DNA of 40,340 nucleotides from assembly GCA_001661245.1 (NCBI GenBank), contig KV454015.1:372001-412340 (forward strand). Reading direction: 5' to 3'. The stretch is from Pachysolen tannophilus NRRL Y-2460. Lineage: Eukaryota. The notes beneath the pieces were generated by a model. That model was given only the letters and a program-made list of their open reading frames with translations, ran no database searches and was not told the DNA's origin. Of the stretch, positions 1-40,340 are shown piece after piece (positions within the stretch are counted from its first letter, which is position 1; each line of letters begins with the position of its first letter). Both the position numbers and the translations under genes were made by a program.

Positions 1-1281
1 TCTAAATGGTGTTTCTTCTATTGGAGTTAAATCTCTCTTTTGATTTGTCTTTTTAACTTTATTTTTTGGGAGAAATAATGTAGGAGAGTCGTTTGTTGAA
101 ACACTTGAAGTTGATGAAGCCGAGAAAGATGACGTTAAAGAGTTTGCTGATGATAAATCTTTAAAAGACGATGATATTGAAGAAACTGGTGATGAGCCAC
201 TAGAGTTTGTGTGTTGACTTCTATTATTCATAGAGCACTTTCTTGTAAATTTTGAGAAATCTATATTTTTATCAACTTCCTTTTTTATTAAAGATTTATC
301 AACAACTTTTCTATAATTTATTTCTTTTGGTGTATTTTCCAGCTTTTTAGAATGAGTAAGTTTAGGGATTCCATGATTCATAAGGTTAACTTTATTTGTT
401 GTTGGACTATTGCTATAATTCCTGAAAGAAGCCTGTGACAATCTTTTTACTGGAATATCTGGTAATGGCTTATAATTTCTTGCTCTTCTCTTTTGATCTT
501 CAATTGATTTAAGATCAATCCTATTTAATTTTTCTTCATCTTTTTCATTAAAGGAAAAAGTTTCAGAGTTTGTATCTTCAAACCAGCCCTCAGCATCTTG
601 AACACTAGAGGAAGGAGATGATGAACTGTAATTTAATTCAGGTACAGCAGTTAAGTCTGGTATTTCAGTCAATTCCGGTGTTAATGGTGTCTTTTCACCC
701 ATATCACTATAATTATCTAGTATCTGGTTCAACAATTTTAAAGATTCTGAACTTTGTCTGAGTGTTTGTGATCTGTTTCCATATACCGGATTTTGTTGTT
801 TTAAGAAATCTTCAGAATATACAGAAGATGACTTTCTCATATGAGATGGTGAAAAAGGTTTCTTAAGGACATCTTGTTGAAATATACTAGACGATCCTGG
901 ATCACACATTGATGTAACTCTTAAACCTTTCTTTGAATGGTTTCTGTTTTTTGTCTCAAGATTATTTAAAAGATCAACTTGTGGTAAATTTGGTGGAGTA
1001 GATAAATCAAGATCATTTGTTAAAAAATTTGGCATGCAGCTAACCACTCTTCTCCTATCGTTCTTATTAAGTTTTTCTTTTCCTTCATAAAAACCAAACT
1101 TGATAAACGCAGGATTATAAAAAGATGCCGATAAAATTTTCCCCTTAGGAACATCCAGAGTCGTAATCTTGGATGATCTATGGTTATTAATGATAGTTGA
1201 TGAAATCCTCTCCAAACTCACTAATGGATCTTGGAAATCCTCCTCTTCGTTCAACTTTTGACCAACAAACTTTCTTCTCAT
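1..1281 (-). CDS. Partial ORF (runs off the left edge), Ser/Pro-rich low-complexity N-terminal region of an unidentified protein
   Basis: Hand translation from ATG at 1281 gives MRRKFVGQKLNEEEDFQDPLVSLERISS... The frame stays open (includes RRVVSCMP, RNYKPLPDIP) and appears to continue to base 1. It is absent from the ORF track, presumably because there is no stop in the window. Confidence 0.8.
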   Translation of the reverse strand, partial: MRRKFVGQKLNEEEDFQDPLVSLERISSTIINNHRSSKITTLDVPKGKILSASFYNPAFIKFGFYEGKEKLNKNDRRRVVSCMPNFLTNDLDLSTPPNLPQVDLLNNLETKNRNHSKKGLRVTSMCDPGSSSIFQQDVLKKPFSPSHMRKSSSVYSEDFLKQQNPVYGNRSQTLRQSSESLKLLNQILDNYSDMGEKTPLTPELTEIPDLTAVPELNYSSSSPSSSVQDAEGWFEDTNSETFSFNEKDEEKLNRIDLKSIEDQKRRARNYKPLPDIPVKRLSQASFRNYSNSPTTNKVNLMNHGIPKLTHSKKLENTPKEINYRKVVDKSLIKKEVDKNIDFSKFTRKCSMNNRSQHTNSSGSSPVSSISSSFKDLSSANSLTSSFSASSTSSVSTNDSPTLFLPKNKVKKTNQKRDLTPIEETPFR

Positions 1282-1656
1282 CCCTCTTTCTTTTGCTCAA
1301 TAAGTAAAACAATTGGAAAAAGAAACAATAAAAAGGCCTAAATTAAAATCAGGATCTTCTCTAAAATATATATTGAGACTCATCACAAATCATGAAAGAA
1401 CTGATGTTAAATGTATCTTTATGCAACTAAAGGTGGTTGGACTTCCAGGTTTTACCTCTTTTGGAATGTTTGCTATTTCTGAACACGACATTTTTGGTGT
1501 TCTGATAAGCAATTGTGTTCTGATATTCTGGTATTCTGAGTTTTTAGGTTTCGGAATGTATAAATGTCGGAATATCGGAATGTGATTTTTCATGTATTCT
1601 GAAATTTCTTTTCTTTTCTTTTCTTTTCTTTTTTTTTCTTAAAAAAAAAAAGAAAC

Positions 1657-1667
1657 TGAAAATTTTT
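1657..1667 (+). promoter_or_regulatory. RRPE-like motif TGAAAATTTTT
   Basis: Matches the yeast ribosome-biogenesis RRPE consensus, about 75 bp upstream of a tRNA methyltransferase gene. Confidence 0.45.
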
Positions 1668-1691
1668 ATAGTTGAAACATTTCCATTAATC

Positions 1692-1718
1692 ATCGTTATC
1701 GTTATCGTTATCGTTATC
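1692..1718. repeat. (ATCGTT)x4.5 tandem hexamer
   Basis: Directly visible: atcgtt atcgtt atcgtt atcgtt atc. Confidence 0.9.
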
Positions 1719-1740
1719 TGCTACAACTAGTTTGAGTGAG

Positions 1741-2724
1741 ATGATGAAAGAGGAGGATATTGTAGCAGAGAAGATATCATCTTTGGGGTTGCAAGATGTG
1801 GAGACTTTGGACGTTAAGCCGAGTCTAGACACTAGAATAGGGAAAGACGATCCATTTGTATTTGGTCAAAGATTTTTAGAAAATGAAGATGATGTCTTTA
1901 GTCATAATGCTTGGGATCATGCGGAGTGGGGTGAAGAGCAAAGGCAAGAAGCTGAGCTGAAGATTCTGAAACAGTACGATGCTCCAGTCGATGAATTTGA
2001 TAAGAATTTATATAATTCGAACCCTGCAAGGTATTGGGATATTTTTTATAAAAATACAAAGGGTAATTTTTTCAAAGATCGTAAATGGCTTCAAATTGAA
2101 TTTCCAATCTTGTATGATGCTACTAAGGAAAATTCTTCACCGGTGACAATATTGGAAGTTGGTTGTGGTAATGGTTCAACATTATTCCCCGTTTTGAGAG
2201 AAAATAAAAATGAAAATTTGAAAATAGTAGCTGTGGATTATAGTAAAAACGCAATTAATATTGTTAAATCATCACAAGATTTTAACCCTAAATATGCTCA
2301 TGCTTGTGTTTGGGATTTAGGAAATGAACTGGGGGAATCACCGGAAACTATTGAACCACATTCTGTAGATATTGTAACTTTAGTTTTCGTTTTAAGTGCA
2401 TTACATCCAAATCAATGGGAAACAGCGGTTAAAAATTTGGCCAAAATTTTAAAACCTGGAGGACAAATATTATTTAGAGATTATGGTAGATATGATATGG
2501 CGCAAGTAAGATTTAAAAAGAAAAGGTTATTGGAAGATAATTTTTATATAAGAGGTGATGGTACAAGAGTATATTTTTTCACAGAAGAAGAATTAAAGAT
2601 GATTTTTGGAACTTATTTTAAAGAAAGGAAAATAGCGACGGATAGAAGGTTATTGGTTAACAGAAAGAAACAGTTAAAAATGTATCGTATTTGGTTACAA
2701 GCAGTTTTTGATGTACCTTTATAA
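1741..2724 (+). CDS. ABP140: tRNA m3C32 methyltransferase (Trm140/Abp140, METTL2/6 family)
   Basis: Motifs HNAWDHAEWGEEQ, WDIFYKN..NFFKDRKWLQIEFP, SAM motif ILEVGCGNG, FRDYGRYDMAQVRFK, RGDGTRVYFF. First ATG is at 1741; the track start at 1732 is TTG. Confidence 0.95.
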   Translation: MMKEEDIVAEKISSLGLQDVETLDVKPSLDTRIGKDDPFVFGQRFLENEDDVFSHNAWDHAEWGEEQRQEAELKILKQYDAPVDEFDKNLYNSNPARYWDIFYKNTKGNFFKDRKWLQIEFPILYDATKENSSPVTILEVGCGNGSTLFPVLRENKNENLKIVAVDYSKNAINIVKSSQDFNPKYAHACVWDLGNELGESPETIEPHSVDIVTLVFVLSALHPNQWETAVKNLAKILKPGGQILFRDYGRYDMAQVRFKKKRLLEDNFYIRGDGTRVYFFTEEELKMIFGTYFKERKIATDRRLLVNRKKQLKMYRIWLQAVFDVPL

Positions 2725-2749
2725 TAATATATATATATAAAAGATTTAT

Positions 2750-3607
2750 TTATTCCCTAATAACAATTTTAATGTGCAAAAACCCATCAATATACATAAA
2801 CAATTTAAAAATATCAAGAATAGTAGCATCTTGAGGAATTAAAACACCATGACTTAATGGATAAGCAAATTTATAACCTGAAGAAAACAATTCTGGTAAT
2901 ATATTCAGAAGCATCAGCCCAATAGTAATTGAAGATTCTCCTTCTTCATTTGTAGGTTTAATCAATGGTTGTAAAACTTTATCTGAAACATTTGAAGGAA
3001 GATATATTCTTATTGGGATACGACGGAATCCAAATTGGGTTTCATTAATAAATTTTGAAGTTATTAAATTAAACGCTGTATAATCATGATCTAAAACACT
3101 TTGCCAAAGTCTTATAACATCATCTTTAGATAAATTCATCACTAATTTTGAAGATCCATTAATAACATAACATGCTTGCTTTAATTGATTTATCCAATAA
3201 TTCTCCAAGAAATCTAAATTAAAGGAATCATGATATATTGGAATTATATATTCTTTAGGATAATTTCTACAATTCATTGTTAATTCCCAATGTTGTTGTC
3301 TCTTATTATGTAAATTCAATAAATCATAACTTAAACCAATTGGATAATTCCATTTAACTGGAATATTCTCATCTGTTGTTTCAAACCAAAATTGTTGCAA
3401 ATTCTTACACCATTCGGGTATCAATAAATTGGATTTAAAATATAATACAATTTCAATTAACCTTGAATATAAATATTGATTTCTATTTATCGATAAGTAA
3501 TAATAATGTATATCAGCCTGGTTTTTAGAATCTTTAGGATTCAATTTCAACTTGATATTTATTGATCCTGACCATAACTTATCCCTTATAGTCGACAACT
3601 CTGACAT
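2750..3607 (-). CDS. ATG5: Autophagy protein Atg5
   Basis: IRDKLWSGSINI, PVKWNYPIGLSYDLL, WINQLKQACYVINGSSKLVMNLSKDD (conjugation Lys region), RIPIRIYL, C-terminal YIDGFLHI. Confidence 0.95.
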   Translation of the reverse strand: MSELSTIRDKLWSGSINIKLKLNPKDSKNQADIHYYYLSINRNQYLYSRLIEIVLYFKSNLLIPEWCKNLQQFWFETTDENIPVKWNYPIGLSYDLLNLHNKRQQHWELTMNCRNYPKEYIIPIYHDSFNLDFLENYWINQLKQACYVINGSSKLVMNLSKDDVIRLWQSVLDHDYTAFNLITSKFINETQFGFRRIPIRIYLPSNVSDKVLQPLIKPTNEEGESSITIGLMLLNILPELFSSGYKFAYPLSHGVLIPQDATILDIFKLFMYIDGFLHIKIVIRE

Positions 3608-3784
3608 CTTTCATAATTTTCTATAGTTCATGATGATGATTATATATATATATTAAAAGTATTAATAAATAGTAATTAAATATACAAAAAATAATAATAA
3701 TAATAATAATAATTTTTTATATTCTTTTATATAATAACCAATAATAAAATCATTTTAATTACAAGATAAAAGAGTTATTTTTGG

Positions 3785-5272
3785 ATGGATTTCTTAGAGA
3801 TAAATGAGTTAAACCATGAGCTTCCTTGGACAATAAATCCCAGGCGAATTTTCTTTGCAAAAGAATCTTTGATATTCACATTGTTTCATATAAATCCATA
3901 TACAAAAGGTAATATAGATGAAATTTTTTATGATTTGAATCAACATTTTAAGCCATGGTTGGATAGTTATATTTGGAATGTTGCTCCTTTAAGCTTACAA
4001 AAAATTGAATCTAGTCGGGGAACATATATTTATGGGGAGTTGGTTTATTGTGATTATAATTATGATGAATGGTTAGTTACTTGGTTATTGTTTAAATTTT
4101 CAACAAAATATCAAGATATCTATATACATATGTTTGACCAAGATGGAGAGTTCTTATTAATAGAAGCTGCTTCATTTTTGCCTGATTGGTTAGAGCCTGG
4201 CGTTTCGTTTAATAGGCCATGGATCAATAATGGGAAATTAATAATAATACCTAATGAGTATTATAAAGGTGAAAATCTAAAGTTAGAACAAAGTTTGATT
4301 TTCTTGGAGAATGTTATTTATAAATGTGAATTTATTATTCAAATAAATGATCATTTAAATGAGAAATTGAAAGAGTTTCCTCAAAAGATTTTAGAGAATA
4401 TCTTTAGTGTTAAAGCCATATTGAATAAGAAAGTGATCAACTTATTAGTTAATAATAAGCCATATTTAGGCTCACTTTGTATATCTCGATATTCGGCAAA
4501 AGATATATTGACAACAAGAAAAGAAGAACAAGAAGGACAAGATGATATGGTTGAAGTGAATATTAGAATATCGTTTTTGTCATATATGTATTTGAAGTCA
4601 ATATTGAAAATAGACAACGCAATAGAAATTGGAAAGATAATTAGCCAAGGTTTGAATTATTTATTAAAAAATGAAACTGAAGAGGCGATTTATATAAACA
4701 AGATTTCAACAAATAAAGTAACAGATGAAGATATTAAACAATTTAGTATATCTAATTCACATGAAAATGATAATTTACAAACAGAATTGAAAAGATTAAA
4801 CGTTATTGAAAAATTTATACCACCAAATCATGAAAATGATCAAATAAATGATTCAAATTCTGGAAAAATTCAAGAAAAGGAACTTTTCACCCAAATTAAA
4901 GATTTTTTCAAAAATTCTAAAAAAAATGATTATAATGAATATGAAAAAGACTATGAAGAAAATTCTTCCCAAAGCGACAACGATAATATAAGTATTGACG
5001 AAGATGATTTCTTTGAATTTTTCTGTAAAGAAGCATTGAAGATGAAAGATGAAGATTTGGAAAAAATGAGAAACACTGCAACAACTACAGCTGCAAATAA
5101 AAATGAAAATAATAATGAAATTAATTCAGAAGACGAAAATGATCTAGATGATTCTGAAATTGAAAGTTTAAGTTATTTAATGAAGAGCCTCAAAGCAGAA
5201 GGATTCTCTGGACCCACCTCTTCCCTACTACTGTCCATGGGTTTAGATTTGTATAGTCAAAAGGAAAGCTAA
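3785..5272 (+). CDS. Ecdysoneless / hSGT1-family protein
   Basis: DEWLVTWLL, D.DGEFLLIEAA.FLPDWLEP, NRPWI.NGKLIIIP, acidic DEDDFFEFF..EALKM, C-terminal GPTSSLLxSMG, all typical of the ECD/SGT1 family. Confidence 0.85.
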   Translation: MDFLEINELNHELPWTINPRRIFFAKESLIFTLFHINPYTKGNIDEIFYDLNQHFKPWLDSYIWNVAPLSLQKIESSRGTYIYGELVYCDYNYDEWLVTWLLFKFSTKYQDIYIHMFDQDGEFLLIEAASFLPDWLEPGVSFNRPWINNGKLIIIPNEYYKGENLKLEQSLIFLENVIYKCEFIIQINDHLNEKLKEFPQKILENIFSVKAILNKKVINLLVNNKPYLGSLCISRYSAKDILTTRKEEQEGQDDMVEVNIRISFLSYMYLKSILKIDNAIEIGKIISQGLNYLLKNETEEAIYINKISTNKVTDEDIKQFSISNSHENDNLQTELKRLNVIEKFIPPNHENDQINDSNSGKIQEKELFTQIKDFFKNSKKNDYNEYEKDYEENSSQSDNDNISIDEDDFFEFFCKEALKMKDEDLEKMRNTATTTAANKNENNNEINSEDENDLDDSEIESLSYLMKSLKAEGFSGPTSSLLLSMGLDLYSQKES

Positions 5273-5449
5273 GCTTTTCTCAAGTAGTAGTAGTTTTTTT
5301 ATATTTTTTTTTTTCTTTCACCTTTTTTTTTTAATTCCTATTTTTATCCGTAAAGTGCTGTTTTCACCAACAATATATATATAAATATATATATTTAAAT
5401 ATAAATATAGCTAGGTTAGCTTAATTGATGATAATATATATCGAGGATA

Positions 5450-7005
5450 ATGGATTCCAAGGAACAGGATAGAAAAGAAGTAGAGTCCAATAATAAAAAA
5501 AAAGTTATAATAAGGTGGATTTACTTCTTTCCTTGGTGACAATTTTATTGGGAATTTTATACTATATAAATCAAAGCGGCGCAAGGTTACCATTTGAATT
5601 AATTGAATATTATAGAGAAAATCCTACTGATGATATAATCATTAGAATTCCAGTATATATTTTCTCTGATGAATTTATATTTCCAGATTTGGTTGAAGCT
5701 ACGCAAATCCAAGTGGATTGGGAATTAAAATCCAAGCAATATGAACAAATTGCCAATTATAAAGTTGATTTAAAATATGGTGATTATTTTAAAATTATAA
5801 GTAATGATACAATTTTTAGTGATTTTGAAGCTCATGCTTATTTTGTTAAGATAACTTTATCCAATATTACTGCGATTTTTAATGCTCCAGATAGAAAACA
5901 TACAGAATTATTTTTTAAAGAAGATTCATTGTTTAATAATGATTTACCATTTTTCGTAACACAAACAATTTTATATCATGTTTTCCATACTGAATTAGAT
6001 TTAATTTCACTTGATAATTTTCAAAAAACAATATTTGGTGATGAAACTAAACCTGTTATTCGTCATAATATAACAGATAATGGGTTATCAATAAATTATT
6101 ATAAACCTACTTTAAATTTAAATTTTACAATTTTTGCAGAAGAAAATCAAATTGATGATAATTTGATAGATATATTTCATTATTATTTTAACAAATTATT
6201 TTTTCTGGATGAAGATAATATTCATGATATGTTTCAAAATTATATTGAATTTACTCATGAAATTCATATTGAAAAATTTTCATACAATGATAATGATTTT
6301 TCAAACGAGGAAAATTTTATTAAATCCACTTATAATGATGATTATGAAGTTTATGTCTTAAATGAAAATGATTCATCAATTCCTCCATTTTTAAACAAAG
6401 GTAAAATACATAATGATACTTTAAATTTCGTATTATATATACCTAATTTTTCAACTACTACTCCAAATGAAGAAGATGATTCTATATTTTTTTCAATCGA
6501 TTCCAAATCACCTTTAGTAATAGACACTGATAGAAACATTGATTTGGCATTTTACCAAAACGATGATCTTTTCGATTTCAAAACTAATGGTAATGCATAC
6601 TTGATACCTAGACAAGGAGCTTTAATAGTAATGAATATGGCACTTTTAAATGAATTAAACGAAGAATTGGTTTACAGAAATTTCTTCAAAAATTTTAAAC
6701 TCACTCTACTAGTACTACTAGGATTCCCAAAAGATCCAAAGAATATCATATTAAGAGTGGAAATTGAAACTAGAATACAAATTATTTTAAATCTTTTAAA
6801 AATAGTGGAAAATTTATGGAAAATAACACAACTTCCAGAACAAAAAATCACACAAGACTTGATGAACACCGTCGACGAGATCCTAATGATGAGAGCAGAA
6901 GTAATCCAGGCATTGAGTACCGGCTACAATTGGACATCTCTGTTGTCATTATCCAATAGAGCATTGGAAACAAGCTACAACATTTTGAATGTAACAACTT
7001 CCTAA
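5450..7005 (+). CDS. GPI transamidase subunit Gpi17/PIG-S-like protein; needs a one-base frame correction near the 5' end and lacks the C-terminal TM segment
   Basis: ARLP..I, DIIIRIPVYI, FPDLVEATQIQVD, LNFVLYIP, YLIPRQGALIV, LLGFP resemble Gpi17. ATG at 5450 (MDSKEQ...KKVIIRWIYFFPW*) is out of frame with the long ORF, whose track start at 5515 is GTG. Confidence 0.7.
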
Positions 7006-7024
7006 AACGGAAAACGGAAAACGG
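7004..7024. repeat. (AAAACGG)x3
   Basis: Directly visible just after the stop of the PIG-S-like gene and upstream of TAF11. Confidence 0.8.
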
Positions 7025-7133
7025 ACATTTTGATTGTTTAGAGAACGACTTTTTTTTTTATTCAAAAAAATAAGAAAAATTAAAAATATATATAAATATA
7101 GGGAAAGAAGAAGTTGCAAGATAAAAATATTAT

Positions 7134-7158
7134 TATATATATATATATATATATATAT
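7134..7158. repeat. (TA)n microsatellite
   Basis: Directly visible. Similar tracts occur at about 25594-25616 and 39798-39820. Confidence 0.85.
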
Positions 7159-7209
7159 AGCATTAAATATTTATAAACGGTTAGATTAAACTGTATATTA
7201 TTTGTTTGT

Positions 7210-8136
7210 ATGAATCTGGATAGTGTGAATAGAAGTCTGTCGCCTTTGTCTGTGGGTGCTGTTCCTACTGTGGGCGCTTTTTCTGCTATGGCGCCGGCAG
7301 GACCAGTACGTGGTGGACAACAACAACAACAACAGCAACAACAACAAGTTGGGACTCATTATGTTAAAAAGAAATCTGAGATGAAGACTCAGTTTCAAGC
7401 ATTAGAAGCGTTTAATAATAAATCAACGTTGGATGTAGATGATCCATCATTGAATGAGATAAATGATGAAGAAGAGGATGTTAAGAAGATTTTAACGTTT
7501 ATTCATAAAGATTATAATGAGCATTTAATACGAGAGAAGGAAGAGAAGAGAAGGAAAAGAAAGAGAAAGCATCAAGATGAAGAAAGTGAAGGCTCAACTG
7601 ATTGTGAAAGTGAAAAATTAAGTGATGATAGTGAAGTTGATGCTACCGATGAAGAGCCCCCATCGAAGGAAGAATTAACAAAGTTGTTGATGGAAAATTT
7701 AGATAAAGATCAAATGGATCGTTATGAGCTGTATAGAAGAACTCAATTAAACAAACCTGGTATTAAAAAAATTGCAACTAGTATATTTGGACAAAATATT
7801 CCTCCGAATTTTTTAACTGTTTTAAGTGGTATTTCAAAAGTATTTGTAGGAGAAATTGTTGAAAAAGCTAAAGATGTACAAAAAAGGTATGAAAAAGCTG
7901 CTTTAGTAGAAGCTAATTTAAAGAAAAAAGTAGCAAAAAAAGAACAGCAGTTGAAAAAATTGAAACCCGATTCAGCTTCTAAAATTTCTGTAGAAGCTAA
8001 TGATTTAAACAAGGCACCATTAAGGCCGGAACATATTAGAGAGGCATGGAGATTATACCAATTAGAAAATGGTACTACACCATCAGTTCTGTGGAGAAGT
8101 CAAGGTGGTGATGGTGATGGAATGTTTTTCAGATAA
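7210..8136 (+). CDS. TAF11: TFIID subunit Taf11
   Basis: Histone fold QMDRYExYRRTQLNKPGIKKI...LSGISKVFVGEIVEKA, PLRPEHIREAWRLY, C-terminal WRSQGGDGDGMFFR; short N-terminal polyQ. Confidence 0.95.
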   Translation: MNLDSVNRSLSPLSVGAVPTVGAFSAMAPAGPVRGGQQQQQQQQQQVGTHYVKKKSEMKTQFQALEAFNNKSTLDVDDPSLNEINDEEEDVKKILTFIHKDYNEHLIREKEEKRRKRKRKHQDEESEGSTDCESEKLSDDSEVDATDEEPPSKEELTKLLMENLDKDQMDRYELYRRTQLNKPGIKKIATSIFGQNIPPNFLTVLSGISKVFVGEIVEKAKDVQKRYEKAALVEANLKKKVAKKEQQLKKLKPDSASKISVEANDLNKAPLRPEHIREAWRLYQLENGTTPSVLWRSQGGDGDGMFFR

Positions 8137-8176
8137 TTTTTATTAAATCCTATATCCATATTTAAATTGACTTTTG

Positions 8177-11100
8177 TTAAGTAATGAATTTTAATTGTTT
8201 ATGAAATTTGGTAATGTTTGTTATTTCAATATGTTCAACTTCAACTTTAAAATTGTTAGTTTCATATTTGGTCCCACTACTATTAATATATCTTAAACTT
8301 TTCCCCAACTGTTTTGCAATTTCTCTTATAATGACATTACATAATTTTAAACCACATCCTTGGTTAATGAAATATTTTAACAATTCTTTTAAGATGTTTG
8401 TTAAATTTCCATTGGACTTGTTAACAATTTCAATTAATTTCTGTTGAGGAATTTTTAATCCTTTTAGTCTTAATAATGCATCCAATTGTTGAATTAAAAT
8501 CTCTTTTGAGATTTCTTCTTCACTCATAGAAGTTTTTAAATGAAGTGAAAGAGACGATCGAGTCTTTGATGATAAAATTTTTTCATTGAAAAAACTTAAA
8601 AAATTTTGTTTGCTCAAAACTTTTTCCACTAAAGAGAGATCAATATCATCTTCTCCCAAAAGATTATTGAAGTTATATGATCTAGATGCAATTTGTTCCC
8701 AATAAATTTTATGTTTTTTCAAAGCATCTCCATTGTTAGAAAATCCAGTTCCATTTCGTTGTGCCATTGTGAGTGTGGAAGGTCCACCACTTGAATCTAA
8801 TTTCTGACTACCATTTAAATACGAATTAATGAATTTCCTCAAAACTTGTTTCTTGAAATCAGATTCTTTCATCTTTGATAATTCAACAAACCAATTTTGT
8901 AAATATTCAAAAATCTTATTTTCCAAAAAAACTGGTTTATAATCACCGCTTAAAATAGTTATATGCAAACCTAAAGTTTTCCTTAATTGTCTCAATCCTC
9001 CAAAGACAACATATCCTAACTGCCTTTTATTCCTCAATTCAGGTATCAACGTTGTGGAAATCATATTAGCTAATACTTTGGTAAGTGTCCTACAATAAAC
9101 GTCAGATCTCAACCCTGTTTGGATAAAGAAAACTATAGTGTTTGAGGGGTCACCTGGTGGTGAATTTGTCGAATATAGATAAGATCTTCCTTTGGGGATA
9201 TAATAAGTTGACGGTTCGGAAAGTTTTAATTGAATTTCAGAGCTATTCAAATGATGAATCAACTTATTAATTAATTTAGAAAATTGTTCAACTTTAGAAG
9301 TTTCTATATCACCTTCAACTAACAAATTAAGATAATTACTATCAACTTTGAAGAAATTTTGCACAAATTCTTTGAAATTTTGTAAATCCAATTCTTCCAA
9401 AGTATTTAATCTTTCTTCTAAAGACCAAATATTTTCCTCCATTAAAGCAATTAGTCCTGAGTTAGCCAAGACTATACCATTTTCCTGGTAAATATTTTCA
9501 TATCTTGTTCTTATGGCAACCCTTGCTTTTCTTAAAGTATTATAATCCAACTTTTTTTCATTAAGGCCAGAAATCAAACTTTGAAGCTCACAGACTATAA
9601 TCTTTAACATTAGTTCAACACCTTCGCTAAAACCACTTATTGTGACACCAATTCTTGAATCACCTTTTGAAGATGGGAGTATTTCCCAAGTGTAACCAAT
9701 GGTTTCAGATTGATATAGTGTTTTTTGTAAATTTAAATAAATTAATTCAGCTAATATCTCAATGCATATTGAATTCAAACAAGTTGAGATTGACTTATTC
9801 ACAATTTCAAAAGATAAATAGCAGCGTGAAGAATAGATTAAATTTGTCTCTTTTTTGTACCATAATTGAAAGAAATTACCTTCTTGAAGTAATAAAGGTG
9901 GAATTGATGAAGAATGATTTTTTGTTATAAATGATAACGAAGAAGATGCAGAATTATCTGCAGCTATCTTTAATTCTTTTGTAATACAAGAATGATTTAA
10001 CACCATGGAAGGTAAAAAGGGGTTTTTACTGGGAAGATATAATATTTGACTTTTGTCAAAGGAGTCTAAATTGGATAACTTCTCTGTATCTATTTGAAAA
10101 ATTGAATAATCAAATTGGAAATAGTTATCTTTAACAAAAATTGGTGGACTTTTTAATTCTTTCTTGATACAACTAATGGAATTGATATCAGTATCGTTTG
10201 AAATTAAGATTACAAAATTGAAATTATTTAAATTTGTAGATTCATTTAAAAATTCTTTGAATAAGATTGCCTTTGAAGTCCACCATTTTTTGGCTTCTTT
10301 ACTTTCTGTAAATCCACCTTTGAAATCATGGTCATAATCATGCCAAATTGGTGAGCCTTTAAGTAAGCAATGTGGACCAATGTTTTTTAAATTGCATTGC
10401 AAATATCTTGAATATAATGAAGATTCTGACATTGGTGATTTGTTAACATCTTCGTATAAATATTTTAAACAATCAATAGAAGATATTTCTGATAAATATT
10501 CTCCTAATTCAAAAATATTACCGTTGATAACGTTGTGAGTAAATTTGAAAATAATTTTTAAAACTTGATCTAAATTTTTGTATCCTAAATTTGTCAATTT
10601 TAATTCCAAAGTTAATGTATCGTTACCTTCAGCCAAGTTGAGTTTGAAAGCTAATAATGTTATTATGTATCCCATTTTCTTTAAAGCATCGCATATAGAA
10701 TTAGAACTTTCATCTCCGTATAATTGACACCATGCTTCAGTGAATAATGGAATTTTTTTTTGATTAGCTGATGGATCATAACTTAGTGGGAAATTTATTC
10801 TTATAGTAGGTGTTATACTTGAAGATTGTAATCTTTTAATGAAAATACATTTTGAAGTTTCATCTTTAAGGAAAACTTGAGTAGTGGTATACTTTTCTTT
10901 CCAAGTTTGTTGACAAATTGAGAAATCTTCAAGGTTAAGTCTATTATTTTTATCTTTATTGTCTTTTTTAGTTTCATCACTATAAGAGTTATTTTTTAAA
11001 AGAGAAATTTGTTTTAAACGGTTCTTATTGGTTATAGATCCAACATCGCTAAAATATGAAATTGCAAATTTTTGTAATTGATTAACAGACTGTGGACTTC

Positions 11101-11800
11101 TTAAAACTAAAGTCATCTTATCTGAAGAATATTCATTTTCATAAAAATTAATCAAATTTTCTCTTAAATTCAATTTTTCAACAGTTGGTATATCGTATAA
11201 TGTGACAAAATTTCCAGTTGCAAATCTATGGAAAGGGTGATTTTTATTTGAAATTAATCTAATACCATGATATAAAATTTTATTTACAGAAATTTTATTT
11301 GAAGTATGTTCATTATCAATTGCATGAATTTCTCTTTGTATTGAAAGTTCATTAAATAAAGGATTCTTGAAAAAACTTGCAAAAACTCTTAATATTTTTT
11401 CTAAAATTAACCCATCTTTATCCTCTTGATTTCCAAAATTTCCAACATTTTTAGTTGGAATTTCAAAGAAAAAACTTGTTTGTTCTCCAGTGGTAAATGC
11501 ATTATTTCTACCACCACATGATTCAATCAATTTTTGATAATAATCTGGATCATTAAACTCTTTTGTACCTCTAAAAATCATATGCTCACAGAAATGTGCT
11601 AATCCAGGTATATCATCTGGATCTGCATGGGCTCCAGTGGCCACAGTTAAAGCTGCTGAAGCAAGATCCTCAGTTGGATCAGAAATCAAAAGTACTAATA
11701 ATCCATTTGGTAGTTGTATAACCTTATGACTCCTGTTTGAAATGCTCAAAGGCACAAGAAAATTCTGGTCAAAGTTTTTAACACAAACTACAGAATCCAT
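8177..11800 (-). CDS. AXL1: Insulinase-family (M16A) metalloprotease Axl1
   Basis: Inverted zinc motif PGLAHFCEHMIF, NAFTTGEQTSFFFE, HPFHRFATGN, ELRNKRQLGYVV. It is divergent from Ste23/IDE in the way Axl1 is. First ATG is at 11800; the track start at 11881 is TTG. Confidence 0.88.
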   Translation of the reverse strand: MDSVVCVKNFDQNFLVPLSISNRSHKVIQLPNGLLVLLISDPTEDLASAALTVATGAHADPDDIPGLAHFCEHMIFRGTKEFNDPDYYQKLIESCGGRNNAFTTGEQTSFFFEIPTKNVGNFGNQEDKDGLILEKILRVFASFFKNPLFNELSIQREIHAIDNEHTSNKISVNKILYHGIRLISNKNHPFHRFATGNFVTLYDIPTVEKLNLRENLINFYENEYSSDKMTLVLRSPQSVNQLQKFAISYFSDVGSITNKNRLKQISLLKNNSYSDETKKDNKDKNNRLNLEDFSICQQTWKEKYTTTQVFLKDETSKCIFIKRLQSSSITPTIRINFPLSYDPSANQKKIPLFTEAWCQLYGDESSNSICDALKKMGYIITLLAFKLNLAEGNDTLTLELKLTNLGYKNLDQVLKIIFKFTHNVINGNIFELGEYLSEISSIDCLKYLYEDVNKSPMSESSLYSRYLQCNLKNIGPHCLLKGSPIWHDYDHDFKGGFTESKEAKKWWTSKAILFKEFLNESTNLNNFNFVILISNDTDINSISCIKKELKSPPIFVKDNYFQFDYSIFQIDTEKLSNLDSFDKSQILYLPSKNPFLPSMVLNHSCITKELKIAADNSASSSLSFITKNHSSSIPPLLLQEGNFFQLWYKKETNLIYSSRCYLSFEIVNKSISTCLNSICIEILAELIYLNLQKTLYQSETIGYTWEILPSSKGDSRIGVTISGFSEGVELMLKIIVCELQSLISGLNEKKLDYNTLRKARVAIRTRYENIYQENGIVLANSGLIALMEENIWSLEERLNTLEELDLQNFKEFVQNFFKVDSNYLNLLVEGDIETSKVEQFSKLINKLIHHLNSSEIQLKLSEPSTYYIPKGRSYLYSTNSPPGDPSNTIVFFIQTGLRSDVYCRTLTKVLANMISTTLIPELRNKRQLGYVVFGGLRQLRKTLGLHITILSGDYKPVFLENKIFEYLQNWFVELSKMKESDFKKQVLRKFINSYLNGSQKLDSSGGPSTLTMAQRNGTGFSNNGDALKKHKIYWEQIASRSYNFNNLLGEDDIDLSLVEKVLSKQNFLSFFNEKILSSKTRSSLSLHLKTSMSEEEISKEILIQQLDALLRLKGLKIPQQKLIEIVNKSNGNLTNILKELLKYFINQGCGLKLCNVIIREIAKQLGKSLRYINSSGTKYETNNFKVEVEHIEITNITKFHKQLKFIT

Positions 11801-11936
11801 ACCGTAAAGAAAAAAAAAAAAATGAATCACCCTCCTCCCAACTGGCTTCAAAGATTGAAAAACATCTTGTGAAAAAAGCAAAACCCAGTATTTTAAATAG
11901 ATCTAATCATCATCGATTTTAACTGCAACTCATGCA

Positions 11937-11943
11937 TGTTTCA
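11937..11943 (-). promoter_or_regulatory. Pheromone response element (Ste12 site) TGAAACA
   Basis: TGTTTCA on the + strand is a perfect PRE, about 140 bp upstream of the AXL1 ATG. Confidence 0.55.
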
Positions 11944-11961
11944 TATCGAGGAAATCAAAAT

Positions 11962-11985
11962 TTTCCTTTTTAGGAAATAACAATT
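11962..11985 (-). promoter_or_regulatory. Mcm1 CArG box with adjacent HMG (MATa2-like) site
   Basis: TTTCC-TTTTTA-GGAAA is a perfect CC(W6)GG. On the AXL1 strand it reads AATTGT-TATTT-CC-TAAAAA-GG. Confidence 0.6.
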
Positions 11986-12168
11986 GTGAATCAAAAAAAT
12001 TGCAAAAAATGATACGATTTATCGTGTGCGGAATATCAAGAGCGCACAGGTTCAAATCCAGGACAAAATGGAGCTCTCCATTATCAAGGTCAAAAGAAAG
12101 AAAGTGTTGGATTGGCTATTGTTTGATCAATGAAAAAGTGGAAGGTAAAGGAAGTGTGGCTGGTATAA

Positions 12169-13644
12169 ATGATTGTTAGTAGTAGTGGGAAAAATTTTTT
12201 TTTGAAACCTTTTCTGTGGAGGTTTGGAAATGGAATTGGTTTATCTGAATTTAGATCATTCTCGTATTCTTCATGTATACGTCAGATTGTGGGAAATGAA
12301 TCAGAATCATCATCTTCAACAAGAAAACTGAGTAGCGTGAAAATTGATTCGCTAGACCAGATCTTAGCAGAATCAATCAAGACAACGGGACCGATCCCGT
12401 TGTCTTCTTATATGAAGCAATGCTTAACACATCCAGAACTTGGATATTATACTACAAGAGATCCATTGGGTAGAGTAGGTGATTTTGTCACTTCACCTGA
12501 AATTTCTTCAATGTTTGGAGAAATGATTGGGATTTGGTTATATGCTACTTGGATTGCACAAGGAAGACCATTGGATGTACAATTTGTTGAATTTGGTCCT
12601 GGGAAGGGGACATTATTATACGATGCTTTAAAATGTTTCAATAAGTTGGATAAGAATCAAAATCTGAATAGAATTAAAATTGTCTTGGTTGAAGCTTCTC
12701 CTGTCTTGAGAAATGAACAATTTAAAAAATTATGTTGTGAAGACGGAAGTAGAGATAAGAATTTGATTGAAAAAGACGAAGGCGGATTATATGAAAGTAG
12801 AACTATATGGGACAATAAGATTGAATGGGTTGAGACAGAAAAAGATATTATTAATGATCCAATTTTTACAAACTATATTATAGCTCATGAATTCTTTGAT
12901 GCATTACCTATTCATCAATTCGAAAAAACTGGGAAAGGTTGGAGAGAGTATTTGGTTGATTATTCTGTACCAACTTTAGAAAATAGCTTGATATTACCAT
13001 CTCAATCAAATTATCGTATTTCTCCACAATTAGGTTTAGAAAAAATTAATTCAAAGGCAACTTTCCATATGGTTTTATCTCCACATGAAACCCTATCTTC
13101 ATCAATTCCTAAGAGTTCACCAAGATTTGATTCATTACCTGTTGGCTCAAGAATTGAGATATGTCCTGATTCTTACTTATATTCTAAGAAAATTTCAGAA
13201 TTGATAACATGTAATGAGAAACATACAGGAGCTGCGTTGATAATTGATTATGGTCCAAAGGATACTGTTCCAATAAATACTTTAAGAGGAATCAAACTGC
13301 ACAATATATGTTCACCATTTGTAGACCCAGGAAGTGTTGATCTCTCTGCTGATGTCGATTTTGAAAATTTAAAAATTATTTTCAATGAAAATGGCTGTGA
13401 AAGTTTTGGCCCTACTCCACAAGGTGACTGGTTACATGAACTAGGTATTGGTTTTAGAGTTGATCAATTGTGCCATGCTCGGAGAAATAACAAGGAGGAA
13501 AAGGAAAAAATTATTAAAAGTTATAAAAGATTAGTGGGTAAAGGTACAAATGAGATGGGTTCTATTTACAAATTTTTAGGAGTTATTCCAAAAAAATGTG
13601 GGTTTACCCCAGTAGGATTTGGAGGAAATGCTAGAAATATCTAG
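12169..13644 (+). CDS. Mitochondrial protein arginine methyltransferase NDUFAF7/MidA (complex I assembly)
   Basis: GPIPLSSYMKQCLTHPELGYY, GDFVTSPEISSMFGEMIG, VEFGPGKGTL, AHEFFDALP, IDYG, PGSVDLSADVDF, MGSIYK; presequence-like N-terminus. Confidence 0.93.
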   Translation: MIVSSSGKNFFLKPFLWRFGNGIGLSEFRSFSYSSCIRQIVGNESESSSSTRKLSSVKIDSLDQILAESIKTTGPIPLSSYMKQCLTHPELGYYTTRDPLGRVGDFVTSPEISSMFGEMIGIWLYATWIAQGRPLDVQFVEFGPGKGTLLYDALKCFNKLDKNQNLNRIKIVLVEASPVLRNEQFKKLCCEDGSRDKNLIEKDEGGLYESRTIWDNKIEWVETEKDIINDPIFTNYIIAHEFFDALPIHQFEKTGKGWREYLVDYSVPTLENSLILPSQSNYRISPQLGLEKINSKATFHMVLSPHETLSSSIPKSSPRFDSLPVGSRIEICPDSYLYSKKISELITCNEKHTGAALIIDYGPKDTVPINTLRGIKLHNICSPFVDPGSVDLSADVDFENLKIIFNENGCESFGPTPQGDWLHELGIGFRVDQLCHARRNNKEEKEKIIKSYKRLVGKGTNEMGSIYKFLGVIPKKCGFTPVGFGGNARNI

Positions 13645-13655
13645 ATGATTTTCTT

Positions 13656-13717
13656 TTTATTTAATTTATTTAATTTATTTAATTTATTTAATTTATTTAA
13701 TTTATTTAATTTATTTA
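13656..13717. repeat. (TTTATTTAA)x6.9 tandem 9-mer between convergent stop codons
   Basis: Six perfect copies plus 8 nt. The last copy overlaps the PPM1 stop codon. Confidence 0.92.
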
Positions 13718-14782
13718 TTCATGAACAAGTTGAAATTTTTGAATTGGTTTAAAATTTAAATCCCCCCATTGTGCTAATATGAGACAGTAATGCTTATTCA
13801 TTAAAACAATTTCTTCAACTTCATCTAAAAATTCAAGATGATTAATTCTATTTAATTCATCTCCATCAATCCAATTGTTTAATACAAAATTCATATCTGC
13901 TATTTGTAAATTCTCAATCTTTAATTCTTTTGTAAATCTTTCAAATTGTTTTTCTAAAGTATTATAATGCATCAAATTAGGTAATGATATGCCTCTTGAT
14001 GATAAATTTTTAACCATTACATTACCAAAATTATCATCACCACCAATTGGCTCATAGAGTAATATTGAACTTTTATTTAAATTGTCATGGAAAAATTTAA
14101 TAACTTGATTTGCATCCAGTGGTTCCATATAACATAATACACATTCTCCCAATATTAATGTCGGTATATTTGGATTCAAATTTTGTAAAGAATTAATATT
14201 ATATTTATCTCCAAGTAATCTTAAATCTATTGGACATAAGTTATAGTTTGGTGTGAACAAGTTTTCATCATACCTTAAAAATTCTTGATAATTACTAAAA
14301 TCTTTTTCTACATCATTTAAATTTTGAAATTTCACAATTGAAGAAAGTTCTTTATTTCTTAATATTATAGCCTTTTTAATCTTTACCGATTCAACAAAAT
14401 CATATTCAAAATATTTCAAATTGGAATAAAGTGATAGAAATTTAAAAGGTCTTGTATCACTCCCTGCACCTATAGAAACAACTTGAACTTCTGGCTCTTC
14501 CTTGAATTTTCTTAAAAATTGTTCAACAACTAAGTCAATAGACTTGGTTCTAATATAAGTCCCTCTATTGATAGCTGGCAATTTAGGAGTTTCAAATGCT
14601 GACTTTAAATTCCTAGATATACTAAAATTGATATTCGAAGTAAAAGGTAAAAGCTCTTTTAACCCATCAACCATTATATCCATATACGGATCATCAATAT
14701 AATCTTTCTTAACAGCAAAGTACCGAGAAGATAAAGCATCCACATCCGTCGACCTAATCACCTTATCCTTTCTTGCATTCAT
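13715..14782 (-). CDS. PPM1: Leucine carboxyl methyltransferase 1 (PP2A methyltransferase)
   Basis: IRSTDVDALSSR, PAINRGTYIRT, QVVSIGAGSDTRPF, LGECVLCYM, YEPI..DDNFGNVMVKNL, LEFLDEVEE...HYC; no kelch domain. ATG at 14782. Confidence 0.93.
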   Translation of the reverse strand: MNARKDKVIRSTDVDALSSRYFAVKKDYIDDPYMDIMVDGLKELLPFTSNINFSISRNLKSAFETPKLPAINRGTYIRTKSIDLVVEQFLRKFKEEPEVQVVSIGAGSDTRPFKFLSLYSNLKYFEYDFVESVKIKKAIILRNKELSSIVKFQNLNDVEKDFSNYQEFLRYDENLFTPNYNLCPIDLRLLGDKYNINSLQNLNPNIPTLILGECVLCYMEPLDANQVIKFFHDNLNKSSILLYEPIGGDDNFGNVMVKNLSSRGISLPNLMHYNTLEKQFERFTKELKIENLQIADMNFVLNNWIDGDELNRINHLEFLDEVEEIVLMNKHYCLILAQWGDLNFKPIQKFQLVHE

Positions 14783-15015
14783 TCTTTTTTTATTCAACTT
14801 GAACCAGTCAGCAAATTAGTTTTGTATATTAGTTAATGTCTTTTTATGAATTTCGGCCTTAATTCGATTTCGGGTATTTTTTTTATTTATTTTTTATTTT
14901 GGTTTAATTTTAATCAACATTATTAAAATAAGATATATTAATTTTTAATAAAATATAACTATCAACGACAGATTCCTGCGGTCTAGTTTGAAAGAGAGGA
15001 ACAGAGGAACCTTCA

Positions 15016-18000
15016 ATGTCATCTAGGATGATTGAGCTTTCAGAATTGAATCCTCTTTTACAATCAACAAATTACTATGCTGTCGGTCGTTCAACTGAAG
15101 TAAGGTACTATGTTTATGAATATATAGTTGAAGAAGATGGGGAAGATACAGTGCCCATCAATATGATTTACCAATATGAATTTCTGATACGAAGCAAGTT
15201 ACCGAGTAATATGTTGTTATTGGTGCATACCAAGGATATATATTTGTATGATTTGAATTGTCAGAATGAAGAAGCAGAAAGTGGAGATGGGGTTGAAAAT
15301 GCCGTTGCCGCCATTATAGATGAAGAGAAAATGAAATTATCATTGGTTTCAAAAGGTTCATTTAATTCAAAGGCAAGTTTCCAAAACCAAGTTCCTAGAC
15401 CTCCTCAACAACAGCAACAACAATTACAGAATAAAATATATATAAATTTCTTGAAAGCTGTTAAAAGATTTTTCATTTGGAGACTTTCAGAACATAAAGG
15501 CAAAGAATTAAAAGATCAATATATAGTACCATTTGGAAATAATACCATTGCATTACTGAATTTTGAAAAGGAGAAAGCTGAAACTTTTTTTTATAAAATA
15601 ATGATAGTTGAGCCAATGTTTAATTTTAATGATCAGGTATTGGTTGGGTTATCTTTAAAAGATTATAGATTCCAAAAAATTGATGATAAGACAGAAAATT
15701 TTACAAATGATGATTATTCCATATATTTAGCACCAAGTGGTGTTAGGGTTTATCTTGCACTGGACAGTTTGGATAGTTCATTGTTGAACGAAGCTCCAAC
15801 TAATTATCCAAAATTGGTCACTTTTTTGAAAAGTTATTGCAATATTGATCTTTCTACTAAAAAAAATTCCAAATTTTTAAAAGTGATTCCAAATTTATCT
15901 CATTTAAATAATTTAACCCCAGCAATTTCAAATTCCTTGAGAGATTATAATTCAAATTTGAAATATTTGATATGGCCATTGGATTATTGTTTCATTCAAA
16001 GAGGTATAGACGATACTACAGATAAAGATTATGATGACAATCAAAGTTTAATGGGTAATCCATTTGATTTGATCGAAGATTTCATAAAATTTAACGAGTC
16101 ACTTGAATTAGATAAAAAGAAAGAAGCGGAAGCTAGATCTGCTGTAAATACTCCAATGAGCTTTACCGCTGTTACACCAACTGTACATACAAATAATGAT
16201 GAAAATATAACTGAAAATAATAATTTGCAAAGTGTATCTGAAACCAAACAGTCTCAATTTGCCTCAGAATCTACAGAAAATCCTCAACCACATGATGGTG
16301 ATGGAGGTGAAAACGTTGAAAACTGGGATGAAGAACTTTTTGGTGACTATTACGATGATGATGAGATTCAGAAAAAAGTAACTGAAGATGATTTTGATTT
16401 TTTTGATGACTCAAGAGAAAAACTGGATCAGCAAAAAACTAATAACCCTAATGGTAATGAAAACGAAATTGATGGTAAGACAGAGTCATCAATTGCTAAT
16501 TCTAAAGCGAAAACTTTGAATTTAGATGAAGAAGGGATTGATGATGTCACTCAAGTTAAAAATGAGTTTGCTTCAGAAGAAAACCGTGATAATCTCAATG
16601 ATAACGAGCAAAAGGAAAACGTTTCTTTTATCAATACCAAGGAATTTGAAAAAGCTATTGGATCAGCGTCTTCCACTTTTTATGAGGATCCAGGAGCGCC
16701 TGCTCCTCTTCCATTACCCATTATCAAGACTCCACAGACACCAAATGAGGATCTCGATAAGTCGCCAGCTGACAAAAAAAAATCTGTGTTTGCGCCATTA
16801 AACTTCAATCCAGTAATTGAAGAAAAAATTGATAGCAAATACTCTATTGGTGGAAAATTTTATGTTCCAACTGACAATGATATTGATATAACGAATGAAA
16901 ATGTCAGTACGGCAACTATTCACAACAACTCTGGTGGTAATAATTCTAATTCTATGAATCACAGCTTTGAACTACATGATCCCAGAAGTTTAGCGATTGC
17001 TACTTCGTCTCTAAGAAACGACAAATTTGATTCCAATGCTGATGAGAGCCAAAGTTCTTCTTCAAGTGATGAATATATAGATTCCAATGAAGAATATGAA
17101 GAAGAGAATGAAGAGCCTAGTTCAAGGGACGAACTGATTTTAGGGGCCAATATATTTAGTGACACTAATAGCGCAATGAGCGCTTATGGTGGTGATAAAT
17201 TAACTAATTTAACAATATCGAGTCCTTACAAAAAGAGTGATTTAACTTTGCAAAATTCTCCTCAAATTTCCTCACAAAAGTTTTCGTCACATAATTCAGG
17301 ATCTCAGTCTCGTTCTTATTCTCATTCACCAGCAGCCGTTTCAACGGCAGAAAATCAGAACTGGTTACCTTTTTTACTAAAGTTAGTTCCGAATCATACC
17401 ATTCCTTCGACTTTTTTATACACTTCTCCAACTATTAAGTATGATGAACTGGAAGAAGTATCTTTAATTTTGGCTAAAAATTTTGTGTTTGATTGTTTTA
17501 ACCAGAATTATGCGACAGCTCCAACAGGTTTTCTGAAATTGAATCTTAATAGAGATCATTTGGTAAACATTGATGACGAATTAGAAGGAATGGTTAATGA
17601 CACATTTCCAGGAATCACAAGAGTTCCACTTTATGAAATTCTTGAGTCAACGCGGCAAGATAATAATGAAGACCGCAATGGAAAGGAAAATTATGAGGTT
17701 TTAACAGGAAGGGGGAGAACTATCGTGAAAGAAGAAGAAAATCAAGATCTTGAAAGATTAGAATATACGGATTCTCTTTTTGGAGCAAGCTCGCCTATAA
17801 CTTCCAGTCAACATAATCCTGACTATGTGTCGAAAGGTGCCAATAAGAAATTAACTATTCCCGAATTGACAATGAAGAATCATTTGTTTAAAATTTCCCA
17901 GCCAACAATCAATTTAAAAAGGTTAGATCAGGATTTGAAGGCTAATTTCACAAGTTTGAATTTCTGGAATCTCTTAAATTTACAACCAATAGGTGATCAA

Positions 18001-19986
18001 CATGACTTTGAAATAAATATGATTTTACCAACTATAATAAATTCGGGTAACATAGTTGATGAATACATGGCAAGAAGTTCTGATTTTTTGGCTTCAATTA
18101 TTGAAAATTACAAGAGCAGTAGGCTTGGTAGAGCTACTAGGTTTAAATTTAGCTCAGATGAGTCCCAGAAGCTTGAAATTGAGGGTGCTAGATTTAGTGG
18201 TGGGATTTATCAGATCTTTATTGAAAAAGAAAAAGCAACAAACGAAGATAAGTTTTGGCAAGTAGTGAATGCAAAGTCTTTGGAATTTGCTAAAGCTTTA
18301 CAAGAAAGGATACTAAGAGTAAGAGAAACTCAGCAAGAGAAGCATTGTAGTCCTGCTGAAATGGATGGTGGAGAAACTACGCAATTTTTTGATAAGCCAA
18401 TTTTGTTATTGCTTGCTAATCCTTTTGATAGCATACAATCATATGTGAATATCAGTAAGATTATCCATAATTTTAAAAAAAAGGTAACAACGTATTCTTT
18501 TTCAGGCAACTTTGATGATTCTTTGTCAAAGAAAAAAAAGCGGAAAATTGAATCACCTTCTCTGGAACAAATCATGAAATTGCCTTTAAAGATATTTGAA
18601 AAAATAGTACCGATTGACTTATACTGTCCAAATGGCCAAAGTTTTAGCGTTATCTCCAACAGAAAATTGACTAGAATCTCATTAAGCTTATACAATTTGT
18701 GCCCATCATCTTGTAAAGATGATTCATTACTTCATGATTCAAGCTTCATGGATGATGCTTTTACAACCATTTCCCCAGATTTACCCAAGAAGATAGGATT
18801 TAGGATAACGAAAACCTCAATTATTAAAAGTTTAATTTCTGAGGATTTATTTGTTCATGTCGCCTATGAGAGATCGGTGGACAAGAGGTGGTGTGTTGCT
18901 ACATGGACCGATCAGTATGGTACTGTCAGAAATATGAAATGCTGGTATTGTCCAGTTTCACAATTTGGAAATAAGGAAAATCATCAACGAAATTCAAGAT
19001 TCAAAACCTTTGAACAAATTAGTAATGAAATTTGGGATATAAGCTTGAAATACGTAAACTCGCACAATGGGAAATCACATTTAGTTTTGACACGATTGAA
19101 TAATGTCATTCCTGATGATGAATTGCTTCATTGGAAAAGATTATCATTGAATACCAAAAATCTTTTTTTAATAGTGTTAACTGTAAACGTTAACTCCAAC
19201 TTTCTTTTCAATTACAATGAAAGCTCACTTCAGTCCAATTCACAACTTTTATTTCCCGGAAGTCAATCATTATTATCAAATAAATTCGTTAAGAAATTTA
19301 AGCCCCCAAACTCAGTTGGTTCTACTAATAGCGGATTTACTCCTTTCTTAATGAATGACAGTCCTGAAAATTTCAATATAAACAGCAATGTTGCCACCAC
19401 TCCCTCTGAAATGTATTCACCGAACGCCGCCATAAATTCAGGCCTTATATCTTCTGTCCAGAATAAACAATTTCAAAATTTTGAAGATGTATCTATAATT
19501 GATATTACTAACGAAGCATATGGTATTGTATTGCCTAACCCAGTTCCATTGTCCAATCAACCAAACAGGATTTCGATAAAAACAGGATATTTATACAAAG
19601 TTGTTTTAGATGTTTATAACGATGATGTAGTAACTGCTAATGGTAACAACCATGAAAGCATGAATGAACAACCACCATATGGAGATCCAAACATGATAAC
19701 ATCTGCAAGAGTTTCAGTTTCGTTATCTAATGGAAAAATTCCCAAATTCAAAAATAGTAACTTACTAGAGGTCAATTTGATGAGCTGTCCAAGTCTCATA
19801 AACAGCTTTGACTTGATCAAAACCATATTGACGCAATACAGAAGCTTATCTAATTTAGGAACATCTTGGGGTATAAACAATTCTAAAAATCAGTATGATG
19901 ATGAAAATGAGAATGTCTTAATACCATGGCATATTTTAGCCGTTAGAAAAGCATTAAATGGCTTGGTTCATGTTCGTGTTGAATAG
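15016..19986 (+). CDS. SSN2: Mediator kinase-module subunit Med13 (Ssn2/Srb9)
   Basis: 1656 aa; IYLAPSGVR, IWPLDYCF, VTEDDFDFFD, FAPLNFNP..KY..GGKF, HVAYERSVDKRWCVATWTDQYG, C-terminal LIPWHILAVRK. Confidence 0.93.
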   Translation: MSSRMIELSELNPLLQSTNYYAVGRSTEVRYYVYEYIVEEDGEDTVPINMIYQYEFLIRSKLPSNMLLLVHTKDIYLYDLNCQNEEAESGDGVENAVAAIIDEEKMKLSLVSKGSFNSKASFQNQVPRPPQQQQQQLQNKIYINFLKAVKRFFIWRLSEHKGKELKDQYIVPFGNNTIALLNFEKEKAETFFYKIMIVEPMFNFNDQVLVGLSLKDYRFQKIDDKTENFTNDDYSIYLAPSGVRVYLALDSLDSSLLNEAPTNYPKLVTFLKSYCNIDLSTKKNSKFLKVIPNLSHLNNLTPAISNSLRDYNSNLKYLIWPLDYCFIQRGIDDTTDKDYDDNQSLMGNPFDLIEDFIKFNESLELDKKKEAEARSAVNTPMSFTAVTPTVHTNNDENITENNNLQSVSETKQSQFASESTENPQPHDGDGGENVENWDEELFGDYYDDDEIQKKVTEDDFDFFDDSREKLDQQKTNNPNGNENEIDGKTESSIANSKAKTLNLDEEGIDDVTQVKNEFASEENRDNLNDNEQKENVSFINTKEFEKAIGSASSTFYEDPGAPAPLPLPIIKTPQTPNEDLDKSPADKKKSVFAPLNFNPVIEEKIDSKYSIGGKFYVPTDNDIDITNENVSTATIHNNSGGNNSNSMNHSFELHDPRSLAIATSSLRNDKFDSNADESQSSSSSDEYIDSNEEYEEENEEPSSRDELILGANIFSDTNSAMSAYGGDKLTNLTISSPYKKSDLTLQNSPQISSQKFSSHNSGSQSRSYSHSPAAVSTAENQNWLPFLLKLVPNHTIPSTFLYTSPTIKYDELEEVSLILAKNFVFDCFNQNYATAPTGFLKLNLNRDHLVNIDDELEGMVNDTFPGITRVPLYEILESTRQDNNEDRNGKENYEVLTGRGRTIVKEEENQDLERLEYTDSLFGASSPITSSQHNPDYVSKGANKKLTIPELTMKNHLFKISQPTINLKRLDQDLKANFTSLNFWNLLNLQPIGDQHDFEINMILPTIINSGNIVDEYMARSSDFLASIIENYKSSRLGRATRFKFSSDESQKLEIEGARFSGGIYQIFIEKEKATNEDKFWQVVNAKSLEFAKALQERILRVRETQQEKHCSPAEMDGGETTQFFDKPILLLLANPFDSIQSYVNISKIIHNFKKKVTTYSFSGNFDDSLSKKKKRKIESPSLEQIMKLPLKIFEKIVPIDLYCPNGQSFSVISNRKLTRISLSLYNLCPSSCKDDSLLHDSSFMDDAFTTISPDLPKKIGFRITKTSIIKSLISEDLFVHVAYERSVDKRWCVATWTDQYGTVRNMKCWYCPVSQFGNKENHQRNSRFKTFEQISNEIWDISLKYVNSHNGKSHLVLTRLNNVIPDDELLHWKRLSLNTKNLFLIVLTVNVNSNFLFNYNESSLQSNSQLLFPGSQSLLSNKFVKKFKPPNSVGSTNSGFTPFLMNDSPENFNINSNVATTPSEMYSPNAAINSGLISSVQNKQFQNFEDVSIIDITNEAYGIVLPNPVPLSNQPNRISIKTGYLYKVVLDVYNDDVVTANGNNHESMNEQPPYGDPNMITSARVSVSLSNGKIPKFKNSNLLEVNLMSCPSLINSFDLIKTILTQYRSLSNLGTSWGINNSKNQYDDENENVLIPWHILAVRKALNGLVHVRVE

Positions 19987-20186
19987 ACAAGTGCTTACAA
20001 AAAAAAATATTGTATATTAATTAATAATAACGTGAATGTATGCCGTTTATTCATTAAACATTTAGCATTTTAGCATTTAGTATTTAGTATTACCTGTAGA
20101 TTAAAAACAAAAAACTTCATTTTCACATACATCATATAATCAAATAATTAAATCACACTAATATACAGATTCTATAAAACGACAAC

Positions 20187-22259
20187 TTAAATATTGTTAG
20201 ATACTTTGAAAGTTTTCTTTTTCACATCTCTAAACTTGAATTCAAATATACTGCTCAATTTTAAAAGTGAGTACTCGCCCTTTTCATACCTTTTAATTTC
20301 TTCTAATGTCAAAATGTTTTTATTTTGAAATTTTTTATAAACTTCATTCAACTTGGAATACCTTTCTTTGTCACCTTTTAATAGGACCGATAATACATTT
20401 TCCCATTGTGACATGGCCTTTTTTTCATGTAATTTTGTCCACATGTTGGTTAACAAACTCCAAAGTAACAAGATTTTTTGGAAAATTTCAAAATAAAAAT
20501 TGAATGTATAATTCTCCGAGCCCAATTCTATTCCTTTAAAGTAATTCTCAGGATCTGAAAATTTTTCTAAATTCAATAATTCCTCCCAAGATGATTCATC
20601 ATATAAAAAAAGAGAAGTTTCAAAAATTTTTGAATCATTTTTGGGGAGATACCCTGTGTAAAATAATAATAGATCTCTTGAAATATCAATCAAAAATTCT
20701 GTTTCAAATATTTTCGTTACATTGTTGATATCTAAGGTGAAAAATTCCATAAATTCTTTATAGCCCAATTTTTTCAAAGTTTCTTCTATTTTTCCCAAAA
20801 ATACTTTTAAAAGTTGTTCTTTTGTCTTGATGGAACCTAAGAAACTCGATGAATATGTTTTCCCAAAAGATTTTGCTTCTTCTTTTGAAGGATACGAAAG
20901 GCAAATGTATTTATAAACTAGATATAAAAATTTCTTTCTCGTTTGTATGGAGCTTATTCCTAGCTTGATATCAAATGAATTTCTATAAATCATTTCATCA
21001 GTATCATCTGATTCATCTAAAACAGGAATAAGTAAATATCTGTTATTTTCAGTCAATTCATCTTCGTAAATTGGTTGAATGTAATCAATATTGTACTCTC
21101 GTTCGTTGAGAAAAATTCGACTCACAACTTCTTCAAATGCAACAATATCAGCAGAACTACATTTCCTTACTAACAAAAAAATTAGAGTGCCCTTTAGAAC
21201 TTCGAATTTTGTCGATCTTTTGTTATGAGATATATCTTCTTTTTCAAAATTCAGACATGTCACATCAAACTCTAAATTTAAGATCTTCAAAATTAAATTT
21301 ATAATTGGCTTCCAAGCTAACCAGCAAGCTTGATGTTTTAAATCATTAGCTGGTCTCGAAGCACAAGCAAAAGCCCAATTAAACAATTGCCATGGATTGT
21401 TTGTCAATTCTGTATGTAAAAGAGTTCTACCTAGTACTTGGTCTATTCCCTCCACTTTAATCCTATCACCACTCACATTTCTAGAAGAAGAAGGGGAACC
21501 ATAAGTTTCATCATTCACCAAACTGTTATCATTTTCTATTGAAGCTTTATTAGCTTTCGGCATTTGTTCTATACGAGGCCCGCCACCATCACCATTCATT
21601 CTGTCATCATCGGATGAGTACTCTAAATCTTTATACAACATGTCTAGTTGTTTTTTCAAAGGAGATTCATCCAATTTAATATTTTCTTCGTCAATCTTTA
21701 ACGTGGTATGATTTTCAGTCATTTTTTGAGGACTCTCAGTAAAACTTAAATCAAATTCATAATCAATTGATTTCCTCTTCAGAGGCAACCTTCTTCGACT
21801 TCTATCCCTAAAAGATTCATTCCTTCTTGCATTATCTTTGATAAAATCCACAAGTAAAAACAATTGTTCTCTGAGTAGTAATTTTTCTGATTCTAATGGT
21901 TTTATATGTTCACCAAAAATTTTCAGATTTTCATTATTATTCGACTCAACATGATTATCAATTGAAGCAAGTTCACATAAATTGATCAAAATATCCAAAG
22001 CTCTTAAATTTAAAGGTCTAACATTATCGTTATTTACATTGACCTTAAAATAATGGAAATGACTTGAAATTACAGCAAGAGTCAATAAAATCTGTAGAGC
22101 TTTTGGTGAAGGAAACTTTATCAATGGTAAACTTTGGTATAATGTAGATTCAATATACTCTACCAATCGATCATAGCTCTTATAGTCTATTAATGAGTTT
22201 TGCCATTCAAATTCTCTTTGATGAAATTCTTCAATATCAATTTGCGTCAAATATGACAT
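20187..22259 (-). CDS. NSE5: Smc5/6 complex subunit Nse5-like
   Basis: The N-terminus (H..EFEWQNSL....YDRLVEYIE, LQILLTLAVISS, LNLRALDIL) parallels my recollection of the yeast Nse5 N-terminus. PWQLFNWAFAC...WLAWK resembles the fungal Nse5 core. Confidence 0.65.
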   Translation of the reverse strand: MSYLTQIDIEEFHQREFEWQNSLIDYKSYDRLVEYIESTLYQSLPLIKFPSPKALQILLTLAVISSHFHYFKVNVNNDNVRPLNLRALDILINLCELASIDNHVESNNNENLKIFGEHIKPLESEKLLLREQLFLLVDFIKDNARRNESFRDRSRRRLPLKRKSIDYEFDLSFTESPQKMTENHTTLKIDEENIKLDESPLKKQLDMLYKDLEYSSDDDRMNGDGGGPRIEQMPKANKASIENDNSLVNDETYGSPSSSRNVSGDRIKVEGIDQVLGRTLLHTELTNNPWQLFNWAFACASRPANDLKHQACWLAWKPIINLILKILNLEFDVTCLNFEKEDISHNKRSTKFEVLKGTLIFLLVRKCSSADIVAFEEVVSRIFLNEREYNIDYIQPIYEDELTENNRYLLIPVLDESDDTDEMIYRNSFDIKLGISSIQTRKKFLYLVYKYICLSYPSKEEAKSFGKTYSSSFLGSIKTKEQLLKVFLGKIEETLKKLGYKEFMEFFTLDINNVTKIFETEFLIDISRDLLLFYTGYLPKNDSKIFETSLFLYDESSWEELLNLEKFSDPENYFKGIELGSENYTFNFYFEIFQKILLLWSLLTNMWTKLHEKKAMSQWENVLSVLLKGDKERYSKLNEVYKKFQNKNILTLEEIKRYEKGEYSLLKLSSIFEFKFRDVKKKTFKVSNNI

Positions 22260-22474
22260 TCAGCTTCAACTTACTTAGATATAGACAAAAATTAGTATAC
22301 CCCTTTTTCTACATTACAAGGAAGATATATAGACAGAAAAACCCGTTTGCTTTTTTTATTTCAAAGGTAATACATACATGATGGATACACGACTAACTTA
22401 AAACCGTAGATCATTTAAATTTATCTATTTTATGATAAAAGGCGATTAAAGGGTATTTATTGTTGTGTTTAAGA

Positions 22475-24373
22475 TTATGACAGTGATGATTCTTGATAAA
22501 ATTCAGGCCAGCATTTTGCTTCTTTGCAATAAATCATCAAAATTTTTTCAAAAATTTTCATTAATTCAAATATTTTAAATTTGATTTTAAAATATTCTTT
22601 CAAGACGTTTTTTTCAATCTCGCAAGATAAGAATTTTAAATCATCAGTCAACATTGTTAAACATTTTTGTAATTCACCTAATTCCTGTATATTATAAACG
22701 ATTTCATTTAGTCTTTCTGCTGATGACATTGAGTTAATATTTTTTGAAGCCAGATATCCTAATTCCCCAGTATTATTACTTGAACCAAACAAATTTTTCC
22801 ATTTTGGATTTTTACGCCTTTTAATGGAACTATTTTCTGGATTATAAAAATCTCTAGTTCCATATTCTTCATTATAATTATTGTCTCTAATGTTATTATT
22901 TATTTTCTTATGTTTTTTAAGTTCTAATCTTCTTACTGCTTCTGCTATTGTAGGAGAATCTTCTGCTCCTTTTTTTAATGCAATACTTAATTTTGAATTT
23001 GAATTTTCTGTTTCTATTAATAATTTAGTCCTATTTTGTCTTTTTAAAACAGTGTTTTTAAAATAATGTAATTGAATTTCTTTAAGTTTTCTAAAAGTTA
23101 ATAAATTCATGACAACATGACATTGATTTTTTAAATCTTGTAAAGGTTCTTTAAAATTTATTATAAAATTTTTAATAAAAATTTCTAAATTTATAAAATC
23201 AGAATCAATTGATTGACCAATTTTTTCAACTAAAGAATTATTATCAAATAATGAAAAAACGTTAAAATTTCCACCTAATTCAATTTTTTTCAGTACTAAT
23301 TCTCTTAAATTATTTTCAATTTGTAAAGAAATTTTGTTTAAATTATTTAATTCCATTTTTAAATTATTAAATTTACATTCTAATGGTTTAAATATTTCAC
23401 GATTCAATTTTGAATCAAATGATTTTAATGAACCGACTGGAGGTATAGATAAATATGAATAATATGGGTTTGCTCCTGTTGGATTTGAAGGGGATGATAA
23501 TAATAAATTTGATGGTAATAAAGTGAAAGGTGCGTATTGTAAGACTTCTAACCATACTCTTTCATCTGGATCAATAAATTTTTGAAAAATTATACATGAT
23601 CTTATATCATCATCATTATTCAAATATTTTAAAAAATTATTAAATTTTCTTTTTCTAAAATCTATAATTAAATTATCTCTATTATCACTTCTATTGATAA
23701 TATCTTTAAAAGAATGTTTTTCAGGAATTAATGGTATTATCTTTGTTGGGAAAAATTTTAATAAATTAATTCTTAAAGAATGGAAATCTGAATAACGTCT
23801 TCTTGTATAACGACCATTATTATCATTATTATTATTGATTATTTGAATTATATAAAAAGTAACACCGTTAAATACTTCTGTGGAAACTATTTCAATTTCA
23901 GTCTTCAGTTTCCATTGAACATTATCTCGATTTAAAAACGAACTCTGTCCCAATAAACTATCTGCAGTCTCATTCCCATTCCCATTACTATTATCATTCC
24001 CATTACTAGTACTATTACCAGTAGTATTACCAGTACTATTGTTACCGCCGTTGGTATTGGTATTTTTTTTGTTATTGCTATTGTTTGCCATCTCCCTTTC
24101 AATCAAATCAGCATTACCTGTATCTTCAAAATCATCATGTAAAACTTTAGCACTACTCAATACACTACTATTAAACCCATAAGGATCATTCAATATACTA
24201 TTACTTGCATGATTAGTAAATATCGAATCATGCATTATATTATCATTCACATTATGATTTCCCCCATCATTACCTCCTCCTATATTAGTAAAATAACTAT
24301 CAATATTACTACTATAATTATAATGATCCGATCCAATAAATGGATTGTTATTATCTTCTTCATCAAAATCCAT
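22475..24373 (-). CDS. PX-BAR sorting nexin, Snx41/Atg20 type
   Basis: EEDNNNPF N-terminus, PX motif RRRYSDFHSLR..L..FFPTKIIPLIPEKHS, IIDFRKRKFNNFL, FQKFIDP, BAR-like helical C-terminus; Asn/Gly-rich insert. Confidence 0.85.
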   Translation of the reverse strand: MDFDEEDNNNPFIGSDHYNYSSNIDSYFTNIGGGNDGGNHNVNDNIMHDSIFTNHASNSILNDPYGFNSSVLSSAKVLHDDFEDTGNADLIEREMANNSNNKKNTNTNGGNNSTGNTTGNSTSNGNDNSNGNGNETADSLLGQSSFLNRDNVQWKLKTEIEIVSTEVFNGVTFYIIQIINNNNDNNGRYTRRRYSDFHSLRINLLKFFPTKIIPLIPEKHSFKDIINRSDNRDNLIIDFRKRKFNNFLKYLNNDDDIRSCIIFQKFIDPDERVWLEVLQYAPFTLLPSNLLLSSPSNPTGANPYYSYLSIPPVGSLKSFDSKLNREIFKPLECKFNNLKMELNNLNKISLQIENNLRELVLKKIELGGNFNVFSLFDNNSLVEKIGQSIDSDFINLEIFIKNFIINFKEPLQDLKNQCHVVMNLLTFRKLKEIQLHYFKNTVLKRQNRTKLLIETENSNSKLSIALKKGAEDSPTIAEAVRRLELKKHKKINNNIRDNNYNEEYGTRDFYNPENSSIKRRKNPKWKNLFGSSNNTGELGYLASKNINSMSSAERLNEIVYNIQELGELQKCLTMLTDDLKFLSCEIEKNVLKEYFKIKFKIFELMKIFEKILMIYCKEAKCWPEFYQESSLS

Positions 24374-24780
24374 CGCCCATTATTATCTAATTATATACTA
24401 AAAAAAAAGGAAAAAAAAAAACAAAACAATTAAATAAATAATTATATATTATTTGTTTTGTTTTGTTTTGTATCATTTTCCTTTATTAAAAGATAAAAAA
24501 GATTATCAATTTCTAAAAACAATTCAATTTGCCCTTCTTATTAATTCGATGATGGGCTTGCCCTTTTTTGTTGTTGTTTTTTGCCCCTGATCTTGAGTGG
24601 TGGGGCAAATTTAATTTAAAAAAATCATAAAAATAAACAAAAGGAAGAACAGAGAGAAAAGAAGAACAAAGGGGGAACTTTCTAGTTTATAAAGAATTAA
24701 TATAAATTGAAAGAAAGTATTTTATTTGGATCATCATCAATCAAGAAACTATTAGTTTTTGAAATAAAGGATTGTTGGAA

Positions 24781-25394
24781 ATGTCGACTCGTAAGTGTGA
24801 AAGTTGTTTTTTTTTTTTTTTTTTTTTGGTTCTTTGTTTTACTTGGAACAAAAAAATATTAATATTCAATCTTTTTTGTTTTTTTGTTTTAGCTGTGGTA
24901 AAATCTTCTGATATGGTAAGTTGTTGAAGTCTTTGGTTTTTGTTGCTTTTGATCACTGTTATATTGAGCTAACAAGTTTTTTTTTTTGTTTTGTTGTTGT
25001 TGTTGTTTTAAAGCCAGAAGAGTTACAGTCTAAAGTATTTGAATTGAGTCTAATTGCTGTAAAGAAATTTACAGTTGAAAAAGAAATTGCAAATTACTTG
25101 AAAAAAGAGGTGAGTTTATTTGTTACCAATGTTAATGGAGATTTTAGATCTTAAATACTAATGTTTTAATTTTTCATTAAAAGATGGACGCGCTTTGTGG
25201 TCCTATGTGGCATTGTATTGTCGGTAAGAATTTTGGTAGTTATGTTACACATGGTGAGTATTATTGAAAAAAAAAAAAAAAGTTAATAATGTTTTTTTGC
25301 AAGTTTGTAATTACTAACTATTTTAAAAGAAATGGGGTACTTTATTTATTTTTATATTGATAACTTGGCATTCTTGTTGTTTCGTACGGGCTAA
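24781..25394 (+). CDS. DYN2: Dynein light chain LC8; 5 exons: 24781-24790, 24893-24915, 25014-25109, 25184-25253, 25330-25394
   Basis: Splicing gives 264 nt: MSTPVVKSSDMPEELQSKVFELSLIAVKKFTVEKEIANYLKKEMDALCGPMWHCIVGKNFGSYVTHEMGYFIYFYIDNLAFLLFRTG*. Donors are GTAAGT x2 and GTGAGT x2. Confidence 0.95.
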
Positions 25395-25631
25395 ATAAAA
25401 TTCCAATTTCCTTTTTTTATATATATAAATAGCTTATGCTAAGGAAGTTGTTGTTCAAAAACAGGGAACCCCACAAGGAAGGAAACTAAGAATCATCCAT
25501 AGTACGTAATGAAAGGTTGAATAAAATTTATTAAAAACGTATAGTTATACATATTATAATTTCTGTCCATATTAATATTGTCTTTTTCAGTTTAATATAT
25601 ATATATATATATATATAAATATAATGAAATA

Positions 25632-26980
25632 TTAAATCTTGAATATATTTCTTTTAACTTTTAGAGGGCTAACGTTATTACCGTTATGTGATTGTGTTGC
25701 ATTAGAATTAAATATATTCCCACTTTTACCCATTTTTAATTTTTTAAAAATTGGTGAAAAATCATTTGAACCTTCGTTATCACTATTTCCATCATTATCT
25801 TCATTATCTTCAATTAATTTTCTGTTTTTAATATTTAATCTAATTTTTCTTTTCTTTCTACTGGTATTTGAAGACGTTGTAGTATCATCATTACTAGCAC
25901 TGTTATTATTATTATTACTATTATTATTATTATTTGATTTTTCAACTGATGATGTCACATCTGGAATACCTCTTTTAAATGAAAAATCAACTTCTTCTTT
26001 TGAATCTTCTTCAAAAATTGACATTTTTTCACTAGAATCTGTATTTATCTTGGAATTTTCAGCAATTATATTTTTAAGAGGGCTTGGTTTTTTTTTTGCT
26101 CTAATAATCTTTTAATTGGAGATTTAGAATTACCTCCTGAATTTGTTGTTGATATAACTAAAGTAGCCAACGATGATGATTTCATTGGAGTATAGTTATC
26201 CTTCTTTTGTTGTTGAATTTGGTTTTTCAGTGCGATAGCACTTATAACATTATTATATGATTGATCAGGGGTTGAAGTTGCCAATGCTGCAGCTGTTGAT
26301 CCAAATTTATTTTTATTTTTGGAAAACAATTTATTTGAAATATTATTGTTATTCGAAGGAGTAAGTTGCATAGTTGTTGAAAGTAAATCATGTTGTTTTT
26401 CAGATGGTGAAAGTTGAGTTTTTAAATCTTTATTTTTTAAAGCTGAAATTCTTTTCAAATATGGAGTTGTAGAAAGTGTTACTTGAGAATGTACATTTTT
26501 TTTATTATTCTTGTCTTTAAGTTCTTGTTGTTGTCGTAATTGTTGTTGTTCTCTTTCTTGCAGAAATTTGGAATTTTTCTTTGTTAATTCAATTTTAGAT
26601 TCTAACATTGATTTTTCAACAGAAAATTTTCTTTCTAAATTTTTTTTTTCAATTGTAATTGAACTTATCTGATTATTTAATTGATTTATAATTTTTTTCA
26701 ATTTTGAAATTTCAATCTCATTCTCATTACCATTATCCTTGATGGAACTAAGAGACTTTGGTTCAACTTCTAAAATATCATTTTCCTCCGTTGTTTCTAC
26801 AATATTTAAACCTTTTTTCTTTTCATCATAATATTTAAATTGCAATAAAGAAATTATTAAACATGACAATCGTAATACAGTTAAATTCATATCACTAACA
26901 ACTTTCTCTGATTCCCTCAAATCTTTAAGCGATCGACTATACTCCAAATAATCCATTAGCATTTCACATCCCAGCATCAT
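25632..26980 (-). CDS. Coiled-coil protein, possibly monopolin subunit Lrs4/Mde4-like; split into two ORFs by a one-base frame discontinuity near 26066-26113
   Basis: The downstream frame is open from about 26112 (KIIRAKKKPSPLKNIIAENSKINTDSSEKMSIFEED) and overlaps the end of the upstream ORF. The joined protein has an N-terminal helix and coiled coil, several S/T-P sites, a KKRKIRL patch and a terminal SPLK motif. The family call is weak. Confidence 0.55.
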
Positions 26981-27269
26981 CAAGACTCATATACCACCAA
27001 TACCCTTTATTATCCTATTATCCTACAATCACTTTTCTTTTATAATTGTTATTATTATCTTGATGTTTCTTTAATGTGAAAAAAAAAGGTAAACACAAAA
27101 ACTTCAAAATTATTGAAAATTATTTTACACGACAAAGTTTTTTATAGTTTTGTTGTTTTCTAGTTCAAGCTTGGTTTAATATAATAATTTTTTAAAAAAA
27201 AAGGTTGGTGGATTTTAGAATTGGTATTAGGACAAGGAAGCATAGGTATATATATGGGTGTATGATAGG

Positions 27270-28328
27270 ATGAGAGTGATTCAATTGGTGTTTTTTTTAA
27301 CACTGTTGTTGGTTAATTTGTCGTCAGCGGCTTATTCGAGAGATCATTTAAGATCTTTACAAGAAAATTCTCAAGATGGTGTAATAGTTGTTAAAGATTC
27401 AACTTTTGATGAATTTTATCTGGGTCAAAAGGATTATTTTTTAATTACTTTATTTACTGCTAGTGATCCAAAATATAAATGTAATGCTTGCAATTTTATA
27501 AAACCTGTATTTGAAGTATTATCACGGAGTTTTATGATTGATTTTCCTAATAATAAGGAAGTTTTTTTCGCAATTGCAGATTTTAGTGATAATGAAAACC
27601 ATTATAATAATTTACAAATGACAACTGTTCCTCATGTTTGGATTCACCCACCTTCGAAAGTCTTGGTAGATTTAAATAACTTGGAAGATGAGATTGAATT
27701 AAAAGAAGCTCAAAAAAAATTAGATCTGCTTAATGTAAGAAGTGAACATTATACTTATACTGTACCAGATAATTTTGTAAATAATAAAGATTATCAAGGA
27801 GCTGAATTACATCTTGGAAATTTTTTAAGCCAAGTATTGCATTTGAATATATTGATTCATAGACCTTTTGATATCAGTGATTTTTTCAAAAAATTCATTT
27901 TTTTCTTATGTCTTTTTTTATTGTTGAAAAAAAGAGGATCAAATATTTTGAAAAATATTGAAAATAAATATGTTTGGTTTGCATTTTCATTATTCATAAT
28001 ATTATTAGCAGTTACAGGTTCAAATTTTTGTATTCAAAGGCAAGTTCCATTTGTTGCTAAGAATAAGGAAAACGAAATTATGTATTTTAGTGGAGGAACT
28101 CATTACCAATTCGGACTAGAAATTATTAATATCTCAATTGTATACACACTTCTTGCAGGACAAGTGATCTTGTTGACTACTATAATTCCAAAAATTGAAA
28201 ATATCAAAATGAAAAATCTGTTGACTTTTTTAACAACAATTGCCTTGTTCATTTCATATAATATTCTCACCACTATTTTCAAAATTAAAGATCCAGAATA
28301 TAAATTCAATTATTGGAAAGTATTCTAA
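27270..28328 (+). CDS. Oligosaccharyltransferase subunit, Ost3/Ost6 family
   Basis: Signal peptide, thioredoxin-like CNAC (CxxC), FFAIADF, VPHVWIHPP, RQVPFV, FSGGTHYQFGLE, several TM helices, FKIKDPEY. ATG at 27270; the track start is GTG. Confidence 0.92.
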   Translation: MRVIQLVFFLTLLLVNLSSAAYSRDHLRSLQENSQDGVIVVKDSTFDEFYLGQKDYFLITLFTASDPKYKCNACNFIKPVFEVLSRSFMIDFPNNKEVFFAIADFSDNENHYNNLQMTTVPHVWIHPPSKVLVDLNNLEDEIELKEAQKKLDLLNVRSEHYTYTVPDNFVNNKDYQGAELHLGNFLSQVLHLNILIHRPFDISDFFKKFIFFLCLFLLLKKRGSNILKNIENKYVWFAFSLFIILLAVTGSNFCIQRQVPFVAKNKENEIMYFSGGTHYQFGLEIINISIVYTLLAGQVILLTTIIPKIENIKMKNLLTFLTTIALFISYNILTTIFKIKDPEYKFNYWKVF

Positions 28329-28387
28329 TAACTATACTTAGTCTTCTCTTTTGTCCCTCATGTGTGTCTCTGAGCTGTCGTCTCATC

Positions 28388-28452
28388 GTTGCTGTTGTTG
28401 TTGTCCTCGTTGTTGTCGTTGAAGTTGTTGTCGTTGAAGTTGAAGTTGTTGT
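28388..28452. repeat. Degenerate GTT/GTC/GAA triplet repeat with a duplicated 15-mer (GTTGTTGTCGTTGAA)
   Basis: Directly visible between the OST gene and the THI74-like gene. Confidence 0.7.
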
Positions 28453-28600
28453 AATTGTATAAAGGTCGTGTGAGAATTTTGGAATCGGTTTTAACCAGCG
28501 TTTTATAAAAGATAAGATAAATAGAGAGATAAATATATAGTTATTTATTATAAATTGATAAAATAGATTGGAAAGTAAATTAATAGTAATAGATATCAGA

Positions 28601-29779
28601 ATGGCACAGATATCGTCATTAGTTCTGATATCGAAGAGGCAAAGCAAGTGGACGCTTGGCTTAATTATGCTAGGGTTGGTGGTTGTATTTTGGGTTTTAT
28701 CTTCATTTTTGGTTAATAATATTTTTCAAAATAACGTTTATCCTAAACCATTTTTATTGACTTATTTGAATACAGGTGCTTTTGTATTCTATTTGATACC
28801 TTTTACCTTTGATGAACTGAAAAAAAAATACTATCGTTACAAGCATAATAAAATAAACAATTATAATGAGCTTCACGAATATAATGAAAATCTCAATGAA
28901 AGTAATGTTCATAATAATGATGGTATTAATAATAATAATGATAATATTGATGATAATGATGAATCTAACGGTATAAGTGAAAATGCTGATAATCACAATG
29001 ATTTTGAAAAATTATCTTTAAGAGAAACCATGTGGTTGGCCTTTCTTTTTTGTACATTGTGGTTTTTATCAAATTTAGTTACAAATGCTTCTTTAATATT
29101 CACCAGTGTTTCATCACAAACAATATTAAGTTCAACTGCCAGTTTTTTCACATTGATTATTGGTTGGTTATTCAATATTGAAAAAATCAATTTTAAAAAA
29201 ATATTTGGTTTGGTATTATCTTTCATTGGTATAGTGTTAGTAACAAATTATGACTTCAATGTACAAGTGGAGACAGAGAACAATAAGATTCTGGTGATAT
29301 ACGGAAATATTTTAGCCCTCTTAGGAGCGCTATGTTATGGTGTTTATTCAATTCTATTAAAGTTAAAGATCAAAGATGAAAAAAATATAGATATGAATAT
29401 ATTTTTTGGATTTGTAGGTTTATTTAGTTTGTTGCTTTTATGGTTACCATTAGTGATATTGAATTACTACAACGTCGAAAAATTAGAGTTACCACCATCA
29501 GGTAAAGTTTGGGAAATATTACTTATCAATGGTTTCATAACTGTTATATCTGACTTTTTATGGGCAAAGGCAATGCTTTTAACTTCACCATTAACTGTTA
29601 CAGTCGGTTTATCCTTAACAATTCCGTTAGCAATGTTTGGTGATTTTTTTGTTAAAAATGAGCCTATTACTTTTGTTTACCTTATTGGAGCACTTATACT
29701 ATGCATATCGTTTTTGGTTATCAATAACGACGAGATAGTTGATGAGGTTGAAGTATTTGAAGAGGAAGGACCTGAATAA
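28601..29779 (+). CDS. EamA/DMT transporter, Thi74/YML018C (SLC35F5-like)
   Basis: WTLGLIMLGLVVVFWVLSSFL, KPFLLTYLNT, LWFLSN...NASL..TSVSSQTILSST, FFGFVGLF, SDFLWAKAMLLTSPLTVTVGLSLTIPLAM. ATG at 28601. Confidence 0.92.
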   Translation: MAQISSLVLISKRQSKWTLGLIMLGLVVVFWVLSSFLVNNIFQNNVYPKPFLLTYLNTGAFVFYLIPFTFDELKKKYYRYKHNKINNYNELHEYNENLNESNVHNNDGINNNNDNIDDNDESNGISENADNHNDFEKLSLRETMWLAFLFCTLWFLSNLVTNASLIFTSVSSQTILSSTASFFTLIIGWLFNIEKINFKKIFGLVLSFIGIVLVTNYDFNVQVETENNKILVIYGNILALLGALCYGVYSILLKLKIKDEKNIDMNIFFGFVGLFSLLLLWLPLVILNYYNVEKLELPPSGKVWEILLINGFITVISDFLWAKAMLLTSPLTVTVGLSLTIPLAMFGDFFVKNEPITFVYLIGALILCISFLVINNDEIVDEVEVFEEEGPE

Positions 29780-30051
29780 TTTTTTTTTTTTAGTTGATTT
29801 TGACTCTACACCTATTATAAGTTATAATCTTCATAAATTTTCATTTATTGTAAATATTTTTCGAGGCATCACATCTATTTATGAAAAATAGAACGAACGT
29901 TATAATAAAAAAGGAAAAAAAACCACCAAGTCAAAATGAGAAATCCAAAAAATACAAGAAAATACAAGAACAATAAATAACGAAACAAAAAAAAAAAAAA
30001 ATAAAAAAAATCATCCATATCCATTCCAAAAAAGTACTTCATAAAACGAGG

Positions 30052-31200
30052 TTAATTTGTTGTCTTGATCAACTTTAATTTTTTCTCTCTGAAGTCAAAA
30101 AACCGTTTGTCCAAAGAATACATAATCGCATTGTTAGTATCGTTCACCAATGTATCATTGCCATCCAGGCTGTAACTCCCTTCTGATTCACCACGCATTC
30201 CATTTGCAATATCTTTAGGTTGGATATTGTTTTTGCTGTCGTAGAGGTAATCGAAATTATTCGATAATTGATCTATAATTTTCTTAAAGTTTTCCAACTT
30301 TTCTGCATTAAATTTTTTTTCTGCGGTATTGCTATTAAGAATTTCATTAATATTCGAATCTTTCAAATCTATTTCGTCTTCTAAATTTTTGATTCTATAA
30401 CTTAATTGATTAACGATTTTATTGTAATAATCATTGTTGCATGTAGTTGTAGTGACAGAGGATGAAAATTCATTTATTAGATTAATTGAAGTATGCGCAG
30501 TTGATATAGAATTGCATCTGTTTGAAGTTGCATTCTTACCATAACTTCCCTTTCCCATTGAAAATCTTGAATGTTCTGACATCGAAGACAGTGACCTGTT
30601 AGAAACATGACTGGACCTATTGCTACTATCATCAGCATTATCAATATTATTTTTTTTATCGTCGTTTTTGTTATTACTAATATCTAATAAAATTTTATTT
30701 AAATCATCAATAATTTCATCCTTTTCTCTTAATTTATGATTTAATTGAACATTTTGCTGATATAATTCATTATTGGAAACACTCAAATCAATTATTTGAT
30801 CATAAGCTTCAGCAGCTTTCTCACTTATTATTTGAAGTTGTTTCTCTAGAATTAAATTCCTTTCATGTTCACCTCTTAAACTTGAATCCACTAGTAACTT
30901 TGTCTTGCTTAAAACTAGATCCTCCTGGTTTTCATGATCATCACTCACATTATTAGAGAAATCCATTTCGCCTTTAATTTTTTGGAAAGAAGAAACAGTT
31001 GGCTTTGGTGACGGGAAGAATCTTTTCAACGATCTTGATCTCTGAGATAATGAATCGATAACGTGTTCATCATTTGTATCATGATCATGAATTTTAAACC
31101 CACTCAAACTAGTCAAGAGTGATCCTCTGTTATTAAATGAACTCGATGACTTTCTCTTTGAATCTCCTTTACTTGTGTTTTTTTTATTGAAAAATTTCAT
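30052..31200 (-). CDS. Uncharacterised coiled-coil, Ser/Asn-rich protein
   Basis: 382 aa ORF with an ATG start and two heptad-rich segments (LEKQLQIISEKAAEAYDQIIDL...; VNQLSYRIKNLEDEI). No family recognised. Confidence 0.75.
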   Translation of the reverse strand: MKFFNKKNTSKGDSKRKSSSSFNNRGSLLTSLSGFKIHDHDTNDEHVIDSLSQRSRSLKRFFPSPKPTVSSFQKIKGEMDFSNNVSDDHENQEDLVLSKTKLLVDSSLRGEHERNLILEKQLQIISEKAAEAYDQIIDLSVSNNELYQQNVQLNHKLREKDEIIDDLNKILLDISNNKNDDKKNNIDNADDSSNRSSHVSNRSLSSMSEHSRFSMGKGSYGKNATSNRCNSISTAHTSINLINEFSSSVTTTTCNNDYYNKIVNQLSYRIKNLEDEIDLKDSNINEILNSNTAEKKFNAEKLENFKKIIDQLSNNFDYLYDSKNNIQPKDIANGMRGESEGSYSLDGNDTLVNDTNNAIMYSLDKRFFDFREKKLKLIKTTN

Positions 31201-34200
31201 TCTAATATTATTTTATCTTATTTTTTTCAACTTTTGAATTAGAATTCATTAATAGCAGTTTTCCATTGATAACTATATCTTTTTTGCCATCTATTTAATT
31301 TACTATTAGTTAAAATATTTAATAACCCCGTGAAATTTTGAAAACACTTGAGCAAAGAGTTTTTTTTTTAAACCCATTTTCCAACTGAACACGAGAAGAA
31401 CTCCCCTACAAAATCACTTATTTATGCATATCAATATTGTTCTGTAAGATAAATTGCGGCTTAATTCACTGATGAGCAGTGAGTACTTCATTATGTTAAC
31501 TTTTAAGGGATCAAAAACAATTAAAATAAACGGAAAGGGTAAAAAAGGGGACCGAGATGTGTGACGCGACTCGGTATAAAAAACTCCTTTTGGTCGTGTC
31601 TGAATTAATACTTTTCCAAAAGAGGAAACTTTTTGGAAAAATTCAATGCAGCGTATTTTAAGTTACAAATAAAAAAATCATTGCATATAGTTAAACAAAC
31701 TGAGTGAGTGAGTGCATCGATAGAAGCTGGATGATGAATAGTTAGTTCCTGTCTATTTATTTATATTGATGATCATCATTTATTCTTCTTCACTTATGGT
31801 CTAGTTTTTTTTTTGTAGAAAGAACTTTATTTGAGCTTAGAGTTTTTATTTAAGTTTTACTGTTGAATATAGCAGGAGAATTTTCAAAATAATTATCGTT
31901 AACTAGGTTTTCTCAGCTTACAAGTTAATGCATGATCATATATTATCACACTCACTTCTTTGGTCTCTTTCAGTGGTAGCTTAAGAAAGTCTATACATTT
32001 GAAGTTCTTTTATAATTAATATAATAACTTAAATTCAGCATTTTTTTTTTTCTGGATTCGTTACCTTAATCAAATGGTTTCATATTTAGAAAATCCACCC
32101 ACATCTTACTAGAGTTTTTTTTTTCACTTCTCTCTTAATTATCTATTCATCTCTTCTAAAATTTATGCTGGTCGAAACTTAAATTCTTCCTTCCGCTCCT
32201 CATTGCTACTACCATTTGATAAATCTTCCTTTCCCTTTTTTAAAAACTTGACTATTCAAAAGTAATAAATTTCGCAATAAATACTGCTTGCTGCCTGTGG
32301 TTATTTATTTTTAATTATTCTAAACTACGTAGACTGATTTTTCAGTTACTTAATCATTTCCAAGTGCATTGTTTCGCAATTATTATTTTTAATAATCCAT
32401 CACTTTAATTTGTCTTAATTTTTTTTCTAATGAAATTCCTTTAATCTATTTTGCAAACTATATAAAAAGAATGAGATGTATTCTAAAATACCCTAGAGAA
32501 AAGAGGACATCACCTAAAACTTCTTATTAGGCGTTTTCCTTATATTATTAAGTTATTACTCAATCACGTTACGAAAAGTCCAAACCTTAATTTCATTTGA
32601 ATAGATATGTAAGTCTTCCGAAATAAATTGTCTACTAATGTGTTGTCTAAGTTTTACCTAAAGAACCTCAAATAAATAGTTTTATGCATTCGTACCAAAG
32701 CCGACTTCCGCAAGAAAATTCACATGGTTTAGATTCTATTTGTGAAGCAAAACTAAATAACATATGTTTGATCACAATTGAATGAACCAACCTAATCTCA
32801 AAAATTAATATACCTTCACACCTTCTCTGTAAGAAAGTCAAAAAAGATAATAGCTTTCCACTTGGCTTCTTCTTGAACCAGGCGCATGATACAGTCATTA
32901 TAATACTAAAAAACCTACTTGTAATGTTATTTTTCTTTTATCACTATTTATTAATTATTAGGTTCAATTCTACCAATCAAGAATGAATAAGACAAAAAAA
33001 TAAAAATAAAAAGTCAGAGCAAATAAACCGGTCATTTTCTACTAAAAGTGTGACACGAAATGTTGTAGTCTAACCGCATCTACCATTCAAACTGTAAAAC
33101 AACACTAGCTATTTTCAACGTCCATGAAAAAAAGCTCAAAAATATTTCTATTTGAAAGTTTGAAAGAAAACGTTACATCTGGCAACCACTAGTTAAAAAT
33201 AAATTTCTATTTACTTCAGAAGAAATCTCCAAGAGATGTTCCGGGACATAAAAAAAACTTTGATATTTAAGAAAGAAAAAAGTATCGTTAAATCCACTCT
33301 ATTCTTCTTTTTGAAAAAACTCAAGGGAATACGAATGATATTAGCAAAGTAATTCCGGTCTGCAGTATTCTTTCAGTTTCTACTCGAAATCCTATTAAAG
33401 GGTTTCCCTTTAAATTGAGTGCATAAATCCAAATAAATAATTTCTTTTGCTAAAGCCAAAATACTAACTCTTCTGGTTATACACTTCCTCATTCTCATCT
33501 CTAATTCAATAACTAAAATTGTATGTGTACAATTAAGCATATGTTAAAAGCGTCAGGAAATTCCACCTGATTCAAACAATTTTTCTGAACAAAATATCTA
33601 CAACTCCGATAACATAACATTTGAAGAAATCCTTTGGAAGATTTCATCTTATTTCTTTGCTCCCATTTTTTTCGTACTTATTAATTTCTAATTTGGAGCG
33701 CCGCAGCTGTTATCGTAACTTATCTTTCCCTTAACCTGACTGCTTTATTTATTAAACTTCTTCGAATTTTGAGGCTCCATTAAGAATAATTTCAAATACA
33801 GAATGTAGAATGAAGGTAACGATGAAGTTCAGCTTACGTTAGCTAGTTGTGATGATCACTTTTTTTTTACCAACTGCTCATATTTCAGTAGCACCCTTAG
33901 CAAAAACAATTTGCTCCTTACAAACATAAAAAAATTACCTGCGCTCTATTACTTAGTAATGACTGATACTTTATCAAATATTTGACAGTTGAGACTACTT
34001 GTGTATGAAATTAAGATATAGGAGAGTCGTGAGGACTTCGCTGACCTCAATGTTTCTATTCAAAGGAAAATTCTAACTGATATGTTGTTATTTGGAAACA
34101 TTGCAGGTATCATCCCTACATTAACTGATTAGATTGTATTTTCCTGCCATAAATCAAATATGAAGAGCTCCTAACCAGTAATATAAAATTAAAACCTCAA

Positions 34201-37200
34201 TACTTTAAATAACTTTGCCATTTTACAAAAGCTGTGAGGTAAAAGAAAAATATTTGTTTTTAGTGAAAGTTGGGATTAGATACTCTTAAACAAGAAAAAC
34301 ACTTCTAAATGGTTTTAATATTCGTGAGGATTAAAAGAGCATTGCTTTACAGCTATGCTTCTCTAGGGAGTCAACAATTTTTAAGATGTTTTAACTATTG
34401 TGAATAAATAAGATGCATTAAAAGATTAGTTTGATACTTTTTTCTATAAATCATTTATTCTTTTTAAAGTTATGTCAGTCCGATAGTAAATCAATTCAAT
34501 GCAAATTACTTTCAACTTAGATTCGAACTGTTTGCCACTTTTCTCTCTTGGGATTCGAGTAGTTAATCAACCAATTGAGAGCCCAATACAAAGTATTCGG
34601 ATTTATAATATTCTCTATATAAAATGATATGGGAACAATTTGCAGCAAAAAAATTCAAGTTTTATTTACGTTCTATGTAATCTTAGTTTTCTACATGTCT
34701 TCATGAAATTGATTTAAATTGCAGTTAATAAAGTTGTGACCGAAGCAGAGGACATATGAAATGCTGAAAATCAGTAATTTGTTTTTGTTTCGGTAATTAC
34801 AGTGTATTCTCTATATATTGAAATGGAAATGGGACAGATTCTGTAACTTGAAGCCGAAATAAATAGACCTTAAGAAAAAAGCATTAGCGCTTATGAAGAA
34901 GTTTTGATTTGAATGAATAGTTTTCTTTCGAAGAATAGCGAATATTTCTACATCCGGGATTTTTTTACAACTCAGTCTTTGTCGTAGTAGCTCTTTCTTT
35001 GAATAAGGCATTAATCTTTAATTGTAGCAAAACCAATTAAAGGACCATTGACACTAAAGGAATTAAACTAGTGCTACTAGTTTCAAACTTAAGAACATGA
35101 AATATTTTCTTTTTTTCTCTTTCGCGAAGACTTAAACTTCAAGCTCATTTTCGTATGTTATAATTTTTTATTGTTTATTCTGGAAATGAAAAATGGAGAT
35201 GAAAGATTTTTAGATGGGAAACTAATGCTTTAATATTAATGTCTTTCAACAAAATATAGATTTAAGGTTTAGCTTGGTTGCAGTTCTCTAGTCTGCTGTT
35301 TAAGGTACAACCAGCTGAATACGGTGTATGCGAATAACGCCTTAGTGACTTGACCAAAGTACTATGTCTATAGAGTCTGTTTAAATTTAAAGCGAATTTA
35401 AGATATCGGTTGATCAACGAACCACTAGATTGAGCAAACAATCCAGGACCAAGTGGTGTTAAGTGTTATTATCCTAAAAACTAGTACATCGTTTTGATAA
35501 ATAGCCGAATCAAAATATTATCTTCTTTTAAAATAATGTCATAGTTGAATCTCATTACATAAATAACTTTCAAAGAAGTATTTATTTCCTATTATCTTTG
35601 TAATGCTCCTAATGTTTATCGGAGGAAACGGAAATCGGATCTTGTGATAAATTAGCTGCTGATAAAGACTGGGATATGTTTATTGAGATTTGAGAAGAAA
35701 GTAACTCTATTTAGGAGCAACTTGAGTTAAGACATTTCTTGTGATTCCATGAACTTCTTTTTAGCTAGTTAGTTTGCAATTGAATTACTTAGATAATAAA
35801 ACAATATTTATGGGTAGATTTGAGAATACCAACTTTCCTTAAAACGAAACAACAGCTTCTTTCTGGCTAAAACGAAGTTTTGTTCTCAATGAGGAAAATA
35901 ATCAATGTAATGCATTATGATTATTACTATTGCTTACAGCTCTATTTTGTTTAGATTAGTGGTTAGGAGCCTTGTTAAAATCCATATTCTTTTTTGTAAA
36001 AAGTAGCTAAAATAAACGTAGAATAAAGTGAATAGGCATGGTTCTACTTTGGAAATTATATGTAAATTAAAGAATTGAAATTTTGGACAAAAAATATTCG
36101 AGTTTGTGCTTGGTGGTGACGAGTTTTAACAAAAGAGGAGGAAAATTATAACGTTCATATATATCACATGTAGCTTTAGATGCGGTAATTAAGACATTAA
36201 TTATTTCATAGACGCTGTTATGTTTTTGTTCATTACAGTTTAGTAAGATTTTCGGCCTACAAGTTGATTTCATATTGAAATTGATGATTAATTCGTCGTG
36301 CTGACTTTGTAGTCCTAAAGACCAGAAGTTGAATAAAAGCTTATTCATGTTTACAAAGTTGGCGCCTTTTGTGGAATGCAGCAGAAACTGAAAAACTGTT
36401 AATCATTATCTTTATAGAATTATTCAACTTTAAACTAAGAGATAGTATGACAATGTGTTGTTATCATGTCATTTATGAGATATAGCGTTTTCTTTTTTTT
36501 TTTTTTTATAAAAAGTATTTAGGTAAAACCTTATTGCTAAGTTTTGTAACATTACTTTTTAATCACAATATATGTTTGCAAAATGTTATCACAGAAAGCA
36601 GATTAAATTGATGAAGACCTTTTTTAACTTTGTTTCATTTAAAGCGTTTTTTAATTATTGATCTGTAATCAGGGAAATCCGTTGAAATTCAATAATAAAA
36701 TACATGTTTATTGAAGCCAATTTTTAAAAGGAAGGAGCGAATCTTACTGAATTTTATATGAATATATCGAATGAAGATATTTTGACTATTTATTACCTTC
36801 TTCTTTTTTTTGGATACAGATTGAAGTTGAAATATTTAATTTAGAAATCATGAAGATTGTGAATTGAAAAATCATCAGCTAAAAGCAACGGTATCCAAAG
36901 AGAAAAATCAGTAATTGAGATAGATTTGAAATTGTATTGCTTGGAAGTTCTTAAAACGCAAATAGTTATAATTACAATCATTTTTTCAGAACTTATGAAA
37001 TTTGATTTAATTATTTCATGATCATAAGTTATCTATAAAGAGCATAACCATATTTATTTATTTATTTAGAGTATTTGTTTTGTTAATTGGATAATAAATA
37101 TTATTTAGCTATAGTTAGTATAGTAAGATCTTTTTGATTGTAAGTTTTTTTTTAGAAAGATAATGATAATTCATCATGATATTGGATAAAGTGGAATATA

Positions 37201-38548
37201 AATTGTAAGATTCTAAAGGCAATTGTTTTGCTTTTTCAATTATTAAAGGAAAAGTGGTAGCTGCTGAGCAGAATTTTTTAGATAAAATTTGTTTTTTCCA
37301 TTTTTCTGAGAGAGTGATGTAGAATTGTATATAATTCAGATCTCTAAATAAGAAGAGGTTTCGTATTCAGCTATTGTTCAGGAACGAGGTTATTTATAGT
37401 AGTATCTTAATTGCTGTTAAGTCGGTTGTGATGATAGATAATTGGAGAGTTTAAAATACGATTCAGATCACCTTATTGAAATCAATACACTTTTCTCTTG
37501 ACTAAAAGGAAATTTTCTTGTAAACCAAAAAATGAAAACGCTAAAGTTTCAAGACGATTTTATAAGAAAATTTCTCGCTAAAATTGTCCCAGAGTTCAAA
37601 ACCTTTTGTCATTAATACCTACTTTTTTTAAGATTGTCTGGTACGTAGATGTCATTGCTTGTTCTATGAAAAATAGTTTTTCAGAGATTGGAGAAATGTT
37701 AGTTAAGAGAATTAGTGCCAAATTCAAATCATATGCACAATTTCATTAAAAAAAAAAAGGCCGTTGTTTATTGAAAGCACCCAAATTAAATATAGTTGAG
37801 ATTGATAAAAGTATTGAAACATGAAAATTATATTTAATTTTAAGAATTTTTAGGATGAGTAAGGTGTTATAATCATTATTCAAGTGACTGTCAACTAAAA
37901 AATGAAAAACACCTTACTAATTGTTAAGATTTTTTTTGAAGCAGAGATGTAAAAAGTTTTGAATCTTTTTTACGTAAGTTATTTCAGAAAATACAACTAA
38001 ACAGTGTAATAGAAGAGAACTCCCATTTTTAAAACAAGATATCTGAGAAAAGAAGCAAAAATGGAATTATTTCTTTGATAAAAGTTTGAACTTTTATTTT
38101 TCTAGATAAACTAATCACATACAGATTTCTTGCAGTAGATCTTGCAAAGTTATTTATTAATCCCATTTTGATAGTTAATTATTTTAGTGATTCAGTGTAG
38201 CAAGTGACGTTGAGTGAGATACGACCAAGTTTCTAAATATATTTTTACTGAAAATTACAGAAGAAATTTGAAATAGTATTTTATTCTATAGGGAAAAGTA
38301 AGTAACAAAAAAATATTTATTAATTACTCCACTAAATTTACTGAAAAGTTCAAGGAGAAATTGAATTTTTAATTTAGAAAACAAAATAAGAATAAGAATG
38401 ATAGATGTCTCTATTATTATTGCTAAAAACTTAAAACAAAATTAAAAATGTTACGTAACACCTTAGCGCCAGATTCACTACTTATTTATGTCCCGTAAAC
38501 CTGATTTCTAGTCAATGAAGACAACAATAACTAATTTAGACTTTAAAT
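31201..38548. other. 7.3 kb gene-free interval, candidate regional centromere or replication origin
   Basis: No ORF above 93 aa, whereas other complete intergenic gaps here are mostly 25-460 bp. The + strand is C>G on the left and G>C on the right. Confidence 0.5.
31613..31628. promoter_or_regulatory. Mcm1/ECB-like site TTTCCAAAAGAGGAAA
   Basis: Resembles the Mcm1 consensus, lies about 410 bp upstream of the 31200 ATG, and has an MCB-like ACGCGA at 31564-31569. Confidence 0.35.
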
Positions 38549-39089
38549 TCAATTCCAAACATTTTTAAATAAATCATCATCTAGTCCATTCAATGTATTT
38601 GAATTCTTATTTTTTGAAACACTGTTGGACCATACGTTGTTTGAAGTTGATGAAGAGATGGAGGAAGTAGTACTTCCATTGTTAGCTATGTTAGAAAATG
38701 GTTGATGAGCTTGGAATTGTTGCTGTGGTTGCTGAAATGTAGTGTTTGCCATATTGTATTGCTGTTGGGGCAGTTGTTTTTGTTGTAAATAAAGTGCAGG
38801 AGATGATGCAGTTGGAGTTGAATACAACGACAAAATGGATTTTTTCAAATCAGGTCTTGTTGAGGTTGACGATACTATTGAATCCAGTGGCGACTTTTGT
38901 GAGTTTTTTGATTTATTTTCTCTTAATGAACTTTCCAAATTTGGTAATGAGTTTGATTGTTGCTGTTGAAAAACAGATACATTCGTATCCAGTGATGTAT
39001 TTGTTGAAGATAGAGAAGATGGCATACCAAAATCCAAATCTAGCAATTGATTTGATTGTTGCCGCAGCAGCAGATGTTGCTTCAGTTGC

Positions 39090-39147
<58 letters not shown>

Positions 39148-39658
39148 GATGTTGCAGTTTAAGATTTCCAATCGATTGTTTATTCGTTGATATTTCTTTC
39201 TTTGGTAAATTTGGAACTTGTTGTTTAGTATTACCATTTCCAACATTTATAGTTCTTGGATCAGGAATTTGAGGTGACAGAACCCATTTCTTTAAATCAT
39301 ATTTTGTTCTTATGAAATTTTCAATTTTACTATCATCTGGAATATATCCTTTTGGTAAACCATCTTCCCAATAAAAATTCGCCTTTTCATTACCCCACAT
39401 AACCATTGATTTTGTTTGTTCTTCAGTCCATAAATCTAAATCCACTGATCTAACTTTTGAAATATGAGTACCCATACTTCTATGAATACCAGAACATCTA
39501 ATACAAATAAACACACCTAAGTTCCAAGAAGCCCATCTTGGGTGGGCAGCTGTCTTACAGTCAGCACAGGTTTTATTACCTTGATCTTTTAATAAAGTTT
39601 TCAATATTTGTTGATTTTCAAGATGATTTCTCGGTTGCGACCTAGTACGAGCACTCAT
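38549..39658 (-). CDS. AGE2: ArfGAP zinc-finger protein (Age2/SMAP type)
   Basis: CADC...PRWASWNLGVFICIRCSGIHRSMGTHISKVRSVDLD, KIENFIRTKY, RPDLKKSILSLY, LLDLDF, C-terminal DDLFKNVW. Confidence 0.95.
39086..39148 (-). repeat. (CAA)n polyglutamine tract in AGE2
   Basis: About 19 uninterrupted GTT units on the + strand, encoding a run of about 22 Gln. Confidence 0.92.
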
Positions 39659-39790
39659 CTTTTCAATTTAAGATTAAAAAAATAGAGAAAACTTTAATTC
39701 TCAAATATTATAACAAATTATAACATGAAATTTTTCCAAAACAAAGTCTAAGGAAAAAAAAAAAGTCTGATTATAATTCAAACAATATAA

Positions 39791-39821
<31 letters not shown>

Positions 39822-40340
39822 GATAAATTATTCATTGAAAGTCTTCTTCGCCAAGTGTGTATTTTCCCAGTTTAGTCTTTTTTCTTTTTCACATCAAAAT
39901 TCCAGAGTTAAATAGCATGTGATACACTACTTTTATCTTTTTTTATCAAAACTATTATTATATTTATATAGAAAGCCATTTTTATTAGTTAAAATAGACG
40001 CTAAAAATGGGATCTCTTGGATCATTCAAACTTCTGGCACTTTTCAACTGCTCCCAATAATCAATACAAAAAATATAAAAGTTCAAAAGAATAAATAAAT
40101 GATTAAATAAAAACAAAAAAAATCAAAAAAAAAATAAGCTTAGTGGAGTTTTTTTTTTTTTAAAAAAAAAGAAAAAAAAAAAAAATAAAAAGAATATGGG
40201 TTAAAATAGACAACACAAAATACAACAACAACAACAACAACAACAACACAGACAAACCATCCCAAAAAAAAAAAAAAGAAAAAGTTTATAGAGATATCAG
40301 CAAATAAAAGAAACCAATAAAAAAAAAGAAAAAGTAAAAA

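What the first reader, a model, noticed from the sequence alone, without database searches (positions are those of the whole stretch)
31201..38548. 7.3 kb gene desert with a sharp G/C skew inversion: candidate unique-sequence regional centromere or constitutive origin
Seen: by far the largest gap in the window, with no credible ORF and no long tandem or inverted repeat that I could find. Hand counts on 60-nt lines give C>G on the left (32101 C13/G2, 32761 C13/G4, 33481 C13/G4, 33901 C13/G4) and G>C on the right (34381 C3/G9, 35161 C1/G13, 35641 C4/G15, 36061 C4/G14, 37801 C1/G9). The switch lies at about 33.95-34.25 kb. Known: Candida albicans-type regional centromeres lie in multi-kb gene-free unique DNA, and skew inversions there have been attributed to long-lived early origins. 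Inference: this may be a centromere without point-CEN elements, Komagataella-like inverted arms or obvious Ty clusters. An alternative is divergent non-coding transcription, since 5' leaders in this window are also G-rich on the sense strand.
Basis: partly seen in the sequence, partly recalled or inferred. Interest (0 to 1): 0.75.

Follow-up and report, generated by a model that had tools for sequence, protein, structure and literature searches.

The report
Probable yeast centromere gap, unproven
A 7.3-kb stretch with no genes or repeats, whose G/C bias flips in the middle, is probably this yeast chromosome's centromere, but sequence alone cannot prove it or say what made the bias.

Summary
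Window 31201-38548 has no ATG-ORF of 100 aa or more, no period-3 coding signal, no Pfam, Rfam or tRNA match and no repeat above chance. It is single copy in public contigs. It is about 16 times longer than any other true spacer in the window. G-C skew is -0.22 over 32001-34000 and +0.15 over 34001-38548. The cumulative minimum is at 34226, and 0 of 5000 shuffles reach the observed value.

The best reading (about 0.55) is a unique-sequence regional centromere like those of Candida albicans. The skew polarity and the raised GC content match that type. Earlier notes of this scan, which I did not check, name the genome Pachysolen tannophilus and report five similar 6-9 kb deserts, each on a different scaffold from this one. 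So the scan has found this kind of locus before, on other DNA of the same genome.

The cause of the skew is unresolved. Sense strands of genes and 5' leaders here are also G-rich, and a divergent gene pair in the window gives an equal V-shaped skew. I found no gene at the flanks that adjoins a centromere in other yeasts. No RNA, Cse4 or Hi-C data could be used. My searches found no published centromere for this yeast order.

The parts
31201..38548 (.). Gene-free, repeat-free, single-copy desert of 7348 bp: the candidate regional centromere.
   Evidence: No ORF of 100 aa or more. Period-3 signal has median 0.91 and maximum 2.32, against a gene median of 7.65 and minimum of 2.62. 0 of 58 frames of 35 aa or more reach a Pfam cut-off. 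0 tRNAs. 0 Rfam matches at gathering score. No repeats above shuffles. Contigs of 4 runs from one sample cover 30019-36479 and 36521-39076 with 0 other letters, at depth 73-79, the same as the flanks. GC is 28.4%, against 24.8% in other spacers.
31951..33950 (.). Left arm, C>G on the + strand.
   Evidence: Every 250-bp window here has negative skew, from -0.08 to -0.34. 28 of 34 lines of 60 nt have C>G.
33951..34250 (.). Skew switch zone: the candidate origin or divergence point.
   Evidence: The cumulative G-C minimum is at 34226. The 250-bp skew is +0.01 at 33951 and +0.21 at 34201. GC dips to 0.26 at 34201-34450, between windows of 0.29-0.34. That dip is within noise.
34201..38450 (.). Right arm, G>C on the + strand.
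   Evidence: 14 of 17 windows of 250 bp have positive skew, up to +0.44. 50 of 72 lines of 60 nt have G>C.
31451..31950 (.). G-rich island at the left edge, an exception to the V shape. It probably belongs to the promoter region of the neighbouring - strand gene.
   Evidence: Skew is +0.16 and +0.21 in the two 250-bp windows. No Rfam match here. The promoter assignment is inference.
30052..31200 (-). Left flanking gene: a 382-aa protein with no recognisable relatives. Its 5' end faces the desert.
   Evidence: ORF. No homologue at E<=0.001 among proteins of 210-669 aa. No Pfam family at its cut-off.
38549..39658 (-). Right flanking gene: a SMAP/AGE2-type ArfGAP. Its 3' end faces the desert.
   Evidence: Pfam ArfGap, E = 4.2e-40. 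The best solved relatives are SMAP1B and SMAP1-like at 127 and 124 bits, against 80 bits or less for other ArfGAP subfamilies. The equation of SMAP with yeast AGE2 is recalled.

Best explanation
The desert is most likely the centromere of this chromosome. It would be a small regional centromere on unique DNA, specified epigenetically by Cse4 nucleosomes rather than by a sequence motif, as in Candida albicans and C. dubliniensis.

Shown here:
- It is a 7.35-kb single-copy stretch with no coding signal, motif, repeat or transposon relic.
- It is about 16 times longer than any other true spacer in a very compact window.
- Its GC-skew switch has the polarity expected if replication forks leave a fixed point near 34.0-34.2 kb.
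- Its GC content is above that of other non-coding DNA.

Inferred, not shown:
- Cse4 sits on part of it.
- A constitutive early origin at the switch point produced the skew by leading/lagging-strand mutation bias.
- Genes are excluded because kinetochore chromatin does not tolerate them.

The identity of the locus and the cause of its skew are separate claims. I give about 0.55 to 'centromere'. Given that it is a centromere, I give roughly even odds to replication against low-level divergent transcription as the cause of the skew.
For: 1. Size. The gap is 7348 bp. The other 16 spacers are 25-1258 bp, and the two longest hold unlisted exons.

2. Non-coding. Period-3 signal has median 0.91 and maximum 2.32 in 22 desert windows, against median 7.65 and minimum 2.62 in 24 gene windows. 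0 of 58 frames of 35 aa or more reach a Pfam cut-off, and 5 weak matches at E of 0.0016-0.097 are all below cut-off. The 111-aa frame has 1 hit among 1.84 billion representatives, and that hit is a repeat-protein artefact.

3. Unique and single copy. No look-alike stretch in the scan's index.

4. Skew. It runs from negative to positive, with z = 10.4 and 0 of 5000 shuffles reaching it. This is the direction Koren et al. used to pick out C. albicans centromeres.

5. GC content. It is 28.4%, against 24.8% in other spacers and 19.4% at 4-fold sites. Koren et al. report raised GC at skewed centromeres.

6. AT skew. In the core 32451-37450 it is opposite in sign and weaker: +0.046 on the left and -0.046 on the right, with 46 of 5000 shuffles reaching it. 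Koren et al. describe the same pattern.

7. Earlier notes of this scan, which I did not check, list five other 6-9.3 kb deserts in the same genome. Each is on a different scaffold from this window, and several lie beside RER1, RRP6 or URM1.

8. Hession et al. 2025 find that centromere location is conserved across three yeast orders. They name URM1 and the interval beside DOM34 as centromere neighbours (PMC12711049, sections read).
Against: 1. No defining property of a centromere was tested.

2. The skew is not special in size. A V of 0.43 with +/-2-kb arms lies at 24.55 kb, against 0.32 at the desert. That site is the divergent PX-protein/DYN2 gene pair.

3. Sense strands here are G-rich even where not under protein constraint. 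Skew is +0.27 in 5' flanks of 100 nt (12 of 16 genes), +0.20 at third codon positions and +0.115 at 4-fold sites. Two divergent non-coding transcripts would give the same picture.

4. Over the whole arms the AT skew does not reverse: -0.024 on the left and -0.012 on the right. I chose the core interval in which it does reverse after seeing the profile.

5. The skew was not seen to extend into the flanking genes. Third positions of + and - strand genes have equal sense skew (0.20 against 0.19). The gene on the right has + strand skew of -0.42, opposite to the arm beside it. The data are sparse.

6. Neither flank carries a gene I know to adjoin a centromere in other yeasts. The left block (GPI17, TAF11, PPM1, SSN2, DYN2, OST6, THI74-like) matches S. 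cerevisiae YDR424-443 and YML015-019, which is 15-19 genes from CEN13 by recalled systematic names. The immediate neighbour of that ancestral centromere, RRP6, is reported beside a different desert on another scaffold.

7. Ola et al. 2020 judged 3 of 9 skew-predicted centromeres of Lodderomyces doubtful. Two of those lay in strongly transcribed regions (PMC7263194, passages read).
Confidence: 0.55

Rival explanations
1. A long non-coding or regulatory region. Two divergent non-coding transcription units start near 34.0-34.2 kb, about 2 kb leftward on the - strand and about 4.2 kb rightward on the + strand. Alternatively it is a very long promoter of the 382-aa gene. The skew is then the usual sense-strand G excess of transcribed DNA in this genome.
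For: Sense-strand G>C holds in 5' flanks (+0.27; 12 of 16 genes), at third codon positions (+0.20) and at 4-fold sites (+0.115, with AT skew -0.029). The arms show +0.15 to +0.22 in the matching orientation. An equal V lies at a divergent gene pair. The promoter of the 382-aa gene faces the desert. Two skew-predicted Lodderomyces centromeres lay in strongly transcribed regions.
Against: No other spacer in this 40-kb window exceeds about 460 bp once hidden exons are counted, so a 7-kb regulatory region would be extreme. GC of 28.4% is well above other spacers and 4-fold sites. No Rfam family matches: 0 at gathering score, and 2 chance-level hits at E of 0.14 and 0.82. Unchecked earlier notes place similar deserts on scaffolds other than this one, at least one (RER1) with the same polarity and several beside ancestral centromere neighbours. 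Transcription and centromere function do not exclude each other.
Confidence: 0.2
2. Decayed remains of former genes or of a mobile element. Two old, oppositely oriented coding units have lost their frames but keep coding-like GC content and sense-strand G excess.
For: GC content of 28.4% is close to coding DNA at 29.7%. Skew sign and size resemble coding sense strands, mean +0.108. A/T runs of 8 or more occur at 1.63 per kb, between coding DNA (0.66) and spacers (3.93).
Against: No period-3 signal anywhere (maximum 2.32, against a gene minimum of 2.62). 0 of 58 frames match a Pfam family at its cut-off, including reverse transcriptase, integrase and Gag. The 111-aa frame has no real homologue. 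The arm skew of 0.15-0.22 is larger than the mean coding skew of 0.108, the opposite of what decay predicts. The purine-type A>T bias of coding strands (+0.085) is absent. There are no LTR-like repeats and no multi-copy depth.
Confidence: 0.1
3. A constitutive replication origin in a large spacer that is not the centromere.
For: The polarity of the GC switch, and the weak opposite AT skew in the core, fit forks leaving about 34.1 kb. Koren et al. also found two internal non-centromeric origins with weaker skew in C. albicans.
Against: An origin needs a few hundred bases, which does not explain 7.3 kb without genes. In C. albicans strong two-sided skews were almost confined to centromeres, and telomere skews were one-sided. 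This window is internal.
Confidence: 0.07
4. The desert holds real but unrecognised genes, either small proteins or a long structured RNA such as telomerase RNA. In that case it is not empty.
For: A 111-aa frame in AT-rich DNA is somewhat longer than expected; my rough estimate is about 0.08 such frames expected by chance, computed by hand and not by a tool. Yeast telomerase RNAs are long and escape Rfam (recalled).
Against: No homologues. No Pfam match. No Rfam match. No coding periodicity. Even a 2-kb RNA gene would leave more than 5 kb empty.
Confidence: 0.05

Closest known systems
Candida albicans / C. dubliniensis small regional centromeres with a centromeric early origin (Koren et al. 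2010, PMC2924309, passages read; described in the introduction of Hession et al. 2025)
   Same: Gene-free unique DNA of 4-18 kb with no shared sequence or motif. A GC skew that switches from negative to positive. GC content above other non-coding DNA. A weaker AT skew of opposite sign, seen here only in the core.
   Different: Cse4, ORC and early replication are shown there and untested here. The organism is said to belong to another order (Alaninales, from unchecked earlier notes). The AT reversal here is marginal. The skew was not seen outside the gap.
Skew-predicted centromeres of Lodderomyces elongisporus, Clavispora lusitaniae and Candida fructus (Koren 2010; Narayanan et al. 2021, PMC8262905, passages)
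   Same: They were predicted from ORF-free unique DNA with GC and AT skews, once per chromosome.
   Different: The Clavispora/C. auris type is GC-poor, a deep GC trough, and only 2-3 kb long. This desert is GC-richer than other spacers and 7.3 kb long. 3 of 9 Lodderomyces predictions were later doubted.
Pichiales centromeres: Komagataella phaffii inverted repeats, Ogataea polymorpha Ty5-like clusters, Kuraishia capsulata 200-bp motif (summarised in Hession et al. 2025)
   Same: They belong to a related yeast order and are multi-kb gene-poor loci.
   Different: No inverted repeat. No retroelement relic or LTR-like repeat. A motif shared between chromosomes could not be tested without the other chromosomes.

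Membership tests
Small regional (epigenetic, unique-sequence) centromere, C. albicans type | Cse4/CENP-A nucleosomes and kinetochore assembly on the locus | not testable with these tools
   No ChIP or Hi-C data are available. No genome is held for this window.
Small regional (epigenetic, unique-sequence) centromere, C. albicans type | Multi-kb gene-free region of unique sequence | tested here: met
   (non-coding). (no repeats). (single-copy depth; one contig spans 30019-36479).
Small regional (epigenetic, unique-sequence) centromere, C. albicans type | Exactly one such locus per chromosome | not testable with these tools
   The genome is not held. Unchecked earlier notes list five similar deserts, each on a scaffold other than this one.
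Small regional (epigenetic, unique-sequence) centromere, C. albicans type | GC skew switching from negative to positive, with raised GC content (Koren 2010) | tested here: met
   Skew is -0.221 then +0.148, with 0 of 5000 shuffles reaching the V statistic. GC is 28.4%, against 24.8% in spacers and 19.4% at 4-fold sites. An equal V occurs at a divergent gene pair, so the feature is not specific.
Small regional (epigenetic, unique-sequence) centromere, C. albicans type | Weaker AT skew of opposite sign switching at the same point | tested here: inconclusive
   In the core 32451-37450 it is +0.046 then -0.046, with 46 of 5000 shuffles reaching it. I chose that interval after seeing the profile. 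Over the whole arms it is -0.024 and -0.012, with no reversal.
Small regional (epigenetic, unique-sequence) centromere, C. albicans type | Early-firing origin or ORC binding at the switch | not testable with these tools
   No replication data.
Conserved ancestral centromere location (Hession et al. 2025) | Flanked by genes that adjoin centromeres in other yeast orders | tested here: not met
   The flanks are a protein without recognisable relatives, a THI74-like transporter, OST6 and an AGE2-type ArfGAP. None is a centromere neighbour in S. cerevisiae by recalled systematic names. None of six names searched occurs in the text or held supplements of that paper.
Point centromere (CDEI-CDEII-CDEIII) | CDEI-like box, AT-rich spacer of about 80 bp and a CCGAA-containing CDEIII | tested here: not met
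   A pattern scan of both strands of the whole window found 0 sites. The motifs were recalled.
Inverted-repeat centromere (K. phaffii, C. tropicalis, C. parapsilosis) | Kb-scale inverted repeat around a central core | tested here: not met
   No long inverted pair lies inside the desert. The best non-self BLAST hit is 44.0 bits, against a shuffle maximum of 45.4.
Ty5-like / LTR-cluster centromere | Retroelement genes or relics, and repeated LTRs | tested here: not met
   0 of 58 frames hit RT, integrase or Gag families. No direct repeats above chance. Depth equals the flanks and the contig is unbroken over 6.46 kb.
AT-rich trough centromere (Clavispora / C. auris type) | Locus is a local GC minimum | tested here: not met
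   The desert has 28.4% GC, higher than other spacers at 24.8%.

The most novel reading that the evidence does not exclude
This desert and the similar ones noted on other scaffolds are the full set of centromeres of a CUG-Ala yeast (order Alaninales). All would be unique-sequence, epigenetically specified, and each built around its own constitutive origin. Centromere-origin coupling of the C. albicans kind would then exist outside Serinales, by retention or by convergence. It would add a further transition to the Ty5-cluster ancestral state that Haase et al. 2026 inferred by parsimony (PMC13017519, passages and Supplementary Data 3 read).
Probability: 0.4. Interest if true: 0.65.

Novelty: new member of a known kind. 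Interest (0 to 1): 0.5.

Why it matters
Centromere structure is known for only a few of the twelve budding-yeast orders. Hession et al. 2025 say most orders remain underinvestigated. My searches found no mapped centromere for Pachysolen or for Alaninales. Searches used the full species name. One search used the genus name, but none of the 25 papers it listed (of 12,356 matching at least two terms) contains it. Supplementary Data 3 of Haase et al. 2026 lists no Alaninales species.

A candidate with coordinates makes the question directly testable by one Cse4 ChIP or Hi-C experiment. It would also give a CEN element for stable plasmids in a xylose-fermenting yeast.

It is also a clean test case for an old ambiguity: whether centromeric skews come from replication or from transcription.

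Tried and rejected
- Whole genome: none is held, so a genome-wide ranking of spacers and skews was impossible.
- RNA evidence: no RNA holder was listed by the look-up of sequencing runs. The 4 runs found come from one sample and one study and are contigs, so expression could not be assessed.
- Related loci: two metagenome scans, with the THI74-like protein and the ArfGAP, found no relative. The scan index has no look-alike stretches.
- Rfam at permissive threshold gave 2 matches far below their gathering scores: snoZ182 at 25.9 against 80 bits, and REN-SRE at 18.3 against 41 bits. I treat both as chance.
- The 111-aa frame has one hit. It is a 2339-aa internally repetitive protein in which a 29-residue match of about 38% identity recurs many times. 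I rejected it as an artefact.
- Short dyad symmetries (arm 7, loop 20 or less) number 33, against 26.3 +/- 6.2 in local shuffles; 30 of 200 shuffles reach 33. There is no enrichment.
- Skew at silent sites of flanking genes is too sparse to show a replication effect.
- CUG decoding check: the two CTG codons I could place in alignments to solved structures align with Met (TAF11 position 174) and Asn (PPM1 position 222). This is uninformative, so the clade assignment rests on earlier notes.
- Synteny in print: none of AGE2, OST6, THI74, TAF11 and LRS4 occurs in Hession 2025, in the text or in the 3 held supplements. AGE2, OST6, THI74 and TAF11 do not occur in Coughlan 2016. No paper holds three of six such terms.
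- Gordon 2011 gave no centromere table in the passages found. Riley 2016 is not held.
- In the Hanseniaspora gene table of Haase 2026, YPT7, RRP6 and CDC5 carry ids g000248-g000257, while OST6 is g003291 and AGE2 is g001840. If the ids follow genome order, which I assume, these two genes are not beside that centromere.
Full report
THE OBSERVATION

The window is an AT-rich, very compact budding-yeast sequence. Most 500-bp windows have 23-35% GC. Between the ORF ending at 31200 and the ORF starting at 38549 there is no ATG-ORF of 100 aa or more in any frame. The longest stop-to-stop frame is 111 aa.

The other 16 spacers between listed ORFs measure 25-1258 bp. The two longest are not real spacers:
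- 24374-25631 carries three exons of the dynein light chain gene DYN2 on the + strand. One exon matches LC8 and Dyn2 chains at E of about 7e-8.
- 5273-6228 is mostly the open upstream part of the PIG-S/GPI17 frame, which lacks an ATG there and so must be spliced.

The largest true spacer is about 460 bp, so the desert is about 16 times longer.

G-C skew is -0.221 over 32001-34000 and +0.148 over 34001-38548. The cumulative minimum lies at 34226. The V statistic is 315, against 100.7 +/- 20.7 for shuffled G/C labels; 0 of 5000 shuffles reach it. It also survives shuffling of 100-, 250- and 500-bp blocks: 0, 2 and 4 of 3000 reach it.

One blemish remains. 31451-31950 at the left edge is G-rich.

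WHAT THE DESERT IS NOT

- Not coding. Period-3 power has median 0.91 and maximum 2.32 in 22 overlapping 900-bp windows. In 24 gene windows the median is 7.65 and the minimum 2.62.
- No protein family. None of the 58 stop-to-stop frames of 35 aa or more reaches a Pfam cut-off. Five weak matches (E of 0.0016-0.097) are to unrelated families, and none is a retroelement family.
- No homologue of the longest frame. An exhaustive phmmer search of the 111-aa frame against 1.84 billion representatives gave one hit. BLASTP shows it to be a 29-residue resemblance repeated along an internally repetitive 2339-aa protein.
- No RNA gene found. There are no tRNAs and no Rfam match at gathering score in the whole window. 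The permissive search gave only two far-sub-threshold matches.
- No repeats. There is no long direct or inverted repeat. The best non-self BLAST alignment of the desert against the window is 44.0 bits, and 20 shuffles gave a mean of 40.2 and a maximum of 45.4.
- No point-centromere pattern. A CDEI / AT-spacer / CDEIII scan found nothing on either strand.
- No excess of short dyad symmetries.
- Not an assembly artefact or a collapsed repeat. Contigs of four public runs, all from one sample and so not independent of the assembly, cover 30019-36479 and 36521-39076 with no differing letters. Their word depth is 73-79, the same as the flanking genes. They break only at a T15 run. An unbroken 6.46-kb contig at single-copy depth also argues against LTRs or other elements shared with other loci.

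COMPOSITION

The desert has 28.4% GC. That is close to coding DNA (29.7%) and clearly above the other spacers (24.8%) and 4-fold degenerate sites (19.4%). A/T runs of 8 or more occur at 1.63 per kb, between coding DNA (0.66) and spacers (3.93).

Over the whole arms the AT skew is near zero and does not reverse. In the core 32451-37450 it is +0.046 left and -0.046 right of the switch. That is opposite in sign to the GC skew, and 46 of 5000 shuffles reach it. I chose that interval after looking at the profile, so this result is weak.

COMPARISON WITH WHAT IS KNOWN

Koren et al. 2010 (PMC2924309, passages read) describe all eight C. albicans centromeres in these terms:
- unique intergenic DNA with a GC skew that changes from negative to positive;
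- a weaker AT skew of opposite sign;
- GC content raised above other non-coding DNA, with a small dip at the crossing;
- ORC binding and the earliest replication in S phase.

The desert meets the sequence part of this description. Its polarity, size and raised GC fit, and its AT reversal fits only marginally. Its 7.35 kb lies within the 4-18 kb quoted for C. albicans gene-free centromere regions (Hession et al. 2025, introduction).

It does not fit the other yeast centromere types listed there: point, inverted-repeat, Ty5/LTR-cluster or AT-rich trough.

WHY THE SKEW ALONE PROVES LITTLE

In this window the sense strand of transcribed DNA is G-rich whether or not it codes:
- +0.27 in the 100 nt upstream of start codons (12 of 16 genes);
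- +0.20 at third codon positions;
- +0.115 at 4-fold sites, with AT skew -0.029.

A V of 0.43 with +/-2-kb arms sits at the divergent PX-protein/DYN2 pair near 24.5 kb, against 0.32 at the desert. Two divergent non-coding transcripts starting near 34.1 kb would therefore reproduce the pattern in sign and size.

I could not see the skew continue into the flanking genes, as a replication bias should. Plus- and minus-strand genes have the same third-position sense skew (0.20 and 0.19). The ArfGAP gene on the right has + strand skew of -0.42. The counts are small.

Ola et al. 2020 (PMC7263194, passages) considered three of Koren's nine Lodderomyces predictions doubtful. Two of them lay in strongly transcribed regions.

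SURROUNDINGS AND SYNTENY

By Pfam the window encodes ATG5, an SGT1/ecdysoneless-family protein, PIG-S/GPI17, TAF11, a 1207-aa M16 peptidase, a Methyltransf_28 protein, PPM1 (LCM), Med13/SSN2, a PX protein, an OST3/6 protein, an EamA (THI74-like) transporter and an ArfGAP.

- The OST protein is nearer OST6 (106 bits) than OST3 (54 bits).
- The ArfGAP is of the SMAP/AGE2 type.
- The 382-aa gene next to the desert has no detectable relatives.

By recalled S. cerevisiae systematic names the left block corresponds to YDR424-YDR443 and its sister YML015-YML019. The sister block lies 15-19 genes from CEN13. AGE2 is YIL044C. None of these genes is an immediate centromere neighbour.

RRP6 is the immediate neighbour of the ancestral centromere that gave CEN13 and CEN15. 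This is recalled, and it is consistent with YPT7, RRP6 and CDC5 having adjacent ids in the Hanseniaspora table. Earlier notes report RRP6 beside a different desert on another scaffold.

So synteny gives this particular desert little support. Hession et al. 2025 found that centromere locations are largely conserved across three orders, with rare moves. That makes the missing synteny a mild argument against. Their study did not include this order.

EARLIER NOTES OF THIS SCAN

These are AI notes that I did not check. They name the genome Pachysolen tannophilus, a CUG-Ala yeast, and list five other gene-free, repeat-free deserts:
- 6.75 kb beside RER1;
- 7.9 kb;
- 6.8 kb between RRP6 and ADP1;
- 9.3 kb beside URM1;
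- about 6 kb beside a tRNA.

Each is marked as lying on a scaffold other than this window's. At least the RER1 desert has the same C-rich to G-rich polarity, and the URM1 note reports a mirror-image base bias. No second desert is noted on this window's scaffold. However, only 113 windows of the genome carry notes.

If these notes hold, six deserts of like size, each on a different scaffold from this window, in an assembly of nine pieces is the pattern expected of centromeres. It is not the pattern expected of scattered regulatory regions. This carries much of my 0.55, and it is the part I could not verify.

LITERATURE

Two searches with the full species name combined with centromere or karyotype terms found no mapped centromere for Pachysolen. 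A third search used the genus name with Hi-C, Cse4 and assembly terms, but none of the 25 papers it listed, of 12,356 matching at least two terms, contains the genus name.

Krassowski et al. 2019 and Dujon & Louis 2017 mention the species only for mating-type switching and genome statistics (passages).

Haase et al. 2026 name Alaninales once, in a list of orders. Their table of Ty5-cluster positions contains no Alaninales species (passages and Supplementary Data 3). Their large supplementary figure file could not be read and may bear on this.

VERDICT

The most likely identity is a C. albicans-type small regional centromere: a new member of a known kind in an order where none is described, and the sixth such candidate this scan has raised in this genome.

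The cause of the skew, replication from a fixed origin or divergent transcription, cannot be settled from sequence. One Cse4 ChIP-seq or Hi-C experiment would settle the identity. Stranded RNA-seq and replication timing would settle the mechanism.

Noticed in passing
window 24900-25400 (+): An unlisted, intron-split DYN2 (LC8 dynein light chain) gene. Three short exons lie in the 1258-bp 'spacer', divergent from the PX-domain gene at 22475-24373. One exon matches LC8 and yeast Dyn2 chains at E of about 7e-8 to 1e-6.
   Followed up: partly
window 5497-7005 (+): The PIG-S/GPI17 frame is open for 502 codons, but its first ATG is at 6229. The listed ORF matches only profile positions 287-465 of 514. 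The gene must start in a short upstream exon and be spliced.
   Followed up: partly
window 30052-31200 (-): A 382-aa, Ser/Asn-rich protein that looks coiled-coil, next to the desert. It has no homologue at E<=0.001 and no Pfam family. By position beside the THI74-like gene it could be a fast-evolving LRS4 counterpart (recalled gene order YDR438W-YDR439W). Nothing tested supports that.
   Followed up: partly
window 24400-24600: The strongest V-shaped GC-skew switch in the window with +/-2-kb arms (0.43) lies at a divergent gene pair, not at the desert. Gene orientation alone can make such patterns in this genome.
   Followed up: yes
window 29779, 29914, 37747: Contigs of all four public runs carry one extra base behind each of these places. 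37747 is at a homopolymer run (A11 at 37748). The nature of the other two sites was not checked; 29779 is the last base of the stop codon of the THI74-like ORF and 29914 lies in the spacer after it. These may be one-base errors in the assembly. None changes a listed ORF.
   Followed up: no
window 39075-39160 (- strand gene): The AGE2-type ArfGAP carries a run of about 24 glutamines, encoded by a CAA/CAG repeat. A similar CAA-rich stretch lies about 1.05 kb away at 40203-40255 in inverted orientation, outside the ORF.
   Followed up: no
window, all 18 listed ORFs: 4-fold degenerate sites have only 19.4% GC, with sense-strand G>C (+0.115) and slight T>A (-0.029). The 100 nt upstream of start codons have sense G>C of +0.27. 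This is a genome-wide strand asymmetry tied to transcription direction.
   Followed up: partly
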